Positions 1 to 64,000 of a DNA stretch of 64,000 nucleotides are shown here, one piece after another (position 1 is the stretch's first letter; each line of letters starts with the position of its first letter). The notes under the pieces were generated by a model. The model did not search any database and had not been told where the DNA came from. It was given only the letters and a program-made list of their open reading frames with translations. The position numbers were made by a program, and so were the translations under genes. Origin of the DNA: an uncultured Spirochaeta sp. (GTDB taxonomy: Bacteria; Spirochaetota; Spirochaetia; DSM-27196; Alkalispirochaetaceae); the NCBI GenBank assembly GCA_964496635.1, contig CAZCAE010000003.1, forward strand, positions 51,658-115,657. Reading direction: 5' to 3'.

Positions 1-1298
1 TGTCGTTTCTTTCCCGCCTGCAGGAGCAGAGAAGATCGGTCATCCAACCACGAAACGGTAACCACGGTGTCGGGATCGGTAACTTTGACGTCGTTAATGC
101 GGGCACCACCCTGCTGGACCAGCCGTCGGGCGTCGCTGTTACTGCCACACAGACCGGCACTAACAAAAAGCTCCAGTACGCCGATACCATCTGCCAGGTC
201 TGAAACGGCCAGTTCGCCTCCTGGTACAACTGCAGCGGAGTTTCTGGCGCCGGCGAAAAGCGCCCTGGCTGCATCTCGGGTCTTTTCCGCTTCGGCTTGA
301 CCATGAATGAGGGTAGTAATCTCAACGGCGAGACGTTCCTTTGCAGCGTTGATACCCACGGCGTCACCGGCGGAAACGGGCGCAACAACATTCTCGATAT
401 CTGCCGGCTCAAGAAAGGTATACAGATAGAAAAACTTCCGGACATCCGCATCGGGAACATTTCGCCAGTATTGAAAAAAGTCATATGGAGAAACTTTTTC
501 CGGATCCAGAAAGACCGCTCCCTGTTCGGTTTTTCCCATCTTCCTGCCATCCGCCCGCGTCACCAGGGGAAAGGTAAGACCGAATGCCTCGGCAGGTTCC
601 GGCCCGACACCTTCCATCCGGCGGATCAGATCGGCACCGGCAACGATATTTCCCCACTGGTCGTCACCGCCAATCTGCAGTCGACATCCCCTGGTCTGGT
701 AAAGTTTCAGAAAGTCGTAACTCTGCAACAACTGGTAGTTGAACTCGATAAAGGAGAGCCCCGTTTCCAGACGCAGCTTGTACGATTCAAAGGTAAGCAT
801 CCGGTTCACCGAAAAATGGCGACCGATGTCGCGTAAAAAGTCGATATAGTTCAGCTCCGCCAGCCATTCCGCGTTGTTCACGAGTTCGTAGGTTCCGATG
901 CCGGAGTTGTCACCGACGCCACGAACCGCCAGAAAGGACTCGATCTGACGACCGATGGACGCGGCGTTGGCGTCAATTTCCTCCACCGTCATCATCTTGC
1001 GCATTTCCGTCTTACCGGAAGGATCTCCGATTCGGGCGGTACCGCCACCCACGATCACAATACCGCGATGGCCAAACTCAACCAGGTGGGCCAGTGCGTA
1101 GATCGGTACAAGGTGCCCAACATGAAGGCTGGGACCGGTCGGGTCCACGCCGACATAGAAGGTCATTGACGTGGCGTCGAGTAACGTGTTGAGGCGATCT
1201 TCGTCGGTACACTGGGCAAAAAAACCGCGTTCTTTCAGTCGCTGAAGGGCGCCGGGGCGCGGTCTGTCGGCAGTTTTTTGTCCGCCTCCTTCCGTCAC
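1..1298 (-). CDS. tyrS: Tyrosine--tRNA ligase (3' end runs off the window by a few codons)
   Basis: Missing from the ORF track; translated by hand from GTG at 1298, which overlaps the glyQS TGA. Contains YVGVDPTGPSLHVGH (HIGH-like), GDPSGK, QIGGDDQWGNI, KMGKT (KMSKS-like) and an S4-like C-terminus ending LLQAGKKR. Confidence 0.96.
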   Translation of the reverse strand, partial: MTEGGGQKTADRPRPGALQRLKERGFFAQCTDEDRLNTLLDATSMTFYVGVDPTGPSLHVGHLVPIYALAHLVEFGHRGIVIVGGGTARIGDPSGKTEMRKMMTVEEIDANAASIGRQIESFLAVRGVGDNSGIGTYELVNNAEWLAELNYIDFLRDIGRHFSVNRMLTFESYKLRLETGLSFIEFNYQLLQSYDFLKLYQTRGCRLQIGGDDQWGNIVAGADLIRRMEGVGPEPAEAFGLTFPLVTRADGRKMGKTEQGAVFLDPEKVSPYDFFQYWRNVPDADVRKFFYLYTFLEPADIENVVAPVSAGDAVGINAAKERLAVEITTLIHGQAEAEKTRDAARALFAGARNSAAVVPGGELAVSDLADGIGVLELFVSAGLCGSNSDARRLVQQGGARINDVKVTDPDTVVTVSWLDDRSSLLLQAGKKR

Positions 1299-2674
1299 AC
1301 ACCCACCCTCCGGTAGTCCCTGATTTCCTGCCGAAGCCGTGTAGTCAGCTCCACAATAGGTAATCGCACCTGTTCCATGGAATCCCGAAACCGCAGGGTC
1401 ACCGTATCGTCCGACATGGTGTCGTAGTCAATGGTGATACCGAAGGGCGTACCGATCTCGTCCTGCCGACGGTACCGGCGCCCGATGGCACCGGACTGAT
1501 CGTAAAAGGTGGTGAAATCTTCCCGAAGGCTCTCTTCAATCTTCCGGGCTTTCTCGGCGAGACCGTCCTTCTTGACCAGGGGAAAGACGCCCACCTGGAT
1601 CGGCGCCACCTTCGGATGAAGTCGAAGGACCGTACGCACATCGTTCTCGCCTACCTCTTCTTCCTCATAGGCGTCACATAGGACCATAAGGACGCTACGG
1701 GTCAGCCCCGCCGAAGTCTCCACGATATAGGGGATGAAGCGCTCTTTCGTCTCCTCTTCGAGGTAGTTGATCTCTTTGCCGCAGAATTCGCTGTGCCGGG
1801 AGAGGTCATAGTCGGTTCGATTATGTATCCCCTCCAGTTCCTGCCATCCGAAGGGAAACTCGTACTGAATATCAAACGCCGCTTTCGCATAGTGGGCCAG
1901 TTCATCGGGACCATGCTCTTCGAAACGGAGGTGGTCCATGCGTATACCCAGCTTGTCGTAATACTTCATTCGCTCGGCCTTCCAGAAATCGAACCACGAG
2001 TCGTCGTTGCCGGGCTTCACAAAGTACTGCATTTCCATCTGCTCAAACTCAACAGTCCGGAATATGAAATTCTTTGTGACGATTTCGTTCCGGAAGGCCT
2101 TTCCCACCTGGGCAATACCGAAGGGAATTTTCACTCGGGAAGTCTGAACGACGTTCTTGAAGTTGACGTAAATACCCTGGGCGGTCTCGGGCCGGAGATA
2201 CACCTTGCTCCCCGAGTCGGTAGCGGGGCCAAGATGCGTTTCAAACATGAGATTGAACTGCCTCGGTTCCGACAGGGGGTTTCCGTTGGGACTGGTCTTT
2301 TTTTCCCGCTGCTCTTCGGTGAGGTGATCCCAGCGGTACCGCTCGTTGGTTACCGTGTCCTCCACCATAAGGTCGGAAAAGTTATCTACATGCCCCGACG
2401 CTTTCCAGACAGTTGGATGCATCAGAATGGCCGCGTCCAGACCGACTATATTGTCGTGCAGCTGGGTCATCTCTTTCCACCAGACGCGTTGAATATTGCT
2501 CTTTAACTCTACACCGAGAGGACCGTAATCCCAGGCAGATGCAAGACCACCGTAGATTTCTGAAGAGGGGAAGATAAATCCCCGTCGCTTGGAAAGGCTG
2601 ACAATTTTATCCATGTTTTTTGGGTCAACGCTCATAATATCTGATTCTCCTTTTGAATTGTGTACCCTGCTCAA
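1295..2674 (-). CDS. glyQS: Glycine--tRNA ligase, alpha2 (homodimeric) type; true start probably at MSVDPK
   Basis: SKRRGFIFPSSEIYGG, YLRPETAQGIYVNF, FRNEI..FIFRTVEFEQME, IGRRYRRQDEIGTP anticodon-binding domain. Confidence 0.97.
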   Translation of the reverse strand: MSRVHNSKGESDIMSVDPKNMDKIVSLSKRRGFIFPSSEIYGGLASAWDYGPLGVELKSNIQRVWWKEMTQLHDNIVGLDAAILMHPTVWKASGHVDNFSDLMVEDTVTNERYRWDHLTEEQREKKTSPNGNPLSEPRQFNLMFETHLGPATDSGSKVYLRPETAQGIYVNFKNVVQTSRVKIPFGIAQVGKAFRNEIVTKNFIFRTVEFEQMEMQYFVKPGNDDSWFDFWKAERMKYYDKLGIRMDHLRFEEHGPDELAHYAKAAFDIQYEFPFGWQELEGIHNRTDYDLSRHSEFCGKEINYLEEETKERFIPYIVETSAGLTRSVLMVLCDAYEEEEVGENDVRTVLRLHPKVAPIQVGVFPLVKKDGLAEKARKIEESLREDFTTFYDQSGAIGRRYRRQDEIGTPFGITIDYDTMSDDTVTLRFRDSMEQVRLPIVELTTRLRQEIRDYRRVGV

Positions 2675-2677
2675 ACT

Positions 2678-4216
2678 TCACTTCGATGCTGCGGCGACCA
2701 GAACTTCCCGAGCTCCGGAAATGCGGCGCATCGCTTCGTCCTGGCCGAGAACCCGAAGGGACCCCACCAGCGGGGGCGAAACCTTGCTACCCGTCACCGC
2801 AACCCGAAGGGGCATCATGAGATTTCCCAGTTTGGTATCCATCCCCTCGGCTGCAACGCGGAAAGCCTCTTCCATCGCTTCTTCCGCCGATTCATCGCCC
2901 TCCGGCGGAAGGCCATGCTCCTGAAGAACCTTTGCAGCCGCGTTCAACCATGCCAACGTTTCCGCCGGTGTTGCCTTTTTAGGCAGTAACTCTTCCAGAT
3001 CCCAGCTGTCGACCGGTTCGTATACGAAGCGCAGAAGAGGAACGACATCGGAAAGAAGTTTCAGCCGCTCCCGGATCAGGGGCAACAGATCCCGCAGTCG
3101 CTGTTGCTCTTCCTCTTTTTCGCCGGTACCGCCACTGCCATGGACCCAGTTTTCCTGCTGCATGTAAGGAACAAGAAGACAAACCAGCCGGTCGTCGGAA
3201 CACTTCCGAATATACTGACCGTTGTACCAGTCCAGCTTCCGATAGTCAAAGACGGCCGGTGCCTTGTTGATTTTTTCAATTGAAAAGAGCTCTTCCAGTT
3301 CTTCCCGGGAGAAAAACTCCCGGGAGTCGTCATAGGCCCACCCGAGCATAGTCACGTAGTTGGTCATCGCTTCGGGAAGGTACCCCTGTCTGCGAAATTC
3401 TATAACGCTGGTTGCACCGTGCCGTTTCGAGAGTTTGCTGCCGTCTTTGCCCATGACCATAGGAAGGTGGGCAAAACGGGGCGGATCCCAGCCAAAGGCG
3501 TCGTAAAGAAGGAGATGCAGTGGAGTGGAAGGAATCCATTCCTGGGCGCGCATCACGTGACTGATCTCCATAAGGTGATCATCAATAACGTTGGCCAGGT
3601 GGTATGTCGGGAAGCCGTCGGACTTCAGGAGAATCGGATCAGCAGGGATATCCTTGTTCTTCGTCTTGATAGTACCGAGAACAAGATCCTCAAACTCGGT
3701 CTTTCCTTCCTGCGGTACCAGGAGACGCACTACCGGCTTGACCCCTGCAGCCTTGCGTTTTTTTATCTCTTCCTGCGACAGGGATCGTCCCTCAAAGTTG
3801 TAACTACCCTTCCCTTTATCGCCTTTTCGCCTTTCTCCTCCAACCGGAATATCTCCGTCCGAATCGGAGGACACCACCCCATCAGAAGTGTAATCAAAGT
3901 ACGCCCGACCGCTGTCTATAAGTTGTCGGGCATATGAACGGTAAAGCTCGACCCGTTCCGACTGGACGTAGGGTCCCCGGGGTCCACCGCCGGCGGGACT
4001 TTCATCCGCGACAATGCCCAGCCACTCGAAGGTATCGTAAATATCCCGTAGCGCGTCCGGTTGGAAACGGGTCCGGTCGGTGTCCTCTACTCTCAGAATA
4101 AAAGATCCGCCTCCGGATCTGGCGAAGAAGTAGTTGAAAAGAGCTGTTCTGACGCCCCCAATGTGCTGCATTCCCGTCGGAGACGGGGCGTATCGTACTC
4201 GTATTTCCTGTCCCAT
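2678..4216 (-). CDS. gltX: Glutamate--tRNA ligase
   Basis: RVRYAPSPTGMQHIGG, ILRVEDTD, PTYHLANVIDDH, KLSKRHG. Confidence 0.97.
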   Translation of the reverse strand: MGQEIRVRYAPSPTGMQHIGGVRTALFNYFFARSGGGSFILRVEDTDRTRFQPDALRDIYDTFEWLGIVADESPAGGGPRGPYVQSERVELYRSYARQLIDSGRAYFDYTSDGVVSSDSDGDIPVGGERRKGDKGKGSYNFEGRSLSQEEIKKRKAAGVKPVVRLLVPQEGKTEFEDLVLGTIKTKNKDIPADPILLKSDGFPTYHLANVIDDHLMEISHVMRAQEWIPSTPLHLLLYDAFGWDPPRFAHLPMVMGKDGSKLSKRHGATSVIEFRRQGYLPEAMTNYVTMLGWAYDDSREFFSREELEELFSIEKINKAPAVFDYRKLDWYNGQYIRKCSDDRLVCLLVPYMQQENWVHGSGGTGEKEEEQQRLRDLLPLIRERLKLLSDVVPLLRFVYEPVDSWDLEELLPKKATPAETLAWLNAAAKVLQEHGLPPEGDESAEEAMEEAFRVAAEGMDTKLGNLMMPLRVAVTGSKVSPPLVGSLRVLGQDEAMRRISGAREVLVAAASK

Positions 4217-4229
4217 ATAGTATCTCCGG

Positions 4230-4259
4230 ATTATATAGAGGCGACGGCACCGACTTCAA
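4230..4259 (-). promoter_or_regulatory. sigma70-like promoter for gltX-glyQS-tyrS
   Basis: Minus strand TTGAAG-N18-TATAAT, followed by GGAG RBS and ATG 13 nt after the -10. Confidence 0.6.
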
Positions 4260-4273
4260 GTTGTTGCGGCTTC

Positions 4274-5509
4274 TCAACTCTGTCGGTAAAAGGAAAGAAA
4301 GTCTCCGATACCGTGGACGGCCTTCCGTAATTCCTCCCGATCAGGCAGAAATACAATTCGAAAATGGTCCGGCTTGGGCCAGTTAAAACCGGTGCCCTGA
4401 ACAAGGAGAATATGTTTCTCCACCAGAAGGTCATATACGAACTTCTGGTCATCCTTGATATTGAACCGCTTTGTATCAATCTTTGGGAAGAGGTAAAGAG
4501 CCCCCTTCGGTTTGACCGCGCTGAGACCGGGAATATCATTTATCAGCTCCCATGCGACGTCCCGTTGCTCCCGCAGGCGTCCACCCGGCAGTACCAGATC
4601 CCGGATACTCTGATATCCTCCAAGAGCGGCCTGGATGGCGAACTGCGCCGGAGCATTACTGCACAGACGCATATTGGACAGCATGTCCAGTCCCTCACGG
4701 TAATCCCGAATCATCCCCAGACGACCGCTGAGAACCATCCATCCCGCCCGAAACCCGGCAGCCCGGTACGCCTTTGACAGACCGTTAAAGGTAATACAGG
4801 GTATATCCCTGCAGTACGCTGCAATAGAGACGTGTTCATTGTCGTCGTAGAGGATCTTGTCGTATATCTCATCGGCGAAAACGACAAGATCGTTCTCTGC
4901 CGCTATATCGTGTAGCTCCTCTATCACTTCCCGGGGATAAACCGCTCCGGTTGGGTTATTCGGATTAATTACTACCAGAGCCTTGGTTCTGTCGTTTATT
5001 TTTTCCCGAATGTCGGCGATATCGGGATTCCAGTCGGATTCCTCGTCACATATGTAATGGACCGGTTTGCCCCCGGCCAGATGTACCGCAGCCGTCCAGA
5101 GGGGATAATCCGGTGACGGAATGAGAACCTCATCTCCGTTGTTCAGAAGCCCCTGCATACTCATAACGATAAGTTCGCTTACGCCGTTACCGATGTAGAT
5201 ATCTTCGGTCTGAACGTCCAGAAGTCCCCGTGCCTGATAGTGCTGCATTACCGCTTTCCGGGCGGCAAATATTCCCTTACTGTCCACATACCCCTGGGCC
5301 TCACGGAGATTGACAATAACGTCGTGGAGCAGTTCGTCCGGGGCATCAAACCCGAAGGGCGCAGGATTTCCGATATTCAGTTTCGTAACCCGAAAACCCT
5401 CTTCCTCCAGGCGTTGCGCTTCTACCAGTACAGGACCGCGAATATCGTAGCAGACATCGGTAAGTTTGTCGGACTTGCAAAATAGACGCTCACCTTTGGG
5501 CTCTTTCAT
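4274..5509 (-). CDS. alaA: PLP-dependent alanine aminotransferase (AlaA/AlaT, class I/II)
   Basis: YDIRGPV, KLNIGNPAPFGF, INPNNPTG, DEIYDK, FNGLSKAYRAAGFRAGW. ATG at 5509 forms a TGATG overlap with the upstream gene. Confidence 0.9.
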   Translation of the reverse strand: MKEPKGERLFCKSDKLTDVCYDIRGPVLVEAQRLEEEGFRVTKLNIGNPAPFGFDAPDELLHDVIVNLREAQGYVDSKGIFAARKAVMQHYQARGLLDVQTEDIYIGNGVSELIVMSMQGLLNNGDEVLIPSPDYPLWTAAVHLAGGKPVHYICDEESDWNPDIADIREKINDRTKALVVINPNNPTGAVYPREVIEELHDIAAENDLVVFADEIYDKILYDDNEHVSIAAYCRDIPCITFNGLSKAYRAAGFRAGWMVLSGRLGMIRDYREGLDMLSNMRLCSNAPAQFAIQAALGGYQSIRDLVLPGGRLREQRDVAWELINDIPGLSAVKPKGALYLFPKIDTKRFNIKDDQKFVYDLLVEKHILLVQGTGFNWPKPDHFRIVFLPDREELRKAVHGIGDFLSFYRQS

Positions 5510-6315
5510 CACGTTTCCTTGTAGAGCCACTCGGTCACGTCCCGTAACAGTTTGCTGAGAATGAGGACGTACAGCTCACCACGCTGTTTTTCAACCAGGC
5601 GTTCCCATTCCGCACGGCTGTGGGACGAAGACACCGCATCCCGACACTTGTCGACGCATCGACGAACGTTCTGGTCCGTTCCGGCGTACGCTTCCAGCAG
5701 GTAGGCGCTGAGAGTACGTACTACCGTATCCTTTGCGTTAGCACAGAGGCTTTCAAGAGTTTTTCCGGCCGCATCAGTCTGTTCCTGTAACATGAGACCA
5801 AAAGCATAGCTCCATTGAACCCAGTCTCCCCGATGTCCCGAAACGGAATCTATAAACGCACCGTAATACTCCACGATTTCCTTTCCATCGTTGGAAAGAA
5901 GGTGGGGAATACCCAGTAACAGGGCAAAAGACGAAAGTTTACCCGGTCGGTTTTGCCGAATAGCTTCCTCGACACTCCTGATACCGTCGTTCCGTGAACG
6001 GATAACATACGCATTTACCAGCAAACGAATGTTTCCGTTAGAGAAACGGTGCCTGTCCAGCACCCGTTTTTCAAGCACTGAAATTACTGCGTCCCAATCT
6101 TCCTGCTCCAGAGCGGTAAAAAGCCGTCGATTCACAAAAAAATAGGCGTTAAGGACTGCGAACACGCCAACAAAGAGAAGAACCAGATACCAGTTCTCGC
6201 TCCAGAATATGCCCGCGTATTCCCACCCAAGAAATAATCCCGGCATCAGAAATACAAAAAGGAATGAAATGCCGATAAGGACGTTAAAGATTATGAATAT
6301 AGTCTTAAGTTTCAC
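5509..6315 (-). CDS. Hypothetical membrane protein (2 N-terminal TM helices plus helical/TPR-like domain)
   Basis: 268 aa ORF, hydrophobic N-terminus, translationally coupled to alaA. Confidence 0.75.
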   Translation of the reverse strand: MKLKTIFIIFNVLIGISFLFVFLMPGLFLGWEYAGIFWSENWYLVLLFVGVFAVLNAYFFVNRRLFTALEQEDWDAVISVLEKRVLDRHRFSNGNIRLLVNAYVIRSRNDGIRSVEEAIRQNRPGKLSSFALLLGIPHLLSNDGKEIVEYYGAFIDSVSGHRGDWVQWSYAFGLMLQEQTDAAGKTLESLCANAKDTVVRTLSAYLLEAYAGTDQNVRRCVDKCRDAVSSSHSRAEWERLVEKQRGELYVLILSKLLRDVTEWLYKET

Positions 6316-6344
6316 TATGCTTTTCCGTTATAATGATAAGCGGC

Positions 6345-6373
6345 AGTCTAATATGCAGCTAGTACTGGGTCAA
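6345..6373 (-). promoter_or_regulatory. sigma70-like promoter for the membrane protein-alaA unit
   Basis: Minus strand TTGACC-N17-TAGACT in the divergent intergenic region. Confidence 0.55.
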
Positions 6374-6386
6374 TGGTGAAACAAAG

Positions 6387-7550
6387 ATGAATAAAATTGC
6401 ACGGTCACAACTCCGGGAAGGCGTCTTTCTTACCCGGGAAACGTTTCTGGACGAGAAGTTCGTGCTCCTCTCTCCGGAAATCTCTGTAGACGAGGAGCTA
6501 CTGGAGCGGTTAGCTCGATGGCAGTTTGATTACGTCTACTCCGATGGATCCATCACCGACGAAGCTCCAGCCGTAGGCGGCGGTGTTGTTTCGACAGAAG
6601 ACGCTCCGTTTGCCGCCATTGACCAGGGACGCCAGGATGCCCAGAGCCTGAAGGAAGCCCACAAACAGTACATGGACCTGCTCCATTTCGCTGAACAGCT
6701 TTTCGGCGGTTTTCTGCAGAATAACGTTCTACCCATGCAACCCATTCATGACCGTATGAAGACCCTCCAGGGTCTTCTACGGGACCAGCGTCGCTTCCTC
6801 TTAAGAATTCCCGAACTGAATCCAGGTCATACCAACTACATCGTCGATCACGCGGTCAAGACAGCCATCGTGGCCGTTGCGACTGCGTCGTCTATGAAAA
6901 TGCCGCCACACCGCCTGATTGACATTGGTACCGCGGCTCTTCTTCACGAAATTGGAATGATTCGGCTGCCCAGCCAGCTCTATATGAGCGACCGGCAGCT
7001 CACACCCAAAGAGAAGAAGGCCATTACTACCTCTCCGGTTCTGGGATTCAAGGTACTTCGACAGTTCAACTACCCTATGCAAGTCTGTCTTGCCGTTCTG
7101 GAGTCCCGAGAGAATCTCGACGGAAGCGGGTATCCCCGAGGAATTACCGGGGACAAGCTGTCCCAGTACGCCAAAATACTGAATCCTGCCAGTACGTTTG
7201 CCGCAATGGCCTCTATCAGACCGTACAGACCACCTATTGACGGACACACCGTCATGAAGACCCTTCTCACCGGCCAGAACAGTCGATACGACAAGGAAGT
7301 GCTTCAAGCGATGGTGGCAACCTTTTCTCTCTTTCCCTACGGTACATTTGTACAATTAGCGTCCGGTAATCGGGCCGTTGTGGTTGACATCACTCCCGGA
7401 AATCCCAGAAACCCCACTGTCCGCCTGGTAACCGACCGGGAGGGTCTCGTAATTTCCGAACAACCGATTGTAGATACCGGCAATGAACAGTACGGTGTCA
7501 CCGGTGTCCTTGCTCCGGATGAAGTCAAAAAACTTCGGGACGCGATGTAA
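6387..7550 (+). CDS. HD-GYP domain protein with degenerate metal ligands
   Basis: ALLHEIGM, LDGSGYPRG, RPYR motifs; HD, HH and the distal D ligands are substituted. Confidence 0.88.
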   Translation: MNKIARSQLREGVFLTRETFLDEKFVLLSPEISVDEELLERLARWQFDYVYSDGSITDEAPAVGGGVVSTEDAPFAAIDQGRQDAQSLKEAHKQYMDLLHFAEQLFGGFLQNNVLPMQPIHDRMKTLQGLLRDQRRFLLRIPELNPGHTNYIVDHAVKTAIVAVATASSMKMPPHRLIDIGTAALLHEIGMIRLPSQLYMSDRQLTPKEKKAITTSPVLGFKVLRQFNYPMQVCLAVLESRENLDGSGYPRGITGDKLSQYAKILNPASTFAAMASIRPYRPPIDGHTVMKTLLTGQNSRYDKEVLQAMVATFSLFPYGTFVQLASGNRAVVVDITPGNPRNPTVRLVTDREGLVISEQPIVDTGNEQYGVTGVLAPDEVKKLRDAM

Positions 7551-7568
7551 GCACCGCCAGGGAGGAAC

Positions 7569-9227
7569 ATGCGAACCATATCTGTTGGTATCTGTGACGA
7601 AGGCCAAGCTACGCTGCAGGCGGGCGTCACCGTCGGAGAAGCCCTCAGCCACTGCGGCGCCGGCGGAGAAACGGCACCTGTCATCGCAGCGTTTGTCAAC
7701 AACGAGGTACGGGCACTTACCTACCGGCTGTTTATAAACGGCGATATCCGGCCTATTTATCTGAATACGTCCGAAGGGCAGCGAGTGTATCGTCGAACTA
7801 TATGTTACGCCCTGGCAATAGCAGCTTACAAAGTATTACCCAATACGCGTCTGCTTATCGGCCACTCTCTGGGAAACGCCTATTATTACTCTTTCGACGG
7901 TCGGGAGGCGGACGACACGTCAATTGAATCTCTCCGCGAAGGACTCACCCATATAGTGGAGCGGGACCTTTCCATTCGCCGTGGCGTGGTTTCCTACAAC
8001 GAAGGCATCGAATATTTCAACGACCGGAACATGCATGACGCGGCACTACTTGTGGAGCGTCACAATTACAGCGAGATAGCGGTATATCGCTGCGAGGATT
8101 TTATGGATCTCTCCCACGGTCCACTGGCACCTTCTACGGGAATGCTGAATACCTGGAGCATTGAAAAATATGGCACCGGTTTCCTTCTTGTTTTTCCAAC
8201 TGTCCGGGATTACACCACCGTTTCCCCGGGACAGCGAAGTACCACCCTTTTTCAGATTTACAAGGAATACAAAGAATGGGGTCGCGTCCTGGGAATTTCC
8301 TCAGTGGGGCAGCTCAACCATTTGACCGAAAAGGGTACCGTCAAGGATTTTATTCGGGTCAACGAAGCGTTGCACGAAAAGAAGATTGCCACAATCGCCG
8401 ATATGGTCAACCAATCGGGGGAAATTGAAAAGGTAGTCCTGATAGCTGGACCGTCATCGTCCGGAAAGACGACATTCACAAAGAAGTTGTCCGTCCATCT
8501 GCAAACGATAGGATTGACACCTATCATGATCTCCCTGGACGACTACTTTGTTCCCCGAGAACGAACACCTCTGGATGCCGACGGAAATTATGATTTTGAA
8601 ACCATACAGGCTATCGACGTCGAATTACTGAACCAGCACCTTATGGCAATCTTCAACGGTGAAGAGGTCGAGATACCGTTTTTCAATTTCAAGACGGGAC
8701 AACCGGAGTATCGTGGCCGGCTCATTAGGCTCCCACCCAGGGGTGTTCTTCTCATGGAGGGGATTCACGGTCTCAACGATGCCCTCACTCCAAAGATTCC
8801 GGCGGAACGGAAGTTCAAGATTTACGTGTCCGCACTGACCCAGCTTAATCTTGACGATCATAATCGAATCAGCACCACCGATAACCGGCTCATTCGTCGG
8901 ATGGTCAGAGACCATCAGTTTCGTGGCCACAGCGCCGAAGCGACCCTGACAATGTGGCCATCTGTACGGAGGGGCGAAGATCACAACATCTTCCCCTTCC
9001 AGGATTCGGCGGATGCGACCTTCAATACCGCCCTTGATTACGAGCTTGGCGTCCTTCGGAATTACGCTGAGCCGTTGCTGCGCCAGGTCAAACCGCGTCA
9101 CGTCATATATCATGAAGCGGTCCGGATTCAGACCTTTTTACGAAACTTCTCAACTATTCCGGAAAAACTGGTCCCTTCCGAGTCGATACTTCGGGAGTTC
9201 ATTGGTGATAGTGGTTTCCATTATTGA
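7569..9227 (+). CDS. udk: Nucleoside (uridine)/PRK-family kinase with ThrRS-like N-terminal domain
   Basis: GGAGG RBS. N-terminal TGS/SAD-like region (HSLGNAYY, DLSHGPL), P-loop AGPSSSGKTT, ISLDDYF, MEGIHGLN, RLIRRMVRD. Confidence 0.85.
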   Translation: MRTISVGICDEGQATLQAGVTVGEALSHCGAGGETAPVIAAFVNNEVRALTYRLFINGDIRPIYLNTSEGQRVYRRTICYALAIAAYKVLPNTRLLIGHSLGNAYYYSFDGREADDTSIESLREGLTHIVERDLSIRRGVVSYNEGIEYFNDRNMHDAALLVERHNYSEIAVYRCEDFMDLSHGPLAPSTGMLNTWSIEKYGTGFLLVFPTVRDYTTVSPGQRSTTLFQIYKEYKEWGRVLGISSVGQLNHLTEKGTVKDFIRVNEALHEKKIATIADMVNQSGEIEKVVLIAGPSSSGKTTFTKKLSVHLQTIGLTPIMISLDDYFVPRERTPLDADGNYDFETIQAIDVELLNQHLMAIFNGEEVEIPFFNFKTGQPEYRGRLIRLPPRGVLLMEGIHGLNDALTPKIPAERKFKIYVSALTQLNLDDHNRISTTDNRLIRRMVRDHQFRGHSAEATLTMWPSVRRGEDHNIFPFQDSADATFNTALDYELGVLRNYAEPLLRQVKPRHVIYHEAVRIQTFLRNFSTIPEKLVPSESILREFIGDSGFHY

Positions 9228-9250
9228 GTCAGGAAACCTATTTGAAAGTG

Positions 9251-9979
9251 TTATCCCAGTATCAGTCCTTCCTGAAGCATAGCCTCACCGTCGAATACGG
9301 ACCAGTCATCAGGTATTGTCGTCTCCTTACGCAGTTGATCGAGTCTGACAAGAAACTCCTCGCGGTTCACCTCAACCGCTCCAAACGACGACAGATAGTT
9401 GGTATAGGTCTGGCAGTCGATCATAGGGACCCCAAGAGTGCGAAACAACCCAACCAGAGCTGTAAACGCAAACTTACTTGCATCGCGCGCCAGCGAAAAC
9501 ATCGACTCTCCCGCAAAGGCGCCTCCAATAGCGACGCCGTAAAGGCCACCGGCCAGATGGTCGTTATTCCAGACTTCCACCGAGTGGGTGTAGCCCAGGC
9601 GGTGCAGTTTCCGGTAGGCGTCAAAGATATCGGATGTTATCCACGTCCCTTCTCCACGCTTTCTGAATTTACGACATCCGTCGATGACTTCATCAAAAGC
9701 AGCATCAAATGTAATTTTCCACTCCGGTGACGACGCCACAGTGTGAATAGTTCTACGAAGCCGCGTGCTCACGTGGAAGTCTTCGATATTCAGAATGAAA
9801 CGGGGATCCGGAGAGAACCAGAGAATAGGATTTTTTTCGTACCAGGGAAAAACTCCCTGCTCGTAGGCGGAAAGAACTATTCCCGGCGAAAGATTTCCTC
9901 CCGTTGCCAACAGTCCCCACGGATTGGCCTCACTGGGATGGGGAAAACGGATGCGCTGTGTCTCATCCAGGTATTCCAT
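9251..9979 (-). CDS. aat: Leucyl/phenylalanyl-tRNA--protein transferase
   Basis: GLLATGGNLS, AYEQGVFPWY, WFSPDPR, HSVEVW, GGLYGVAIGGAFAGESMFS, DASK. Confidence 0.96.
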   Translation of the reverse strand: MEYLDETQRIRFPHPSEANPWGLLATGGNLSPGIVLSAYEQGVFPWYEKNPILWFSPDPRFILNIEDFHVSTRLRRTIHTVASSPEWKITFDAAFDEVIDGCRKFRKRGEGTWITSDIFDAYRKLHRLGYTHSVEVWNNDHLAGGLYGVAIGGAFAGESMFSLARDASKFAFTALVGLFRTLGVPMIDCQTYTNYLSSFGAVEVNREEFLVRLDQLRKETTIPDDWSVFDGEAMLQEGLILG

Positions 9980-9983
9980 CTAT

Positions 9984-12332
9984 TCAGTTTGACAGCGGTC
10001 GAATGACTATAGCATCCTTTTCAATAACCGCTTCGGCAACTCCCCCCGAAGAGAGGTCCCCAAATAGAACGGCATCGACAAAATACTCCTTGATTTCCGA
10101 TTCCACCACGCGAGCAATATTTCTCGCGCCGAACTCGGGAGAGTACCCTTTTCGGGCAAGCCACGTTATCGCATCGTCCCGAACCTCCAGACGGACGTTC
10201 CGCTCGGCCAACTGCCCGTTAAAGGATAGAATCTCTTTCCTGACGATATCCTTGACGATCTCCTCATCCAGTCGCTGAAAGAGAACAACTTTGTCCAGCC
10301 GATTGCGGAACTCCGGAGAAAAGGCGTTTTCAACCGCATCGTGTATGGCCGCCTCGGTAACATTTCGGTCACCGAAACCGATCATAGGTTTACCTATTTC
10401 CCGTGCTCCTGCGTTTGACGTCATAATAAGAATGACGTTCCGAAAGTCAGCCTTCTTTCCGGCGTTATCCGTCAGAGTGGCATAATCCATCACCTGCAAC
10501 AGAATGTTGTAAATGTCCCGGTGAGCCTTTTCAATTTCGTCCAGAAGAACCACCGCATGCGGAGTCTTCCTGATTGCATCGGTGAGAAGCCCTCCTTCTT
10601 CATACCCTACATATCCGGGTGGGCTGCCGATAAGGCGTGACACGGTGTGCTTTTCCTGGTATTCGCTCATATCAAAACGGTGCAGAGAGATACCCAGGTG
10701 ATCCGAAAGCTGGCGAGCCAGTTCGGTTTTACCTACCCCGGTCGGACCAACGAAAAGGAAACTGGCAACCGGTTTGTCGGGATTGCGAAATCCGGCGCGG
10801 GAACGCTTTACCGCAGCAACCACGTCGTCCACCGCCTGATCCTGACCGAAAAGCTGTTCCCGAAGTCCGGTACCAAGGTTCTGCAGATGTTCCTTCTCGG
10901 AAACGGTCACACTCTTAACGGGAATGCGGGCAATTTTGGAGACCACCAGTTCGATTTCCGGTTCATCGATTGTAACCGGGGGCGCTGGAGGGGTCTCGTT
11001 TTCGACCGTTTCTTCTTCAGAAGGTTTTTCGCGAAAATGTTTCATCCGCATGTACGCCCCGGCTTCATCAATAACGTCGATAGCTTTGTCCGGTAAAAAT
11101 CGTTCGTTGATATATTGCGACGCGAGACGTACCGCCGCACGGATAGCCTCATCGGTGTAGCTGACGTTGTGGTGCGCCTCGTACCTGCCCTGCAACCCTG
11201 TGAGGATCGCAACTGCTTCATCCTCTGTCGGTTCGTCAATGTCAATGCGCTGAAACCTCCGTGCCAGAGCGCGGTCCCGTTCAAAGAAACGTTTGTACTC
11301 CCCGAATGTAGTGGAGCCGATGCAGCGAATAGATCCCGAAGCGAGGGCCGGTTTCAGCATGTTGCCGGCGTCCATGGCCCCGCCCGAGACGGCCCCTGCG
11401 CCTACTATGGTATGAATTTCGTCGATGAAGAGAATGACCCTCGGTTCCTTCTCCAGTTCTTTCATTACCGCCTTCATGCGTTCTTCAAAATCACCCCGAT
11501 ACCGGGTGCCGGCAATCATAGAGCCCATATCCAATGCGTACACTTTGTGGTGTTTCAGGATATCCGGGACAGTTCCGTCGGCGATACGTTCGGCAAGACC
11601 ATGAGCCACTGCGGTCTTACCCACCCCGGGCTCCCCAATGAGAATAGGATTGTTTTTCATTCGGCGACACAGTACCTGAATGGTCCGCTCCAGCACATCT
11701 TCTCGTCCGACCAGGGGTTCCAACCGACCCGCGAGGGCTTCACCAACCAACTCCTGAGTAAACTGATCCAGAGCGCGTTTCTTCTTACGCCTATGCCCTG
11801 TTTGGCCGTCCTCCTCAACTTCATCGGCGTCTTCTTCTGCGTCAATCTGTCCTTCCGGTTCCAGATCTCCGTCTCCAGGAAATTCCGGTTCCTCATCCTC
11901 CATCCAGTCCGGAACACCGTGGCTTATCACCTCCAGCAGTTCCACCCGTTCCAGGCCTTCCCGACGAAGATAGTAACTCCCAAAGGAGGCTGATTCATCA
12001 AAAATTGAAACAAGAATATCGCCAATGCTTACCTTTTCCTTGCCGGCAGATTCGGTGTGGAAAACCGCCCTTTCAATCACGTTCTGAAAACCGAGTGACT
12101 GACTGGGGTCTTCTTCACTCTCCACCTGAGGCACCTCTTTTTCCAGATACTCTTCCAGGCTCTCCCGAACAGCATCGGAATCGACTCGACACGCACGAAA
12201 TACCGCCCTGGGAAAATCGAAATACATGGCCGCATAAAGTATATGCTCCGGTGTAAGAAACTCGTGGGAACGTTGTTTTGCTTCCTGATACGCCGCACTC
12301 AGCAACGCCTGTAACTCTCTGTCAATATGCAT
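9984..12332 (-). CDS. clpA: ATP-dependent Clp protease ATP-binding subunit ClpA
   Basis: Clp N-domain and two AAA+ modules (GEPGVGKT, GPTGVGKT, RFDMSEY), no ClpB coiled coil; directly downstream of clpS. Confidence 0.95.
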   Translation of the reverse strand: MHIDRELQALLSAAYQEAKQRSHEFLTPEHILYAAMYFDFPRAVFRACRVDSDAVRESLEEYLEKEVPQVESEEDPSQSLGFQNVIERAVFHTESAGKEKVSIGDILVSIFDESASFGSYYLRREGLERVELLEVISHGVPDWMEDEEPEFPGDGDLEPEGQIDAEEDADEVEEDGQTGHRRKKKRALDQFTQELVGEALAGRLEPLVGREDVLERTIQVLCRRMKNNPILIGEPGVGKTAVAHGLAERIADGTVPDILKHHKVYALDMGSMIAGTRYRGDFEERMKAVMKELEKEPRVILFIDEIHTIVGAGAVSGGAMDAGNMLKPALASGSIRCIGSTTFGEYKRFFERDRALARRFQRIDIDEPTEDEAVAILTGLQGRYEAHHNVSYTDEAIRAAVRLASQYINERFLPDKAIDVIDEAGAYMRMKHFREKPSEEETVENETPPAPPVTIDEPEIELVVSKIARIPVKSVTVSEKEHLQNLGTGLREQLFGQDQAVDDVVAAVKRSRAGFRNPDKPVASFLFVGPTGVGKTELARQLSDHLGISLHRFDMSEYQEKHTVSRLIGSPPGYVGYEEGGLLTDAIRKTPHAVVLLDEIEKAHRDIYNILLQVMDYATLTDNAGKKADFRNVILIMTSNAGAREIGKPMIGFGDRNVTEAAIHDAVENAFSPEFRNRLDKVVLFQRLDEEIVKDIVRKEILSFNGQLAERNVRLEVRDDAITWLARKGYSPEFGARNIARVVESEIKEYFVDAVLFGDLSSGGVAEAVIEKDAIVIRPLSN

Positions 12333-12337
12333 CGGTC

Positions 12338-12658
12338 TTACGACGCCTCCTCAAGGGTGCACTTCAGGGGATAACCGTTTCTTCTGGCCATAGCCCGCAC
12401 CTGTTCTACCTTTGTCGCCCCAATGTCGTACGGATAGAGCCCAACCAACCCTTTTCCCTTTTTATGGACACTGAGCATTATCGCATGAGCCTCGACAGGC
12501 GACTTCCTGAATACCTTTTTCAATACATCTACTACGAACTCCATCGTCGTATAGTCATCGTTATGCAATACAACCCGGTATTTTTTGGGTTTCTCAACTT
12601 TCTGTTTCGTCCTTTCCTTGAGTTGGCCACTCCCATCAGGTACATTCGGTTCACTCAT
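12338..12658 (-). CDS. clpS: ClpS adaptor
   Basis: YRVVLHNDDYTTMEFVVDVL, MLSVHKKGKG, GYPLKCTLE. Confidence 0.97.
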   Translation of the reverse strand: MSEPNVPDGSGQLKERTKQKVEKPKKYRVVLHNDDYTTMEFVVDVLKKVFRKSPVEAHAIMLSVHKKGKGLVGLYPYDIGATKVEQVRAMARRNGYPLKCTLEEAS

Positions 12659-12693
12659 AACTGTGTAGAATTTATGCTATTTTTTCCCGAACG

Positions 12694-14775
12694 TCACTGT
12701 TCTGATGGCGGGAAGAAGCCGATTTCATCTCTGCCACTGCGAACAAAGATCCTTGCTTCCGCGGAGACTCCGATATATGCCCTTCCAAAATCGGGATTCG
12801 CCTCAGATCGATAGCTCAGCCAGTATCGACCAACAGGATCGTCGGCAAGATTCTCGATAAGGGGTCTCATGCCGGCCGCCTCATACAGGTATCGGGCCGT
12901 TCCTCCCGTCCGTTCCACCAGAAACTCAAGCTCGGGATCCGGGCTCCGTTGTTCAAGAAGAAGAAGATGAAAACGGACACCGTTGTTCACCAAAAAAGAT
13001 GCCAATTCTTCCAGGGAGTGTTCCGCAAAGGCACTGTCTCCTACAGCAGCATCTCCAACAAGAATGACATTCCGGCGAAGACCGCTTTCCAGAAGACGCG
13101 TTCCCGCCAGCCGAATGGCCCGATCCAGGGATATCTGATCCCGTCGGAAAAGCCCTTCCTGATCGACCATCACTCCTGCAAGACGTTCGGCAAAGAGTTG
13201 CGGACCTGCAGGACGTTCTGAAACGAGTATCGGCTGATCAGCTGCCGCATAAATTGAAAACAGCCCCTGTGTCGGCAGATTTTCCGCAAGGTCGGATACT
13301 GCCCGGGCAGCATCTTCAATGTAGCGCTGCCCCGACCGAACCTGTACGACCCCGATGGTGTCCAGGGCCATGACTCTGTTGCCGGATAACTCCAACTCGA
13401 CGTCGTTTTGAGGACGTCCATTTTCAGAAATAATGAAGTTTTCCGTTTCGAGACCGACGAGAGGTCGTCCGTTTCGGTCGTGAACAGATACCAGTACTCC
13501 AATACGCGGAAAGTCCCGCATGGTAATACGTTCTATCCGCACATCAAGCCCTGAATAGAGGGAGCCTTCCGGTTCAAAGAGGGCAAAGTCATCCGCGTCG
13601 AAATCGCTGACCAGAATGCGCCGATTGGCATCGCGGGCAACCGAACTGATGCGAGTTCTCTCTTCGTCGGTAAACGTCGCGACTGTCGCTTCTCGCCGGG
13701 TATCGAAGAGAATTACCCGACTACCAGCGGTGATCATAAGCAGGTTTTCGTCATACCAGGCGATATCCTCGACAACAGTCCCGCTGATAGCATGTTCCGG
13801 ACCGTCTTCTTTTGTAAGCGGAAGCTCGATTCGCCTCAGATAGTTTCCACTGTCGTCGAAAAGTTGCAGTACCGGTTTTTCATCGTCAACGTCGGCTACA
13901 TAGACATTTTCGTTGTCCACAGCAATTCCGGTAGGCCTGGAAAAACCGGGGAAAAATGTCGATGCCTCGCCTATTGTCAATACGAAATCACCGGTTGTAG
14001 TGAATTTGCTCACTCTTCGGGTTCCCCATTCGGAAACATAGATGAAGCCATCATGAACGACAATGTATTGAGGACCCAGGAGCTGCCCGTCTCCAAGCCC
14101 GGGAGACCCAATGGTTCCCGTACGCATCCCCGTTTCATTAAAGACAGAAATCCGATCCCTGCCGAACTCCGTCACATACAGCGTATTATCGTGCCACTCG
14201 ACATCGAATGGTCTATCGAGCCCATCCAGCCCCCCACGTATACGGGAACGGATTCTGCCGTTGGGAGTAATTCTCAGAATTTCCTGTGTGCCGAGAGAAA
14301 CCAGAAAGAAATCTCCCTGAGATTCCACGGCAATTCCACCAGGTCTGCGGAAAAGCGTCGTTCCATTACGTTGCCCAAAGACGCGCTGGGATCGACTGAA
14401 ACTCAAGTCTTCTTCAAGAAGGGGGAGAACACCCCGACGGAAGCGAATCTGTTCTATCCGGGAGGCCAGGTACGCCTTTGCCTGTCCACTTTCGGCGATG
14501 ACTTCCCATTCTCCTATAGCGGCCTCTTCAAAACCGCTGCGTAGATACGCACGCCCCAACCATTCGCGGGCACGAAAGTCATCGGACCGGAGGGCAAGGG
14601 TCCGTGTAAAGGCAACGATGGCATCGTTGAATCTGCCCGCATGAAAAGCGTGTACGCCCCAGCGGAACTCCTCCGCCGCTTCCGCGACCGACAAGTCGAT
14701 GGATTGGGCGGAAACGGAAAGAACACAGAAACAGAACATTGCAACGACGATGGTACACGACCGCAGTTGTTTCAC
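12694..14775 (-). CDS. Exported TPR + NHL beta-propeller + vWA-like protein
   Basis: Signal peptide, one TPR pair, NHL repeats (RPGGIAV, RPFDV, GPQYIVV, RPTGIAVD), a pre-vWA motif VSVHDRNGRPLVGLETENFIISENGRPQ and a vWA-like C-terminus. Confidence 0.8.
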   Translation of the reverse strand: MKQLRSCTIVVAMFCFCVLSVSAQSIDLSVAEAAEEFRWGVHAFHAGRFNDAIVAFTRTLALRSDDFRAREWLGRAYLRSGFEEAAIGEWEVIAESGQAKAYLASRIEQIRFRRGVLPLLEEDLSFSRSQRVFGQRNGTTLFRRPGGIAVESQGDFFLVSLGTQEILRITPNGRIRSRIRGGLDGLDRPFDVEWHDNTLYVTEFGRDRISVFNETGMRTGTIGSPGLGDGQLLGPQYIVVHDGFIYVSEWGTRRVSKFTTTGDFVLTIGEASTFFPGFSRPTGIAVDNENVYVADVDDEKPVLQLFDDSGNYLRRIELPLTKEDGPEHAISGTVVEDIAWYDENLLMITAGSRVILFDTRREATVATFTDEERTRISSVARDANRRILVSDFDADDFALFEPEGSLYSGLDVRIERITMRDFPRIGVLVSVHDRNGRPLVGLETENFIISENGRPQNDVELELSGNRVMALDTIGVVQVRSGQRYIEDAARAVSDLAENLPTQGLFSIYAAADQPILVSERPAGPQLFAERLAGVMVDQEGLFRRDQISLDRAIRLAGTRLLESGLRRNVILVGDAAVGDSAFAEHSLEELASFLVNNGVRFHLLLLEQRSPDPELEFLVERTGGTARYLYEAAGMRPLIENLADDPVGRYWLSYRSEANPDFGRAYIGVSAEARIFVRSGRDEIGFFPPSEQ

Positions 14776-15440
14776 GTGTTTACTCCCGCGGCGTTCAACA
14801 GTTCCTTGTAATGAGCGACAATTTCACCGTTTCCCCGAGACAGTCGAACTGCCTGCTCATACAGCGTCTTAGACTGCTGCAGATTCCCTATACGACGATG
14901 TACAAGGGCGAGGGAGTCCAGATAGGCTGCGTTCTCGGGATATTTCGCAAGGGCTGCCGTACAATGTTCCAGCGCTACATCGAGCTGAATATCGTTTTCC
15001 GCCAGAATGTAGCCAAGAGAGTTTCGGGCGTTGGCGTTTTCCGGATCAATTTTCAAAGCCTTTTCCAGGTTCGCGATCGCCGGCGCAGTCTTACCCTGGG
15101 CATACACCGCATACGCAAGGGCGGCATATACCTTGGCTGATTCGTATCCGTCTTCCAGGAGACGGTTCAGTTCAAACTCTGCCAGACGATACCGACCACT
15201 GACTGCATAGATATAGCCCATTATCATTCGGCTCTGATAGATATGCAAAAAACCTATGTCCGAATTGACGACCTGCTCCAGGTAGAGCAGAGCTTCGTCG
15301 TGCTTGTCCATATGAGCGTAGCAGAGGCCGATGTAATAGCTGAGTATTGGTTGTTCCGTCTCCTCTACATGGACGGAAAGAAAGACGTCAAGCGCCTGTC
15401 GATACTTTTTCTGTCGATAAAGACGTATTCCCTCGTTCAT
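14772..15440 (-). CDS. Tetratricopeptide repeat protein
   Basis: Tandem TPR motifs (AIANLEKALKIDPENANARNSLGY, AYLDSLA). Confidence 0.85.
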   Translation of the reverse strand: MNEGIRLYRQKKYRQALDVFLSVHVEETEQPILSYYIGLCYAHMDKHDEALLYLEQVVNSDIGFLHIYQSRMIMGYIYAVSGRYRLAEFELNRLLEDGYESAKVYAALAYAVYAQGKTAPAIANLEKALKIDPENANARNSLGYILAENDIQLDVALEHCTAALAKYPENAAYLDSLALVHRRIGNLQQSKTLYEQAVRLSRGNGEIVAHYKELLNAAGVNT

Positions 15441-15468
15441 CGTGTCCTTCAGAACTGTTCCTTCGGAA

Positions 15469-16209
15469 CTATTGTACCAGACTGGAGGTACGGTAATGTT
15501 CCTCCACCGCGTGATTAACGGGATTCAGCATCACCGGGCTTACAGAAATCTTACCCATTTCGACGGCGTGCCAGTCTGTACCCGCTTCCAATACCGTTTT
15601 GGACGGCTTTCCGTCGACAAAATAATATGTGCCTCCCCGAGGCGGTTCAAAGGGCAGCAGAACATCATCATAACGTCGCATCGCCGGCGTTGTGATTTCC
15701 ACTCCTTTCGGATGTTCCATGTTGGGAGCGTTCACATTGATAAAATGGTCGGGATTCCACAGCTTTACAATCTCTTCAAGATTGTCGCGGACAAACCGGG
15801 CCACCGGTTCGAAGTGAAAGGGCGGAGAAAAGCTGTTCAATGAAAGGGCAATACCGGGAATTTCCCGGTACACCGCCTGCCGGGCACCGGCGCACGTACC
15901 GGAATAGACGATATCCGACCCAAGATTGGGGCCGATATTGATGCCCGAAACGACCAGGTCCGGCATCACCGGAATGGCTCCGCGGGTGCCCAGAATGATA
16001 CAATCCGCAGGAGTTCCGCTGGATGCGTACCGTTTATCGTCAATTTTTGTACAGCGAATAGGCTCGGAAATTGTAATGCTGTTGGAAAAGCCGCTGCGTT
16101 CACCGTCGGGTGCGAGGACCCACACATCATGGTCCTTACCGAGAACCGAACGCAGTGTTTCCAGACCGGGACTGTAGATACCGTCATCGTTCGTCAAAAG
16201 AATCGTCAC
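15469..16209 (-). CDS. surE: 5'/3'-nucleotidase SurE
   Basis: ILLTNDDGI, SGTPADC, VVSGINIGPNLG, YSGT. GTG start at 16209; the ORF-track TTG at 16245 is the -35 box. Confidence 0.95.
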   Translation of the reverse strand: MTILLTNDDGIYSPGLETLRSVLGKDHDVWVLAPDGERSGFSNSITISEPIRCTKIDDKRYASSGTPADCIILGTRGAIPVMPDLVVSGINIGPNLGSDIVYSGTCAGARQAVYREIPGIALSLNSFSPPFHFEPVARFVRDNLEEIVKLWNPDHFINVNAPNMEHPKGVEITTPAMRRYDDVLLPFEPPRGGTYYFVDGKPSKTVLEAGTDWHAVEMGKISVSPVMLNPVNHAVEEHYRTSSLVQ

Positions 16210-16216
16210 GTAAAGG

Positions 16217-16245
16217 ACTGTAGCACCGCCGCAAACCCGTGTCAA
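16217..16245 (-). promoter_or_regulatory. sigma70 promoter for the surE operon, probably leaderless
   Basis: TTGACA-N17-TACAGT with TGn extension; GTG start 7 nt after the -10. Confidence 0.7.
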
Positions 16246-16273
16246 AGGTAACAGAACGGGTTATGATCGGGAC

Positions 16274-17905
16274 GTGCAGATACTTCTTGTTCTCTTCTCC
16301 GCCGTGCTTCTCCCCCTGGCTTTACCGAATGAACTGTTCCCGGCAGGTCTGGCCATACCGGGTCTGATTGCGCTGACTCCCGCCTTCTTGACCATCTATC
16401 GGGCACCGAGCCGAATTTCCGCATCCCGGCTGGGCGCCCTGTTTGGTGCGGTCAGTACCGTAATCGGCAACTACTGGCTCGCGTTCTTTGGAGAGTTTTC
16501 CGTCTGGACCATCGGGGGAACCGTTCTCGGATACACCGGTTACAACTATATGCTCTTCGGATTTCTCTACTTTCTGTCCCGGCCCTCCGACGCTGCCAAA
16601 GCAGGAGTGACCATCCCGAGACCCCTTGTCATCGCCGTCGCCTGGACGGGTTACGAGTATCTGAAATCTGTCGGCTTTCTCGGATACCCATGGGGACTCA
16701 TTGCGTATCCTATCGCAGAATTGGGGCCGGCAATCCAGATTGCCGAGATGACCGGTCCCTGGGGCCTTTCGTTCCTGGGAGCGTACTCCGCTGCCGCTGT
16801 CGCGGAACTCATTGCAAAACGGGGGTGTACCTCCGCCGCCGGCATCCGACGATCAGAAGAATCTGCGACGGCACATGTTACCGCTGCAGCATCTCTAATT
16901 ATACTGGCATCGCTCTTCGGTACCGTTCGATTGTCCCAAATCAGGCCCGTCGACGAAGTGCAAATGCTTCTGGTTCAGCAGAATGTAGACAGCTGGCAAC
17001 CGGGCCAGTTCGATCACGCTCTTTTGCGCGCTCAGGAGCTCACTCTCCAGGGACTGTCCGAATTGCCCGGACGGGAAAATACCAAAACGCCCGGACCGTC
17101 CCTCCCAGATGCTGTGGTCTGGAGCGAAACGAGTCTCCGGGTCCCTTACCACCCCGACAGGGAATACTATTCAGAACAACCTCGGGCTCTGCCGTTCCAT
17201 CTCTTTCTCCGCCTCATCGATACCCCCCTGATAAGCGGTACGGCCCTACCGGTAGCGGACACGAAAGATTACACCAACAGCGCGGTGGTCATTCTTCCCG
17301 ACGGTACTACCACAGGAGCGTACGGCAAGCAGCAGCTCGTTCCCTTCGCTGAGTCAATTCCCTTCTGGAGTGTGACGATGGTGCAACGTTTCTTTCGTAA
17401 CACTGTAGGTCTTACCGGCACATGGGTACCCGGTCGCGACAGCTTGCCTCTGACTCTGCCCAGGCGGGACCGCAGCAAACCGGATCTGCGGATCGGTACG
17501 CCGATATGCTTTGAGGATGCTTTCGGATGGGTTACTCGGGAAATGGTGGCGCATGGTGCGGACGTTCTGGTAAACCTGACCAACAACTCCTGGAGTCGTC
17601 AGGACTCGGCTCAGACTCAGCACTTCGCGGCGGCCCGCCTCAGAACTGTCGAACTGCGAACTACACTGGTCCGGGGAACAAACAGCGGCCTTTCCGGGGT
17701 AATAGATGCCCGAGGTGAGTTGATCTCCGAATTGCCCATGTTTGAGAGCGTTTCGAAAATGGTGAACGTTCCATTGTATCCTCAAACATGGACGCTATAC
17801 CGCGCATGGGGGGACTGGCTGGGAATTCTTTCTTTCGTGGTTACCCTGGTCTCGGTAGTGAAACGGACGAAAAAAAAGGACGAACCCGCGTCCGTCCTTT
17901 CCTGA
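16274..17905 (+). CDS. lnt: Apolipoprotein N-acyltransferase (paralogue 1)
   Basis: Multi-TM N-terminus, GYPWG, nitrilase triad E (VWSETS), K (YGKQQLVPFAE), C (PICFED). Confidence 0.92.
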   Translation: MQILLVLFSAVLLPLALPNELFPAGLAIPGLIALTPAFLTIYRAPSRISASRLGALFGAVSTVIGNYWLAFFGEFSVWTIGGTVLGYTGYNYMLFGFLYFLSRPSDAAKAGVTIPRPLVIAVAWTGYEYLKSVGFLGYPWGLIAYPIAELGPAIQIAEMTGPWGLSFLGAYSAAAVAELIAKRGCTSAAGIRRSEESATAHVTAAASLIILASLFGTVRLSQIRPVDEVQMLLVQQNVDSWQPGQFDHALLRAQELTLQGLSELPGRENTKTPGPSLPDAVVWSETSLRVPYHPDREYYSEQPRALPFHLFLRLIDTPLISGTALPVADTKDYTNSAVVILPDGTTTGAYGKQQLVPFAESIPFWSVTMVQRFFRNTVGLTGTWVPGRDSLPLTLPRRDRSKPDLRIGTPICFEDAFGWVTREMVAHGADVLVNLTNNSWSRQDSAQTQHFAAARLRTVELRTTLVRGTNSGLSGVIDARGELISELPMFESVSKMVNVPLYPQTWTLYRAWGDWLGILSFVVTLVSVVKRTKKKDEPASVLS

Positions 17906-17914
17906 TGTGATCTG

Positions 17915-18178
17915 TCACTCCTTGATATTGTACTTCCTGCGGAAACGTTCAACGCGTCCGGCAGTATCAACAAGCTTCTGTTTGCCTGTATAAAATGGAT
18001 GGGAAGCACTGGAAATTTCCACATCAAAGAGGGGATATTCTTTACCGTCTTCGTACTTGATAGTCTCTTTGGTTTGCACGGTGCTCTGTGTCAGAAACAT
18101 AGTTCCACTTGCGGTATCACGAAAGACAACCGACCGGTACTCTGGATGTATATCTCTCATATCTTCCTCCACGGTCAT
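17915..18178 (-). CDS. rpmE2: 50S ribosomal protein L31 type B (Zn-free)
   Basis: [45 protein letters not shown]; no CxxC. Confidence 0.97.
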
Positions 18179-19746
18179 TCAGACCCTGTTGTATTCATAG
18201 ATTGCAGAAAGTCGGCATTATTCTTGGTTTTGCTCATCTTGTCAATCAAGAGTTCTATGACCTCGACGTCATCCATCGGATTTACCACCTTCCGGAGAAC
18301 CCACATCTTTCGCAGCTCTTCCTCCGTCAGAAGAAGATCTTCCCGCCGGGTGCCGGATTTTTTGATATTGATAGCCGGGAATATCCGCCGGTCCGAGAGG
18401 CGTCGATCCAGATTGACCTCCATATTACCGGTACCTTTGAATTCTTCGAAGATGACTTCATCCATACGACTGCCCGTCTCTACCAGAGCGGTGGCGACGA
18501 TTGTAAGACTCCCGCCATCTTCAATATTTCGTGCCGCACCGAAGAATCGCTTCGGTTTATGCAACGCGTTGGAATCGACACCACCGGAAAGGATCTTTCC
18601 GGATGTGGGCACCGTCTGGTTGTAGGCCCGTGCAAGGCGGGTTATTGAATCCAGGAGGATCACCACGTCTTTTTTGTGTTCGACCAATCGACGACTCTTC
18701 TCAAGGACCATTTCTGCAACCTGAACGTGCCGTTGCGCCTGTTCATCGAACGTCGAAGCGATAACTTCAGCTTTTACGTTTCGCTCCATGTCGGTAACCT
18801 CTTCCGGTCTTTCGTCAATAAGCAAGACAATGAGGTATACCTCGGGGTGATTTTCCGTGATTGCATTTGCAATTTTCTGAAGGAAGACCGTTTTACCCGT
18901 CCGGGGAGGCGATACTATGAGTCCCCGTTGCCCTTTCCCTATCGGACAGAAGAGGTTGATAAGCCGGGTAGACGGATCGTTGGAACGAGTTTCCATATTG
19001 AGTCGTTCATCGGGATACAACGGTGTCAGGTTGTCAAACGGTATTCGCGTCTGGGCGACCGAGGGATGGTCAAAGTTGACGCTCTCAACCCGAAGCATAG
19101 CGAAAAAGCGCTCCCCCTCTTTTGGCGGGCGGATCTGGCCGTAGACAGTGTCGCCAGTCTTCAAATTAAACAAGCGAATTTGAGACGGTGAGATATATAT
19201 GTCATCGGAACCTGAAAGGTACGAGTTCTGAGGGCTTCTGAGAAATCCGTACCCGTCGGGAAGAATTTCGAGTGATCCGTACGCAAATATCGTTCCGTTT
19301 CGTTCGGTGTGCGCCTTCAGGATTGCGAATATAACTTCCTGCTTTTTCAGTGAAAGGAGGTTTTCTCCTGCAATACCCATATCCGACGCCAGGTCCCGAA
19401 GTAACTTCATGTTCATCAGCGTCAGTTCGTTAATACTGAGACTTTTATCGTCTTTCAGGTGCGAAAAATCGATAGAAAACGCCTGCTGCCCTGTAGCAGG
19501 ACGCCCGTCGCTTCCGTCATCTCCACGGGTGCGACGATCCACAACTTCGGACGGGACCCTGGATGCATCCCGTTTGCTTTTGTGTCCGGTGCTCTGATCT
19601 CCGTTACCATCGTTATCTTTTACCACGGCAACACGGACGCGTTTTTTCTTTGCACCACGGCGATTTCCGTTTCGCCCGTTTTCCGAACGATTTTCTTCTT
19701 CCTGAGGTGTTACAGTTTGTTTGCTATTATCATCATTGTCTGACAT
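18175..19746 (-). CDS. rho: Transcription termination factor Rho with N-terminal low-complexity extension
   Basis: [47 protein letters not shown]. Confidence 0.98.
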
Positions 19747-19856
19747 GGATTACTCCAAATACCATTTTGGTCTGAGGGCACAGCGCCGGATATGACAAAA
19801 CATGCCCGACGCAGTATTGATTGGACACCCGGTATGTACGTTGATTGCAGAATTTA

Positions 19857-19885
19857 AAGCTACGCCATTATGCAACCTGTGTCAA
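19857..19885 (-). promoter_or_regulatory. sigma70 promoter for rho-rpmE2
   Basis: Minus strand TTGACA-N17-TAGCTT about 110 nt upstream of the rho ATG. Confidence 0.6.
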
Positions 19886-19907
19886 GTTTTTCCAAGCCCA
19901 TTTACAC

Positions 19908-20339
19908 TCAACGGGATTCCGGTTCAATAGCGGGAATTGCCTGCCGTCGCAGCTGCTCAAGAGGTGCAGAGAAAATGTCCAGAGACTCACTGTTTCGCAG
20001 CATCTCGCAACGTCCTTCAAAAATGACTCCGTCGGCAATACGGACACGACCGGACCGGACATTGCCGTAGACGGTACATCCCGGCAACATCTCAACTTCG
20101 CCGGTAGCCTCAATATTGCCATGTACGGTGCCGCCGATGATAATCCGTTTTGCCCGAATATCCGCTTTTACGGAGGCTCCTTCCTGAACATAGAGAAAAC
20201 CGGTGGCGTCGATTTCTCCTTCGTACTCGCCGCTTACGGTAACCGATCCTCCAAAACGGAGCTTACCGTTAAATCTGGTTCCCGGACCGAGTCTGCTGTC
20301 TGTCTGTTCTATTGAACGCGGATCAATATGATAAGCCAT
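19908..20339 (-). CDS. Bactofilin (polymer-forming cytoskeletal protein)
   Basis: LGPGTRFNGKLRF, VSGEYEGEI, IIIGGTVHGNI, IADGVIFEGRCEM beta-helix pattern. ATG at 20339 follows AGGAAG. Confidence 0.88.
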   Translation of the reverse strand: MAYHIDPRSIEQTDSRLGPGTRFNGKLRFGGSVTVSGEYEGEIDATGFLYVQEGASVKADIRAKRIIIGGTVHGNIEATGEVEMLPGCTVYGNVRSGRVRIADGVIFEGRCEMLRNSESLDIFSAPLEQLRRQAIPAIEPESR

Positions 20340-20452
20340 GAACTTCCTGTGTTGAAATCGTAAATCGTCTCCGTGCAACTTACTATTACAAAAATAGACG
20401 GCGTCAGTCGGATATTATATCGATTTCGGATGCCGCAACGCGGCATGCGAAA

Positions 20453-20674
20453 CTACTTTGTAGCCATCACAAAGACGCCGTCCCAATCTTCCGGCGGTGG
20501 TGTCTGGATATAATGAGAACACCTGCCCAGATATACCTTCGACGGACCATCGTTGGGATCTATTTCCAGAGCATTATGAAAATATTTGTGTGCATCTTCA
20601 AATTGCATCAATTTGTAAAGCTTCCTGCCCCTGGCGAAAAGGTCGAGAACGCGTTTCTTTTCTTCACTTATCAT
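20453..20674 (-). CDS. Small stand-alone TPR-like protein (73 aa)
   Basis: MISEEKK start after CAGGGG, overlapping the response regulator stop. YFHNALEIDPNDGPSKVYLGRC..PPPEDWDGVFVMATK. Confidence 0.8.
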   Translation of the reverse strand: MISEEKKRVLDLFARGRKLYKLMQFEDAHKYFHNALEIDPNDGPSKVYLGRCSHYIQTPPPEDWDGVFVMATK

Positions 20675-21410
20675 TCCGTTGCCCCTGTACGCCATGCAAC
20701 GTCGCCGCCGCATGCTTCCGAAACTTGCTTTCCAGGTCTTCAAGGGAAAGCTCGTTCGCTTTCAGCTCGTCGTCCTGGCTCCTAAGCTCCTGAACCTCTT
20801 CTTCAAGACCTTCCAGAGTGGCCAGAGTTTCACCAGTTTCATGAATAATCCGGGAAACCAGTTTCTCTACCTGTTTCGGGTCGTTGCCGTCAAGACCGGC
20901 TGCCATATCCCTGAGTTCCTGAATCGGGTTCTTTATATGCCGGGTAAAGTAAATGAGTGAACTGTTTAATGATTCCGCAAGGGCAAGCCGCCGCTCCCGG
21001 CGTATCACCTGTCGTGAGAGTTCCCGCTGTCTCAATACAGCCTGAATACGAGCCAGAACCTCGGAGAAGTTGAAGGGTTTCGTGATATAGTCCTCAATGC
21101 CAAGCTCAAACCCCTCGACTTTATCCTCTACATCGTCCATTGCGGAGAACATGATAATAGACGTAGCGGCATACTCCGCGTACTCCGGATCCTGCTTAAT
21201 AAGACGAGTAATCTCCCACCCCGTCTTGCCGGGAAGAATGTTATCCAGCAGGACCAGGTCCGGTCGTTCAGAAATGATCATCTCCAAAGCGGTATCACCG
21301 TCTCCGGCCGTCACCACTTTGTAGCCCAGGCGCGATAGCATCACGTCGAAAAACTCAACGTTAATATGCTCATCATCAACCAGAAGGATCTTTGGGGTCG
21401 TCTGCGACAT
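20664..21410 (-). CDS. Response regulator (REC + coiled/DHp-like tail, no DNA-binding domain)
   Basis: ILLVDDE, VLLDNILPG (phospho-Asp), IMFSAM, YITKPF. Confidence 0.9.
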   Translation of the reverse strand: MSQTTPKILLVDDEHINVEFFDVMLSRLGYKVVTAGDGDTALEMIISERPDLVLLDNILPGKTGWEITRLIKQDPEYAEYAATSIIMFSAMDDVEDKVEGFELGIEDYITKPFNFSEVLARIQAVLRQRELSRQVIRRERRLALAESLNSSLIYFTRHIKNPIQELRDMAAGLDGNDPKQVEKLVSRIIHETGETLATLEGLEEEVQELRSQDDELKANELSLEDLESKFRKHAAATLHGVQGQRNDK

Positions 21411-21413
21411 ACG

Positions 21414-23078
21414 TCATTTTCCTACGGTGGTACGAACTTTGTCAATCAAAGGCGGTATCCACGTCCGCATTAATCCGAAGCCGAGAAATAAGACGGCCAA
21501 TACCACGAAAAGATAGGCAAGCCAGTCTCCCCAGGCTGTATAGAGGGTATCTTTTCCTGTATACACAGGAACTTCACCGTAAAGGTAGCCCTCCGTAAAC
21601 GGAGGGTACATGGCGGTAATGCGTCCATTAGGATCAATTATCGCGGTCATACCGCCATTGGTACTCCTGACCATACTGCGGCGGTTTTCCACCGTACGGA
21701 ATACGGCCATTCCGAGGTGCTGCATAGCCGACGGCTCCGAGTAGGACCAGAGATCATTGGTGAGATTAACGATAACCTCCGCCCCCTCCCTTATGAAACC
21801 CCTGGAAATATATCCGAAAGTGTCCTCGAAACAGATAGGCGTAGAGAACCTGATTCCATCCACCTCGAAAACTGTCCAGTCCGTTCCCGCTTTCCAGAAG
21901 GTAGTATCGGTCTCCACAAGAAGGCGATACAGTCCCGGAAAGGCGTCCTCATACGGAAAATGCTCGGTAAATGGTACGAGATGAAGTTTTCGATAGGTGT
22001 CCTGAAGAGTTCCATCACGGATAAAGACGAGAACCGCGTTATAGTCTACTCGCTCGAGTTCTCCTGAACGGTTACGTCGAAGCTGACCGTCACTATTTCC
22101 GATTACAAACGGTAGATCTCGACGGTTCAGGTACTCCCGAAGTTGCCGAACCAGTTCGTATCGATCCTGGTCGGTACGGTATCGTGTATGGTAGTCTATG
22201 GACGGCACAAAGGAAGTCTCAGACCAGACAATTGCCTCCGGATTGTGCGATTCGATAGCCTTCTCGCTTTCCCGAAGCAGTACTTCCAGGCTGTTTCGGT
22301 ATGTTTGGAAACCACCCCGCCAGGGATCAATATTCTGCTGTATCAGGGCGACTCTCCAGCGGCGGACACCCGTATAATCTACCCGGGACAGTACTCCCCA
22401 GGCCAGCGCCGAAACGATCATTACGGCGTATGTTACCAGTTCCAGACGTCGCCACAGGATAACGGACCTCAGCCGAGCGGGATGGACAAAAATACTCCAT
22501 CCATGGTCGCTGATGACCTGACCGATAAAAAAAGCCGGTAATACTACGAGAAAAGAGACTATCCAGACTCCCCCCAGTTCGGCGGTCTGAATCAACAGCG
22601 GCGCAGGAAATAGTGCATAGCCCATGATACCGTAGGAGTACCCCAGGAATCCCTGTGTACGAAACCATTCGTAGGCAAGCCACACAAAAGCCTGCACCAG
22701 AAAAGAGGATCGACCGAAGAGGTGTCCTGCCAACCGCAACAGGGGGAAAAAGACGGCGAAGTAGGTAGCATAGATCAGTGGAACAATGAAAATCGCCAGC
22801 GGATGGAAAGTAAGAAGCCAGTAGTTAACAAGTGCGTACGATATAAAACCGTATAGAAACCCGTAAATCGGGGTGGACCACCAGCGCATGCGTCGCAGGG
22901 CAATTGCCGGGGGCAGTAGAGCAACGAAAGCCAGAGGATACAGTCCAAACCGGAAGAAAACGTTCGGAAAGGAAAGGGTAAACAGGATCGCTCCCGTTAT
23001 GAGAAGCGCTACCGTACCAACAGTTCGGATCAAACCGGGACGGGGCTGGAGATCATTCACAATGTGATAGTTTTGCAT
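21414..23078 (-). CDS. lnt: Apolipoprotein N-acyltransferase (paralogue 2)
   Basis: Multi-TM, triad VWSETS / YRKLHLVPFTE / PICFED, RSTNGG. Confidence 0.92.
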   Translation of the reverse strand: MQNYHIVNDLQPRPGLIRTVGTVALLITGAILFTLSFPNVFFRFGLYPLAFVALLPPAIALRRMRWWSTPIYGFLYGFISYALVNYWLLTFHPLAIFIVPLIYATYFAVFFPLLRLAGHLFGRSSFLVQAFVWLAYEWFRTQGFLGYSYGIMGYALFPAPLLIQTAELGGVWIVSFLVVLPAFFIGQVISDHGWSIFVHPARLRSVILWRRLELVTYAVMIVSALAWGVLSRVDYTGVRRWRVALIQQNIDPWRGGFQTYRNSLEVLLRESEKAIESHNPEAIVWSETSFVPSIDYHTRYRTDQDRYELVRQLREYLNRRDLPFVIGNSDGQLRRNRSGELERVDYNAVLVFIRDGTLQDTYRKLHLVPFTEHFPYEDAFPGLYRLLVETDTTFWKAGTDWTVFEVDGIRFSTPICFEDTFGYISRGFIREGAEVIVNLTNDLWSYSEPSAMQHLGMAVFRTVENRRSMVRSTNGGMTAIIDPNGRITAMYPPFTEGYLYGEVPVYTGKDTLYTAWGDWLAYLFVVLAVLFLGFGLMRTWIPPLIDKVRTTVGK

Positions 23079-23204
23079 GCCCGTTGCGGCATCCGAAATA
23101 ACAAAAATGCGGGGCTGACGCCATGTATTTTCGTATCAGTAAAGACAGATCCGACAACAAGTCAGCCCGTGAAGACTCCGCAATCGCGGGAAATCCCGGA
23201 CAGG

Positions 23205-23507
23205 TCAGCTTCGGAGATGCCAACTTGACTCCTTGAGTTCTTTGCCTGGACGAAAGACGACGACGCCGTGATTATGCACCGTCACCTGCTCTCCGGTTTT
23301 CGGATTGCGGGCGTGCTTTCGTCCCTTTCGTGTCCTGATTTCAAATGTGCCGAAACCTCGAAACTCGACGACCTTGTCGTCCATTAGAGCATCCTTTACT
23401 TCGGCGAAAAAGGCATCGACAATGGCGTGGATGTCCTTTCTGCTGACGTCGGACTGTTCACCGATACGCTCGACAATTTCGGCTTTCGTCAGTTTTGAAT
23501 CAGGCAC
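23205..23507 (-). CDS. hup: HU/IHF-family DNA-binding protein (Hbb-like)
   Basis: LTKAEIV, VEFRGFGTFEIRTRKGR, ARNPKTGEQV; follows rpsT as in other spirochaetes. Confidence 0.93.
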   Translation of the reverse strand: MPDSKLTKAEIVERIGEQSDVSRKDIHAIVDAFFAEVKDALMDDKVVEFRGFGTFEIRTRKGRKHARNPKTGEQVTVHNHGVVVFRPGKELKESSWHLRS

Positions 23508-23525
23508 ATGCCCTCCACCCAGGCG

Positions 23526-23792
23526 CTACGCCTGGACTTCGTTTACCTTGTGGGCCATTCGAGACTTCTTCCGTCCCGCGGTATTCTGGTGGTACACGCC
23601 TTTCTGTGCGGCAGAATCGATCAACTTGACGTATGCCCGATACGCCTTTTCCGCTTCGGCTCCATCCTTGCTATCAATAGCCGCCAATACTTTCTTGGCG
23701 CTGGATCTGACCTGACTGCGAACCGCTTTATTTCTGACACGTCGTTTTTCGCTCTGCCGAAACCGCTTAGCTGCGGAACCCTTGACTATCAA
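23526..23792 (-). CDS. rpsT: 30S ribosomal protein S20
   Basis: SAAKRFRQSEKRRVRN, KGVYHQNTAGRKKSRM. TTG start with GGAGG RBS. Confidence 0.97.
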   Translation of the reverse strand: MIVKGSAAKRFRQSEKRRVRNKAVRSQVRSSAKKVLAAIDSKDGAEAEKAYRAYVKLIDSAAQKGVYHQNTAGRKKSRMAHKVNEVQA

Positions 23793-23832
23793 AGAATTTA
23801 TCCTCCTGGGTGTTCATGTATAACAGAACGTG

Positions 23833-23861
23833 ACCGTAGCAAAAAACAATATGGGTGTCAA
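23833..23861 (-). promoter_or_regulatory. sigma70 promoter for rpsT-hup
   Basis: TTGACA-N17-TACGGT with TGn extension. Confidence 0.6.
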
Positions 23862-23931
23862 CGAAATACAGATAATCATGCTTCCGCTGCTGTTAACACT
23901 TCGACCCGATTCCGGTTAGTCTACACCGACG

Positions 23932-24681
23932 ATGCGAGCATATCTACTGTTTATCCTCGTTTTTTCTCGTCTTGTCTGGTGGGACCTTCTCGACAAAGCT
24001 CGAATTGCCGTCAGCTGGAAGTGGGCGCGTCGTGCAATGGACCGGGAAGTCCCTTTAAGGGCACGAAAGCTTTTTGCCGTAGCCAGGTTCACAATGGGTC
24101 TTAGAATGAGAATGGATGTAGATGAAACGGATATGCCCGACAGAATTCTGATCGTATCCAACCACCAGAGCGTCATGGATATTGTTGCTATCATGGCGGC
24201 GTTTTCCGGGCATCCCGTCCGTTTTGTCGCCAAACAGGAACTTGGCCGTTGGTTTCCAGCTGTGTCGCGGGTACTTCGGGTTCAGAGGCACGCACTGATC
24301 AGTCGCCGCGGCGACTTCGGTTCGGCTATGCGGCAGATTGAACGTCTCGGCAGAACAATACGTCCCGGAGAGGGTGCCGTCATTTTTCCGGAAGGCACAC
24401 GATCCCGGGATGGTAAGGTACGGACGTTTCACAGTGGTGCGGTCCGCCGCTTACACGCCTCCCAGTCCCTCCCTGTCGTATCGGTGGCGGTCGACGGAGG
24501 ATGGCGTTTTGCCCGTATGCAAGACCTGAGACGAATGGGCAAAGGTCACGAATTCAGGATAGCTCTCTGCAACGTGTTTCCTACCGCCCGAACCAAGGGA
24601 GAACTGGTCTCTCAGCTAAATGAAGCACAGCAAGCTATTGAAAAGACTCTCGATGAATGGAGAAAGGCCGGTTACACATGA
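23932..24681 (+). CDS. plsC: Lysophospholipid (1-acyl-G3P) acyltransferase family
   Basis: SNHQSVMD (HX4D), FVAKQEL, IFPEGTRS. Confidence 0.85.
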   Translation: MRAYLLFILVFSRLVWWDLLDKARIAVSWKWARRAMDREVPLRARKLFAVARFTMGLRMRMDVDETDMPDRILIVSNHQSVMDIVAIMAAFSGHPVRFVAKQELGRWFPAVSRVLRVQRHALISRRGDFGSAMRQIERLGRTIRPGEGAVIFPEGTRSRDGKVRTFHSGAVRRLHASQSLPVVSVAVDGGWRFARMQDLRRMGKGHEFRIALCNVFPTARTKGELVSQLNEAQQAIEKTLDEWRKAGYT

Positions 24682-26420
24682 TCGGCGAATTTCGAACACT
24701 TTTCCCCTACATACGTGCATACAAATGGTCCTATATTTTTGGAATTCTCTCCCTTATCGTGACGAGCGGTTTCCAGTTGCTCATTCCGTGGTTTATCGGG
24801 CGGGCCGTTGACAACCTGACGGCCGGCCCCGACGCGGTCGCTGAGGTGAGCCGCATTATGATACTGATGGTTCTGACGGCGATCATTATTGCACTCGGCC
24901 GTCTCGGCTGGCGGTACTTTATTCACGGAGCGAGCCGGCGGATAGAAAACGATCTGAGAAATCGCCTGTACGATCATCTGCTGGTACTTTCCCGGTCGTT
25001 TTACCAGTCAACAAAAACTGGGGATCTCATGGCCCGGGGTACCAACGATCTCAATGCCGTGCGCATGGCGTCTGGAATGGCTCTGGTTGCCTTTATCGAC
25101 GGTCTCTTCATGACCCTGGCAATTCTGATCATTCTCTTTCAACAGAATTCACGGTTGGCACTCTCTACCGTCATGCCCCTGCCGATTATCACGATAACTC
25201 TTGTCGCCCTTGGATCACGAATAGGTCATCTTTTTCGGGCCGTCCAGGAAGGTTTCTCCCGTTTAAGCGAACAGGCCCAGGAAGTATTCAGCGGTATTCG
25301 TGTTGTTCAGGTTTTTGTAAAAGAACAGTACTTTCTGAAACGTTTCGGCGACGCAAATGCTCATTATCAGGAACAGAATATGCGGCTCGTCCGCATCTGG
25401 GGCCTCTTCTTCCCTCTGGTAACCTTTCTCTCGGGCGTAACTCTGCTGATGCTTCTCTGGTTCGGCGGACGGTCCCTCATTATCGGAGAAATATCCGCCG
25501 GAGATTTTGTCGCGACACTCAGCTACCTGCAAATGCTTATCTGGCCGATGATGGGTGCAGGCTTTACCGTCAACATGCTGCAGCGAGGCGCCGCCTCTCT
25601 TGCCAGAATAAATGAAATTCTCAATACCGAACCGGATATATCCTCGCCCGCGGACGCACGATCTCGCCGGGTATCCGGCGGAATAGAAATCACCGGTCTT
25701 ACCTATCGCTTTGCCGAAGAGGAACATCCGGTTTTACACGACGTAAGCATCTCAATTCCCGCCGGGACGACTCTGGGCGTCATTGGAAGGACCGGCAGCG
25801 GCAAATCAACTCTGATTGATCTCATGCCGCGACTGCTCGATCCTCCGGAACAGACGGTCTATGTCGATGGAACGGATGTACGTCACTACAACCTTGACGT
25901 ACTCAGGTCCGCATTTGGTCTCGTTCCCCAGAACAGCTTTCTGTTTTCTGCCACCGTTGCCGACAATATTCGTTTCGCCGACCCCGACGCCGATGATATT
26001 GAGATCGAACGAGTGGGTGCTCTGGCCGCTCTGGATGGAGATATCAACGAATTTCCTCAAGGATGGATGACCGTCGTCGGCGAACGCGGAGTTACACTTT
26101 CAGGCGGCCAGCGGCAACGAATCGCCATCGCCAGGGCTATCCTGAGAAACCCGACCATTCTGATTTTTGATGATCCTCTCTCGGCGGTAGACGCGGAAAC
26201 CGAAAAGCGGATTCTACACGGAATAACATCAGAGCGCGCCGGACGAACCACCGTTATTGTCTCTAACCGCGTTTCAACGATTGAGCACGCCGACAATATC
26301 ATCGTTCTGGAAAAAGGACGAATCACCGCGCAGGGAACACACGAAGCGCTCATTTCCCGCCCCGGTTTATATCGGGAAATATACCTGCTACAACAGCAGG
26401 AGGAGAGCGAGACGCTATGA
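24678..26420 (+). CDS. ABC exporter TMD-NBD subunit, degenerate-site half
   Basis: ATG at 24678 overlaps the plsC TGA. GRTGSGKST, LSGGQ, Walker B IFDD (E->D), switch SNR (H->N). Confidence 0.93.
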   Translation: MIGEFRTLFPYIRAYKWSYIFGILSLIVTSGFQLLIPWFIGRAVDNLTAGPDAVAEVSRIMILMVLTAIIIALGRLGWRYFIHGASRRIENDLRNRLYDHLLVLSRSFYQSTKTGDLMARGTNDLNAVRMASGMALVAFIDGLFMTLAILIILFQQNSRLALSTVMPLPIITITLVALGSRIGHLFRAVQEGFSRLSEQAQEVFSGIRVVQVFVKEQYFLKRFGDANAHYQEQNMRLVRIWGLFFPLVTFLSGVTLLMLLWFGGRSLIIGEISAGDFVATLSYLQMLIWPMMGAGFTVNMLQRGAASLARINEILNTEPDISSPADARSRRVSGGIEITGLTYRFAEEEHPVLHDVSISIPAGTTLGVIGRTGSGKSTLIDLMPRLLDPPEQTVYVDGTDVRHYNLDVLRSAFGLVPQNSFLFSATVADNIRFADPDADDIEIERVGALAALDGDINEFPQGWMTVVGERGVTLSGGQRQRIAIARAILRNPTILIFDDPLSAVDAETEKRILHGITSERAGRTTVIVSNRVSTIEHADNIIVLEKGRITAQGTHEALISRPGLYREIYLLQQQEESETL

Positions 26421-28519
26421 TCCAGCATCAGCAGGACGAAAAGATCATCTCCGGATACAATCCCAGAGTAATTCGCCGTCTTGTTTCTTTTTCCCGACCC
26501 TACAAATGGTACATTGTCGCCGCCATTGCTGCCCTCCTGCTGGCGACGGCAGGCGAAATGCTTATACCGGTAATGATTCAGCGTACTATTGACAGGGTTA
26601 TTCTGGATTACCGCGTTTCAATTGATCCGGTAGAAGCGTTTCGTTTTTCCGGTTCATCAGAACAGCACGAAGTAAACAACCGGTTGTATATCCGGGAAGA
26701 GCAGCTGAGTTACCTTTCCCGGGATGTGCGACGGGAGCTCACTGAAACAGGATCGCTTGATACGACCCGTTATCTTCTGATTGCCAAAGATATTCTTGAA
26801 GACAATAACGATCTCGCGAATATCATCAGACCTCGCACCATCGGCGAGGGCAGCGAAATTATTGTCATTCCTGCGTCGCTGCAGGAAGAACTTTCCCGTG
26901 AGCAGCGTACGCGACTGCGAAGAGACAGCATTTTCGGAGTTCAGCGGAACGCCGGGATCTTTCTTCTGATCATTTTCGGAGCGTTGATTGGTAGCTTCGG
27001 GCAGGTATACCTGACTGCTTATACCGGCCAGCTGGTCATGAAACGACTCCGGTTGAGTCTTTTCAATCATACCATTCACCAGAGCCTCGGCTTCCTCAAT
27101 AATCAGGCCGTAGGAAAACTTGTAACCCGGGTGACCAACGACGTAGAAACGATCAATGAGTTCTTTTCGTCCGTACTGTCGCAGTTGACTCGTAACATAA
27201 GTCTGATGGTGGCGGTGGTCATTACGATGTTCACGCTCAATTCCCGCCTTGCCGCGATCATTCTGGTAACTATGATTCCCGTTATCGCAATTACCGAGCT
27301 ATTCCGGAGAATGGCCAGAGAGGCTTTTCGAAAAGTTCGCCGTTCGGTGAGCGCCGTAAACGCCTATCTGTCGGAATACATCTCTGGAATGTCAATTGTT
27401 CAGCTTTTTGTCCAACAGCAACGAAGCAGACGCGATTTCCGCCTGCGGGGTTACGAACTCCTCCAGGCAAGCCTGGCAGAAATGCACGTCTTTGCGGTGT
27501 TCCGCCCAGTTGTTGATTTCATGGCGACCCTCTCAACGGCTGCTGTTATTCTCGCCGGAGCGTACCTGCTCCAGATGGAGCTTGTGTCCGTGGGTGTTCT
27601 TATTGCATTCACCAATCTGATTCGTCGATTTTACATGCCGGTAATGAATATTTCCGAACAGTTCACCGTTCTGCAGAGCGCGATGGCGGGAAGCGAGCGG
27701 GTTTTTGCTCTGCTGGATGAAGAAAACAGGATTCCTGACAGCGGCACCAATAACGTCGAAATCGGTTCGTTCCGGGGCGCGATCGCTTTTGATCACGTAT
27801 CATTTGCCTACAAGAAAGATGAACCGGTTATACGAGATTTTTCTATGGATGTGAACCCGGGAGAGATGATAGCTATTGTCGGATACACCGGCGCCGGCAA
27901 GACAACAATAATCAATCTTCTCACCCGTCTCTGGGATGTTGATAAAGGGGCAATTCGTCTGGACGGTGTTGATCTTAGAAATTACCCGCTGAAGGATCTT
28001 CGCAGAACGATTCAACAGATTCAACAGGATGTATTTCTATTCGATGACACGATCCGAAATAATCTTACTCTCGGTCTTCCGGTAGGTGACGACGAGATCT
28101 GGAACGCCTGCCGTACCGTTCAAATAGCAGATTTCATCGAAGACCTGGAAATGGGCCTGGATACTCGTCTACAGGAACGGGGAGCAAATCTCTCGGCGGG
28201 ACAGCAGCAACTGATCGCCTTTGCCAGGGTCCTTCTTCATGATCCTCCGGTTCTGATTCTCGACGAGGCAACCTCCAGTATAGACAGTGACACGGAACGG
28301 AAACTTCAACACGCCGTGGACGCAGTGACCGGAGGACGCACGTCCATTGTCATTGCCCATCGTCTCTCGACAATACAGCATGCCGATAGAATCGTCGTCA
28401 TGTCCCATGGACGGGCCGTTGAGACGGGAGACCACGCTTCGCTGCTGAAACGGAAAGACTCCCTTTACGCTACTCTGTATCAATTGCAGTACGCGCAGCG
28501 GGGCAGTTCTCAGTATTGA
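26417..28519 (+). CDS. ABC exporter TMD-NBD subunit, consensus-site half
   Basis: GYTGAGKT, LSAGQ, LILDEATSS, IAHRLST; long loop after TM1. Confidence 0.93.
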   Translation: MIQHQQDEKIISGYNPRVIRRLVSFSRPYKWYIVAAIAALLLATAGEMLIPVMIQRTIDRVILDYRVSIDPVEAFRFSGSSEQHEVNNRLYIREEQLSYLSRDVRRELTETGSLDTTRYLLIAKDILEDNNDLANIIRPRTIGEGSEIIVIPASLQEELSREQRTRLRRDSIFGVQRNAGIFLLIIFGALIGSFGQVYLTAYTGQLVMKRLRLSLFNHTIHQSLGFLNNQAVGKLVTRVTNDVETINEFFSSVLSQLTRNISLMVAVVITMFTLNSRLAAIILVTMIPVIAITELFRRMAREAFRKVRRSVSAVNAYLSEYISGMSIVQLFVQQQRSRRDFRLRGYELLQASLAEMHVFAVFRPVVDFMATLSTAAVILAGAYLLQMELVSVGVLIAFTNLIRRFYMPVMNISEQFTVLQSAMAGSERVFALLDEENRIPDSGTNNVEIGSFRGAIAFDHVSFAYKKDEPVIRDFSMDVNPGEMIAIVGYTGAGKTTIINLLTRLWDVDKGAIRLDGVDLRNYPLKDLRRTIQQIQQDVFLFDDTIRNNLTLGLPVGDDEIWNACRTVQIADFIEDLEMGLDTRLQERGANLSAGQQQLIAFARVLLHDPPVLILDEATSSIDSDTERKLQHAVDAVTGGRTSIVIAHRLSTIQHADRIVVMSHGRAVETGDHASLLKRKDSLYATLYQLQYAQRGSSQY

Positions 28520-29366
28520 TCACCCAGTCAATGCTCTTTCGCCGGTTCCCGCCACCGTTCTGACGATTGGTCCGAGAAGTTTGTCGCTGGAATGCACAGA
28601 TCGGCAGGGATACATACCTGCCTTCCGGACCGGACATGCGAATCTGTCCACTGAGTATATTGATCTCCTGAACCCGGAAAGTATCTCCATCAACTTCCAC
28701 AAGAGAACCTTCCCGGGGAAAACGCCGCCGCTCGTCCTGGTAGAATGCGTGTTCATAGGAAAGACAGCACAGGAGTCTGCCGCAGGGCCCCGAAACTTTC
28801 ATTGAATTAAGTGAGTAGTTCTGGTCTTTGGCCATCCGAATCGATACCGGCGCCAGCCTGTCGGATATTCCGTTGCAGCAAAGTCGACGCCCGCAAATAC
28901 CAATACCTCCAAGAACACGTGTTTCGTCGCGGACACCAATCTGCCGCAACTCAACCCGGAGGTGAAACTCACCAACCAGATCCCGAACAAGATTTCGGAA
29001 ATCCACCCGATGTTCCGACACGAAGAAGACAAGAAGTTTGCTTCGATCAAGCAAAAAATGAGCGCTGACAATACGCATTTCAAGGTGATGATCCTCTACC
29101 CGTTCGGCACATATTCCGGCAATCTCATGGGACTCTTTTTCGTATTCGTCAAAGCGGGAACGGTCGCCTTCCGTCGCGATTCGCTCTATTGTGTAGGTCT
29201 GCTTGTATTGCTTCCGGAATTCATCAGAAACGGTTCCCAGCACCTGGCCCAGATCAAGACCGTACCGACCGCTGTATACAACATCATCACCTTTTGCCAA
29301 CTCCAACGCGCCGGCTTCACCAATATCTGTTTCCCGACTGTGGGAATTTCTTATAAGTACTTCCAT
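28470..29366 (-). CDS. ricT: PSP1-domain protein RicT/YaaT
   Basis: RVDFRNLV, RVELRQIGVRDE, GGIGICGRRLCC, SGPCGRLLCCLSYE. Confidence 0.92.
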   Translation of the reverse strand: MEVLIRNSHSRETDIGEAGALELAKGDDVVYSGRYGLDLGQVLGTVSDEFRKQYKQTYTIERIATEGDRSRFDEYEKESHEIAGICAERVEDHHLEMRIVSAHFLLDRSKLLVFFVSEHRVDFRNLVRDLVGEFHLRVELRQIGVRDETRVLGGIGICGRRLCCNGISDRLAPVSIRMAKDQNYSLNSMKVSGPCGRLLCCLSYEHAFYQDERRRFPREGSLVEVDGDTFRVQEINILSGQIRMSGPEGRYVSLPICAFQRQTSRTNRQNGGGNRRKSIDWVINTENCPAARTAIDTE

Positions 29367-29379
29367 GCCATTGCTCCGA

Positions 29380-29886
29380 TTACTGCATCAGGTCGACCAT
29401 CATTCCTTCAATTTTTTCAAGACGACTGAGAATATCGAATTGTTCAACCTGGGTCTGCAGCAGGCCCGTTACCAGGCGGTCTACAGACCTGTTTATTTCC
29501 GTCAACAGGTAATATCTCTTCCGGGAAAGAATATCTTGATGTGACTCCTGCACGGCAATATCGTTAGCTCCCGGCAGTACACTGCGAAGAAAACGCCGGA
29601 CGCTTTCTCTGTAGTGCTGGGCAGCGGTATAGGTACGCTGGTGCAGCAGTCGTTGGCCCGCTTCGTGTACAGCATCATAGAGGCGTTGAACCGGCGCTCC
29701 TACGGGGGGCAAATCTTCGACAACAGCAGGGTCAACAACTCCGTCGCCGTATGCGATGGCATCTTCCGATGCCGATGTCTTCTGAAACTGCGCGGAAAAG
29801 GCACCCTCCCCCGGCTGGCTGTCCCTGCTTCGGGAGCGGGGACGTCGGTCAATTCCTCGTTTTGGTTCACTTCGTATCGGTTCCAT
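29380..29886 (-). CDS. YaaR/DUF327 family protein
   Basis: LYDAVHEAGQRL..YRESVRRFL..EKIEGMMVDL; adjacent to ricT. Confidence 0.75.
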   Translation of the reverse strand: MEPIRSEPKRGIDRRPRSRSRDSQPGEGAFSAQFQKTSASEDAIAYGDGVVDPAVVEDLPPVGAPVQRLYDAVHEAGQRLLHQRTYTAAQHYRESVRRFLRSVLPGANDIAVQESHQDILSRKRYYLLTEINRSVDRLVTGLLQTQVEQFDILSRLEKIEGMMVDLMQ

Positions 29887-30383
29887 CAGAGGATATCATC
29901 CTGATCACTTTCGCTTCGCTCCATCAGGGAAACAATCTTTTTTCGTCCCCCGGTCCGTCCACCGCCGATCCGCCGCTTTCGTCGGTACCCCTGATCGTCT
30001 CGTTCAATCTGTTCGGGGACGGGTTTGCCGGTACTCTTTGGTTCCTCAGACCGCTGTATATGAAGCGAACCGTCAAGGATAACCCCGGACTCCGCGACAA
30101 GTTTAGGGCTGTAGATGTTTCCGGTAACAATGGCCGACTCCAGGGCGATAACCTTCTCCCGGGCGTAGATTGTCCCCCGGAACACACCGCCGATGACCAC
30201 TGTGGCGGCATCTATCGTGCAGTCTACCCTGCCACTCCTTCCAATTATTACTCGTCCGTCCGTCTGAATGGCGCCCCTGAAATCGCCGTCCACCCGCAAC
30301 AGGCCCGTCACGACAATGGTGCCTTTAAAAAAGGTACCCGTCCCTACTATCGAGTTTACCAATGTTGATTCAAGTGAAGCCAT
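29886..30383 (-). CDS. Bactofilin (second copy)
   Basis: SIVGTGTFFKGTI, LRVDGDFRGAI, VVIGGVFRGTI, GVILDGSL. Confidence 0.88.
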   Translation of the reverse strand: MASLESTLVNSIVGTGTFFKGTIVVTGLLRVDGDFRGAIQTDGRVIIGRSGRVDCTIDAATVVIGGVFRGTIYAREKVIALESAIVTGNIYSPKLVAESGVILDGSLHIQRSEEPKSTGKPVPEQIERDDQGYRRKRRIGGGRTGGRKKIVSLMERSESDQDDIL

Positions 30384-30395
30384 GAGCGAATTTGG

Positions 30396-31412
30396 TCAGC
30401 GGGTACCGGTGCCGCCACGGACAAATGCATTGGATATCTTCAAAAAGACCGCTGGGTCTACAACATCCGTACCAAGCATTATGATGAAATCGAGGTGAGG
30501 CCCCGTAGAAATCCCTGTATTACCAAGCGTACCGATGCGTTCACCCTGAACGACGTCCTGCCCTTCCGTTACGAGAATACTTTGCATGTGGGAATAGCGC
30601 GTTCGAAACCCGTATTTATGCCGAATAAAAACGTAAAAACCGTACCCGGGGTCATACCCCATCTCGACTACCTTGCCATTTGCACTGGCAACAACGGGTA
30701 GCCCCGGTGTACCGGCGATGTCAATTCCCTTGTGCAGGTACCACTGTCCGGTAATAGGGTGAATATTGGGGCCGAACTCCATGGTCACACGACCCATTCC
30801 ATTTCCAACGGGCCAATAATTGGGAATATCCGTAAGAAAGGACTGTTGGGACTCCAGAACCGACCGAATCTCCCGCAGGGGATTTATGGCGCTCCGGAGT
30901 GTGGAGGCCAACTGCTGAAGGTCCTGAACCTCCCGGGACTGGCCGTCCCCAACGGTCTGAATATCGAAAAATGACGAGAGATCCCCCCGCGTTACAGCCG
31001 CCGGTGCGGATTCATCTCCCATTTGAATTCCCAGGCTGTTGACAGTGTCCACAAGTTCTTCATCAAAGGACCTCGCAACACTGAGCAGGTTACCCACCTC
31101 GGAAAGTACGGAGTCAAGATTTGCCTGAGACTGCAACGCTTTTGACTCCTGTTCATCAATAATAGCGGTAGTACCAACGTGAATACTGGACAGATATATG
31201 AACCCCCCCAGAACAGCACCGAAGAGACCGACCGCAAATATCAGAACCAGAGCATTAATATGAAAATTAAGCACCCCTCGCTCGGAATGGGGAATAAGCA
31301 TGATAGTAAAACGCTGGGTAAGAATACGCCAAAGCAAACGGAAAGGACCGTTTTTGGAGCGAGTTGTATGCTGCGTGACGGATCGCTTTCGGCGATACCC
31401 GGATGATCCCAC
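30396..31412 (-). CDS. M23 family peptidoglycan endopeptidase with TM anchor and coiled coil
   Basis: FTIMLIPHSE, TM, coiled coil, HKGIDIA (HxxxD), TRYSHM, GNTGISTGPHLDF. Confidence 0.9.
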   Translation of the reverse strand: MGSSGYRRKRSVTQHTTRSKNGPFRLLWRILTQRFTIMLIPHSERGVLNFHINALVLIFAVGLFGAVLGGFIYLSSIHVGTTAIIDEQESKALQSQANLDSVLSEVGNLLSVARSFDEELVDTVNSLGIQMGDESAPAAVTRGDLSSFFDIQTVGDGQSREVQDLQQLASTLRSAINPLREIRSVLESQQSFLTDIPNYWPVGNGMGRVTMEFGPNIHPITGQWYLHKGIDIAGTPGLPVVASANGKVVEMGYDPGYGFYVFIRHKYGFRTRYSHMQSILVTEGQDVVQGERIGTLGNTGISTGPHLDFIIMLGTDVVDPAVFLKISNAFVRGGTGTR

Positions 31413-31568
31413 GTATTCTCCTCGTTATTCACGATACCATAACTAATTATCGGCGTCAATCAATATAGAATTACACCTAAATTTTTCCACTCTTTCAAAG
31501 AATAACTTGACGGAAGATACCCACGGTGCTATGTTTGGGTTGTCCGAGACGGACAAATTCCTTTTTTT

Positions 31569-31577
31569 TGGTACAAT
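31569..31577 (+). promoter_or_regulatory. Extended -10 promoter for tatD
   Basis: TGgTACAAT, 4 nt before the ATG at 31582; no SD. Confidence 0.5.
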
Positions 31578-31581
31578 CAGT

Positions 31582-32355
31582 ATGAGATTATTTGATACTC
31601 ATGCTCATATAGGGTTGATCGACGAAGACCCTATTGAGCAGCTAATCGTAGCACAGGAAGCACGGCACGAAAACATCGACGGAATACTCAGCATCTGTAA
31701 TAATGTGCGAGATTTCTTTGATCTCTATGACAGTCTTAAGACTGCATCCAACGTCTATTTTGCCGTTGGTGTTTCACCGTCTGAAGTGACAAATCCCGGT
31801 AAGGACTGGGAAACTCAGGTGGAACGGGGCGCGTCACAACCACGAGTTGTCGCCATCGGTGAGACCGGTCTGGACTACTATCGCAAATTCGGCGACAAAG
31901 ATTCCCAGATTGAACTGTTCATTCGGCAGCTTGAACTGGCTACGAGGGTGAATAAGCCGGTGGTTATTCACAATCGTGATGCCGGTTCAGACGTCCTGGA
32001 GATTCTTCGCGAAAAGATACCGCCTCGGGGAGCTGTACTGCATTGCTACTCGGAGGATTGGGAATACGCCAAAAAGGCTCTCGAACTTCCTGTATATATT
32101 TCCTTTGCCGGGAATGTCACTTACCGAAACGCACGCAATCTCCACGAGACGGCCCGGAATATGCCGCTGGACAGGATGCTCATTGAAAGTGAGGCCCCTT
32201 TCATGGTGCCCGCCTCCCATCGGGGCGAGAGAAACAGGCCGATCTTTCTCCCGGAAACGGCAAAATTCCTGGCGCAGCTTCGGAATTTGGAAACGGAAGA
32301 GCTGGCCGAGCAGCTTTACACCAACAGTTGTGCCTTTTTCGGTCTGGACCCGTAA
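31582..32355 (+). CDS. tatD: TatD family nuclease
   Basis: LFDTHAH, VAIGETGLDYY, VIHNRDA, LHCYS, IESEAPF. Confidence 0.93.
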   Translation: MRLFDTHAHIGLIDEDPIEQLIVAQEARHENIDGILSICNNVRDFFDLYDSLKTASNVYFAVGVSPSEVTNPGKDWETQVERGASQPRVVAIGETGLDYYRKFGDKDSQIELFIRQLELATRVNKPVVIHNRDAGSDVLEILREKIPPRGAVLHCYSEDWEYAKKALELPVYISFAGNVTYRNARNLHETARNMPLDRMLIESEAPFMVPASHRGERNRPIFLPETAKFLAQLRNLETEELAEQLYTNSCAFFGLDP

Positions 32356-33077
32356 CGGAGAGCATACAGGAGTATTCCCGCGGCGACTGATACGTTGAGG
32401 GAGTCAACCGTCGATGAAAGGTTTTCGCGTCGGGGTATTTCCAGAACACCATCAATGACTTTTTCAAGCCCTTGGGAGATGCCCTTGCCTTCGCTTCCGA
32501 ATACGATCACCGTCGGGCTGTGGACCGGTACTTCCGATACATCGGCACCACCGGCATCGGCAGCGTATACCCAGTAGCCGTTCCTGCGGCACAGCTCAAG
32601 GGCCTGTCGAAGATTCGGGATATAGGAAACAGGTACGTACGACACCGCCCCTGCCGACGTCCTGGCAACAACATCACCACCGGTTGCACTTCGTCGCACA
32701 GGAATCAGAACCAGTGAAACATCAAACCAGTGACAGGAACGGAGAATTGCCCCCAGATTGTGGGGATCTGTAACATGATCCAAGGCGACTATCAGAGACG
32801 CAGGGTTATTCTTATTTGTCTGCAACCACGATTTGAAGTCTACCGACGGTGATACACCGTCGTCATCTTCAGCCACTTCGAAGACTGCTCCCCTTACGTC
32901 CCTTCCGGCGAGTCGATGAAGTTTTTCGGGCGAAACATATCGTACAGGTAGACCCCGCCGTGTTGCTTCATCTGCCAGCAGCTGATAGCGACTGTCTTTT
33001 CTCAAAAGATAAAGAACTCCGCGGGTACCGTTTCTCAGAGCACCCTCAATCGCATGTCGGCGGGTCAGCCATGACAT
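32316..33077 (-). CDS. rlmB: TrmH/SpoU family 23S rRNA methyltransferase (RlmB-like)
   Basis: LDHVTDPHNLGAILRS, VFGSEGKG, SLNVSVAAGILLY. Confidence 0.88.
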   Translation of the reverse strand: MSWLTRRHAIEGALRNGTRGVLYLLRKDSRYQLLADEATRRGLPVRYVSPEKLHRLAGRDVRGAVFEVAEDDDGVSPSVDFKSWLQTNKNNPASLIVALDHVTDPHNLGAILRSCHWFDVSLVLIPVRRSATGGDVVARTSAGAVSYVPVSYIPNLRQALELCRRNGYWVYAADAGGADVSEVPVHSPTVIVFGSEGKGISQGLEKVIDGVLEIPRRENLSSTVDSLNVSVAAGILLYALRYGSRPKKAQLLV

Positions 33078-33082
33078 GATAT

Positions 33083-33508
33083 TTACCGACCGAAGTCCCG
33101 AAGAAGGTCTACAACACCGTCATAGTCTGTATCACGTTCGTAACGCTCCACCCGGACACCGTCGTGCATGAATATCCACAGGTCGATGCGACCGTCGTAG
33201 TTTGTATCAAGTTCCTCCCGAATCAGAACTTCGTTCCGGTAATAGTAGAAGTCGTCCATAAGGCCGTCATTGTTAAAGTCGACTGCTTCGTAACGCTTGC
33301 GTCCGTTCACATCAAGCTTCAACGCGTAATCTGTACGACCGTCACCACTGGTATCTCCGGTGATCCATGTTGCATCATAGTCTTCAACGTTAAATATCCG
33401 CGGCGAATCTTCATCGGTTACCCGCTCCCGTTCAACTGCCTGGGCTCCGAGAAACGTAAATGTAAAAAGTGTGAGTAACAGGATCTGAACGAGTTGTTTT
33501 CTGTCCAC
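33083..33508 (-). CDS. Small exported protein with DxDxDG (EF-hand-like) repeats
   Basis: Signal peptide followed by DTSGDGRTD, DFNNDGLMD, DTNYDGRID, DTDYDGVVD. Confidence 0.75.
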   Translation of the reverse strand: MDRKQLVQILLLTLFTFTFLGAQAVERERVTDEDSPRIFNVEDYDATWITGDTSGDGRTDYALKLDVNGRKRYEAVDFNNDGLMDDFYYYRNEVLIREELDTNYDGRIDLWIFMHDGVRVERYERDTDYDGVVDLLRDFGR

Positions 33509-33558
33509 ATCTCCCCCTTAATACCGTTATCGGCTTTCAGGAGGATTCGGTTAAGCTG

Positions 33559-34689
33559 TTACAACTCTTTCAGCGGTATCGGATCCGGTGACCCATTTTC
33601 CCCTTCCAAGGCGGCAAAATCCTTGAGAAGAATTTTTGCTTTTCCGGAAATGTGTTTTGGCACCTGAACCTGCAACTTGATGTACAGATCACCTCTTCGA
33701 CTTCCGTTCATCATAGGAATACCTTCGTTTCGGAGGCGCAGTGTCTTTCCGTGCTGAGTACCCGGGGGAATTTTCACCTTTACTCGTTTCCCATCGAGAG
33801 TCGGCACCTGTATGTCCGTTCCAAGGGCGGCCTGGGTAAAACTGATCGGAACGGCACAGTACAGGTCGTTACCCTGTCGTTCAAAGTGCCGATGCGGCAA
33901 TACATGGACAATGACGTGAATATCTCCAGGCTCACCTCCGCCCCTGGCCGCATCTCCCTGTCGGGGAATTGTGATTCGCTGTCCGTGGGCAATACCGGCC
34001 GGAATGGTCACCTTGACCCGCTGTCGCTTTTTGACGACACCGCTGCCGCCGCAACTGTCGCAGGGTTGTTCCACAACCGTTCCGTCGCCACCACAGGTTG
34101 GACACACCGACGCTACGGAAAAAAAGCCGCTGCTTCGGCGCACCTGCCCGGCACCACCACAAGTCGGGCAGGTTTTACGCCCGCTTCCGGAAGAAGCTCC
34201 GGTACCATCACAGCTTTCACAGGATGTTTCCCGTTCATACGCGATTTCCGCTTTCGTACCAAAGGCTGCATCGGTGAAGGAAATTTCCAGGTCATAACGC
34301 AGGTCGGAACCTCGGGGTGGACCACCCCGTCCCCGAGATGAACGCCCACGCGACCCACCGCCGCCGCCGAAGAAGGACTCGAAGATACCGGAAAAATCAC
34401 CGAAAATGTCTTCAAAATCCCGGAAAGCTGAAGATGAAAAGCCTTGAGCCCCGCCGCTCATTCCTTCCAGCCCGGCAAAACCGTATTGATCGTAGGCACG
34501 GCGTTTTTCCACGTTAGCCAGGACCTCGTACGCTTCGGTAGCTTCCTTGAACGTGTCCTCAGCTTCCTTGTTACCCGGATTCCGATCCGGATGATTCTGA
34601 ACAGCTATCTTGCGGTACGCCTTCTTGATGTCGTCAACTGAGGCGTCCCGGGCCACCCCGAGAACCTCATAATAATCTCGTTTTGCCAA
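33559..34689 (-). CDS. dnaJ: Chaperone DnaJ
   Basis: J-domain with HPD, G/F region, four CxxCxGxG motifs. Confidence 0.98.
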
Positions 34690-34709
34690 AGCTCACACGC
34701 TCCGGAACA

Positions 34710-36659
34710 TCAGGATTTGTCGTCGTCGTCGACAACTTCGTAATCCACATCCTCTACGTTATCGTCGGACGCTCCGGAACCTGTACCGGTCGAGCCGTTT
34801 TCCGGTCGTTCCGGATCGGCTCCCGTTGAAGTGTCACCGGCCTGTTCCTGTTGAGTCTTGTAGACCTCCTCGGCCAGTTTGTACGATGCCTGTTTCAACT
34901 CTTCCGTCTTTGCCTTGATAGCTTCAACGTCGTCGCCATCCATGATACCTCGAAGAGCTTCAATGGCGGATTCGATGTTCTTACGGTCGTCATCGGTAAT
35001 CTTGTCCCCATAGTCTTTCATACTCTTTTCGGTAGCATAGATAAGACTGTCCGCCTCATTTCGAGCCTCGATTTTGCCCTTCAGTTGCTTATCCTGCTCG
35101 GCATTCTCTTCAGCGTCCTTGACCATTCGCTCTATCTCATCTTCCGAGAGACCGCTGGACGACTCGATCCGGATTTTCTGTTCCTTGTTAGTGGCAGTAT
35201 CCTTGGCGGAGACATGAAGTATACCGTTGGCATCAATATCAAAGGTAACCTCGATTTGCGGAACACCCCTGGGAGCCGGTGGAATACCTACCAGGTCAAA
35301 ACGGCCGAGCGTTCGGTTCTGGTTGGCCATTTCACGTTCACCCTGGAGCACGTGAATGGACACAGCGGTCTGATTATCTGCCGCGGTCGAGAATATCTGG
35401 CTCTTCTTGGTTGGGATGGTAGTATTCCGCTCTATCAACTTTGTAAAGACACCTCCCAACGTTTCTATTCCAAGTGAAAGCGGTGTCACGTCAAGAAGAA
35501 TCATGTCTTTGACGTCACCGGCAAGGATACCACCCTGGATGGCGGCGCCCATCGCTACCACCTCGTCGGGATTAACCCCCTTGTGTGGATCCCGCTTGAA
35601 TATATCCTTAACGATGCGTTGTACCGCCGGTATCCGTGTAGAACCGCCTACCAGTATGACTTCGTCGATCTCTTCAGCGGAGATCCCGGCGTCTTTGATC
35701 GCCTGCAGACAGGGCCCCTTAGTGCGTTCAACCAGATCAGCGGTCATCTTTTCAAAGGTTGCCCGGTTAAGAGTGTACTGGAGATGCTTGGGTCCACTTG
35801 AATCGGCCGTTATGAAGGGAAGATTTATGTCGGTACTTTGAGTAGACGAAAGCTCTTTTTTTGCCTTTTCTGCAGCCTCCTTCAGACGCTGCAGGGCCAT
35901 CCGGTCCTTGGAAAGGTCGATTCCCTGTTCATTTTTGAACTGCTCTACCAGCCAGTCAATGACTTTTTGGTCGAAATCGTCACCGCCGAGATGGGTATCA
36001 CCGTTGGTACTCTTGACTTCAAATACCCCATCCCCCAGCTCAAGGATCGAAATATCAAAGGTGCCACCACCGAGGTCATATACAGCTATCCGCTCGTCCT
36101 TGGTGTCGTCACCAAATCCGTAAGCCAGCGCCGCCGCCGTCGGTTCATTGACGATACGTTTCACATCGAGACCGGCTATACGACCGGCATCTTTCGTCGC
36201 CTGTCGCTGGGAGTCGTTGAAATATGCCGGAACGGTAATCACCGCTTCCGTGACTTTTTCACCGAGGTAATCTTCAGCAGTTTCTTTCATTTTCTGAAGG
36301 ATAGCTGCGGAAATTTCCGGCGGCGAATACTGCTTGCCTGAGATTTCTACACGAACACCATCGTTGTTATCCTTGGATATTTTGTAGGGCACCATACTGA
36401 TTTCTTCGCTGACTTCAGTGTATCGCCGGCCCACGAAACGCTTTATTGAAAATATGGTGTTCTCCGGGTTTGTAACCATTTGGTTTTTGGCGGGCTGCCC
36501 GACCAGTCGCTCAACGTTATCACCCTTCTTTACGAAAGCCACCATAGAGGGGGTGGTACGCTGACCTTCAGAGTTCTGTAATACTTCCGACTCTCCACCC
36601 TCAATTACCGCTACGCACGAGTTGGTTGTTCCCAAGTCGATCCCAATTATCTTACCCAT
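34710..36659 (-). CDS. dnaK: Chaperone DnaK
   Basis: [28 protein letters not shown]. Confidence 0.99.
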
Positions 36660-36678
36660 ACGTCATTTCTCCTTTTGT

Positions 36679-37347
36679 TTATTCCGTATCACCGGCAGGC
36701 ATGGACACTTTCACCTTTGCGGGTCTCAATACTCGGTCATGGAGCATATACCCTTTCTGGTAATCCTCCAGAACAACCGATTCGCGGTGATCATCTCGCG
36801 GCTCCGTAGTGACCGCTTCGTGTTTTTGCGGATCAAATACTTCACCTTCCGAGTCAAAGCGATTCAGCCCCCATTTGCGTTCCAACATTCCGGTCAGCTG
36901 AGTTTCTATGAGCACGATCCCGTCATGAAAGGAATCGTAGTCCTGAGACTCTTCAGCGGAACGGATTGCACGTTCAAAATCATCAATGATTGATGTCATG
37001 TCAAGAAGAATCTGCTGATTGGAGAACTGAACGGCGTTTTCCTTGTCCCTGACCATGCGTTTTCTGTAGTTCTCAAAGTCTGCCTGCTTCCGGAGGTACT
37101 GGTTCTTCAATTCAGTGTTCTCTTCCTCAAGTTGTTGGATCCGAGCAAGAAGGATATCTCCAGTCTCTTCCCCGCCTGTTCCGGTGTCCTGATCGCTATC
37201 CTTCGTCTCTTCTCCGACATTCTCGTCGGTGGCCGTATCGGGCTGTTCAGAACCAGACGATTCCGTGTTTGCACCTTCAACGGATGATTCACCGGATTCG
37301 GTTTGAGCGTCTGCTTCTACCGGACCCGATTTCTCCTGTTCTGCCAT
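36679..37347 (-). CDS. grpE: Nucleotide exchange factor GrpE
   Basis: LRKQADFENYRKR, FDPQKHEAV, GYMLHDRVLRPAKVKV. Confidence 0.97.
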   Translation of the reverse strand: MAEQEKSGPVEADAQTESGESSVEGANTESSGSEQPDTATDENVGEETKDSDQDTGTGGEETGDILLARIQQLEEENTELKNQYLRKQADFENYRKRMVRDKENAVQFSNQQILLDMTSIIDDFERAIRSAEESQDYDSFHDGIVLIETQLTGMLERKWGLNRFDSEGEVFDPQKHEAVTTEPRDDHRESVVLEDYQKGYMLHDRVLRPAKVKVSMPAGDTE

Positions 37348-37439
37348 AAAGTTCCTCTATGCTGTCTGTTCTTTTGATTGAGAAGAAAATACAAACACCC
37401 GGAGCATCCGTCAACCGCTACCGGAACAATACTTGTGTA

Positions 37440-40400
37440 CTACTTCTTACCGGTCAGTTCGAGGATCAGCTCTACTTCTCCTTTACTGACTTTGGTTGCC
37501 CTGGCTATCTCGTCGACCTTCCATCCCTGGTGGGCCAGCTTCTGCACCGTTTCCCGGGCCGACATAGAAGGCGCACCCCCGTCCACCGGACTTTTTCGGG
37601 TCTCCTCACGCATAAGCGATCCAAGCAGTTTCACCTGCTCTCCCGCATCCCGACGAATCTCTTCCAGCCGGGTTTCCGTCCGTGCAAGCCATTCCCGGGC
37701 GGTCTGCAGCTCTTTCATCCGGGACTCGACATCCGCAAGAGTCTGTTCCAGCCGGGCCAGTTGTCCCACCGCCTGATCGGTCTCTTTTTTCGCGCCCGCA
37801 ACCTTACGCAACTGGCCTGCAAGCGCGTTTACAGTGCCCGGCATCGACTCTATCCGGCCGGTCAGTTCTTCCATGCGCGTCTCAATCGCCGCCAGAGCCT
37901 GGCTGTTTGATTCCAATCCGTCAGCTGTCTGATCAATCAGGGAGCGTCGTTTTTCCAGGCGATCGAACCGCGACTCGACCTCTGTTTCAAGTTCGTCGAG
38001 ACTCTTCAATCGAGCCATAATTTCCTGAAGCTGTTCATCGCTGTTCCCGACGTGATCTATTTTCTGTTCCACCGATTGGGCAAGACCTATTAGCCGCCTG
38101 TAATCCTCTTCCAGAAGGTCTATCCGGCGCTTGTCCGCCGCAAAACGTGCCATTTTCTCACCCGCCTCGGCAGACATTTTGCGAATCTTCGTGAACTGTC
38201 CTTCAATGTCCCGAACTTCGTTGCGGAGCCCCTCTACCCGGGCAATTTCGTTTTTCAGCTCTTCAATGCTGTCGGTCAGGGACGCTTTCAATGTATCCGC
38301 GCGTTCGAAGATTTTGGTCTGTTCAATGAATGCTCTCTGCCGCTTGTCAATCTCAGTCAGTGTCGTATCAAGGGTACGAGCTTCTTCTTCCAGTTTTCCC
38401 AAAAGACGCTCACGCATAGCCTGAAACTGTCCACGGGTATCCTCTACCAGATCCCGAAACTCGGTAGAGCGCTCGTCCAGACGTTCCGTTACCGTTGTCT
38501 CGTGGTTCTCAATATTTTGTCGCAGCGAGCGGTATTGATCCTGGAATTCGTCGATCGCCTGGCGGGAAAGAGTTTCCATGCGATTATCCAGTTTTTCCAG
38601 AGAGCCGTGAATCTCATCAAGATCGCTTCGGATGCGAGACCGCTCTTCCCGGCTCTCTTCCACCAGTTCTTCCCGCTCTTCGCCGAACTCGCGCTTCAAC
38701 TCCTGCAGGTTTTCCGAGAGCCGCACCTTCGTGTCGGCCAGCTGGTTGTTGACGTCGGCACTGCTGGACCGCAACTGGTTCAGAACTTCCGTCTGCCAGA
38801 CCGCAATATCGCTGCGAGAAGATTCAATCATGCTTTCCAGCTCGCCGGTACCGTTTTTCACGGAGGAACGTATCGCTCCGATCTGGCCGTCTACCTCAGA
38901 CTCGAAAGCTCGCAGTTCTTCCCGAGCCTTATCGTCGGCCTGAGAAAACTCTTTCCTGAACGTCTGAAAGGAGCGTTCCTTCAGAGAATCCAATTCCTCC
39001 CTGATGGAAGTTTCGAATCCAGCAATCTGTTCATCCACCGCTTCCATTCGTGACTGAAGACCACTTCTGAATGAATCGATCTGCTCATCGGACTTGTTGA
39101 GCTGGCCGGTAATTTGCTCCTGAAATTGAAAAATACGTGAACGAAGCTCATCATTGTACTGCTCTTCCAGGGCGGCCCGCTCCCGGTCTCCGGTCTCCCG
39201 GATGGAGGCGAGACGGTTGTCAACGTCCTGACGCCATTGCTCTATGCGGCCGTCCATAGCGTCGGAACGTGTCCGCAGGTCCGTAAAAAACTCGTCTTCA
39301 AAGACTTTCAGTTTTTCACTGACATTTTCGTACGCCCGTTGCTTCAGCTCATTCAGTCCGTTCTCAAGCTCGTCCATAGCTTGTCGAAGGGTATCCATGG
39401 CCGCTTCCGCCTCACCTCTGTCCTGTTCACGAAGCTCGCGAAGTTCCTCACCAAATGCAAGAAAGTCACCCCGCACACGTTCGCTGATTCGGTCCATAGT
39501 CGTCCGGAGTTGCTGTTCCAACTGGTCTATATCGCTGTTTACACTTTCAATCTTGGTGAAACGGTAATTCAAACCTTTTTCATAGTCTTCCAGTCTACGT
39601 TCCAGGTCCGACAAAATCCGCGTCTCCATTTCCTGGGCGGTTCCGTCAATTCGGCTGGACAACCGGTTTTCCATATCCGTTATATCCCGCTCCGCCGTTG
39701 ATGCCGCCGAGGCGAGCTTATCTGTCGCATCGATGAGACGCCGCCGTTCCGTCTCGATTTCGGCCGCAGTCTGGCGGGTATGCTCCTCAAGACGTTCCCG
39801 AATAGCCTGAGTACGTTCATCTACGGACTGATCAAGGGTGCCGACTCGTTCATTGAGGGTGTGAATCGCTTCGTCGATGCGGGAAGTCGATTTTTCCACA
39901 TCAGACGACAGATTCTGAAACGTATCGGTGATAGTCGAAATCTCCGATGCAAGCTCCGATTTTGTTCGGGACACCCGGCTTTCAATCTCTCCGGAAATCT
40001 CTTCCAGCCGGGAGGTAAGTTCTTCGTCTATCTTGCCATGGCCATCATTCAGGGATTCCCGAAGGTCCGCCAGCCGACGGCTATTTTCCCCGTCAAGCTC
40101 ATCGGCACGCTGGGCCAACTCCCTGCGAAGCACATCACTCTGCCGGTCAATATGTTCCCGCAGTGCCGTGAATGATTCCGTCTCCAGACTTTTACCCTGT
40201 TCGGCCAGGTCGTCAAGGCGACTACGGGCATCAAAAACGGACTGTTCAAGGGATTCCTGTAGAGCGTGGACCATCTGCTCGCTCTCCGCCTGAAACTCCC
40301 GGCCACGTTCCTCCGCTCTGTCGATAACTTCACGAATTTCCTGACTGCGAGTCTCCACATCACGGACGGTGGCACCGGCAATAGAGGCAACGGCATCCCG

Positions 40401-41090
40401 AGCGTCGGCATTAAGAGATTCGTAGAGCTCTTCCAGTTCCCGTCTCGACCGAGTCGCAAACTCCTCCGTTTCCCCTTGAAGGCGAACCACCTCTTCCTGA
40501 AATTCCTGTACCCGTGTTCCTGCACCTTCAACACGACTGGTCAACACCTTTACCCGCTCTTCGCTGGAGGTAAAGAACCTCTCTTCAAGTTGACCCAGGC
40601 GTTCTTCGTTCTGCTTTTCGAATCCCGAGACTATACCCGGAAGAGACCGTTCCAGTTCACCGATCTTGTCCTGGGTTGCCTTGATGCGCTTGCCCACCTT
40701 GTCAACGTACTCACTCTCATCTCTGACACGTCCGATATTTTCCTCGGTACGTCTGGTCATCTCTACCAGCTGGTCCAGGACATTTTCATACTGTGTCAAT
40801 CGGGTGCCGATCTCTTCCAGGCTGCCTGTTCGGGAATTGAGATCGTCTTCTACCGCATGTATACGCTTCAGAACTTCCTTTGCCGCTTTCTGGTGGACAT
40901 CAACTTCGATACCGATATCCTTGAGCATCGTGACCTTCTCAGCCACGATTTCGTCCATCTCACCCTGAACACGTTCCACGAAACGTTTTACTTTTTCCAA
41001 CGATCGGTTGTTCCGGTCGGCCTGGCGGTACACCGCGAGAATGACCACCACGACCAGCAGAACAATAATATCGCCGATGGTAAATCCCAT
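37440..41090 (-). CDS. Spirochaete-type long coiled-coil protein with N-terminal TM (SpiroCoCo-like)
   Basis: ATG at 41090 after GAGGGA. N-terminal TM then YRQADRNNRSLEKVKRF, about 1100 aa heptad-rich, C-terminal HTH-like GWKVDEIARATKVSKGEVELILE. Confidence 0.85.
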   Translation of the reverse strand: MGFTIGDIIVLLVVVVILAVYRQADRNNRSLEKVKRFVERVQGEMDEIVAEKVTMLKDIGIEVDVHQKAAKEVLKRIHAVEDDLNSRTGSLEEIGTRLTQYENVLDQLVEMTRRTEENIGRVRDESEYVDKVGKRIKATQDKIGELERSLPGIVSGFEKQNEERLGQLEERFFTSSEERVKVLTSRVEGAGTRVQEFQEEVVRLQGETEEFATRSRRELEELYESLNADARDAVASIAGATVRDVETRSQEIREVIDRAEERGREFQAESEQMVHALQESLEQSVFDARSRLDDLAEQGKSLETESFTALREHIDRQSDVLRRELAQRADELDGENSRRLADLRESLNDGHGKIDEELTSRLEEISGEIESRVSRTKSELASEISTITDTFQNLSSDVEKSTSRIDEAIHTLNERVGTLDQSVDERTQAIRERLEEHTRQTAAEIETERRRLIDATDKLASAASTAERDITDMENRLSSRIDGTAQEMETRILSDLERRLEDYEKGLNYRFTKIESVNSDIDQLEQQLRTTMDRISERVRGDFLAFGEELRELREQDRGEAEAAMDTLRQAMDELENGLNELKQRAYENVSEKLKVFEDEFFTDLRTRSDAMDGRIEQWRQDVDNRLASIRETGDRERAALEEQYNDELRSRIFQFQEQITGQLNKSDEQIDSFRSGLQSRMEAVDEQIAGFETSIREELDSLKERSFQTFRKEFSQADDKAREELRAFESEVDGQIGAIRSSVKNGTGELESMIESSRSDIAVWQTEVLNQLRSSSADVNNQLADTKVRLSENLQELKREFGEEREELVEESREERSRIRSDLDEIHGSLEKLDNRMETLSRQAIDEFQDQYRSLRQNIENHETTVTERLDERSTEFRDLVEDTRGQFQAMRERLLGKLEEEARTLDTTLTEIDKRQRAFIEQTKIFERADTLKASLTDSIEELKNEIARVEGLRNEVRDIEGQFTKIRKMSAEAGEKMARFAADKRRIDLLEEDYRRLIGLAQSVEQKIDHVGNSDEQLQEIMARLKSLDELETEVESRFDRLEKRRSLIDQTADGLESNSQALAAIETRMEELTGRIESMPGTVNALAGQLRKVAGAKKETDQAVGQLARLEQTLADVESRMKELQTAREWLARTETRLEEIRRDAGEQVKLLGSLMREETRKSPVDGGAPSMSARETVQKLAHQGWKVDEIARATKVSKGEVELILELTGKK

Positions 41091-41121
41091 AATTCCCTCT
41101 CCCAGTTCCCAGTTGCCCAAT

Positions 41122-41149
41122 AGTATAGCACTTTTGTTCGTGCTGTGAA
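41122..41149 (-). promoter_or_regulatory. Extended -10 promoter upstream of the coiled-coil gene
   Basis: TTCACA-N16-TATACT with TGn extension. Confidence 0.5.
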
Positions 41150-41204
41150 TCATCCATGCACTTTGGACGAACCGGAGATGTTATCTTTTCGTTACTATTT
41201 ACCG

Positions 41205-41888
41205 TTACGATGAGGCGACCAGACGGCTTTCAAGCCACTCCCGGAGTTCCGAAAAATGTCGGAAGGAGAAATCAGCGGGAGGACCATGGGGTCTGCGCCG
41301 GGTAATGTGAGCGGTCAGGAGATCGCATGACCGGGCGCCTTCCACGTCGTAATGATAGCTGTTACCAACGTACAGAATTTGTCTTGGCGGCAGCTTCAGT
41401 TCCCGGATAAGCCGTTGAAATGGTTCTTGGTTGGGCTTGAGGTATCCGGTTTCCTCCGACGAAAAGGCAACATCCCACAAACCTTCAAGCTCGAGCAACT
41501 GAAGCTTTTTTCTCACCGGGAAGTCCGATAGCGCGGCAGTACGGATACCTCGCTCCCGAAGGTGTTGTATCAGCTCGCGAACCCCCGGGTAGAGCGTCAC
41601 TTTTTTCAGGATGGATTCCCACTCGCCGTATATATATCGGTTTATACGTGTCACCGCTTCGGTAGTTTCGATTCCCAGTTCGTTCGAAACCATCTCAGCG
41701 GTCCGCCGGTGAAGATCCGTTACGGGGCGTTCTCGCCGTATATCCCTGCGGGCATGTCCAAAGGCCCGGAACAGTCTGAGATGCCGAATCACAACAGGTA
41801 GTGATGCAAGGTACATTTGTCCGTTGGGATAAAGAGTTCCGTCAATGTCAAAGGCAACCGCCCGTATACTGTCGTCTAATCCACGCAT
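41205..41888 (-). CDS. HAD-superfamily hydrolase
   Basis: AVAFDIDGTL, ALSDFP, YLKPNQEPF, LYVGNSYHYDVEGA. ATG at 41888 just after the TonB-like stop. Confidence 0.88.
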   Translation of the reverse strand: MRGLDDSIRAVAFDIDGTLYPNGQMYLASLPVVIRHLRLFRAFGHARRDIRRERPVTDLHRRTAEMVSNELGIETTEAVTRINRYIYGEWESILKKVTLYPGVRELIQHLRERGIRTAALSDFPVRKKLQLLELEGLWDVAFSSEETGYLKPNQEPFQRLIRELKLPPRQILYVGNSYHYDVEGARSCDLLTAHITRRRPHGPPADFSFRHFSELREWLESRLVASS

Positions 41889-41892
41889 TCCA

Positions 41893-43062
41893 TCAATTTC
41901 CGCTTCGGGTATCGACGACGATTGTAACGGAACCCGAGACGGACGACGAGCCCCCTCCGGAAGCAGCCTCGAAGCGCCAGGAACGGACTGTAGACGACAA
42001 TACCGAATCCAGCTGGGGAACCGGCGTCGGCCGACGGGGAGCGGCCCAGGTGACCGTACCATCCCGGGCAACGGTAAAGCGAACTTCTACCAGGTACTCC
42101 GGTGGAAACCCAACCGGAAGCTCAACATAAGAGAGGTCGGGAGCGGAACCTGTGACCAGTTGTCGCTGTCCGGCTCCCTCACCGACGATGACACCGTCGA
42201 TACCGGGCGCACTGGTATTCGGCGACGAGGTCGTCCCCGGTGTCGCCGTTGGCTGGTCCGGAGAGGTCCGCACCACATTATTCGCCGATTCTATGCCTGA
42301 AATCATCCTGCTCAGTTCGTCCTGGAAGTCGGTAAATCGGGGCGTGCGTATCGGAAGCGGCCGGGACGGGTCCGAAGATGTAGATCCGTCGGCGGTACTG
42401 TCGGCCAGGGCCTGCTGCCGGGCCTCATACTCTTCCAGTTCCCGGAGGTAGTCTTCCTGTATGTCGGCGATCTGTTGAAGCTGGGATGCGACCCATTCAG
42501 ATGATTCGGTGGTGGTAGCCGCTGTCCTTGCAGACCTCGGTGGACCTTGACGCACCGGTGGTGGCGGTGGCGTAGGGGTCGGCGCAGGCGCCGGTTCGGG
42601 ATCAACCGCCCGAGACGCAGGTTCGCGCTCCGGCTCAGCAGGCGCTTCCGTTGCACTTGGAGGTTGCATCCTGTCCGCCGACGGAACGGGCGTTCGCGGT
42701 GTGGGTGTCGGTCGTCCGGGTATCGGCGCGGGTACGGTCTGTTCCGGTGTGTCAATTCTTTCGGTCTCACCCGCGGGCGACACGACGATTTCCTCCTGCG
42801 GTGGCGGAGTAACCGGAGCAGGCTCTACCGGCTCGGGTTCCTGAACGGTCGGCGGCTGAGGTTGCGGCAGTACCGCCGGTACCTGCGGCTCTTTTTCGGC
42901 ATCCACCAGCTCCTCAGGAACGGGATCAAAGGAGATGTAAAGAGGCGTCTGGAAGTCCGGAACCTCGGAATCATCCAGACGGGGAAATAAGAGAAACAGC
43001 ATCAGATGTAGCAGTAGCGCTGCCACAGCGGCAACAACAAGTCGCCGCCGGTCCGATACCAC
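41893..43062 (-). CDS. TonB/TolA-like energy transducer
   Basis: N-terminal TM with conserved His (ALLLHL), long Pro/Glu-rich linker, C-terminal VRFTVARDGTV...VRSWRFE (TonB_C-like). Confidence 0.8.
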   Translation of the reverse strand: MVSDRRRLVVAAVAALLLHLMLFLLFPRLDDSEVPDFQTPLYISFDPVPEELVDAEKEPQVPAVLPQPQPPTVQEPEPVEPAPVTPPPQEEIVVSPAGETERIDTPEQTVPAPIPGRPTPTPRTPVPSADRMQPPSATEAPAEPEREPASRAVDPEPAPAPTPTPPPPPVRQGPPRSARTAATTTESSEWVASQLQQIADIQEDYLRELEEYEARQQALADSTADGSTSSDPSRPLPIRTPRFTDFQDELSRMISGIESANNVVRTSPDQPTATPGTTSSPNTSAPGIDGVIVGEGAGQRQLVTGSAPDLSYVELPVGFPPEYLVEVRFTVARDGTVTWAAPRRPTPVPQLDSVLSSTVRSWRFEAASGGGSSSVSGSVTIVVDTRSGN

Positions 43063-43091
43063 AGGTATGGAAAACCGTTCCAGAAGGTGTT

Positions 43092-43508
43092 TCAGCGTGA
43101 TTCCTCCAGAGGAACTTGTTCCGCAACCAGATTTGCTCCTCGAAATCCGTTGCGCCTGAGGATATCAAGTACTCGTACCATCGTTCCATACTGCAGAGTC
43201 GAATCCGCCTCTATTGAGATAGATCGCTCTTCATATTCGCCCTTTCGTTCAGCCAGGAGTTCTGAAAACTCGGTAAACGAGAGAGAAACGTCTCCCAGGA
43301 GTATTTCCTCATCCGATACGACGGTAAGAACGAGACTGCTTGTCACCGTTTCCTGAACCGTCGAAGCATTGGGAAGATCCAGGTTCAGTCCGGTCCGGGT
43401 GATGAGCGTGCTGGACAGCATGAAAAATATAACCAGCTGAAAGACCACATCGATCATTGGAACGAGGTCAACGTTCACCATTGGTTGCAGGCGTCTGCGA
43501 AACTGCAT
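43092..43508 (-). CDS. exbD: ExbD/TolR
   Basis: LVPMIDVVFQLVIFFM, LPNAS, IEADSTLQYGTMVRVLD. Confidence 0.93.
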   Translation of the reverse strand: MQFRRRLQPMVNVDLVPMIDVVFQLVIFFMLSSTLITRTGLNLDLPNASTVQETVTSSLVLTVVSDEEILLGDVSLSFTEFSELLAERKGEYEERSISIEADSTLQYGTMVRVLDILRRNGFRGANLVAEQVPLEESR

Positions 43509-43512
43509 CGAC

Positions 43513-44172
43513 CTACTCCTTTTTCAGATAGAGGACCAGCTCGTTCACCCGGTTTTCCAGACGGATGATGGAATGGTTTACCTTGTTTACGAGATAGTTA
43601 TAAAAGGCGATTGCCGGAATAGAGACAATTATACCTGCAGCCGTTGTCAGAAGTGCCTCGGAAATACCGCGGGCCAGGACCGCCGGATCACCGGTCCCGA
43701 TACCGGTCTCCCCAAGAACACCGAACGCCTGGATATTTCCCGTTACCGTTCCAAGGAGACCCAGAAGAGGGGTCACGTGGGCAATAGTGCCGAGAGAGGA
43801 GAGGAAGCGTTCCATCCTGGGAATCTCCATGTTTGCAGCATCACTGATGGCCATCTTGATTACTTCCCGGGAGTAGGTTCGGTGCTCAATACCGACCCTC
43901 ATGAGGTTTGTAATCGGGCTGGGCATTGCTTCGCACACAGCCAGCGCTTCGTCGAAATTTCCTTTGGTCAGAGTCGTTTCAAGCCGGCGCATGATTGTGT
44001 CTTCATCGCCCCGGTTTTTTCGGAAAAAGAGCAGTCGCTCAATGACAATCGCCACGGCAATGACCGAAAGGATGAGAATGATCACAAATATCACCCCACC
44101 CCGCTGAATCAAATCCAACATCTTTGCATCTCCTCGAAGAAAAGTTTCAGAAACTGACCCGCACGGCAGCAC
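43513..44172 (-). CDS. exbB: ExbB/TolQ (MotA/TolQ/ExbB proton channel)
   Basis: LGTIAHVTPLLGLLGTVTG, GISEALLTTAAGIIVSIPA. Likely start at MLDLIQRGG. Confidence 0.93.
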   Translation of the reverse strand: MLPCGSVSETFLRGDAKMLDLIQRGGVIFVIILILSVIAVAIVIERLLFFRKNRGDEDTIMRRLETTLTKGNFDEALAVCEAMPSPITNLMRVGIEHRTYSREVIKMAISDAANMEIPRMERFLSSLGTIAHVTPLLGLLGTVTGNIQAFGVLGETGIGTGDPAVLARGISEALLTTAAGIIVSIPAIAFYNYLVNKVNHSIIRLENRVNELVLYLKKE

Positions 44173-45829
44173 CTAGCTGAAGTCCGGCGGATATAAAGGG
44201 ATCATCATCGTCCGGTTGGACACCACGCAGAGAACGTCCGTCATCAAGACCGGGCGCAAGAATATCCAGGGCATACAGTCGGAACTCCACATCCCGGAAC
44301 ATCTCGTAACGCATTTCCAGGTCTACCTGCGGAAGAATACCAGGGCCTCCATCCAGCGGAACGAGAACCCGGGCGGTTCCCAGCAACTCAGAAACTTCTC
44401 CTGTCAGAGATGCCTCAACCCGATGCGCCGGCATACCGAAAAGTCGGTCTTCCCACGATGCAAGCCAGCCCGCCGCCAGACGCAATCCGTCGTTGACGGT
44501 CATTTCCGCCTGTAATTCACTGTCTATGGCCGTAAAAGTCGTCAGCCGATACGGGTAAGTGGCGAGTACGCTATTAAAGGTATCGACAACGAGTCGGTTT
44601 CGATGCCACGTCCGGCCCACTCCCCCTCTAAGGTCAAGAACACCGGGTATTGCCGTCACACCCAGAGCCGCATCCGCGAAAAACAACTCGTCGGCAGGAA
44701 GTCGCTTTTCCGTAACCGTCGTTCCCGGTTCCCAGTCCAAAGCGGGATAGTCGACCCAGTATAATGTTGGGTCATTTTCTCGAAGACGGTAGCCGCCAGA
44801 AAGGTCAAGAGTCCACCGTTCATTGCCGCGATACGCGAGATACCCGTCCACGGGGAAAAAGATACCGTTATTCATTCGGTAAATCACCGAACCTCGCGCA
44901 CCGAGGGTAAGACCATCCAGAGGAACGGTCTCAACGTTCAACTCTCCCGAAAATACGGAAACGCCGTCCAGTTCCATTCCTGTCGAAAAAGCTCCGTCAT
45001 ACCGACCAGTCAGTCCAATCAGAAAACGGGGCCATTCCAGAGTTCCCTTTACTTCCGGACTCACCCGGCGATATCCATTTCGCGCCGACTCAAGGCCGGA
45101 CTCGCCGGTCGACAATACCCGCTGTTGATCCCTAAAAGAAACGATTCCCTCCAGTGTGAACCTGGTTTCGGGGCTGTAGACACTTCGCAGTTGCCCCGAA
45201 AAAGCACGGGTATCCTGGGAGTAATAGGGCGATAGCTGCTGAAGCCCGAACCTTCGGTCCGCGTACCCTCCCTCGATTTCCAGGGTCAGAGGTCCGTCAT
45301 CACCAAGACGAACCCAGGTGTCCAACTCGTTCTCCTGAACAAAAAATCCCGTTCCTGGTTGCTTCAAACCAAAACCGTCGGAACCTTCGTGGTCGTAGCC
45401 GACCTGGAACTGGGGTCCTTCCCCAAGTCGATAGACGTTAATGCTGCCCAGAATACTGTTGACACTGCCTCCTCCAAGGGCAGCGTTGAAAAAGACCTGG
45501 TCCTGTTCGGCGATCATTCCCGCCGGCGTCACCGCATCTCGAGGAATATCCGGAACGGGAACGTCCGACACCGGTAGCTCCGCCGTCCGGGCGTCCGCCC
45601 TGAACACTTCATCTTCAACGGGTATTTCTTCCAGTTCCGGGAGATGTCGAACTGCAGCGGCCACGGGCGTTACCGTTGCCTGGGCCCGTTCGAGGATGAT
45701 TTCGGCAAGACCTTCCGATTCCTGGGATTCCAGTATTTCTGGAAAACCAACCAGTAGCGCTGCGATAGTCATAACAAGAATAAGCGTGCTGCCCAACGGA
45801 GTGACCGGTTTCATTTCAAGGCGTTTCAT
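44147..45829 (-). CDS. Predicted outer-membrane beta-barrel protein
   Basis: Signal peptide, alternating amphipathic strands throughout, C-terminal AAVRVSF (BAM-type terminal Phe); located between a TPR gene and exbB. Confidence 0.65.
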   Translation of the reverse strand: MKRLEMKPVTPLGSTLILVMTIAALLVGFPEILESQESEGLAEIILERAQATVTPVAAAVRHLPELEEIPVEDEVFRADARTAELPVSDVPVPDIPRDAVTPAGMIAEQDQVFFNAALGGGSVNSILGSINVYRLGEGPQFQVGYDHEGSDGFGLKQPGTGFFVQENELDTWVRLGDDGPLTLEIEGGYADRRFGLQQLSPYYSQDTRAFSGQLRSVYSPETRFTLEGIVSFRDQQRVLSTGESGLESARNGYRRVSPEVKGTLEWPRFLIGLTGRYDGAFSTGMELDGVSVFSGELNVETVPLDGLTLGARGSVIYRMNNGIFFPVDGYLAYRGNERWTLDLSGGYRLRENDPTLYWVDYPALDWEPGTTVTEKRLPADELFFADAALGVTAIPGVLDLRGGVGRTWHRNRLVVDTFNSVLATYPYRLTTFTAIDSELQAEMTVNDGLRLAAGWLASWEDRLFGMPAHRVEASLTGEVSELLGTARVLVPLDGGPGILPQVDLEMRYEMFRDVEFRLYALDILAPGLDDGRSLRGVQPDDDDPFISAGLQLGAAVRVSF

Positions 45830-48684
45830 TGGGCACCTCCCAGAAATCTTTCAACCTGGTCCGCCCAGATCGTATCGGGAAACTGCTCCCGTAGCTGTCG
45901 AGTCGCTTCCTCCACAGTCCTTCGATCCCCTTCCTCATGTGCCACTTCGGCAAGACGAAAGAGACTTTGCCCGCGCAATTCATCGGTAGCGCCGTCCGTT
46001 GATGCTGCAGCGATATAACTTTCGATAGCGCGACGTATTTCTCCGCGACGCTGGTAGTACTCTGCCAGTAGAATATTGGCCCGGGCAGCGGATTCCCCCG
46101 ATAACTCTCCGGCCCTTTGAAGTTCCGGAACGATCCGAGTTCGCTGAAAACTGAGGGCTATCTGTTCACGAATTGCAACCTGCCCCAGTTCCAAAACGAT
46201 TTCAAACCAGCGATCGCTGCCTGGAGGTGGCCCCTCGCCCACATCGGGATCGAGTTCCGTCCACAACGCAGCTTCCCGTTCGGTCAGACCCGCCTGGGAA
46301 AGACGCAGGGATTGTCTGCGACGCTCCGCAGCTTCCACGTCCGGTCCGGCGGGATACGCCGCTACATACCGATCGTAGAGCTCCAAAGCCTCCCGGTTTC
46401 GATTGCGTTCAGCGTGGATTTCTGCGCTCTGAAAAAGTGCTCTGGGGGTAAAGGAGCTGCGAGGATACTCGAGAATAAGGGGCTCCCACCACAGGAGAGC
46501 CCGTTCCCCTTCGTCGAGTTCAAGAGAACTCTGGCCACCCCAGTAAAGTGCCCGGTCGTAGGATGGACCGTCGGGATAACGGTTTCGATAATCCCGGAAA
46601 CGGTCTCGTCCCTGGGGAAATTTGCTCATAGTAAAAAGAATCTGGCCCGCCTCCAGTAATGCTTCTCCACCGTGGACAGTTTCAGGAAACCTGAGGGCGA
46701 TCTCTTCATATTCGTTTACCGCTTCGTCGTCCCGGCCGAGTGAGGCAAGCACCGATGCGTATCGGCTCCAGTATACCGGTCGGTCGTCACTGTCAGCTTC
46801 TTCAACTATCTTGCGATATTCCCGAAGAGCTTCCTGGTCGTTACCGGCAGCAAGGTACGATGCCGCCAGAAGCTCCCGAATTGCAGACCGCCGCTCCTGG
46901 TCGGATCCACTTCCCAGAAGTGGCAGCAGAACCTCCACCGCCTGCGCAGGTCGTTGCTGCTGATACAGCGTCCATGCGTAAAGGTAAGAACCGTCGCTGT
47001 AGACATCATCGGGTAGAGCCGAGCGGGTTGCGGCAATTCGTCGGCCCGCTTCAGCTATCTCGCCGGTACGGTACAGGCTCCACGCTATGTGGTAGGATAA
47101 CATCGGCTCGTAGGCGTTGTCGGAAACCGCGTCAAAAGATGTCAGGGCTTCACTGTACCGACGTCCCTGGAATTGACTGAGCCCTTCCAGATAGGCCACT
47201 TCGTTCATCTGCCGTCTGTTCAGGGCATCTCGATCCAGGCGTCGAATTTCCTGACGAGCCGCGTCGAACTGTTCTGCCGAAACGAGTCCCCGGATCAACT
47301 CGATCCTGGCAGGCAGATCGTTCGGTCGCGCCGCAAGAAACGTACGATAGGCCCGGACGGCCTCCCGGGGATTGTCCACTTCCAGGAGAACACGACCAAG
47401 AAGACGGGTCAAACCGGGTATTTCTCGAGCAAAAGCCTGAGTCTCCGGACGCTGCAGTACTTGAAGGACACCCTCATAGTTACCGCTTCGAAAAGAAGCG
47501 TGGCTCCACGCGTACAAAGTCGCCCCGTTTTCCAGGTACCCCGGATAGGATGATATCAAGGTCGCCGCCTCTTCGGGACGGTCAAGTCGGAGGAGGAGAC
47601 GGGTTGCCTCCAGATACCGGGCGCTGCCATCATCGTCCGACACGTTCGCGTCTGTAAATGATATTGTGAGAATCTCCAGCGCCTCTTCAGGCCGGCCCTG
47701 CGCTTCCAGAGCACGGGCGAGAAGACGAGCTACCGTTCCCGATACGACCTGCTGCCCCCGAATACTCCATAAACGCGAAAGGTAGAACTCGGCAAGCTCG
47801 TATCGCTCGGACTCAACTGCGTCGGATCCAAGAGCCAGCCAGAATGAACCAAGTCGTTCAGGTTCCGCCGAAAGCCTTCGTTCAGCCGCTCGAAAAACGG
47901 CATCCATTTCGGACCGGTCGTCCCGGAGGAGCGCCATACGGTAGAGCTGTTGATACGCCCACTGGGCACTCCCAGGTGAGAAATCTGTTATTTCCCGGTA
48001 CAATTCTTCCGCCGTTTCCAGTTCTCCTTCCTCAAAAGCGGCGTCCGCCGCCAGGCGTAGCACCTGCTCCCGATACACGGGATCGATAGTCGACGCAGAT
48101 TCCCGTTGGTACAATTCGACTACCCGGTCGTGGAGATCCGCACGATTCAGAAGGCTGAAGAGCGTCGCCAGAGCGTATCCGCGCTCGGCTCCTTCCAGAT
48201 CGTTCAGAGCACTCTCAAGGTCCGACCCGGCACCGGAAGTATCGCCTGTTTCCAGACGGCTCATACCGCGGTAGAGAAAGGCACGAGCCGTCTGGTTTGC
48301 CCCGGAATCGATATACCGGGAGAAGTCCGTTACCGCTTCGTCATATCGTCCCATCTGAAATCGGGAGAGACCGAGCCACAGACGGATTTCCTGTCCCAAT
48401 GCGCCGCTACCACGGGCGCGAACGGACGCACGCAAGAGGACCTCCAATGCCCGGGAGTGATCCCCCAGATAGAAATAGCTCTGGGCTATTCTGAGCTGGG
48501 ATCGCGTTGCGAATGCCGAACCCGGATACTGATCCAGGAGAGACTGGAACTGTTCCAACGCAAGCGTATAGGCGCCGGTGTCAAACCGTCGTTGAGCTTC
48601 GTCAAAGAGTTCCCGATCACCGGCCGCAACGATCTGGGCCGCGAGAAGAAGCACAAGAAGTGCTGAAAAGATCTTGCGATACAT
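45826..48684 (-). CDS. Large periplasmic TPR protein with CpoB/BamD-like repeats
   Basis: Signal peptide; repeats such as ALEQFQSLLDQYPGS and YDRYVAAYPAGP. Confidence 0.85.
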   Translation of the reverse strand: MYRKIFSALLVLLLAAQIVAAGDRELFDEAQRRFDTGAYTLALEQFQSLLDQYPGSAFATRSQLRIAQSYFYLGDHSRALEVLLRASVRARGSGALGQEIRLWLGLSRFQMGRYDEAVTDFSRYIDSGANQTARAFLYRGMSRLETGDTSGAGSDLESALNDLEGAERGYALATLFSLLNRADLHDRVVELYQRESASTIDPVYREQVLRLAADAAFEEGELETAEELYREITDFSPGSAQWAYQQLYRMALLRDDRSEMDAVFRAAERRLSAEPERLGSFWLALGSDAVESERYELAEFYLSRLWSIRGQQVVSGTVARLLARALEAQGRPEEALEILTISFTDANVSDDDGSARYLEATRLLLRLDRPEEAATLISSYPGYLENGATLYAWSHASFRSGNYEGVLQVLQRPETQAFAREIPGLTRLLGRVLLEVDNPREAVRAYRTFLAARPNDLPARIELIRGLVSAEQFDAARQEIRRLDRDALNRRQMNEVAYLEGLSQFQGRRYSEALTSFDAVSDNAYEPMLSYHIAWSLYRTGEIAEAGRRIAATRSALPDDVYSDGSYLYAWTLYQQQRPAQAVEVLLPLLGSGSDQERRSAIRELLAASYLAAGNDQEALREYRKIVEEADSDDRPVYWSRYASVLASLGRDDEAVNEYEEIALRFPETVHGGEALLEAGQILFTMSKFPQGRDRFRDYRNRYPDGPSYDRALYWGGQSSLELDEGERALLWWEPLILEYPRSSFTPRALFQSAEIHAERNRNREALELYDRYVAAYPAGPDVEAAERRRQSLRLSQAGLTEREAALWTELDPDVGEGPPPGSDRWFEIVLELGQVAIREQIALSFQRTRIVPELQRAGELSGESAARANILLAEYYQRRGEIRRAIESYIAAASTDGATDELRGQSLFRLAEVAHEEGDRRTVEEATRQLREQFPDTIWADQVERFLGGAQ

Positions 48685-48691
48685 AGGGCGG

Positions 48692-48720
48692 AGTCTATCT
48701 CACGGAGTATACAGATTCAA
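48692..48720 (-). promoter_or_regulatory. sigma70 promoter for the TPR-barrel-exbBD-tonB operon, probably leaderless
   Basis: TTGAAT-N17-TAGACT, ATG 7 nt downstream, no SD. Confidence 0.6.
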
Positions 48721-50084
48721 TCGCCGACTTTGACGGTATTGGCGGAAAGATTTGAAAAGAGAGGCGCCCGGAAATCCGCCCCGCCACGGACACGGACAAG
48801 ATGAACGTGGTCGTTTCCGTACCGTCGCTGCAGAGAGGCGATGCTGGTTTCAACATTTCGCTCCATGACGGCGACGCGGAAACGTCCCGTCTCATCAAAA
48901 TAGGGTAAAAAGACGACCACATGGGTGTGCTGTCGCAGCACCGGATCGGACCCGAAAAGTCGGTTGATGCTTCCCAGGTAAAACGTTCCCGGTTCGTTTC
49001 GGGCCAGCCAGTACAGAACCTGTGTCAGAGAATCCACCCGATATCCAACATCCTCGCTATAACGGGCGAAGGGAACGTTCCTCACATCCATAGACTCCGG
49101 GTCTTTACTCTCCGATGCAACGTCACGATTCAAAACTTCCATCTGCACCGCCAGATTCCTCGTCCAGTCAAGACCAAAATATGGATCCCGGGCGTCTTCA
49201 AGGGGTTGACTCCAGCTGGTACCACGGTAGTCCAGGTGCTTTTCCTTCAGTACGTCCAGAGAAAGAAAGGTTCCAGTCCGGGAGCCGTAGAGGCCGTCAA
49301 CCACCCATTTTGCAAATCCGGAACAGTTGAAACCGGGTAGTCTCTCCTGGGAAACAAGGGTCTCAATCAAGACAAGGTTACCGTCGGAATCCATTGCCCC
49401 GTCTTCGGCGTCGGGAAGATGCGGCAGGGCGGCGCGTATACGGTCCGCCATCGTACGAATTGTCCGATACCCCTCATCCTGAGGGTTGACTTCCAGAACA
49501 GACCAGTCCACGACTCCTGCGGTCGTGCGAATAATGGTATCAATCGGTGCAGAGAGAGCCCGCTCCATACTCATCGCAACCGGAACGTCCCGATAGAGTC
49601 TTTCTGCGGCAATGTAAACGTCCATCCGGAGGGTCCGGTCTTTTGGAAAAAGCCGGATAAAGGAACCCTCATCACGCTGAAGAAATACCTTTATCTGGTC
49701 AAAAGCGCCGTCGGACTCTCTCCTCCGGATGATGTACGTTCCAGGTGAAGCCGTTTCCAGGGTATCATCCGCCGCCGGAATAAAGAGATGGTAGATATTT
49801 CCGTTCTGTTCGTCCGTGCGATGCAGTACCGGATCACCTCCGGGAACTCGGATGATTTCACGGATTGCCGGATGTCCCCTATCCGTGGGAGCGGTAAGAA
49901 TATCCAGGACGGCCCTGCGTGCAAAGGAAGTATCGGGAATTTTTACCCCTTCCACGGCCAGGAGTCCGTCCCGACCCGGCAGTAATAATCCTAGGAGTAA
50001 AAAAAAGAGCACCGAAGGACTATACCTTACTTGTTTGCTATGTAATTTCCGGCCAGACCACCGGTATCTGAATTCTCCAGTCAT
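48717..50084 (-). CDS. Exported hypothetical protein with NlpC/P60-like GFNCSG motif
   Basis: Probable ATG at 50084 (AGAGGA RBS), hydrophobic signal segment, GFNCSGFAKW and a downstream HVVVFLPY. Confidence 0.65.
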   Translation of the reverse strand: MTGEFRYRWSGRKLHSKQVRYSPSVLFFLLLGLLLPGRDGLLAVEGVKIPDTSFARRAVLDILTAPTDRGHPAIREIIRVPGGDPVLHRTDEQNGNIYHLFIPAADDTLETASPGTYIIRRRESDGAFDQIKVFLQRDEGSFIRLFPKDRTLRMDVYIAAERLYRDVPVAMSMERALSAPIDTIIRTTAGVVDWSVLEVNPQDEGYRTIRTMADRIRAALPHLPDAEDGAMDSDGNLVLIETLVSQERLPGFNCSGFAKWVVDGLYGSRTGTFLSLDVLKEKHLDYRGTSWSQPLEDARDPYFGLDWTRNLAVQMEVLNRDVASESKDPESMDVRNVPFARYSEDVGYRVDSLTQVLYWLARNEPGTFYLGSINRLFGSDPVLRQHTHVVVFLPYFDETGRFRVAVMERNVETSIASLQRRYGNDHVHLVRVRGGADFRAPLFSNLSANTVKVGD

Positions 50085-51315
50085 ATCCTCTCCAGAGGGT
50101 TGGACGGGAACTCCGGGGTATTGAAACCCACGGAGAAGCCGGACTTGCCATGTCTCTGACCCAGAGATCATACCTCCATCCCTCTTGTGTAATATCGGCA
50201 TTGGAGGCGTTGCGATCAAACCTTTCCGGTATTACCCCGCCGATGGACCACCGGCCCCGCAAGACGAAGGGCGAAATTTTCCGCGGCGTGACATGTGCAT
50301 ATCCATCGGGGATATCCAGGACAAAGCTCTCGCCGATAATGGAAGCGTCGTCACTCTCGTGCAGCATCAATGTGACAACGGATTCTTCCATCCCGGACCG
50401 GGCGATATTCAGACCGGCGACCTCCTGGGGAGGCGGTGAATCCGGACTGTCGGCGGCCCAGAAGTAGAATCGACACGATGAATGCAGAGACGGCAACGTT
50501 TGAACCGTTGCCGGAGAAACAAGGGTGTAGATTGCTCCCAGAGTCGGTGAGAACCAGCGTTTGCCGCGATATTCAAATCGTGGAATTTCAAGGAAGAGAA
50601 CCCTACGGAAAAGATCGGGACATTTCTGAAAGGCGTTGCGATAGGCCTGGAGGGCATCGGGCGGAACACACACCACTACCGGATTTGCGCTATCCGGGAG
50701 CCGGTGGGCCAAAATGCGGCAAAGCAGTGGCGGAACGGGGTCTGGGACGACCGAGGTCCCACCACCGGAAGCTGCGTATGCGAACAGGTGGCGGTAGACA
50801 ACGGGAACGATCGGCCTGTCCGACGGTTTCGGTAATTCTGTGCGATTCCGACGGTACAACAACGCCCGAGGACTCAGGGATCGCGAGGTATCGGGACTTA
50901 GCGGTGAAATCATGGAAACCGGTAATTCCTGCGTTTCGCTCAGAGGCTCTTCAAAACACGATTCTTTGGCAGTGGCGGCGACATTCGTTCTGTTGCCGAC
51001 CACATCCCTGTTGCGGATACCGTGCAACGTCGCCAAAAGCTCTTCCCGGACCGCTTCCAGTCCCGCTTTCACATTTGCGGGAGTGGTCTCACCCTCCCGG
51101 AGTAGCGTTTCCCCCGCGGCCTGGACGGACATACCCCGGCCAACAATCAGGTGGTGCAGCCTCCGAAGAAGCCGAACGTGCGCGGACGTCCAGACCCGGT
51201 GACCCGTCTCATCCCGGTCGGAACGGATCAACGGCAGCTGCTGTTCCCAGTATCTCAGGACGTGGGGTTTAATATCGAGCAGTTCCACCAGTTCACGACT
51301 ACCGTACCGTGGCAT
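50038..51315 (-). CDS. MerR-type HTH fused to a divergent C-terminal domain
   Basis: LLDIKPHVLRYWEQQLPLI..RDETGHRVW (MerR HTH); TGATG-coupled to der. Confidence 0.75.
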   Translation of the reverse strand: MPRYGSRELVELLDIKPHVLRYWEQQLPLIRSDRDETGHRVWTSAHVRLLRRLHHLIVGRGMSVQAAGETLLREGETTPANVKAGLEAVREELLATLHGIRNRDVVGNRTNVAATAKESCFEEPLSETQELPVSMISPLSPDTSRSLSPRALLYRRNRTELPKPSDRPIVPVVYRHLFAYAASGGGTSVVPDPVPPLLCRILAHRLPDSANPVVVCVPPDALQAYRNAFQKCPDLFRRVLFLEIPRFEYRGKRWFSPTLGAIYTLVSPATVQTLPSLHSSCRFYFWAADSPDSPPPQEVAGLNIARSGMEESVVTLMLHESDDASIIGESFVLDIPDGYAHVTPRKISPFVLRGRWSIGGVIPERFDRNASNADITQEGWRYDLWVRDMASPASPWVSIPRSSRPTLWRGYDWRIQIPVVWPEIT

Positions 51316-52643
51316 CAGCGCAATTCAATGAAAAACGGGATATGATGAAAACCGAAATCCTGACGGAGCTGATTCATAATGTATCTGAGATAAAACTCGG
51401 GAAACCCCTTTTTTCTGTTCACAAAGAGGACAAAGCGCACCGGATTGGTGGAAACCTGCGTAATGTATCTCAACTTGATCGGTTTCTTTCCCGATGGCGG
51501 TGGCGTCTGCTCCAGCCATTTCTGCAGCGCCTGGTTCAGCGGCCCCGTTTCGATTCGCCGGTGCAATTCTCCACGAATGTGAACAAGCCGGTCAAGGAGA
51601 ACTTCCATGCCCTCTCCGGTGAGCGCCGAAATAGGCAGAATCGGTACGTGCCGGAATACAGGAAAGAGAAAGTGTACCCGGTCGGTAACCGCGTTCAGCT
51701 GATTTTCCAGGCCGTCTTTCAGAAGATCCCACTTGTTCAGGGCGACCACCACTCCGCGTCCCCGTTCAGCGATCCGGGCAGCTATCTTTTTATCCTGTTC
51801 GCTCAGACCTTTCACTACGTCAATGACGAGGACCACCAGCTCGGCGGCCTCGATGGTGTCGAGGGCGCGCTGCACCGCGTAATACTCAACCGATTCGTGA
51901 ACTTTAGATTTCCGACGAATTCCGGCAGTGTCGATAACGGTGAAATCCACCTCTTTGTGGCGGAATGCCGCTTCCACAATATCCCGGGTGGTGCCGGCCA
52001 GTTCCGAAACAATAGCCCGTTCTTCACCGATAAGCTGGTTCAACAGGCTGGACTTTCCCGTATTGGGCTGACCGACGATAGCAAGTCGTACCGGTCCCGA
52101 CGGGACGGTGAGCGACTGGTCATCGACGGATGGTTCCGAAATTTCTTGTTCCGGCAGCAACTCCAGAACTGCTTCTACAAGATCATCCATTCCGTAGCCG
52201 TGTTCGGCGGAAATAGAAACAACCGTGGATATCCCGAACCTGAGAAAATCGTGAAACATCAATTGCCGTTCTTCATTGTCTATCTTGTTAACCACAAGTA
52301 TGGTGGGACGACCGGAACGACGCACCAGATCAATGAGCTCTTCGTCTTCCCCGGTAAAGTCCATAACGTCCAGAAGAAGAAGCACTACATCCGCCCGGGA
52401 AATCTCCGCCTTGCTTCGGCCATAGACCTCACGATCCAGTTCCCGCTCGCCCTCACCGATTCCACCGGTATCAACCAGAAGGACCGGCCGATCACCGATC
52501 TCAGCCTCAACCGCAACAGAATCCCGGGTAACTCCGGGCATGCGGTCGGTAATGGCGTAACGCCGACCGTAGAGACGATTGAACAATGTAGACTTGCCGA
52601 CATTGGGACGACCGGCAATACATACTCTCGATAAGGGATTCAT
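51315..52643 (-). CDS. der: Ribosome biogenesis GTPase Der
   Basis: Two G domains (GRPNVGKST, GQPNTGKSS, DTGG/DTAG, NKID/NKWD) plus a KH-like domain. Confidence 0.97.
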   Translation of the reverse strand: MNPLSRVCIAGRPNVGKSTLFNRLYGRRYAITDRMPGVTRDSVAVEAEIGDRPVLLVDTGGIGEGERELDREVYGRSKAEISRADVVLLLLDVMDFTGEDEELIDLVRRSGRPTILVVNKIDNEERQLMFHDFLRFGISTVVSISAEHGYGMDDLVEAVLELLPEQEISEPSVDDQSLTVPSGPVRLAIVGQPNTGKSSLLNQLIGEERAIVSELAGTTRDIVEAAFRHKEVDFTVIDTAGIRRKSKVHESVEYYAVQRALDTIEAAELVVLVIDVVKGLSEQDKKIAARIAERGRGVVVALNKWDLLKDGLENQLNAVTDRVHFLFPVFRHVPILPISALTGEGMEVLLDRLVHIRGELHRRIETGPLNQALQKWLEQTPPPSGKKPIKLRYITQVSTNPVRFVLFVNRKKGFPEFYLRYIMNQLRQDFGFHHIPFFIELR

Positions 52644-52649
52644 AAAGGT

Positions 52650-54392
52650 TTAATACACTTCCAGGTCAAAACGTTGTTGCATATACTCCCGAACCGCCCG
52701 ATCCACGTCCTCGGTGTCCCGTAAATCCATAATCCGACCGACGAGCTCCTCCGCCTCAGCAAGGCTGACTGACCGTATGATCTGCTTCACCTCGGGGATA
52801 CCAACGGCACTCATGCTGAATTCATCCAACCCCAGTCCGAGAAGTACCACCGAGGCCAGGGGATCACCGGCCATTTCACCGCACATTGCGACCGAAAGAC
52901 CTTCAATGTGAGCATTATCGATGACCGTCTTGATCAGCCGTATTACACCGGGATGAAAGGGCTCGTACAGATAGGCGACCCGTTCGTTTCCCCTGTCCAC
53001 CGCAATGGTATACTGAATAAGATCGTTTGTACCAATAGAAAAAAAGTCCACCTTCCGGGCCAGAATATCAGAAGTCAGTGCAGCCGACGGTACTTCTATC
53101 ATAATACCCACAGGGACACGTTCTACAAAGGCGATGTCTTCTTTGCGGAGCTCATTTTTTACTTCTGCCAGGATATCAAGGGCGCGGTTGAGTTCCTGAA
53201 TACCCGAAATCATCGGGAACATAATCTTCAAATTGCCGTGTACTCCCGCCCGAAGGAGCGCTCTCAGCTGTGTTTTGAACAGGTCCAGCTGCGAAAGGCA
53301 GAGCCGGATAGCCCGCCACCCGAGAATAGGGTTCTTTTCATTGTGTGCATGAACCCGCTCGTTGAATTTATCCCCTCCCAGGTCAAGAGTTCTGATAGTG
53401 ACTGGTCGGTTTTCCATCGATTCCAGCACTGAACGGTAGGAATCGTACTGCTCCTCCTCCGTAGGAAACCCGGAAGTACGCAGAAAAAGAAATTCCGAAC
53501 GGTACAACCCGATACCCGTCGCACCGTGGTTCTTCACGCCTTCGACTTCTTCGGGGATTTCGATATTCCCTTTCAACAGGATCAGTTTGCCGTCCCGGGT
53601 CTCGGCAGGCAGGTTGTTCAGGCGCATAAGCTGCACCTCATGCTCCTGCCACCGGTTCAGAATATTCTGGTATTTCTCCAGAGTCTCCTCATCGGGGTCG
53701 ACGATGACGACGCCACTGTTCCCGTCCACAATAATCCGGTCGTCACCCTGGACGAGACGTGTTACGGACGACAGCCCCAGAACAGCTGGAATCTCGAAAC
53801 TCCGGGCGATAATTGCGGTGTGGGAGGTCTTGCCCCCTGCATCGGTGACGATAGCCTGAACCATCCGCTTATTCATGGAGACCGCTTCTGAGGGAAGAAG
53901 GTCATGCGCGACGATAACCCGCTCGTCCGAGAGATCGGAAAGGTCCGTCTGATCCCGGTCAAGGAGATGATTGAGGACCCGTTTTGATACGTCGTGAATG
54001 TCCGCCGTCCTCTCCCGAAGATAGGTGTCGCTGGACTGGCCCAATTTTTCCAGAAGGTCCATTACAGTTTGGTGCAATACCCACTCCACATTGAGAAGCT
54101 CCTGCTCCATACGTTTATGAACCGACTCAAAGAATGAAGGATCCTGAAGCATCATCAGATGGGTATCAAGAAGTCGTACTTCGTCCTGTTCCAACTGCTG
54201 ATCCGGGCTGTCTTTGATTTTTTCGATATCGGTACTTGCCCGTTGGACCGCGGCAATGAGTCGACTCTTTTCCGCATCCAGGTTCCGGCGGGTGATTTTA
54301 TACCGGGGAATCTGGGGATGATCATCCATATGAAGGAGAACACGCCCGATTGCAATACCCGGTGAGGCGGCGATACCTCTCAGTTCCGTCAT
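52650..54392 (-). CDS. ptsI: PTS enzyme I
   Basis: LRGIAASPG, GGKTSHTAIIAR (phospho-His), IGLYRSEFL, FFSIGTNDL, CGEMAGD. ATG at 54392. Confidence 0.97.
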   Translation of the reverse strand: MTELRGIAASPGIAIGRVLLHMDDHPQIPRYKITRRNLDAEKSRLIAAVQRASTDIEKIKDSPDQQLEQDEVRLLDTHLMMLQDPSFFESVHKRMEQELLNVEWVLHQTVMDLLEKLGQSSDTYLRERTADIHDVSKRVLNHLLDRDQTDLSDLSDERVIVAHDLLPSEAVSMNKRMVQAIVTDAGGKTSHTAIIARSFEIPAVLGLSSVTRLVQGDDRIIVDGNSGVVIVDPDEETLEKYQNILNRWQEHEVQLMRLNNLPAETRDGKLILLKGNIEIPEEVEGVKNHGATGIGLYRSEFLFLRTSGFPTEEEQYDSYRSVLESMENRPVTIRTLDLGGDKFNERVHAHNEKNPILGWRAIRLCLSQLDLFKTQLRALLRAGVHGNLKIMFPMISGIQELNRALDILAEVKNELRKEDIAFVERVPVGIMIEVPSAALTSDILARKVDFFSIGTNDLIQYTIAVDRGNERVAYLYEPFHPGVIRLIKTVIDNAHIEGLSVAMCGEMAGDPLASVVLLGLGLDEFSMSAVGIPEVKQIIRSVSLAEAEELVGRIMDLRDTEDVDRAVREYMQQRFDLEVY

Positions 54393-54398
54393 TGCTGT

Positions 54399-54428
54399 AT
54401 CATAGATGGTTCGTTTTACAACTGTCAA
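54399..54428 (-). promoter_or_regulatory. sigma70 promoter for ptsI-der, probably leaderless
   Basis: TTGACA-N18-TATGAT, ATG 6 nt downstream, no SD. Confidence 0.65.
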
Positions 54429-54460
54429 ACATGGAGCCGAAATGACCGATATACTCAAAT

Positions 54461-55288
54461 ATGGGAAAAGAGCGCTCCCGCAAGAAATCATCTTTCGGCG
54501 TCATTTTCTGGATCGCCATGATTCTCCTGGTTACAATAATTCTGCTATTCAACCTCCCGGCGATTCGCGAGGTTCTGGAAAGTACCAATTTTGTTGATGT
54601 TGTGTTTGAACCTCGTGACCTCCAGACGGAAGAACCGATTGAACCGCCGGTGCTGGAATCGCCCGGCGGGTCCGAACGGGTACCCTCACGGGACAGGATT
54701 TCACCGGACCACCCGGCCCCGGGAGAACGGGATTCTGAAGGCTCCGCCGAGGAAATCGGCACGGAGAATCCAGCTGTTGAACAGCCTCAGGATGAGGACG
54801 AACCGGGTCGAGAAGTTGTGGTTCCTCCACCGGAAGAGCGTTTGCCGGAGGGACAGGAACAGATTCGCACCGCTTCGCTCTATTTTATACGGGTTTCCGA
54901 CGACGGTCGTATACTGGCAGTCCCCGTCCGGCGGTCAGTCCGGTTTTCCGGTGGCCCACTGACTGCGACTATAGAATCGCTCATCGCGGGGCCCGATGTT
55001 GAAGACCACAATAACGGTTTGTTGAGTCTCATACCCGAGGGAACTGAACTCCTCTCTGCCCGGGTGGCCGACGGAGTTGCTTATCTGAATTTCAATGAAG
55101 CTTTCCGATTCAACACCATGGGCCTGGAAGGATATCTCGCCCAGATGCGTCAGGTAGTCGAAACTGCCACAGAGTTTTCAACAGTTGAACGCGTTCAGAT
55201 CCTCATCAACGGTCAGATTGTAGAGTACCTCGGCGGTGACGGAATCTATATCGGTACTCCCATTTCCGCACGGGACCTGCGGCGTTAG
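54461..55288 (+). CDS. GerMN-domain membrane-anchored protein
   Basis: N-terminal TM, acidic/Pro linker, LIAGP..SLIPEGTELLS..AYLNFNEAF..TATEFSTVERVQILING. Confidence 0.85.
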   Translation: MGKERSRKKSSFGVIFWIAMILLVTIILLFNLPAIREVLESTNFVDVVFEPRDLQTEEPIEPPVLESPGGSERVPSRDRISPDHPAPGERDSEGSAEEIGTENPAVEQPQDEDEPGREVVVPPPEERLPEGQEQIRTASLYFIRVSDDGRILAVPVRRSVRFSGGPLTATIESLIAGPDVEDHNNGLLSLIPEGTELLSARVADGVAYLNFNEAFRFNTMGLEGYLAQMRQVVETATEFSTVERVQILINGQIVEYLGGDGIYIGTPISARDLRR

Positions 55289-55305
55289 TCGAAATCCGTG
55301 GCAGA

Positions 55306-56049
55306 CTAAGTTCTGCGCACGTGTAACAGTACTTCCCGATTACCGCTTCTACCGGTAATCGGACTGTCCATATACCGGACAATCTCCAGACCTTCTTTTT
55401 GCAGGTCGTAAATAGCTCCACGAACAAGTTCTTCACGCAGGAACGGGTCAACGACGCCCTCGTCCAGACCACTGTCGATCCGACGGCCCCATCTGATCTC
55501 TGCGGCCGCCTCGAACTGTGGTTTCAGCAGTGCAACTCCCCACCCCTGAGTGGTCAGCCCCAGAATGTGCATCAACACCCCCCGCAGACTCCGGAAGGAG
55601 AGGTCACACACCGCCGCGGCGGGTGGTGGGTCCAGAGTGGTAATATCATTGATGTTGGTGCGTTCATGAACATGTACACGGGTGTCCGTGCGCAGACGGT
55701 AATCCAGTTGGTTGTACCCTACGTCTACAGCATGAACCGCCGTTGCGCCGGCCTGTAACAGAACATCGGTGAAACCTCCGGTACTTGCCCCGGCATCAAG
55801 CCATACCATTCCCGCCGGAGAGATGTTCCACTCCACAAGGGCTGCGGCGAGCTTGTATCCCCCTCGGGACACGTATTTTTTTCGGCGAATGGAAAGTTCC
55901 GAGTCCGTCCCGACAAATGTCAACGGATCCCGGCTGACCGCTCCGTTTACCAGGACTTCGGAACACATGATAAAACCATACAGTACATCCCGACTGTACT
56001 CAGGAAAGCGTGTTACCAGAAGATCAAGCAGTCGTTTGTGTACGGCCAC
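55306..56049 (-). CDS. tlyA: TlyA family rRNA methyltransferase
   Basis: S4 domain, YVSRGGYKL, LDAGASTGGFTD, AVDVGYNQL, LLKPQFE, GRSGNRE. Confidence 0.95.
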   Translation of the reverse strand: MAVHKRLLDLLVTRFPEYSRDVLYGFIMCSEVLVNGAVSRDPLTFVGTDSELSIRRKKYVSRGGYKLAAALVEWNISPAGMVWLDAGASTGGFTDVLLQAGATAVHAVDVGYNQLDYRLRTDTRVHVHERTNINDITTLDPPPAAAVCDLSFRSLRGVLMHILGLTTQGWGVALLKPQFEAAAEIRWGRRIDSGLDEGVVDPFLREELVRGAIYDLQKEGLEIVRYMDSPITGRSGNREVLLHVRRT

Positions 56050-56078
56050 TCTCAGCCCGTCTCACCATATTGAAGCGC

Positions 56079-56858
56079 CTACACAAGAGATCTGAATGCA
56101 ATCCGCTCAACGGATGTGGCATGACCGTCACCGTCTGACTCCACAACGAGGCCGTGAAGGATGGCGGCATTCCCGGCGACCTCGTTCTTCAAGGGCAGCT
56201 GCGTCAAAGCACGGCGGATGCTGATTTCCGGATCAAAACCGATGACACTGTCGTCAGGACCGGAGGCTCCTATGTCGGTAATGTAAGCCGTTCCACCGGA
56301 TAACACACGTTCGTCCGCCGTCTGAACGTGTGTATGAGTTCCGTACAGAACGGTGATGTCTCCGTCGAGATAGTGCGCCAGGGCCTCCTTTTCTTCCGTT
56401 GACTCAGCGTGAAAATCCACGACCACCCCATCTACCTGTCCTTTCAGGCGCTTCAGAATCTCCCGGGAACGCCGGAAGGGACAATCGATAGCAGACATCC
56501 GGTCACGGCCCTGCAGGTTGACTACCGCCACTTTCCCTGCCCGCGTTTCGTGCACGCAGACACCACTGCCGGGAGCGCCTCCGGGGTAGTTGTCCGGTCG
56601 CAGAATAGAAGTGTTGTTGTTGAGCAGATCCGAAATTGAATCGTGATGCCAGACGTGATTACCGGTAGTAATCACGTCTGCCCCCGCCTTGAAAAGCTGT
56701 TCCGCGAGCTGTCCGTTAATGCCGAATCCGTCGTCGGCATTTTCACCGTTCACAATGACAATGTCCGCCCGATACTGCCGCACAAGCCCCTTCAGGGCGC
56801 TCACCACGGCACGCATACCGGACTGACCGATCACATCTCCGAGAATCAGAATTTTCAT
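56079..56858 (-). CDS. ymdB: YmdB-like metallophosphoesterase
   Basis: ILILGDVIG, IVNGENA, TTGNHVW, VDFHAESTEEK, GTHTHVQTAD; follows rny. Confidence 0.93.
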   Translation of the reverse strand: MKILILGDVIGQSGMRAVVSALKGLVRQYRADIVIVNGENADDGFGINGQLAEQLFKAGADVITTGNHVWHHDSISDLLNNNTSILRPDNYPGGAPGSGVCVHETRAGKVAVVNLQGRDRMSAIDCPFRRSREILKRLKGQVDGVVVDFHAESTEEKEALAHYLDGDITVLYGTHTHVQTADERVLSGGTAYITDIGASGPDDSVIGFDPEISIRRALTQLPLKNEVAGNAAILHGLVVESDGDGHATSVERIAFRSLV

Positions 56859-56862
56859 GCAC

Positions 56863-58392
56863 CTACCGCGCGTATTCCACAACGCGCGTTTCACGAATCA
56901 TAGTAACCTTAATCCTGCCGGGGTAGCGCAGTTGTTCTTCAATATTCCGGGCAATCTTCTTGGCGATTTCCCGAGCTTCCTGATCACTGACTTTTTCATG
57001 GTTGACCATAATCCGGAGTTCCCGACCGGCCTGAATAGCGTAGGCTTTCTCTACACCCTCATATGCCTCGGCAATTGCTTCCAGGTTTTCCAGACGCTTG
57101 ATGTAGTTATCCAGCGTCTCCCGACGTGCCCCGGGACGGGACGCCGAAATGGCATCCGCAACCTGAACAATAACCGATTCCATGCAGTTGTGAGGTACGT
57201 CACCGTGATGGGCGGCAATGCAGTTAATGACCCGGGCGTCCTCGCCAAGCCGTTTCCCCAGCTCCACACCCAGTTCCACGTGATTACTGTCACCGTCGGT
57301 CTCTATACCCTTGCCGATATCATGAAGAATACCGCCACGCTTGGCGATTTCCACATCCGCGCCAACTTCAGCGGCAATTGTTCCGGCAAGAACGGCAACT
57401 TCCTTACTGTGGGCAAGGACGTTCTGCCCGTAACTGGTCCGAAATGCGAGACGTCCCAGGCCGCGGACACCTTCCGGTCGTATGTGATGAATATTCAGGT
57501 CATAGAGAACCTTCTCGCCCTCTTCATAGATCGTCTGGGTCATGTCGGCGGTAACTTTCTGAACCACCTCCTCAATCCGGGTAGGATGAATCCGTCCGTC
57601 CGTTACCAGTCGTTCCAGCGACCGCTTCGCAATTTCTTTCCGGACCGGTTCGAAACAGGAGACCACCACCGCTTCAGGAGTATCATCAATGATGATATCC
57701 ACCCCGGTGAGCGTTTCCAGAGTCCTGATGTTGCGCCCTTCCCGGCCGATAATTCTCCCCTTCATTTCATCGTTGGGCAGGCTGACCGATGAAACGGTAA
57801 CTTCAGTATTTACCTCACTGGCTACACGCTGAATGGTGGAGACGAGAATCTCCCGGGCGGTCTTGTCCGCCGTTGCCACCGCCTCCTGTTCAATCTTGTT
57901 TACCAGTCCCTGAGCTTCGTGGCGCGCCTCGTCTTCCAGCGACGAAATAATCAGTTTTCGCGCGTCTTCCTGGGTGAGCCCGGAAATTCTCTCCATCTCG
58001 TTTCGCCAGTGAATTTCCTGTTCTTCCAGGAATTTTGTCCGTTCGTCAAGCTTCCTCTCACGGGATACCAATTCCTGTTGCTCCTGTTCCAGAGCACTGG
58101 ACTTGGTTTCTAGGTTCTCTTCTTTCTGTAACAGTCGTTGTTCCAGTCGCTGCAGTTCCTTTTGCCGCTCCCGAAGTTCCCGTTCCTGTTCGTTCCGTTC
58201 GCGCTGAAGCGCATCTCTCGTTTCTAGTATCAGCTCTTTCTTGCGTGCTTCGGCATCTTTTGCCGCGTCTTTCTTCAGACGTTCCGCACGTTGCTCCGTC
58301 GAAGACAGCTGAAACCTGGCGTACAGCCAGCGAATAGTCCAACCTAGAATTACACCTGCAAGAGGAAGGGAAATCAACAGAATAAGTTGCAT
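56863..58392 (-). CDS. rny: Ribonuclease Y
   Basis: N-terminal TM, coiled coil, KH (KGRIIGREGRNIR), HD (LHDIGK), DAISASRPGAR. Confidence 0.98.
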   Translation of the reverse strand: MQLILLISLPLAGVILGWTIRWLYARFQLSSTEQRAERLKKDAAKDAEARKKELILETRDALQRERNEQERELRERQKELQRLEQRLLQKEENLETKSSALEQEQQELVSRERKLDERTKFLEEQEIHWRNEMERISGLTQEDARKLIISSLEDEARHEAQGLVNKIEQEAVATADKTAREILVSTIQRVASEVNTEVTVSSVSLPNDEMKGRIIGREGRNIRTLETLTGVDIIIDDTPEAVVVSCFEPVRKEIAKRSLERLVTDGRIHPTRIEEVVQKVTADMTQTIYEEGEKVLYDLNIHHIRPEGVRGLGRLAFRTSYGQNVLAHSKEVAVLAGTIAAEVGADVEIAKRGGILHDIGKGIETDGDSNHVELGVELGKRLGEDARVINCIAAHHGDVPHNCMESVIVQVADAISASRPGARRETLDNYIKRLENLEAIAEAYEGVEKAYAIQAGRELRIMVNHEKVSDQEAREIAKKIARNIEEQLRYPGRIKVTMIRETRVVEYAR

Positions 58393-58424
58393 AGACCTTC
58401 CTCCACCAATGGTTCTAAGATTTT

Positions 58425-58454
58425 AGCCTATAGTGCTTTACAAAGCCATGTCAA
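58425..58454 (-). promoter_or_regulatory. sigma70 promoter for rny-ymdB-tlyA
   Basis: TTGACA-N18-TAGGCT; GGAGG RBS before the rny ATG. Confidence 0.55.
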
Positions 58455-59101
58455 GTTTCAAGCCAATCCGGGTCGTCATCATATCCGACAATCCGGCGAT
58501 CGAGTCGTTCGGCCCGTCGTCGAAGACGAAGAGTCCGCTTCAAACCGCGCTGCAGGAGAAGAAGCATGTCCTGGGTCATGGAATCTACGTCCGGATCATC
58601 CAGATTGGCAATTACTGCATCCAGAAGAGTGAGGACCAATCGATGGGCGTTGTTGTATATTCCCGGACGAAATACGTTTCGCCGGGACCCCTCCCGGATG
58701 ACCTCATCCAGAATATCTTCAATTCGTTTTCTCAAAATACCTACTCCCCCGGCTCCCACATCTATACCGGGATAGAGGAAGCGTTCGTCCCGTGAAAGAA
58801 CTCCCCGCAGAATCGGGTAACGACGTATTCCGAGTATTGTGAAACGATAGACCGCTTTCAGTTTGTTCAACGGGGAATGCAGGCGCCCGACCATCAGTTC
58901 AGCTTTTCGGATACCCTCCCGTTGGATCAGACGAAGAATATCTTCATAAAAACCTTCCTTGCCGGGAAAATGTTTATAAAATGTACCGACACTTAGTCCG
59001 CAATGTCGAACGATATCTTCTACCGAGACATCTCTGTAACCGTATCGTGAAAAAAGCTCCATGCCGGATCGGATGATCAGATTTCGCCTGTTGGCTTTCA
59101 T
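58451..59101 (-). CDS. TetR/AcrR family transcriptional regulator
   Basis: IIRSGMELFSRYGYRDVSVEDIVRHCGLSVGTFYKHFPGKE; ATG at 59101. Confidence 0.92.
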   Translation of the reverse strand: MKANRRNLIIRSGMELFSRYGYRDVSVEDIVRHCGLSVGTFYKHFPGKEGFYEDILRLIQREGIRKAELMVGRLHSPLNKLKAVYRFTILGIRRYPILRGVLSRDERFLYPGIDVGAGGVGILRKRIEDILDEVIREGSRRNVFRPGIYNNAHRLVLTLLDAVIANLDDPDVDSMTQDMLLLLQRGLKRTLRLRRRAERLDRRIVGYDDDPDWLET

Positions 59102-59108
59102 CGCAGAA

Positions 59109-59118
59109 TAGTATACTA
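59109..59118. promoter_or_regulatory. Perfect palindrome TAGTATACTA overlapping the predicted tetR -10 (TATACT)
   Basis: Seen directly; a TTTCGC-N17-TATACT promoter on the minus strand ends 8 nt before the tetR ATG. Confidence 0.45.
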
Positions 59119-59156
59119 CAACGTATCCGGGGGCGAAAGCTAATCCGACAAGCAAA

Positions 59157-59191
59157 TGAAGATTCTCTTCAGATATTCACTCTGCTATTAT
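59157..59191 (+). promoter_or_regulatory. Candidate operator TGAAGA-ttc-TCTTCA over the -35 of the cysteate synthase operon promoter
   Basis: Palindrome at 59157-59171; extended -10 TGcTATTAT at 59183-59191, 17 nt after TTCTCT. Confidence 0.45.
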
Positions 59192-59295
59192 ATCTTATTT
59201 TTCCATTAAAGTTACACATACATTCTTCTTGAAAGGGTTGGAGGACGATCACGACCAGAGATCACAATCACAGAAGCGGTGTCGGGAACACAACA

Positions 59296-60801
59296 TTGAC
59301 TATCTCCGGTTCGACCGGTAAGACAGCAGCTATGGATGGCGCCTCCGGCAACGTGTCGCAACAACACTATGACCTTTTCCCGTTAGGACGGCCGGATATC
59401 CTGCCGAATATCCTGCAGGATATCCGGCACGTCGAAACGGATATCTTTCCTATGGAAGTGCCCGCTGCCGGTGAACGCCCCGTATTTCTGCGGACACGCT
59501 ACCGACAGACCCGATTTTGTCCGGACTCCCTCCGTACCGATATATTTCGTTACGCTTCATGGTTGCCCGTTTCGCGTATCCTTGACGGAGGGGGTGGTCC
59601 CGTAACCTGGCAGTCTGAAGGCTACGGCCCCCATCTGGGTCTGAAGAAACTCTATATTACCTTCAGTGGATGGTGGCCCCGTCGAGAAGCACGTATACCC
59701 ACCGGCACATTCAAGGAAAATGAAGCCTACGCAGTCTATGGCCGCATGGGCGACGCGGCATACCGACACACACTGGTTGTGGCATCAGCCGGCAATACCG
59801 CCCGCGCCTTTCTCCGGGTCGCAACGGAGCATAATTTTCCTCTGGTCATCGTCGTCCCCGAAGACAACCTGCCGGATCTGTGGACAGTCGGGCTCCGAGG
59901 CCCATCCACCACCGTTGTCGCAGCAGGAAACGGCGCAGACTACAGTGACGCCATTGCACTTTCCGGACTTCTTGCGGCGGCGCCTGGTTTTCTGGCAGAG
60001 GGCGGTGCAAAGAACGTCGCCCGACGGGACGGGATGGGCACCACCTTCCTTTCGGCCGCCGAAACGATGGGACGCATTCCGGACCACTATTTTCAGGCCG
60101 TCGGAAGCGGAACAGGCGCCATTGCCGCATGGGAGGCGAATCTCCGTCTTCTGGATGCGGGATATCCTGGAACTCTTGAGAGCGGCCCCGGAACCCCACG
60201 CCAACCGCCCACCCGGCCGGCCCGGTCCGACCACGGCGCGGCCCGCCATACCGTTGGACCCGCTTTCGGCCTCGCCAGGCTCCACCTTGCCCAAAACGCT
60301 CCCTTCACCCTCCTTGTGGACACCTGGAACGCCCGCAGCGCCACCCTGCTGCCACTTGATCCAGAGACGGCCAAAAATCAGATAGACAACATCCATGCAA
60401 AGGTTCTGGCCAACCGCCACGCCCCCTGGTCCCCAACCGGGGGGCTTTTTGACGCCCTCACAGCGACCGGCGGGGTCATGTACGCCCCGGACAACACTGC
60501 GGCATCCAGGGCGGGCCGGACCTTTCAGTCCAAAGAAGGCTCGGACATATCCCCCGCCGCCGCCGTCGCATGCGCCGCTCTGGAAGAAGCTGTCGCAACG
60601 GGGACAGTCCAGCCCGAAGACTACATAAGCCTCAACATAACCGGCGGCGGCTACGCATCAGCCCGAAGAGAACTGGACACGCACCCTCTCACTGCTGATA
60701 TCGTTGTCGACCCACAACGTCAAACCACCCGGTCAATCGCTCGAGCGGTCATGAATTTCCGAAATATGCGTACAAGGAGACCAGAGTATGTTACTAGATG
60801 A
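59296..60801 (+). CDS. Cysteate synthase (threonine synthase-like PLP enzyme; CapA-type). Start may be the ATG at 59332
   Basis: Family-specific motifs LYITFSGWWP, GTFKENEA (PLP Lys), VASAGNTARAF, DYSDAI, EGGAKNVARRDGMGT, PDHYFQAVGSGTG, VLANR..GGLFDAL, LNITGGG match methanosarcinal/Bacteroidota cysteate synthases as I recall them. Confidence 0.92.
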   Translation: MTISGSTGKTAAMDGASGNVSQQHYDLFPLGRPDILPNILQDIRHVETDIFPMEVPAAGERPVFLRTRYRQTRFCPDSLRTDIFRYASWLPVSRILDGGGGPVTWQSEGYGPHLGLKKLYITFSGWWPRREARIPTGTFKENEAYAVYGRMGDAAYRHTLVVASAGNTARAFLRVATEHNFPLVIVVPEDNLPDLWTVGLRGPSTTVVAAGNGADYSDAIALSGLLAAAPGFLAEGGAKNVARRDGMGTTFLSAAETMGRIPDHYFQAVGSGTGAIAAWEANLRLLDAGYPGTLESGPGTPRQPPTRPARSDHGAARHTVGPAFGLARLHLAQNAPFTLLVDTWNARSATLLPLDPETAKNQIDNIHAKVLANRHAPWSPTGGLFDALTATGGVMYAPDNTAASRAGRTFQSKEGSDISPAAAVACAALEEAVATGTVQPEDYISLNITGGGYASARRELDTHPLTADIVVDPQRQTTRSIARAVMNFRNMRTRRPEYVTR

Positions 60802-62116
60802 AAAGACAGAACAGGAAAGCGCCGCCAAGGCAGAAGGCCATACCGACCTCTTTGCAAAATGCCACACCGACGGCGGCTATTTCGGCAAGATGCGCGCCAT
60901 AGGAGACGACGAATACACCCGGCCCGTTCTGCCGCCCAACCCGGCCCGGCACATGGTGTTCAAGGGAAAAGAACACATCATGTGGTCGGTCAACAACTAT
61001 CTCGGCCTGGCAAACCACCCGGAAGTTCTTGATGTTGCGAGGAAAACAATAGATGACTTCGGTGTCAGCTCTCCTATGGGCTCCCGCATGATGAGCGGCA
61101 ACACCGAGTACCACCTCGCCTTCGAACGCGAGCTGGCGGAACACGCCGAAAAGGAAGCTGCTTTCCTCTTCAACTACGGCTACATGGGCGTCATCGGAAC
61201 GATCCAGTCGCTGGTGGGCAAGGAAGACGTCATCGTCATGGACAAGCTGGACCATGCATGCATCGTCGACGGTGCCTTCCAGGCCCAGGCGATGAACGGA
61301 GCCCAGCTGAGAGTCTTCAAGCACAACAACATGGAAAACCTGGAGCAGGTGCTGAAACGGGTAAACCGCGACCGCAAAGGGGGCGTCATGATCGTCACCG
61401 AAGGAGTCTACGGCATGACCGGTGACCTGGCCCCCCTGAAGGATATCGCCTCACTTGCAAGGAAGTACGACGCCCGGATATTTATTGACGACGCTCACGG
61501 CTGGGGAACCATGGGTCCCGCCGGAAAAGGTACCGCCGCCCACTTCGGCGTCCAGGATGAGATCGACATCTACTTCGGGACATTTGCCAAGAGCTTTGCC
61601 TCCATCGGCGGCTTTTCCGCCTCCGACAAGGCCGTCACAGACTGGATCGCCTATAACGCCAGGACCCAGGTCTTCGCCAAGAGCCTGCCTATGGTCTACG
61701 TACAGACCCTCCGAAAGACATTCGACCTCGTCAAGGCCGCCGACGACCGCCGCGCCAGGATGTGGGCCCGCAGCAACGCGCTGAAAAGCGGTCTGAAAGA
61801 ACTCGGATTTTACGTGGGCCCCGGCGAATCCATGATCTGTTCCGTCTTTGTCCCCCTGGGAGAGGAATCCATAGAACGGATGGGCGCCGCCACCTCCGGC
61901 TTCCTCCGGCAGAACGGCGTCTTCGTCACCGCCATCGCCTATCCCGTCATCCCCCTCGGCCTGCTCATGTTCCGCATGATCCCCACGGCCATGCACGAAG
62001 AGGAGGACGTGGTAGAGACGCTGCGGGTCTTCAAAGACATGCGGGATAACCTCGGCCTTCGCCTCTCCATGACTGAAGACGAAGACAGGATGATCCGTAA
62101 AGTCTACGGCATCTGA
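60788..62116 (+). CDS. Cysteate-C-fatty acyltransferase (CapB/SulA/CFAT-type alpha-oxoamine synthase)
   Basis: AAGGAG RBS and 14-nt overlap with cysteate synthase. WSVNNYLGLANHPEV, PMGSRMMSGNT, HACIVDG, DDAHG, GTFAKS (PLP Lys), QVFAKSLP, YPVIPLG..RMIPTA. Confidence 0.85.
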   Translation: MLLDEKTEQESAAKAEGHTDLFAKCHTDGGYFGKMRAIGDDEYTRPVLPPNPARHMVFKGKEHIMWSVNNYLGLANHPEVLDVARKTIDDFGVSSPMGSRMMSGNTEYHLAFERELAEHAEKEAAFLFNYGYMGVIGTIQSLVGKEDVIVMDKLDHACIVDGAFQAQAMNGAQLRVFKHNNMENLEQVLKRVNRDRKGGVMIVTEGVYGMTGDLAPLKDIASLARKYDARIFIDDAHGWGTMGPAGKGTAAHFGVQDEIDIYFGTFAKSFASIGGFSASDKAVTDWIAYNARTQVFAKSLPMVYVQTLRKTFDLVKAADDRRARMWARSNALKSGLKELGFYVGPGESMICSVFVPLGEESIERMGAATSGFLRQNGVFVTAIAYPVIPLGLLMFRMIPTAMHEEEDVVETLRVFKDMRDNLGLRLSMTEDEDRMIRKVYGI

Positions 62117-62142
62117 AACGACATCTGATTTTTATATCTGTC

Positions 62143-62252
62143 TTCCGGTGGACCGACCCTGCGGGCGCGGCCACCGGGAACTGACGTTCCGCAAGGTCCC
62201 CTTCCTCATCGAAGGTGGGACCACTCTGCTCGACGGGCTATGTTCCCGTCGA
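62143..62252. terminator. Three consecutive GC-rich hairpins between convergent genes (likely bidirectional terminator/structured 3' UTR)
   Basis: TTCCGGTGG..CCACCGGGAA (62143-62180), GGTCCC-CTTC..GAAG-GGGACC (62195-62222), TCGACGGG..CCCGTCGA (62230-62252). Confidence 0.5.
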
Positions 62253-62270
62253 CCGATAATAACCGGGATG

Positions 62271-63329
62271 TTACTTAATTCGTCCTAAACCCATAGCCCG
62301 TATGATCCACCGCGGAAGAGGTTTTTCCATACCCCGTTTTTTCAGGTCCAGGTACCAGTTCACCTTCTTCATGACTGGAATTTTATACGTCTCGACAAAT
62401 TCAATAAGCGTGCCGTCAGGGTCTTCAATATAGGCAAACCGTCCTGCCGCTTCACCCATATCGAAACGGGATCCCGAATCCACCGTAAAGGGGTGACCCG
62501 CCGCCTCACACCGCATTTTGAGAATGTCCATACCGATAACGTCGAAGCAGAGATGAATAAACCCCAGATCACCCCAGAATCGATCATGAAAAATCCGCTT
62601 TCCCTTGTGATTGACGACTTCAACCAGTTCCAGCTGCGTCTGCCCGAAGAGACGACTGAAGGCGCCGCTATGGCCGGCGGAACGGGTTAGCAGCACCCGT
62701 CGTAACCGACGATCCCCCCCGGGAAAACCGGCAAGGTCTGCGAAGAGATCCTGTTCGTCGTAGATCTTGGTATCATATCCCAGGACAGTCGCGTAAAAAT
62801 CCAGAGCGGCCGCCATATCGGAAACGCCTATCATCACCCCGGAGACCCCACCGGTTTGTCGCCGGGGACTGGAAAACCAGTCGTCACTTTCCACAAGGTG
62901 AAAGAAGTTACCCCATGGATCCCGGACAGCCACCCGCGCCTTACCATCGGGGTCCTCCTGAACCGCTCCAAGGACATCCGCTCCCTGAGACTGAAGGCGC
63001 TGGTAGGCTTGATGGACTCCTTTGGTTTTGATGCGTCCCACCAGCAGCCCGTAGTCACCAATCTCTACCGGTTCCGCCGGTGCCTTGGGAGGCCTGCTTG
63101 TATACTGCCATATCTCAAAACCACCACCACCGGCGAGATTCACCGCAAGCATCGCATCTCGGCTATGCACCTGCCCCCCTGTGTAGGGTGTCATAAATGG
63201 TGCCTCCGCAGCTTCACGAAAGACAGGGACATCCACGTTAAAAGTCTTCCGGTACCAATCAAATGCCGCGTTGGTGTCGGGAATGCCAATCCCCAGTTGT
63301 TGAATACCACTGAACAAGACGTTATTCAT
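62271..63329 (-). CDS. Tandem VOC/glyoxalase-fold protein
   Basis: Two VOC repeats: GIQQLGIG..FEIWQY, GVMIGVSD..LELVE..HLCFDV..IEDPDGTLIEFVE. Confidence 0.85.
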   Translation of the reverse strand: MNNVLFSGIQQLGIGIPDTNAAFDWYRKTFNVDVPVFREAAEAPFMTPYTGGQVHSRDAMLAVNLAGGGGFEIWQYTSRPPKAPAEPVEIGDYGLLVGRIKTKGVHQAYQRLQSQGADVLGAVQEDPDGKARVAVRDPWGNFFHLVESDDWFSSPRRQTGGVSGVMIGVSDMAAALDFYATVLGYDTKIYDEQDLFADLAGFPGGDRRLRRVLLTRSAGHSGAFSRLFGQTQLELVEVVNHKGKRIFHDRFWGDLGFIHLCFDVIGMDILKMRCEAAGHPFTVDSGSRFDMGEAAGRFAYIEDPDGTLIEFVETYKIPVMKKVNWYLDLKKRGMEKPLPRWIIRAMGLGRIK

Positions 63330-63380
63330 GGAAAGAGCGCTCCTTTTATCAAGTTATTATATCAAAAGGTGTCAAAATGG

Positions 63381-64000
63381 TCACGGGAGAGACAAAAAAA
63401 GGACTCCCCACTGAATCGCCACAAAAAAGAGCAGAACTATACGCCCTGTCGTTGAAGTTTCCGCAGCCGTGGCTTTCCTGCGCTGTATATCGGAAACAGA
63501 CGCATCCATATTTCTCAGTGACTCGTACACCCCAAGCAACAGGTCGTCGGCACTATGAAGCGGTGCCGCGAACCGAAGTTCTTCCCGACGCTCCATGATC
63601 TGCTCAAAAGACCAGAAAAGCTTTCCGGCCACCGTTCCAATCCGACCGGGAATTTTCAGATCCGCTCGAACGGAGATTAGAGAGAGAAATACCATACCCA
63701 CAACGGTGAAAGCTTTGTATAAACCGCTTCTCAGGGCGCCCGTCGTTACCGGTAATCCCATAAACTCAAAAAGAACCGCCCCTGTGGGAACGAGAAGATG
63801 AAAGAATGTAATACCTAGAGATATTGTGATGAAATAGAGCCATAACAGACGCTTCCCCGCCAACGTGGTCAGCCATCCAAAGAGAACAACCTGAAACACT
63901 CGAATTACCAGACTATCCTGCAGAAGAAAGGCCGGTAACGCTGCCATACCCGATAGAAACAATCCGGCAGCGGAAAGATGAGCGGTGATCCATGGGTGTT
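63381..64000 (-). CDS. Membrane protein, EcfT-like (5' end probably beyond the window)
   Basis: Multi-TM; LVPTGAVLF..VTTGALRSG resembles ECF T components; the reading frame stays open to the window edge. Confidence 0.55.
   Translation of the reverse strand, partial: HPWITAHLSAAGLFLSGMAALPAFLLQDSLVIRVFQVVLFGWLTTLAGKRLLWLYFITISLGITFFHLLVPTGAVLFEFMGLPVTTGALRSGLYKAFTVVGMVFLSLISVRADLKIPGRIGTVAGKLFWSFEQIMERREELRFAAPLHSADDLLLGVYESLRNMDASVSDIQRRKATAAETSTTGRIVLLFFVAIQWGVLFLSLP

Follow-up and report, generated by a model that had tools for sequence, protein, structure and literature searches.

Two overlapping genes in the window analysed here, a 64,000-nucleotide stretch of DNA from an uncultured Spirochaeta sp., likely form one translationally coupled operon for the synthesis of a sulfonolipid head group and long-chain base, probably under the control of a divergent TetR-family regulator. 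The reading frames lie on the forward strand at positions 59296-60801 (gene 1) and 60788-62116 (gene 2; 442 aa) and overlap by 14 nt, such that the TGA stop codon of gene 1 (60799-60801) falls inside gene 2. A ribosome-binding site for gene 2, AAGGAG (60774-60779, forward strand), can be read directly within the 3' end of gene 1, 8 nt before the gene 2 ATG. The arrangement of overlapping genes with a ribosome-binding site between them is thus as the original prediction described it, and each of the motifs it quoted for the two proteins was found in the translations. For gene 1, the list of open reading frames has a TTG start at 59296 (501 aa), and the public gene call begins at an ATG at 59332 (489 aa), which is the likely start. 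The spirochaete identity of the host was also borne out: the nearest loci come from Alkalispirochaeta/Spirochaeta MAGs that have the whole gene order in common with the window and an RNase Y that is 95-96% identical.

Gene 1 is a ThrC-like (archaeal-type) cysteate synthase. In a profile search it matched TIGR03844 with 409 bits (equivalog cut-off 324.9; E 1.8e-122), a score of 409.6 when its two in-frame pieces are summed, and other spirochaete copies score 450-524. The solved cysteate synthase PDB 9k3c matches with 333 bits and 44.5% identity (E 2.5e-98), and of the 82 alignment columns in which all other homologues, 9k3c included, are invariant, gene 1 matches 81. Its fold-type II PLP lysine, K140 (59713-59715), sits in the sequence TGTFKENEA. 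The assignment as a cysteate synthase is therefore well founded, and public databases already give the gene this name. It is not, however, an orthologue of the Capnocytophaga protein CapA: the latter is CBS/CysK-like (NF053679) and not family-level kin of the ThrC-like gene 1, making the two analogous. The NF053679 model was not among the gene 1 profile matches; it matches a CysK-like gene that lies upstream of the cysteate-C-fatty-acyltransferase (CFAT) gene in one Bacteroidota locus (L035) with 478 bits, the cut-off being 600.

Gene 2 encodes a CFAT-like alpha-oxoamine synthase of the CFAT/SulA/CapB clade. Its PDB bit scores are 364 for CFAT (28eh; E 6e-108) and 344 for SulA (7u7h), versus 232 for SPT, 196 for KBL and 177 for BioF, and it falls under every NCBIfam BioF, Kbl and SPT cut-off, with the SPT models giving 280, 274 and 236 bits against 640, 500 and 670. 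The E values for TIGR03844 and for the PDB cysteate synthase and CFAT place both family assignments far beyond chance. A tree that included SPT and Kbl, as the original prediction had called for, grouped gene 2 with the characterised CFATs (support 100/100), apart from Kbl and separated from SPT by a long, fully supported branch. The CFAT clade has two halves: gene 2 belongs to the non-Bacteroidota one (98/89), made up of spirochaetes, WOR-3 and Legionellaceae, and the sister half (100/99) holds COCFAT (the CFAT of Capnocytophaga ochracea), SulA and all other characterised CFATs. The claim that the gene 2 motifs follow those of Bacteroidota CFATs thus stands as regards clade membership and the signature lysine, but the protein is a member of a sister clade and is not nested among the Bacteroidota enzymes. 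Its specificity for cysteate is therefore a prediction.

The active site of gene 2 is consistent with such a specificity. K298 (61679-61681), within QVFAKSLP, aligns with COCFAT Lys280 and with Lys281 of SulA, the distinguishing active-site lysine of that enzyme (PMC9304779). This signature lysine is present in 56 of 56 CFAT-clade rows of our alignment and is replaced by Ala in both SPTs and by Asn in Kbl. Along with the PLP lysine K268 (61589-61591), gene 2 retains the active-site residues N69, G98, Y130, G131, Y132, H156, C158, D234, H237, T265 and F296; the position of Y130 is Phe in COCFAT and Tyr in 15 of the 28 Bacteroidota-clade rows. The residues lining the PLP-cysteate adduct in CFAT have been described, and six CFAT homologues displayed a strong preference for cysteate in vitro (PMC13692747). 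The same genome encodes just one other alpha-oxoamine synthase, a genuine Kbl (605 bits).

According to the pathway we propose, gene 1, whose product is a PLP enzyme of threonine-synthase descent, would make L-cysteate by exchanging the phosphate group of O-phospho-L-serine for sulfite. Gene 2 would then use PLP chemistry to join cysteate to a long-chain acyl-ACP (or acyl-CoA) with loss of CO2, forming 3-ketocapnine. The sulfite would come from the organism's own sulfate-activation route; its genome encodes CysD and CysNC (both on contig C7) as well as CysH (on C43; NF002537, 258 bits, cut-off 154), and sulfite can therefore be supplied. An SDR encoded elsewhere may reduce 3-ketocapnine to capnine, which may in turn be N-acylated by an acyltransferase; these later steps, the formation of the lipid itself and its placement in the outer membrane are all predictions. 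At the locus we found neither a reductase nor an N-acyltransferase gene. Relatives offer some guidance: two loci have the gene row SDR-cysD-cysNC-cysteate synthase-CFAT (L014 and L015), an SDR gene directly follows the CFAT gene in four others (L017-L019 and L023), and in WOR-3 loci a GNAT gene adjoins the pair. The best SDR candidate in the spirochaete's own genome (C1:152511-153320) is 35-39% identical to the L014/L015 operon SDR and lies below every named SDR cut-off, and the WOR-3 GNAT had no match in the genome at E 1e-5. In the literature, one review names no enzyme for capnine N-acylation (PMC10191378), and another study identifies the third alone of the four steps of sulfonolipid synthesis (PMC11211663).

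The putative regulator is a TetR-family protein encoded on the reverse strand at 58451-59155 (PF00440 TetR_N, E 5e-15). In Alkalispirochaeta relatives a homologue with 65-81% identity occupies the same place beside the pair, as does one with 40-43% identity in the distant Spirochaetia loci L012, L017-L019 and L023. The intergenic region between tetR and the operon contains a perfect 6-3-6 palindrome, TGAAGAttcTCTTCA (59157-59171), read directly from the sequence, that is a possible TetR operator. No exact match to it was found in relatives; seven of the eight that were aligned retain an imperfect version, together with ATATTCAC, at this position.

Among 301 sampled Spirochaetota genomes, 24 carry both genes, one carries gene 1 only (a fragmented MAG) and 276 carry neither, so that 24 of the 25 carriers have the complete pair. 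The pair is spread over several Spirochaetota families and WOR-3/Stahlbacteria, and the named spirochaete loci that contain it are MAGs in every case; a search for a cultured carrier found no strain name among the cluster members. Several spirochaete lineages are thus predicted to be probable sulfonolipid producers. The original prediction knew of no description of these lipids in Spirochaetota, and our search of the literature on sulfonolipids in spirochaetes and on Alkalispirochaeta agrees with it, having turned up neither such lipids nor such genes in spirochaetes. The gene 1 and gene 2 trees agree within the Alkalispirochaeta group, indicating that the pair has been inherited together. With a GC3 of 0.765, gene 2 lies at the 98.7th percentile of long ORFs, and codon usage of this kind raised the idea of a recent horizontal transfer from Bacteroidota. 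We rejected this idea because the GC3 excess over neighbouring genes is common to all relatives; conserved synteny of the locus and the deep sister-clade position of the spirochaete genes also count against it. High expression was likewise rejected as the cause, since GC3 is 0.50-0.61 in the genes for EF-Tu and ribosomal proteins.

Other readings of the pair need to be weighed against a sulfonolipid operon. Gene 2 might be an alpha-oxoamine synthase, SPT-like or of another kind, that takes serine, glycine or alanine as its amino acid and makes sphingoid or other aminoketone products, with the cysteate synthase serving some other purpose. It is 31-33% identical to the bacterial SPTs of Sphingobacterium multivorum (3a2b) and Sphingomonas (2x8u), has their fold, PLP chemistry and Claisen-type decarboxylative condensation in common, and falls outside the half of the CFAT clade to which all assayed CFATs belong. 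Nevertheless, Lys298 and all of the cysteate-contacting residues are conserved, whereas the SPTs have Ala at the position of Lys298 and Thr at that of Tyr130, and gene 2 scores over 110 bits higher against CFATs than against SPTs. Given also its translational coupling to, and near-constant co-occurrence with, a cysteate synthase gene, we consider a non-cysteate substrate quite improbable. Somewhat less improbable, though still unlikely in our estimation, is that the pair makes cysteate and a cysteate-derived aminoketone such as free capnine alone, a signalling compound or a product with a short chain, with no N-acylated sulfonolipid accumulating in bulk in the membrane. Such an outcome would fit with the lack of reductase and N-acyltransferase genes at the locus, with the limited coverage of these steps in the two papers cited above, and with control by TetR, which suggests conditional rather than constitutive expression. 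Against it, these two enzymes in Bacteroidota supply lipids that are abundant in the membrane (PMC10191378), and the operons of relatives include an additional SDR, in line with the formation of capnine.

The evolution of gene 1 could alternatively be taken to mean that the locus is decaying, the gene being nonfunctional and the pathway inactive. Trees of both genes put its rate of evolution at approximately seven times that of gene 2, and its identity to close relatives is 57-62% where gene 2 has 84-92%. It also contains a lineage-specific Pro/Arg/Gly-rich insert of 31 low-complexity residues (aa 295-325; 60178-60270, forward strand; GC 76%) that interrupts the profile match and the PDB match, dividing each into two pieces, and is missing from all homologues except for a shorter one in L002. 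In the nearest relatives, L001 and L016, gene 1 has been lost: it is not beside gene 2, no copy above the cut-off was found in those MAGs, and a 49-aa remnant is retained in L001. However, the gene 1 frame in the window is open for about 490-500 codons, its score is above the curated cut-off and its PLP lysine is among the invariant positions that it keeps, and both gene 2 and the neighbouring VOC gene are highly conserved. Decay therefore seems to us very unlikely, and we favour a functional operon for the sulfonolipid head group and long-chain base.

The conserved neighbour of gene 2 encodes an uncharacterised two-domain VOC (glyoxalase-fold) protein of 352 aa (62271-63329, reverse strand). 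Its gene adjoins the CFAT gene in three phyla, namely in spirochaetes, WOR-3/Stahlbacteria and 10 Bacteroidota loci, and among the 301 sampled Spirochaetota genomes it is confined to those carrying the pair. Profile searches placed the protein in no named family and no PDB relative was found by sequence. Its AF2 model (pLDDT 94) matched only generic two-domain VOC proteins in a fold search, these being GLOD4, maize glyoxalase I and PcpA at 11-16% identity. For three Bacteroidota VOC homologues no CFAT gene was found within 6 kb; one of the Bacteroidota homologues lies among gld gliding genes and one beside a threonine-aldolase-like gene. We tentatively raise the idea, which we regard as doubtful but worth pursuing, that the VOC protein is a missing enzyme of sulfonolipid synthesis, widely conserved and common to Spirochaetota, WOR-3/Stahlbacteria and Bacteroidota. 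One possibility is that it acts at the membrane as a metal-dependent isomerase, epimerase or lyase on cysteate or 3-ketocapnine. In that case the pathway as now accepted, with its three or four enzymes, would be incomplete, and the VOC neighbour provides a testable lead to an undescribed step.

Comparison with known systems helps to define what is new here. Alistipes finegoldii and Odoribacter, anaerobes like the spirochaete hosts, have the same types of enzymes, pairing a ThrC-like cysteate synthase with a CFAT that carries the distinguishing lysine (PMC10191378, PMC9304779), and SulA, the cysteate acyl-ACP transferase, is 42% identical to gene 2. They belong to another phylum; the spirochaete CFAT falls in a sister clade, the spirochaete genes overlap in one operon beside tetR, and the spirochaete pathway is a prediction from genes. 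COCFAT is also 42% identical to gene 2, and the CapA-CapB pair of Capnocytophaga ochracea (CFAT structures 28eh and 28fa) has the same order of cysteate synthase gene followed by CFAT gene, with adjacent accessions (PMC12927429). The cysteate synthase of the methanogen Methanosarcina acetivorans, which belongs to the coenzyme M route, shares the TIGR03844 equivalog family with gene 1, and a control search of 14 reference genomes with this model matched M. acetivorans only. In methanogens cysteate feeds coenzyme M; the spirochaete gene is instead coupled to a lipid-forming condensing enzyme, and no coenzyme M genes were seen at the spirochaete locus.

Sulfonolipids of Bacteroidota are outer-membrane components linked to gliding, host inflammation and choanoflagellate development. 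For the spirochaete, the roles in the outer sheath or in salt/alkali adaptation that the original prediction put forward are speculative. A 2023 review held that bacterial sulfonolipid synthesis seems limited to that phylum (PMC10191378), and our finding is best viewed as a predicted taxonomic extension of the known pathway. The presence of the conserved pair, passed on by vertical descent, in a number of spirochaete families as well as in WOR-3/Stahlbacteria and some Legionellaceae would enlarge the set of producers, and capnine-type lipids would then be weaker biomarkers for Bacteroidota in sediments and soda lakes. For Alkalispirochaeta itself, in which "unidentified lipids" have been recorded, the predicted sulfonolipids would provide a concrete candidate for what those lipids may be (PMC13286283).

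The first gene of the pair (59296-60801, +; 501 codons in the ORF listing, which begins it at a TTG) closes with a TGA at 60799-60801 that falls 14 nt inside the second (60788-62116, +; 442 codons in that listing), and an AAGGAG at 60774-60779 (+) lies 8 nt ahead of the second gene's ATG. The overlapping frames and ribosome-binding site of the original prediction are thus confirmed, and all the motifs it quoted are found in the two genes. The public call of the first protein, at 489 aa, fits an ATG at 59332 rather than the listed TTG. In profile searches this protein scores 409 bits against the NCBIfam cysteate synthase equivalog TIGR03844 (curated cut-off 324.9) and at most 58 bits against threonine synthase models. 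Its sole strong PDB relative is 9k3c, a "cysteate synthase" (333 bits, 44.5% identity), with PDB threonine synthases at E values of about 1e-5. The match is split by a Pro/Arg/Gly-rich insert of 31 residues (aa 295-325; nt 60178-60270, 76% GC); in the alignment, only one other homologue (L002) has an insert at this site, of 13 residues. The PLP lysine K140 is kept, as are 81 of the 82 columns invariant across all other aligned homologues, and the gene does not look degenerate. Judged from its sequence, it is a threonine-synthase-like, "archaeal-type" predicted cysteate synthase. At one related locus (L017:4603-5995) the gene is split into two overlapping frames, through a frameshift or a mistake in the assembly.

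The second gene encodes an alpha-oxoamine synthase that falls below every NCBIfam cut-off for BioF, Kbl, serine palmitoyltransferase (SPT) and ALAS. Among solved structures it scores highest with the cysteate-C-fatty-acyltransferases (CFATs) of Capnocytophaga ochracea (28eh, 364 bits) and Alistipes (SulA, 7u7h, 344 bits), both 42% identical; the best SPT reaches 232 bits, KBL 196 and BioF 177, with identities of 31-33% for SPT and 31% for the class or classes listed last. In an IQ-TREE analysis of 59 sequences, with two SPTs and the window genome's own Kbl as outgroup, it lies inside a CFAT clade with support of 100/100. One half of this clade (100/99) holds Bacteroidota and Balneolota and contains both characterised enzymes; the other (98/89) unites two spirochaete groups, WOR-3/Stahlbacteria and two Legionellaceae MAGs, and includes our gene, which is therefore not nested among assayed enzymes. 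The active-site residues N69, G131, Y132, H156, C158, D234, H237, T265, K268 and K298 are present. Position 130 is Tyr; it is Phe in the C. ochracea enzyme, yet Tyr is commoner within the Bacteroidota clade. SulA Lys281 is the one residue reported as distinguishing SulA from SPT (PMC9304779); K298 aligns with it, and this position is Lys in all 56 CFAT-clade rows, Ala in both SPTs and Asn in Kbl. The only other alpha-oxoamine synthase in the genome is a clear Kbl (605 bits, cut-off 460). Tree and signature lysine thus place the enzyme with the CFATs and apart from SPT and Kbl, BioF having been compared by score. The claim that it follows the Bacteroidota enzymes holds for clade membership and the lysine, but its place is in the sister half. 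The Legionellaceae enzymes (L025, L027) carry the lysine on a long branch within the non-Bacteroidota half, and neither has a cysteate synthase gene within 6 kb.

In 12 Bacteroidota loci (L035, L043, L046, L055, L057, L064, L067, L071, L073, L074, L077 and L078) the slot directly upstream of CFAT holds a CBS/CysK-like gene matched by the NCBIfam CapA model NF053679 (CysteaSynCapA; at L035:4689-5696, 478 bits, below the cut-off of 600), whereas in spirochaetes it holds the unrelated ThrC-like cysteate synthase, which NF053679 does not match. Two unrelated families in the same operon position looks like non-orthologous displacement. According to a 2023 review (PMC10191378), Alistipes and Odoribacter use an archaeal-type enzyme instead of CapA, which makes the spirochaete pair one of the Alistipes type.

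Operons of relatives hold the genes that a route through sulfate activation, cysteate formation, condensation and ketoreduction would call for: an SDR, cysD, cysNC, cysteate synthase and CFAT stand in a row at L014:999-7275 and L015:895-7275, cysD-cysNC precedes the pair at L011:1978-7314, and an SDR directly follows CFAT, itself after cysteate synthase, in L017-L019 and L023 (around 7240-8080). A YeiH-family putative sulfate-export transporter lies upstream in L017-L020 and L023, and a GNAT gene is nearby in the WOR-3 loci L020, L021 and L024. The window locus has no reductase or N-acyltransferase gene. Its genome encodes CysD and CysNC on contig C7 and CysH, above its cut-off, on C43, so it can make sulfite; the best SDR candidate (C1:152511-153320) reaches only 35-39% identity with the L014/L015 operon SDR.

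Alkalispirochaeta and Spirochaeta MAGs keep the order rny, tetR, cysteate synthase, CFAT, VOC and a membrane protein gene, with CFAT 84-92% and RNase Y 87-96% identical. Within the Alkalispirochaeta group the two gene trees mirror each other; hence the two genes were inherited as a pair, the synthase evolving about seven times faster than CFAT. Among 301 evenly sampled Spirochaetota genomes, in which kin are not independent, 24 have a CFAT-like match (at least 336 bits; next best match 262), and TIGR03844 hits the same 24 and, in addition, a single fragmented MAG; searches of the remaining 276 found neither gene. At least seven family codes are represented among the carriers, and no cultured one was found among the spirochaete loci and homologue cluster members. 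Five relatives, the two nearest among them, have no cysteate synthase adjoining CFAT (L001, L008, L010, L012 and L016; sites at L001:5777-5923 and L016:2766-3027 in the nearest), and L001 retains a 49-aa remnant. Two of their genomes (G002, G004) carry one elsewhere (483-491 bits). The MAGs G001, G003 and G005, which include the two nearest relatives, have none above cut-off, so these lineages may obtain cysteate another way. Between tetR (58451-59155, -) and the operon, the sole well-conserved stretch in an alignment of relatives surrounds TGAAGAttcTCTTCA...ATATTCAC (59157-59200), beside the tetR start, and it is conserved also in relatives lacking the cysteate synthase gene.

The GC3 of CFAT (0.765, the 98.7th percentile of the genome's long ORFs) is far above that of its neighbours. 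The excess recurs in all relatives (L001-L020), and GC3 is low in the genes for ribosomal proteins and EF-Tu, so it is explained neither by recent transfer nor by the level of expression.

Convergent with CFAT lies a gene (62271-63329, -) for a 352-aa protein with two glyoxalase-fold (VOC) domains, for which profile searches gave no named family. Spirochaetes have it next to CFAT, as do WOR-3/Stahlbacteria (31-34% identity) and 10 of the 55 Bacteroidota loci; in these last, orientation varies and identity (46-51%) exceeds that of CFAT itself (all such loci: L003-L009, L016, L020-L022, L024, L035, L037, L043, L046, L058, L067, L071, L072, L074 and L078). Homologues occur in 20 of the 301 Spirochaetota genomes, all 20 among the 25 with the pair. 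None of three Bacteroidota homologues taken as starting points has a CFAT gene within 6 kb, and the link is therefore frequent, not obligatory. Across phyla, mean column identity is 65%; both domains keep invariant Gln, Glu and His, a pattern that would suit a metal site of the glyoxalase type, and basic and hydrophobic residues abound in the conserved C-terminal tail. The AF2 model, a confident one (pLDDT 94), resembles only generic two-domain VOC proteins. We consider a direct role in the sulfonolipid pathway possible but rather unlikely. On a Bacteroidia contig (L086:1276-13062) a homologue sits between gldC/gldB and gldN/gldM/gldL, an intriguing setting because sulfonolipids are linked to gliding.

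Public annotation already names spirochaete homologues of the first gene "cysteate synthase", and those of the second only "glycine C-acetyltransferase" or a generic PLP enzyme. In full-text literature searches no description of sulfonolipids, or of the genes for them, came up for spirochaetes, in keeping with the original prediction. Several unidentified polar lipids have been reported in A. alkalica (PMC13286283), and sulfonolipid synthesis appears, according to a review, to be limited to Bacteroidota (PMC10191378). At the level of predicted genes, the spirochaete pair represents a well-supported taxonomic extension of this known pathway.

Follow-up and report, generated by a model that had tools for sequence, protein, structure and literature searches.

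The gene at positions 60788..62116 (+) of the window, by which we mean the whole 64,000-nucleotide stretch of DNA analysed here (from an uncultured Spirochaeta sp.), encodes an alpha-oxoamine synthase (AOS) of 442 amino acids. We consider it highly likely that this protein is a cysteate-C-fatty acyltransferase (CFAT) of the SulA/CapB type, coupled to a cysteate synthase, and that its Lys298 is a good marker of lineage and probably not what determines specificity. Its residues are equivalent to those of solved CFATs and are conserved, it is a member of the CFAT clade, and it is linked to a cysteate synthase gene. The enzyme is very probably cysteate-specific. Both the residue and its role have already been published; what the window adds to this known family is a new member from a spirochaete.

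The identification draws on PDB matches, on a phylogenetic tree and on fold. The best PDB sequence matches of the window protein were the CFAT of Capnocytophaga ochracea (CoCFAT, 28EH; E 6e-108 over residues 20-422) and SulA (7U7H; 1e-101), with SPT (1e-67), KBL and BioF well behind. NCBIfam models placed it in the BioF/KBL/SPT/ALAS superfamily, below every equivalog cut-off. The SPT models NF047600, NF047599 and NF047603 scored 280, 274 and 236 against cut-offs of 640, 500 and 670, and the BioF/KBL models TIGR00858 and NF005394 scored 298.7 and 290 against 426 and 460. The match to Pfam Aminotran_1_2 (8.7e-40), the alignment of Lys268 and the AOS enzymes among the top fold matches all place the protein on the fold-type I AOS scaffold with a PLP Schiff-base lysine. 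An AF2 model built from a 32-sequence alignment (mean pLDDT 90.2) had SulA 7U7H as its best PDB fold match (TM 0.85, rmsd 2.1 A), although a monomer model cannot show a contact made across subunits. SPT, KBL and BioF identities were rejected on the model cut-offs, the tree and the existence of a separate KBL paralogue: the only AOS paralogue of the genome is a KBL-like gene (C18:19861-21078) that lies next to a threonine-dehydrogenase-like gene and reads LFSNTLAP where the window protein has its lysine motif. At its C-terminal end the window protein carries an extension of about 20 amino acids (62054-62113, residues ~423-442: ..LSMTEDEDRMIRKVYGI), which CoCFAT and SulA lack and which is kept among spirochaete homologues (consensus EDxxKIRKVYG), with a predicted helix at residues 430-439.

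The lysine in question lies in the motif ARTQVFAKSLP (61658..61690, + strand, with A291 from 61658 and P301 to 61690), in the sequence ...YNARTQVFAKSLPMVYV..., and the PLP-lysine region, ...IDIYFGTFAKSFASIGG..., is found 30 residues earlier. The window protein thus has two FAKS tetrapeptides 30 residues apart (K268 and K298), and the second of these does stand beside the PLP-binding GTFAKS as the original prediction described, its range of 61660-61700 covering the motif. An origin of the second FAKS by internal duplication was also considered but is rejected, as the two tetrapeptides belong to different structural elements and the second in SulA is YAKS. In HMMER alignments without gaps, K268 and K298 correspond to K250 and K280 of CoCFAT and to K251 and K281 of SulA (chain numbering +20), and the spacing between the PLP lysine and the trans lysine is 30 residues in all three of these proteins. 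The AAG codon of Lys298 (61679..61681, +) therefore specifies the counterpart of CoCFAT Lys280' and SulA Lys281', an active-site lysine contributed by the other protomer; the ungapped alignment agrees with the equivalence to the SulA lysine that was originally proposed, and it puts Lys298 at the active site rather than away from the substrate. Lys268, in GTFAKS, is encoded at 61589..61591 (+) and is the PLP Schiff-base lysine. In the same kind of alignment the Sphingobacterium SPT (SmSPT) has Ala at the Lys298 position (FSASM).

Other active-site residues of CFATs are kept as well. Asn69 (60992..60994, +), equivalent to CoCFAT Asn52 in the ungapped HMMER alignment, is invariant in both of our alignments (A1 and A2), as is Arg396 (61973..61975, +), equivalent to SulA Arg376, which is the carboxylate-binding arginine of the AOS family (PMC9304779). 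Tyr130-Gly131-Tyr132 (61175..61183, +) matches CoCFAT Phe113-Gly114-Tyr115, a CFAT-specific pocket element, and His156-Ala157-Cys158 (61253..61261, +) matches CoCFAT His139 and Cys141, the cysteine being of the CFAT type. Overall, the signature retained comprises N69, Y130-G131-Y132, H156-A157-C158, E205, F263, A267, K268, F296, K298 and R396. In the set of pocket positions that differ from SPT (YGY, HAC, E205, F263, A267, G98-S99 and V295), seven of nine are as in CoCFAT and the other two are conservative changes, Ala82 to Ser99 and Met277 to Val295. SPT-like sequences have TGF or TGY at the YGY position, and most other AOS have HAS at the HAC position. The lysine together with the YGY/HAC/FAK signature allows the window gene to be named a cysteate acyltransferase, whereas its homologues are annotated in their sources as 'glycine C-acetyltransferase' or 'aminotransferase class I/II'.

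Conservation of the lysine is strict among close relatives. All 120 homologues of 60-100% identity have both K298 and K268, and K298 was also found in all 80 of the best loci in a species-representative genome collection. Among 150 representatives of the 50%-identity clusters found with the window protein, the residue at the Lys298 column is Ala in 51, Thr in 46, Lys in 16, Ser in 7 and Asn in 5. Typical strings in the other AOS are IFSASLPP and IYSTALPP, so that the contrast originally drawn with IFSASLPP/STALPP-type enzymes is borne out. We inferred a maximum-likelihood tree by 'quick' search from 102 rows, which comprised the window protein, the sequences of three PDB entries, representatives and spirochaete loci, the KBL paralogue serving as outgroup. 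CoCFAT and AfSulA join the window protein in one 21-row clade (SH-aLRT 97), and SmSPT falls in a separate clade of 30 rows. All 21 Lys-bearing rows lie inside a single 26-row CFAT-related clade (SH-aLRT 99), and the residue occurs in none of the 76 rows outside it. Because the lysine is invariant in the homologues and best loci and absent outside the CFAT-related clade, it is not there by chance.

Several branches of this tree deserve comment in their own right. His, Arg and Glu variants at the Lys298 column occur within the core CFAT clade, and the cluster P0132 (11 members, on contigs of up to 716 kb), a paralogue inside the Bacteroidota-type CFAT clade, combines Glu at this column with Asn for the His139 equivalent and Glu for the Asn52 equivalent; this paralogue could be a pseudo-enzyme or serve some new function. 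Three proteins of 1049-1127 aa (P0122, P0123 and P0126) are fusions of a fatty-acyl-AMP ligase, an ACP and a Lys-type AOS. The spirochaete CFAT clade has P0122 as its sister, at 52% identity; one member of the P0122 cluster is named Rhodothermaceae, and the fusions fit a self-loading sulfonolipid synthase in Rhodothermota. Many spirochaete genomes without cysteate synthase have an Ala-type AOS (FSASMPP, GTFSKSF, ~35% identity to the window protein); those at loci L028-L033 (genomes G020, G021, G004, G005, G072 and G047) group with the Sphingobacterium SPT in the tree and are therefore candidate SPTs.

The genomic setting supplies what a CFAT would need. Directly upstream, at 59296..60801 (+), is a gene for a protein of 501 aa that matches Pfam PALP and the equivalog-level model TIGR03844 cysteate_syn at 409-409.6 bits against a cut-off of 324.9; this cysteate synthase would make the cysteate on which the CFAT acts. 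The last 14 nt of the cysteate synthase gene, TGA stop included, are also the first 14 nt of the CFAT gene (60788-60801), and an AAGGAG Shine-Dalgarno sequence, read from the sequence at 60774..60779 (+), lies within the 3' end of the cysteate synthase gene and 8 nt 5' of the CFAT ATG. From the overlap and the spacing of this site we conclude that the two genes are translationally coupled. The cysteate synthase is longer than the 398-position model: it has an N-terminal extension of ~60 aa, a C-terminal tail of ~30 aa and, at residues ~293-325, a Pro/Arg/Gly-rich insert of ~33 aa that breaks the match to TIGR03844 into two parts. Over 56863-63962, synteny is kept between the window and a Spirochaetia MAG (L036), the common order being RNase Y (-), cysteate synthase and CFAT (+), a two-domain VOC/glyoxalase-family protein of 352 aa (-) and a small membrane protein (-); relative to L036, the window also has a divergent TetR gene (58451-59155), which separates RNase Y from the operon.

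The closest named relatives of the window CFAT are from Spirochaetota MAGs, and the association with cysteate synthase extends across that phylum. We sampled 301 genomes of Spirochaetota and found a strong Lys-type homologue, at 48-56% identity, in 24; wherever the homologue covers the motif (23/23), K298 is kept and the motif reads FAKSLP. Cysteate synthase was above cut-off in 25 of the 301 genomes, including every one of the 24 with a Lys-type AOS; the lone genome that has it without a Lys-type AOS is 89% complete and in 590 contigs. No cysteate synthase was found in the sampled Spirochaetota genomes whose best AOS is Ala-type, SPT-like or KBL-like. The two genes are adjacent in the subclade of the window and unlinked in the largest family, f16, and the association between Lys-type AOS and cysteate synthase is therefore independent of adjacency. 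Since the genomes are related and Lys-type enzymes form a single clade, this co-occurrence is an association at the level of the clade and is silent on a causal role of the residue. The 80 best loci of the species-representative collection comprise 7 from Spirochaetota, ~70 from Bacteroidota and a few others, and within these 80 a cysteate synthase is directly upstream in five spirochaete loci only, L035 and L036 among them.

Three Lys-type CFAT homologues are in MAG bins of other groups, L041 (Legionellaceae UBA2794, with the divergent motif IYSKVHPL), L055 (Chlorobiota) and L110 (Limnohabitans), and could reflect horizontal transfer or binning errors. In a Spirochaetaceae MAG (L035:1722-7284), cysD (PAPS_reduct) and cysN/C (GTPase and APS kinase) immediately precede the genes for cysteate synthase and CFAT, all in one orientation, in what looks like a sulfate-to-sulfonolipid operon.

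Is the lysine, then, sufficient to recognize a cysteate enzyme? The original prediction held that this single residue supports cysteate use independently of gene context, and that is too strong. On an outer branch of the 26-row clade (P0129, P0131 and P0137) the lysine is kept while other positions diverge. A search with P0129 gave 120 relatives, most of them under the label Planctomycetota and one under Lentisphaeria. These keep F-T-K-(A/S) and have xGA for (F/Y)GY, the Tyr of which is essential in CoCFAT, HAS or HAT for HAC, Asp for Glu205 and FSK for FAK. At two distinct genomic places of this lineage, to which L114-L117 belong, no cysteate synthase was found within 8 kb, and the neighbours are a GH3-type adenylating enzyme and a GNAT-like protein. 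Because the lineage keeps the lysine without the other CFAT pocket residues, the lysine alone is insufficient evidence; it is convincing with the rest of the signature and a supply of cysteate, as in the window.

A broader joint reading of these observations, which we regard as rather unlikely though worth stating, is that the lysine is older than the use of cysteate and marks a wider clade of long-chain-base synthases, and that free-living spirochaetes truly make capnine-type sulfonolipids. If this were so, the clade would span Bacteroidota, Rhodothermota, Spirochaetota, Planctomycetota and Lentisphaerota, the FTK(A/S) lineage of Planctomycetota or the His/Arg/Glu variants would condense a different polar amino acid, and the sulfonolipids of spirochaetes would be a lipid class never reported from the phylum. 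A literature search for sulfonolipids in spirochaetes returned no report, and a separate one for published phylogenetic distributions gave only statements on human-microbiome surveys across 21 phyla.

The reading we prefer, that Lys298 is a marker of lineage in a CFAT, raises the question of what the residue does in the enzyme. According to Radka et al. [quoted passage not shown] A mechanism along the lines originally predicted, in which the side-chain amine of Lys298 contacts and neutralises the sulfonate of cysteate and so sets cysteate specificity, is in our view quite improbable. In its favour, the sulfonate came to lie between Lys251 and Lys281' on docking into SulA, the authors considered a neutralising contribution of Lys281 possible in another conformation (PMC9304779), and in the sets we examined Lys versus Ala tracks CFAT versus SPT perfectly. 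However, the sulfonate contact in SulA was seen in docking only, and the K281A mutant, ~1000-fold less active, still bound cysteate and formed the aldimine normally; the authors concluded that the side chain of Lys281 serves to close off the active site and gives no help in binding cysteate, and they left selectivity open (PMC9304779). The structure of CoCFAT solved with the PLP-cysteate external aldimine (Pang et al., 2026; PMC13692747) also speaks against such a contact: the sulfonate is hydrogen-bonded by Asn52, by His139, which also stacks on PLP, and by Lys250, and not by Lys280. Lys280' is within 4 A of the adduct and its backbone amide binds the PLP phosphate; Lys280Ala left <10% activity and Tyr115Ala <0.5% (PMC13692747). 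In addition, no set of SPT-like substitutions in CoCFAT, first-shell swaps among them, ever gave serine activity, and the authors attributed cysteate use to a coordinated environment rather than to a single recognition element (PMC13692747). The Planctomycetota lineage, with the lysine and without the rest of the pocket, weighs on the same side.

The K-to-A mutants of both homologues thus lose activity instead of keeping it, and the claim that the lysine marks the window enzyme as cysteate-specific survives in part: the residue is a family discriminator in an enzyme that is very probably cysteate-specific, but it probably does not select the substrate. The most fitting view of Lys298 is that it marks descent and is important for catalysis as well. 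For the window protein, both the activity and the structural part played by Lys298 are inferred from these homologues. The enzyme would catalyse the first committed step of sulfonolipid synthesis, a PLP-dependent condensation of cysteate with a fatty acyl thioester that yields 3-ketocapnine. By homology to the two solved enzymes, the backbone amide of Lys298 would hydrogen-bond the PLP phosphate in the site of the partner subunit, and its aliphatic side chain would form a wall of the pocket beside the cysteate-PLP aldimine and seal the site from solvent. On the same grounds the residue would be needed for the condensation chemistry and not for cysteate binding, and the sulfonate would probably be held by Asn69, His156 and the freed PLP lysine, Lys268.

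That the enzyme is not cysteate-specific at all, being an SPT, KBL or BioF paralogue or a user of another acidic amino acid such as phosphoserine or cysteine sulfinate in which the lysine reflects descent only, might be argued from the presence of the lysine in the Planctomycetota lineage and from the His, Arg and Glu variants inside the CFAT-related clade, but is extremely improbable given that the BioF, KBL, SPT and ALAS models all score under their cut-offs, that the genome has a separate KBL beside a threonine-dehydrogenase-like gene, that there is translational coupling with a cysteate synthase gene matched at equivalog level, that such a synthase is present in all 24 spirochaete genomes with a Lys-type AOS, and that six characterised members of the clade all prefer cysteate.

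Sulfonolipids are bioactive, with effects on TLR4 signalling and the induction of rosettes in choanoflagellates, and are usually credited to Bacteroidota. Our survey adds evidence that the first two steps of their synthesis are encoded in about 8% of the sampled Spirochaetota genomes, from at least seven families, and the implication at the level of the phylum, that spirochaetes may have sulfonolipids, is mildly interesting. A useful correction also follows, namely that the lysine marks a lineage and is needed for catalysis but probably does not bind the sulfonate.

Comparison with the known systems summarizes where the window protein stands. The bacterial SPT of Sphingobacterium multivorum (3A2B) has the same fold-type I AOS scaffold and the same catalytic Asn, His, PLP lysine and Arg, but differs from the window protein in having Ala (FSASM) for Lys298, FSK for FAK, HAS for HAC and TGF for YGY. 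SPTs form a separate clade at ~31-35% identity, and the spirochaete SPT-like genes are in genomes without cysteate synthase. SulA, the cysteate acyl-ACP transferase of Alistipes finegoldii (7U7H; PMC9304779), uses acyl-ACP as its acyl donor; its Lys251, Lys281, Asn53, His140 and Arg376 are all kept in the window protein, and its motif reads LYAKSLP where that of the window protein reads VFAKSLP. The window CFAT is from a spirochaete and in an operon with cysteate synthase, whereas no cysteate synthase was found within 6 kb of the gene at the Bacteroidota loci examined. The best solved match is CapB/CoCFAT of Capnocytophaga ochracea (PDB 28EH and 28FA; PMC13692747). Relative to this enzyme the window protein is ~45% identical, has about 17 additional amino acids at the N-terminus and about 20 at the C-terminus, and has Tyr130 for Phe113, Ser99 for Ala82 and Val295 for Met277, but the two have in common Asn52, His139, Cys141, Glu187, Phe245, Ala249, Gly114-Tyr115, Phe278 and Lys280 (CoCFAT numbering).
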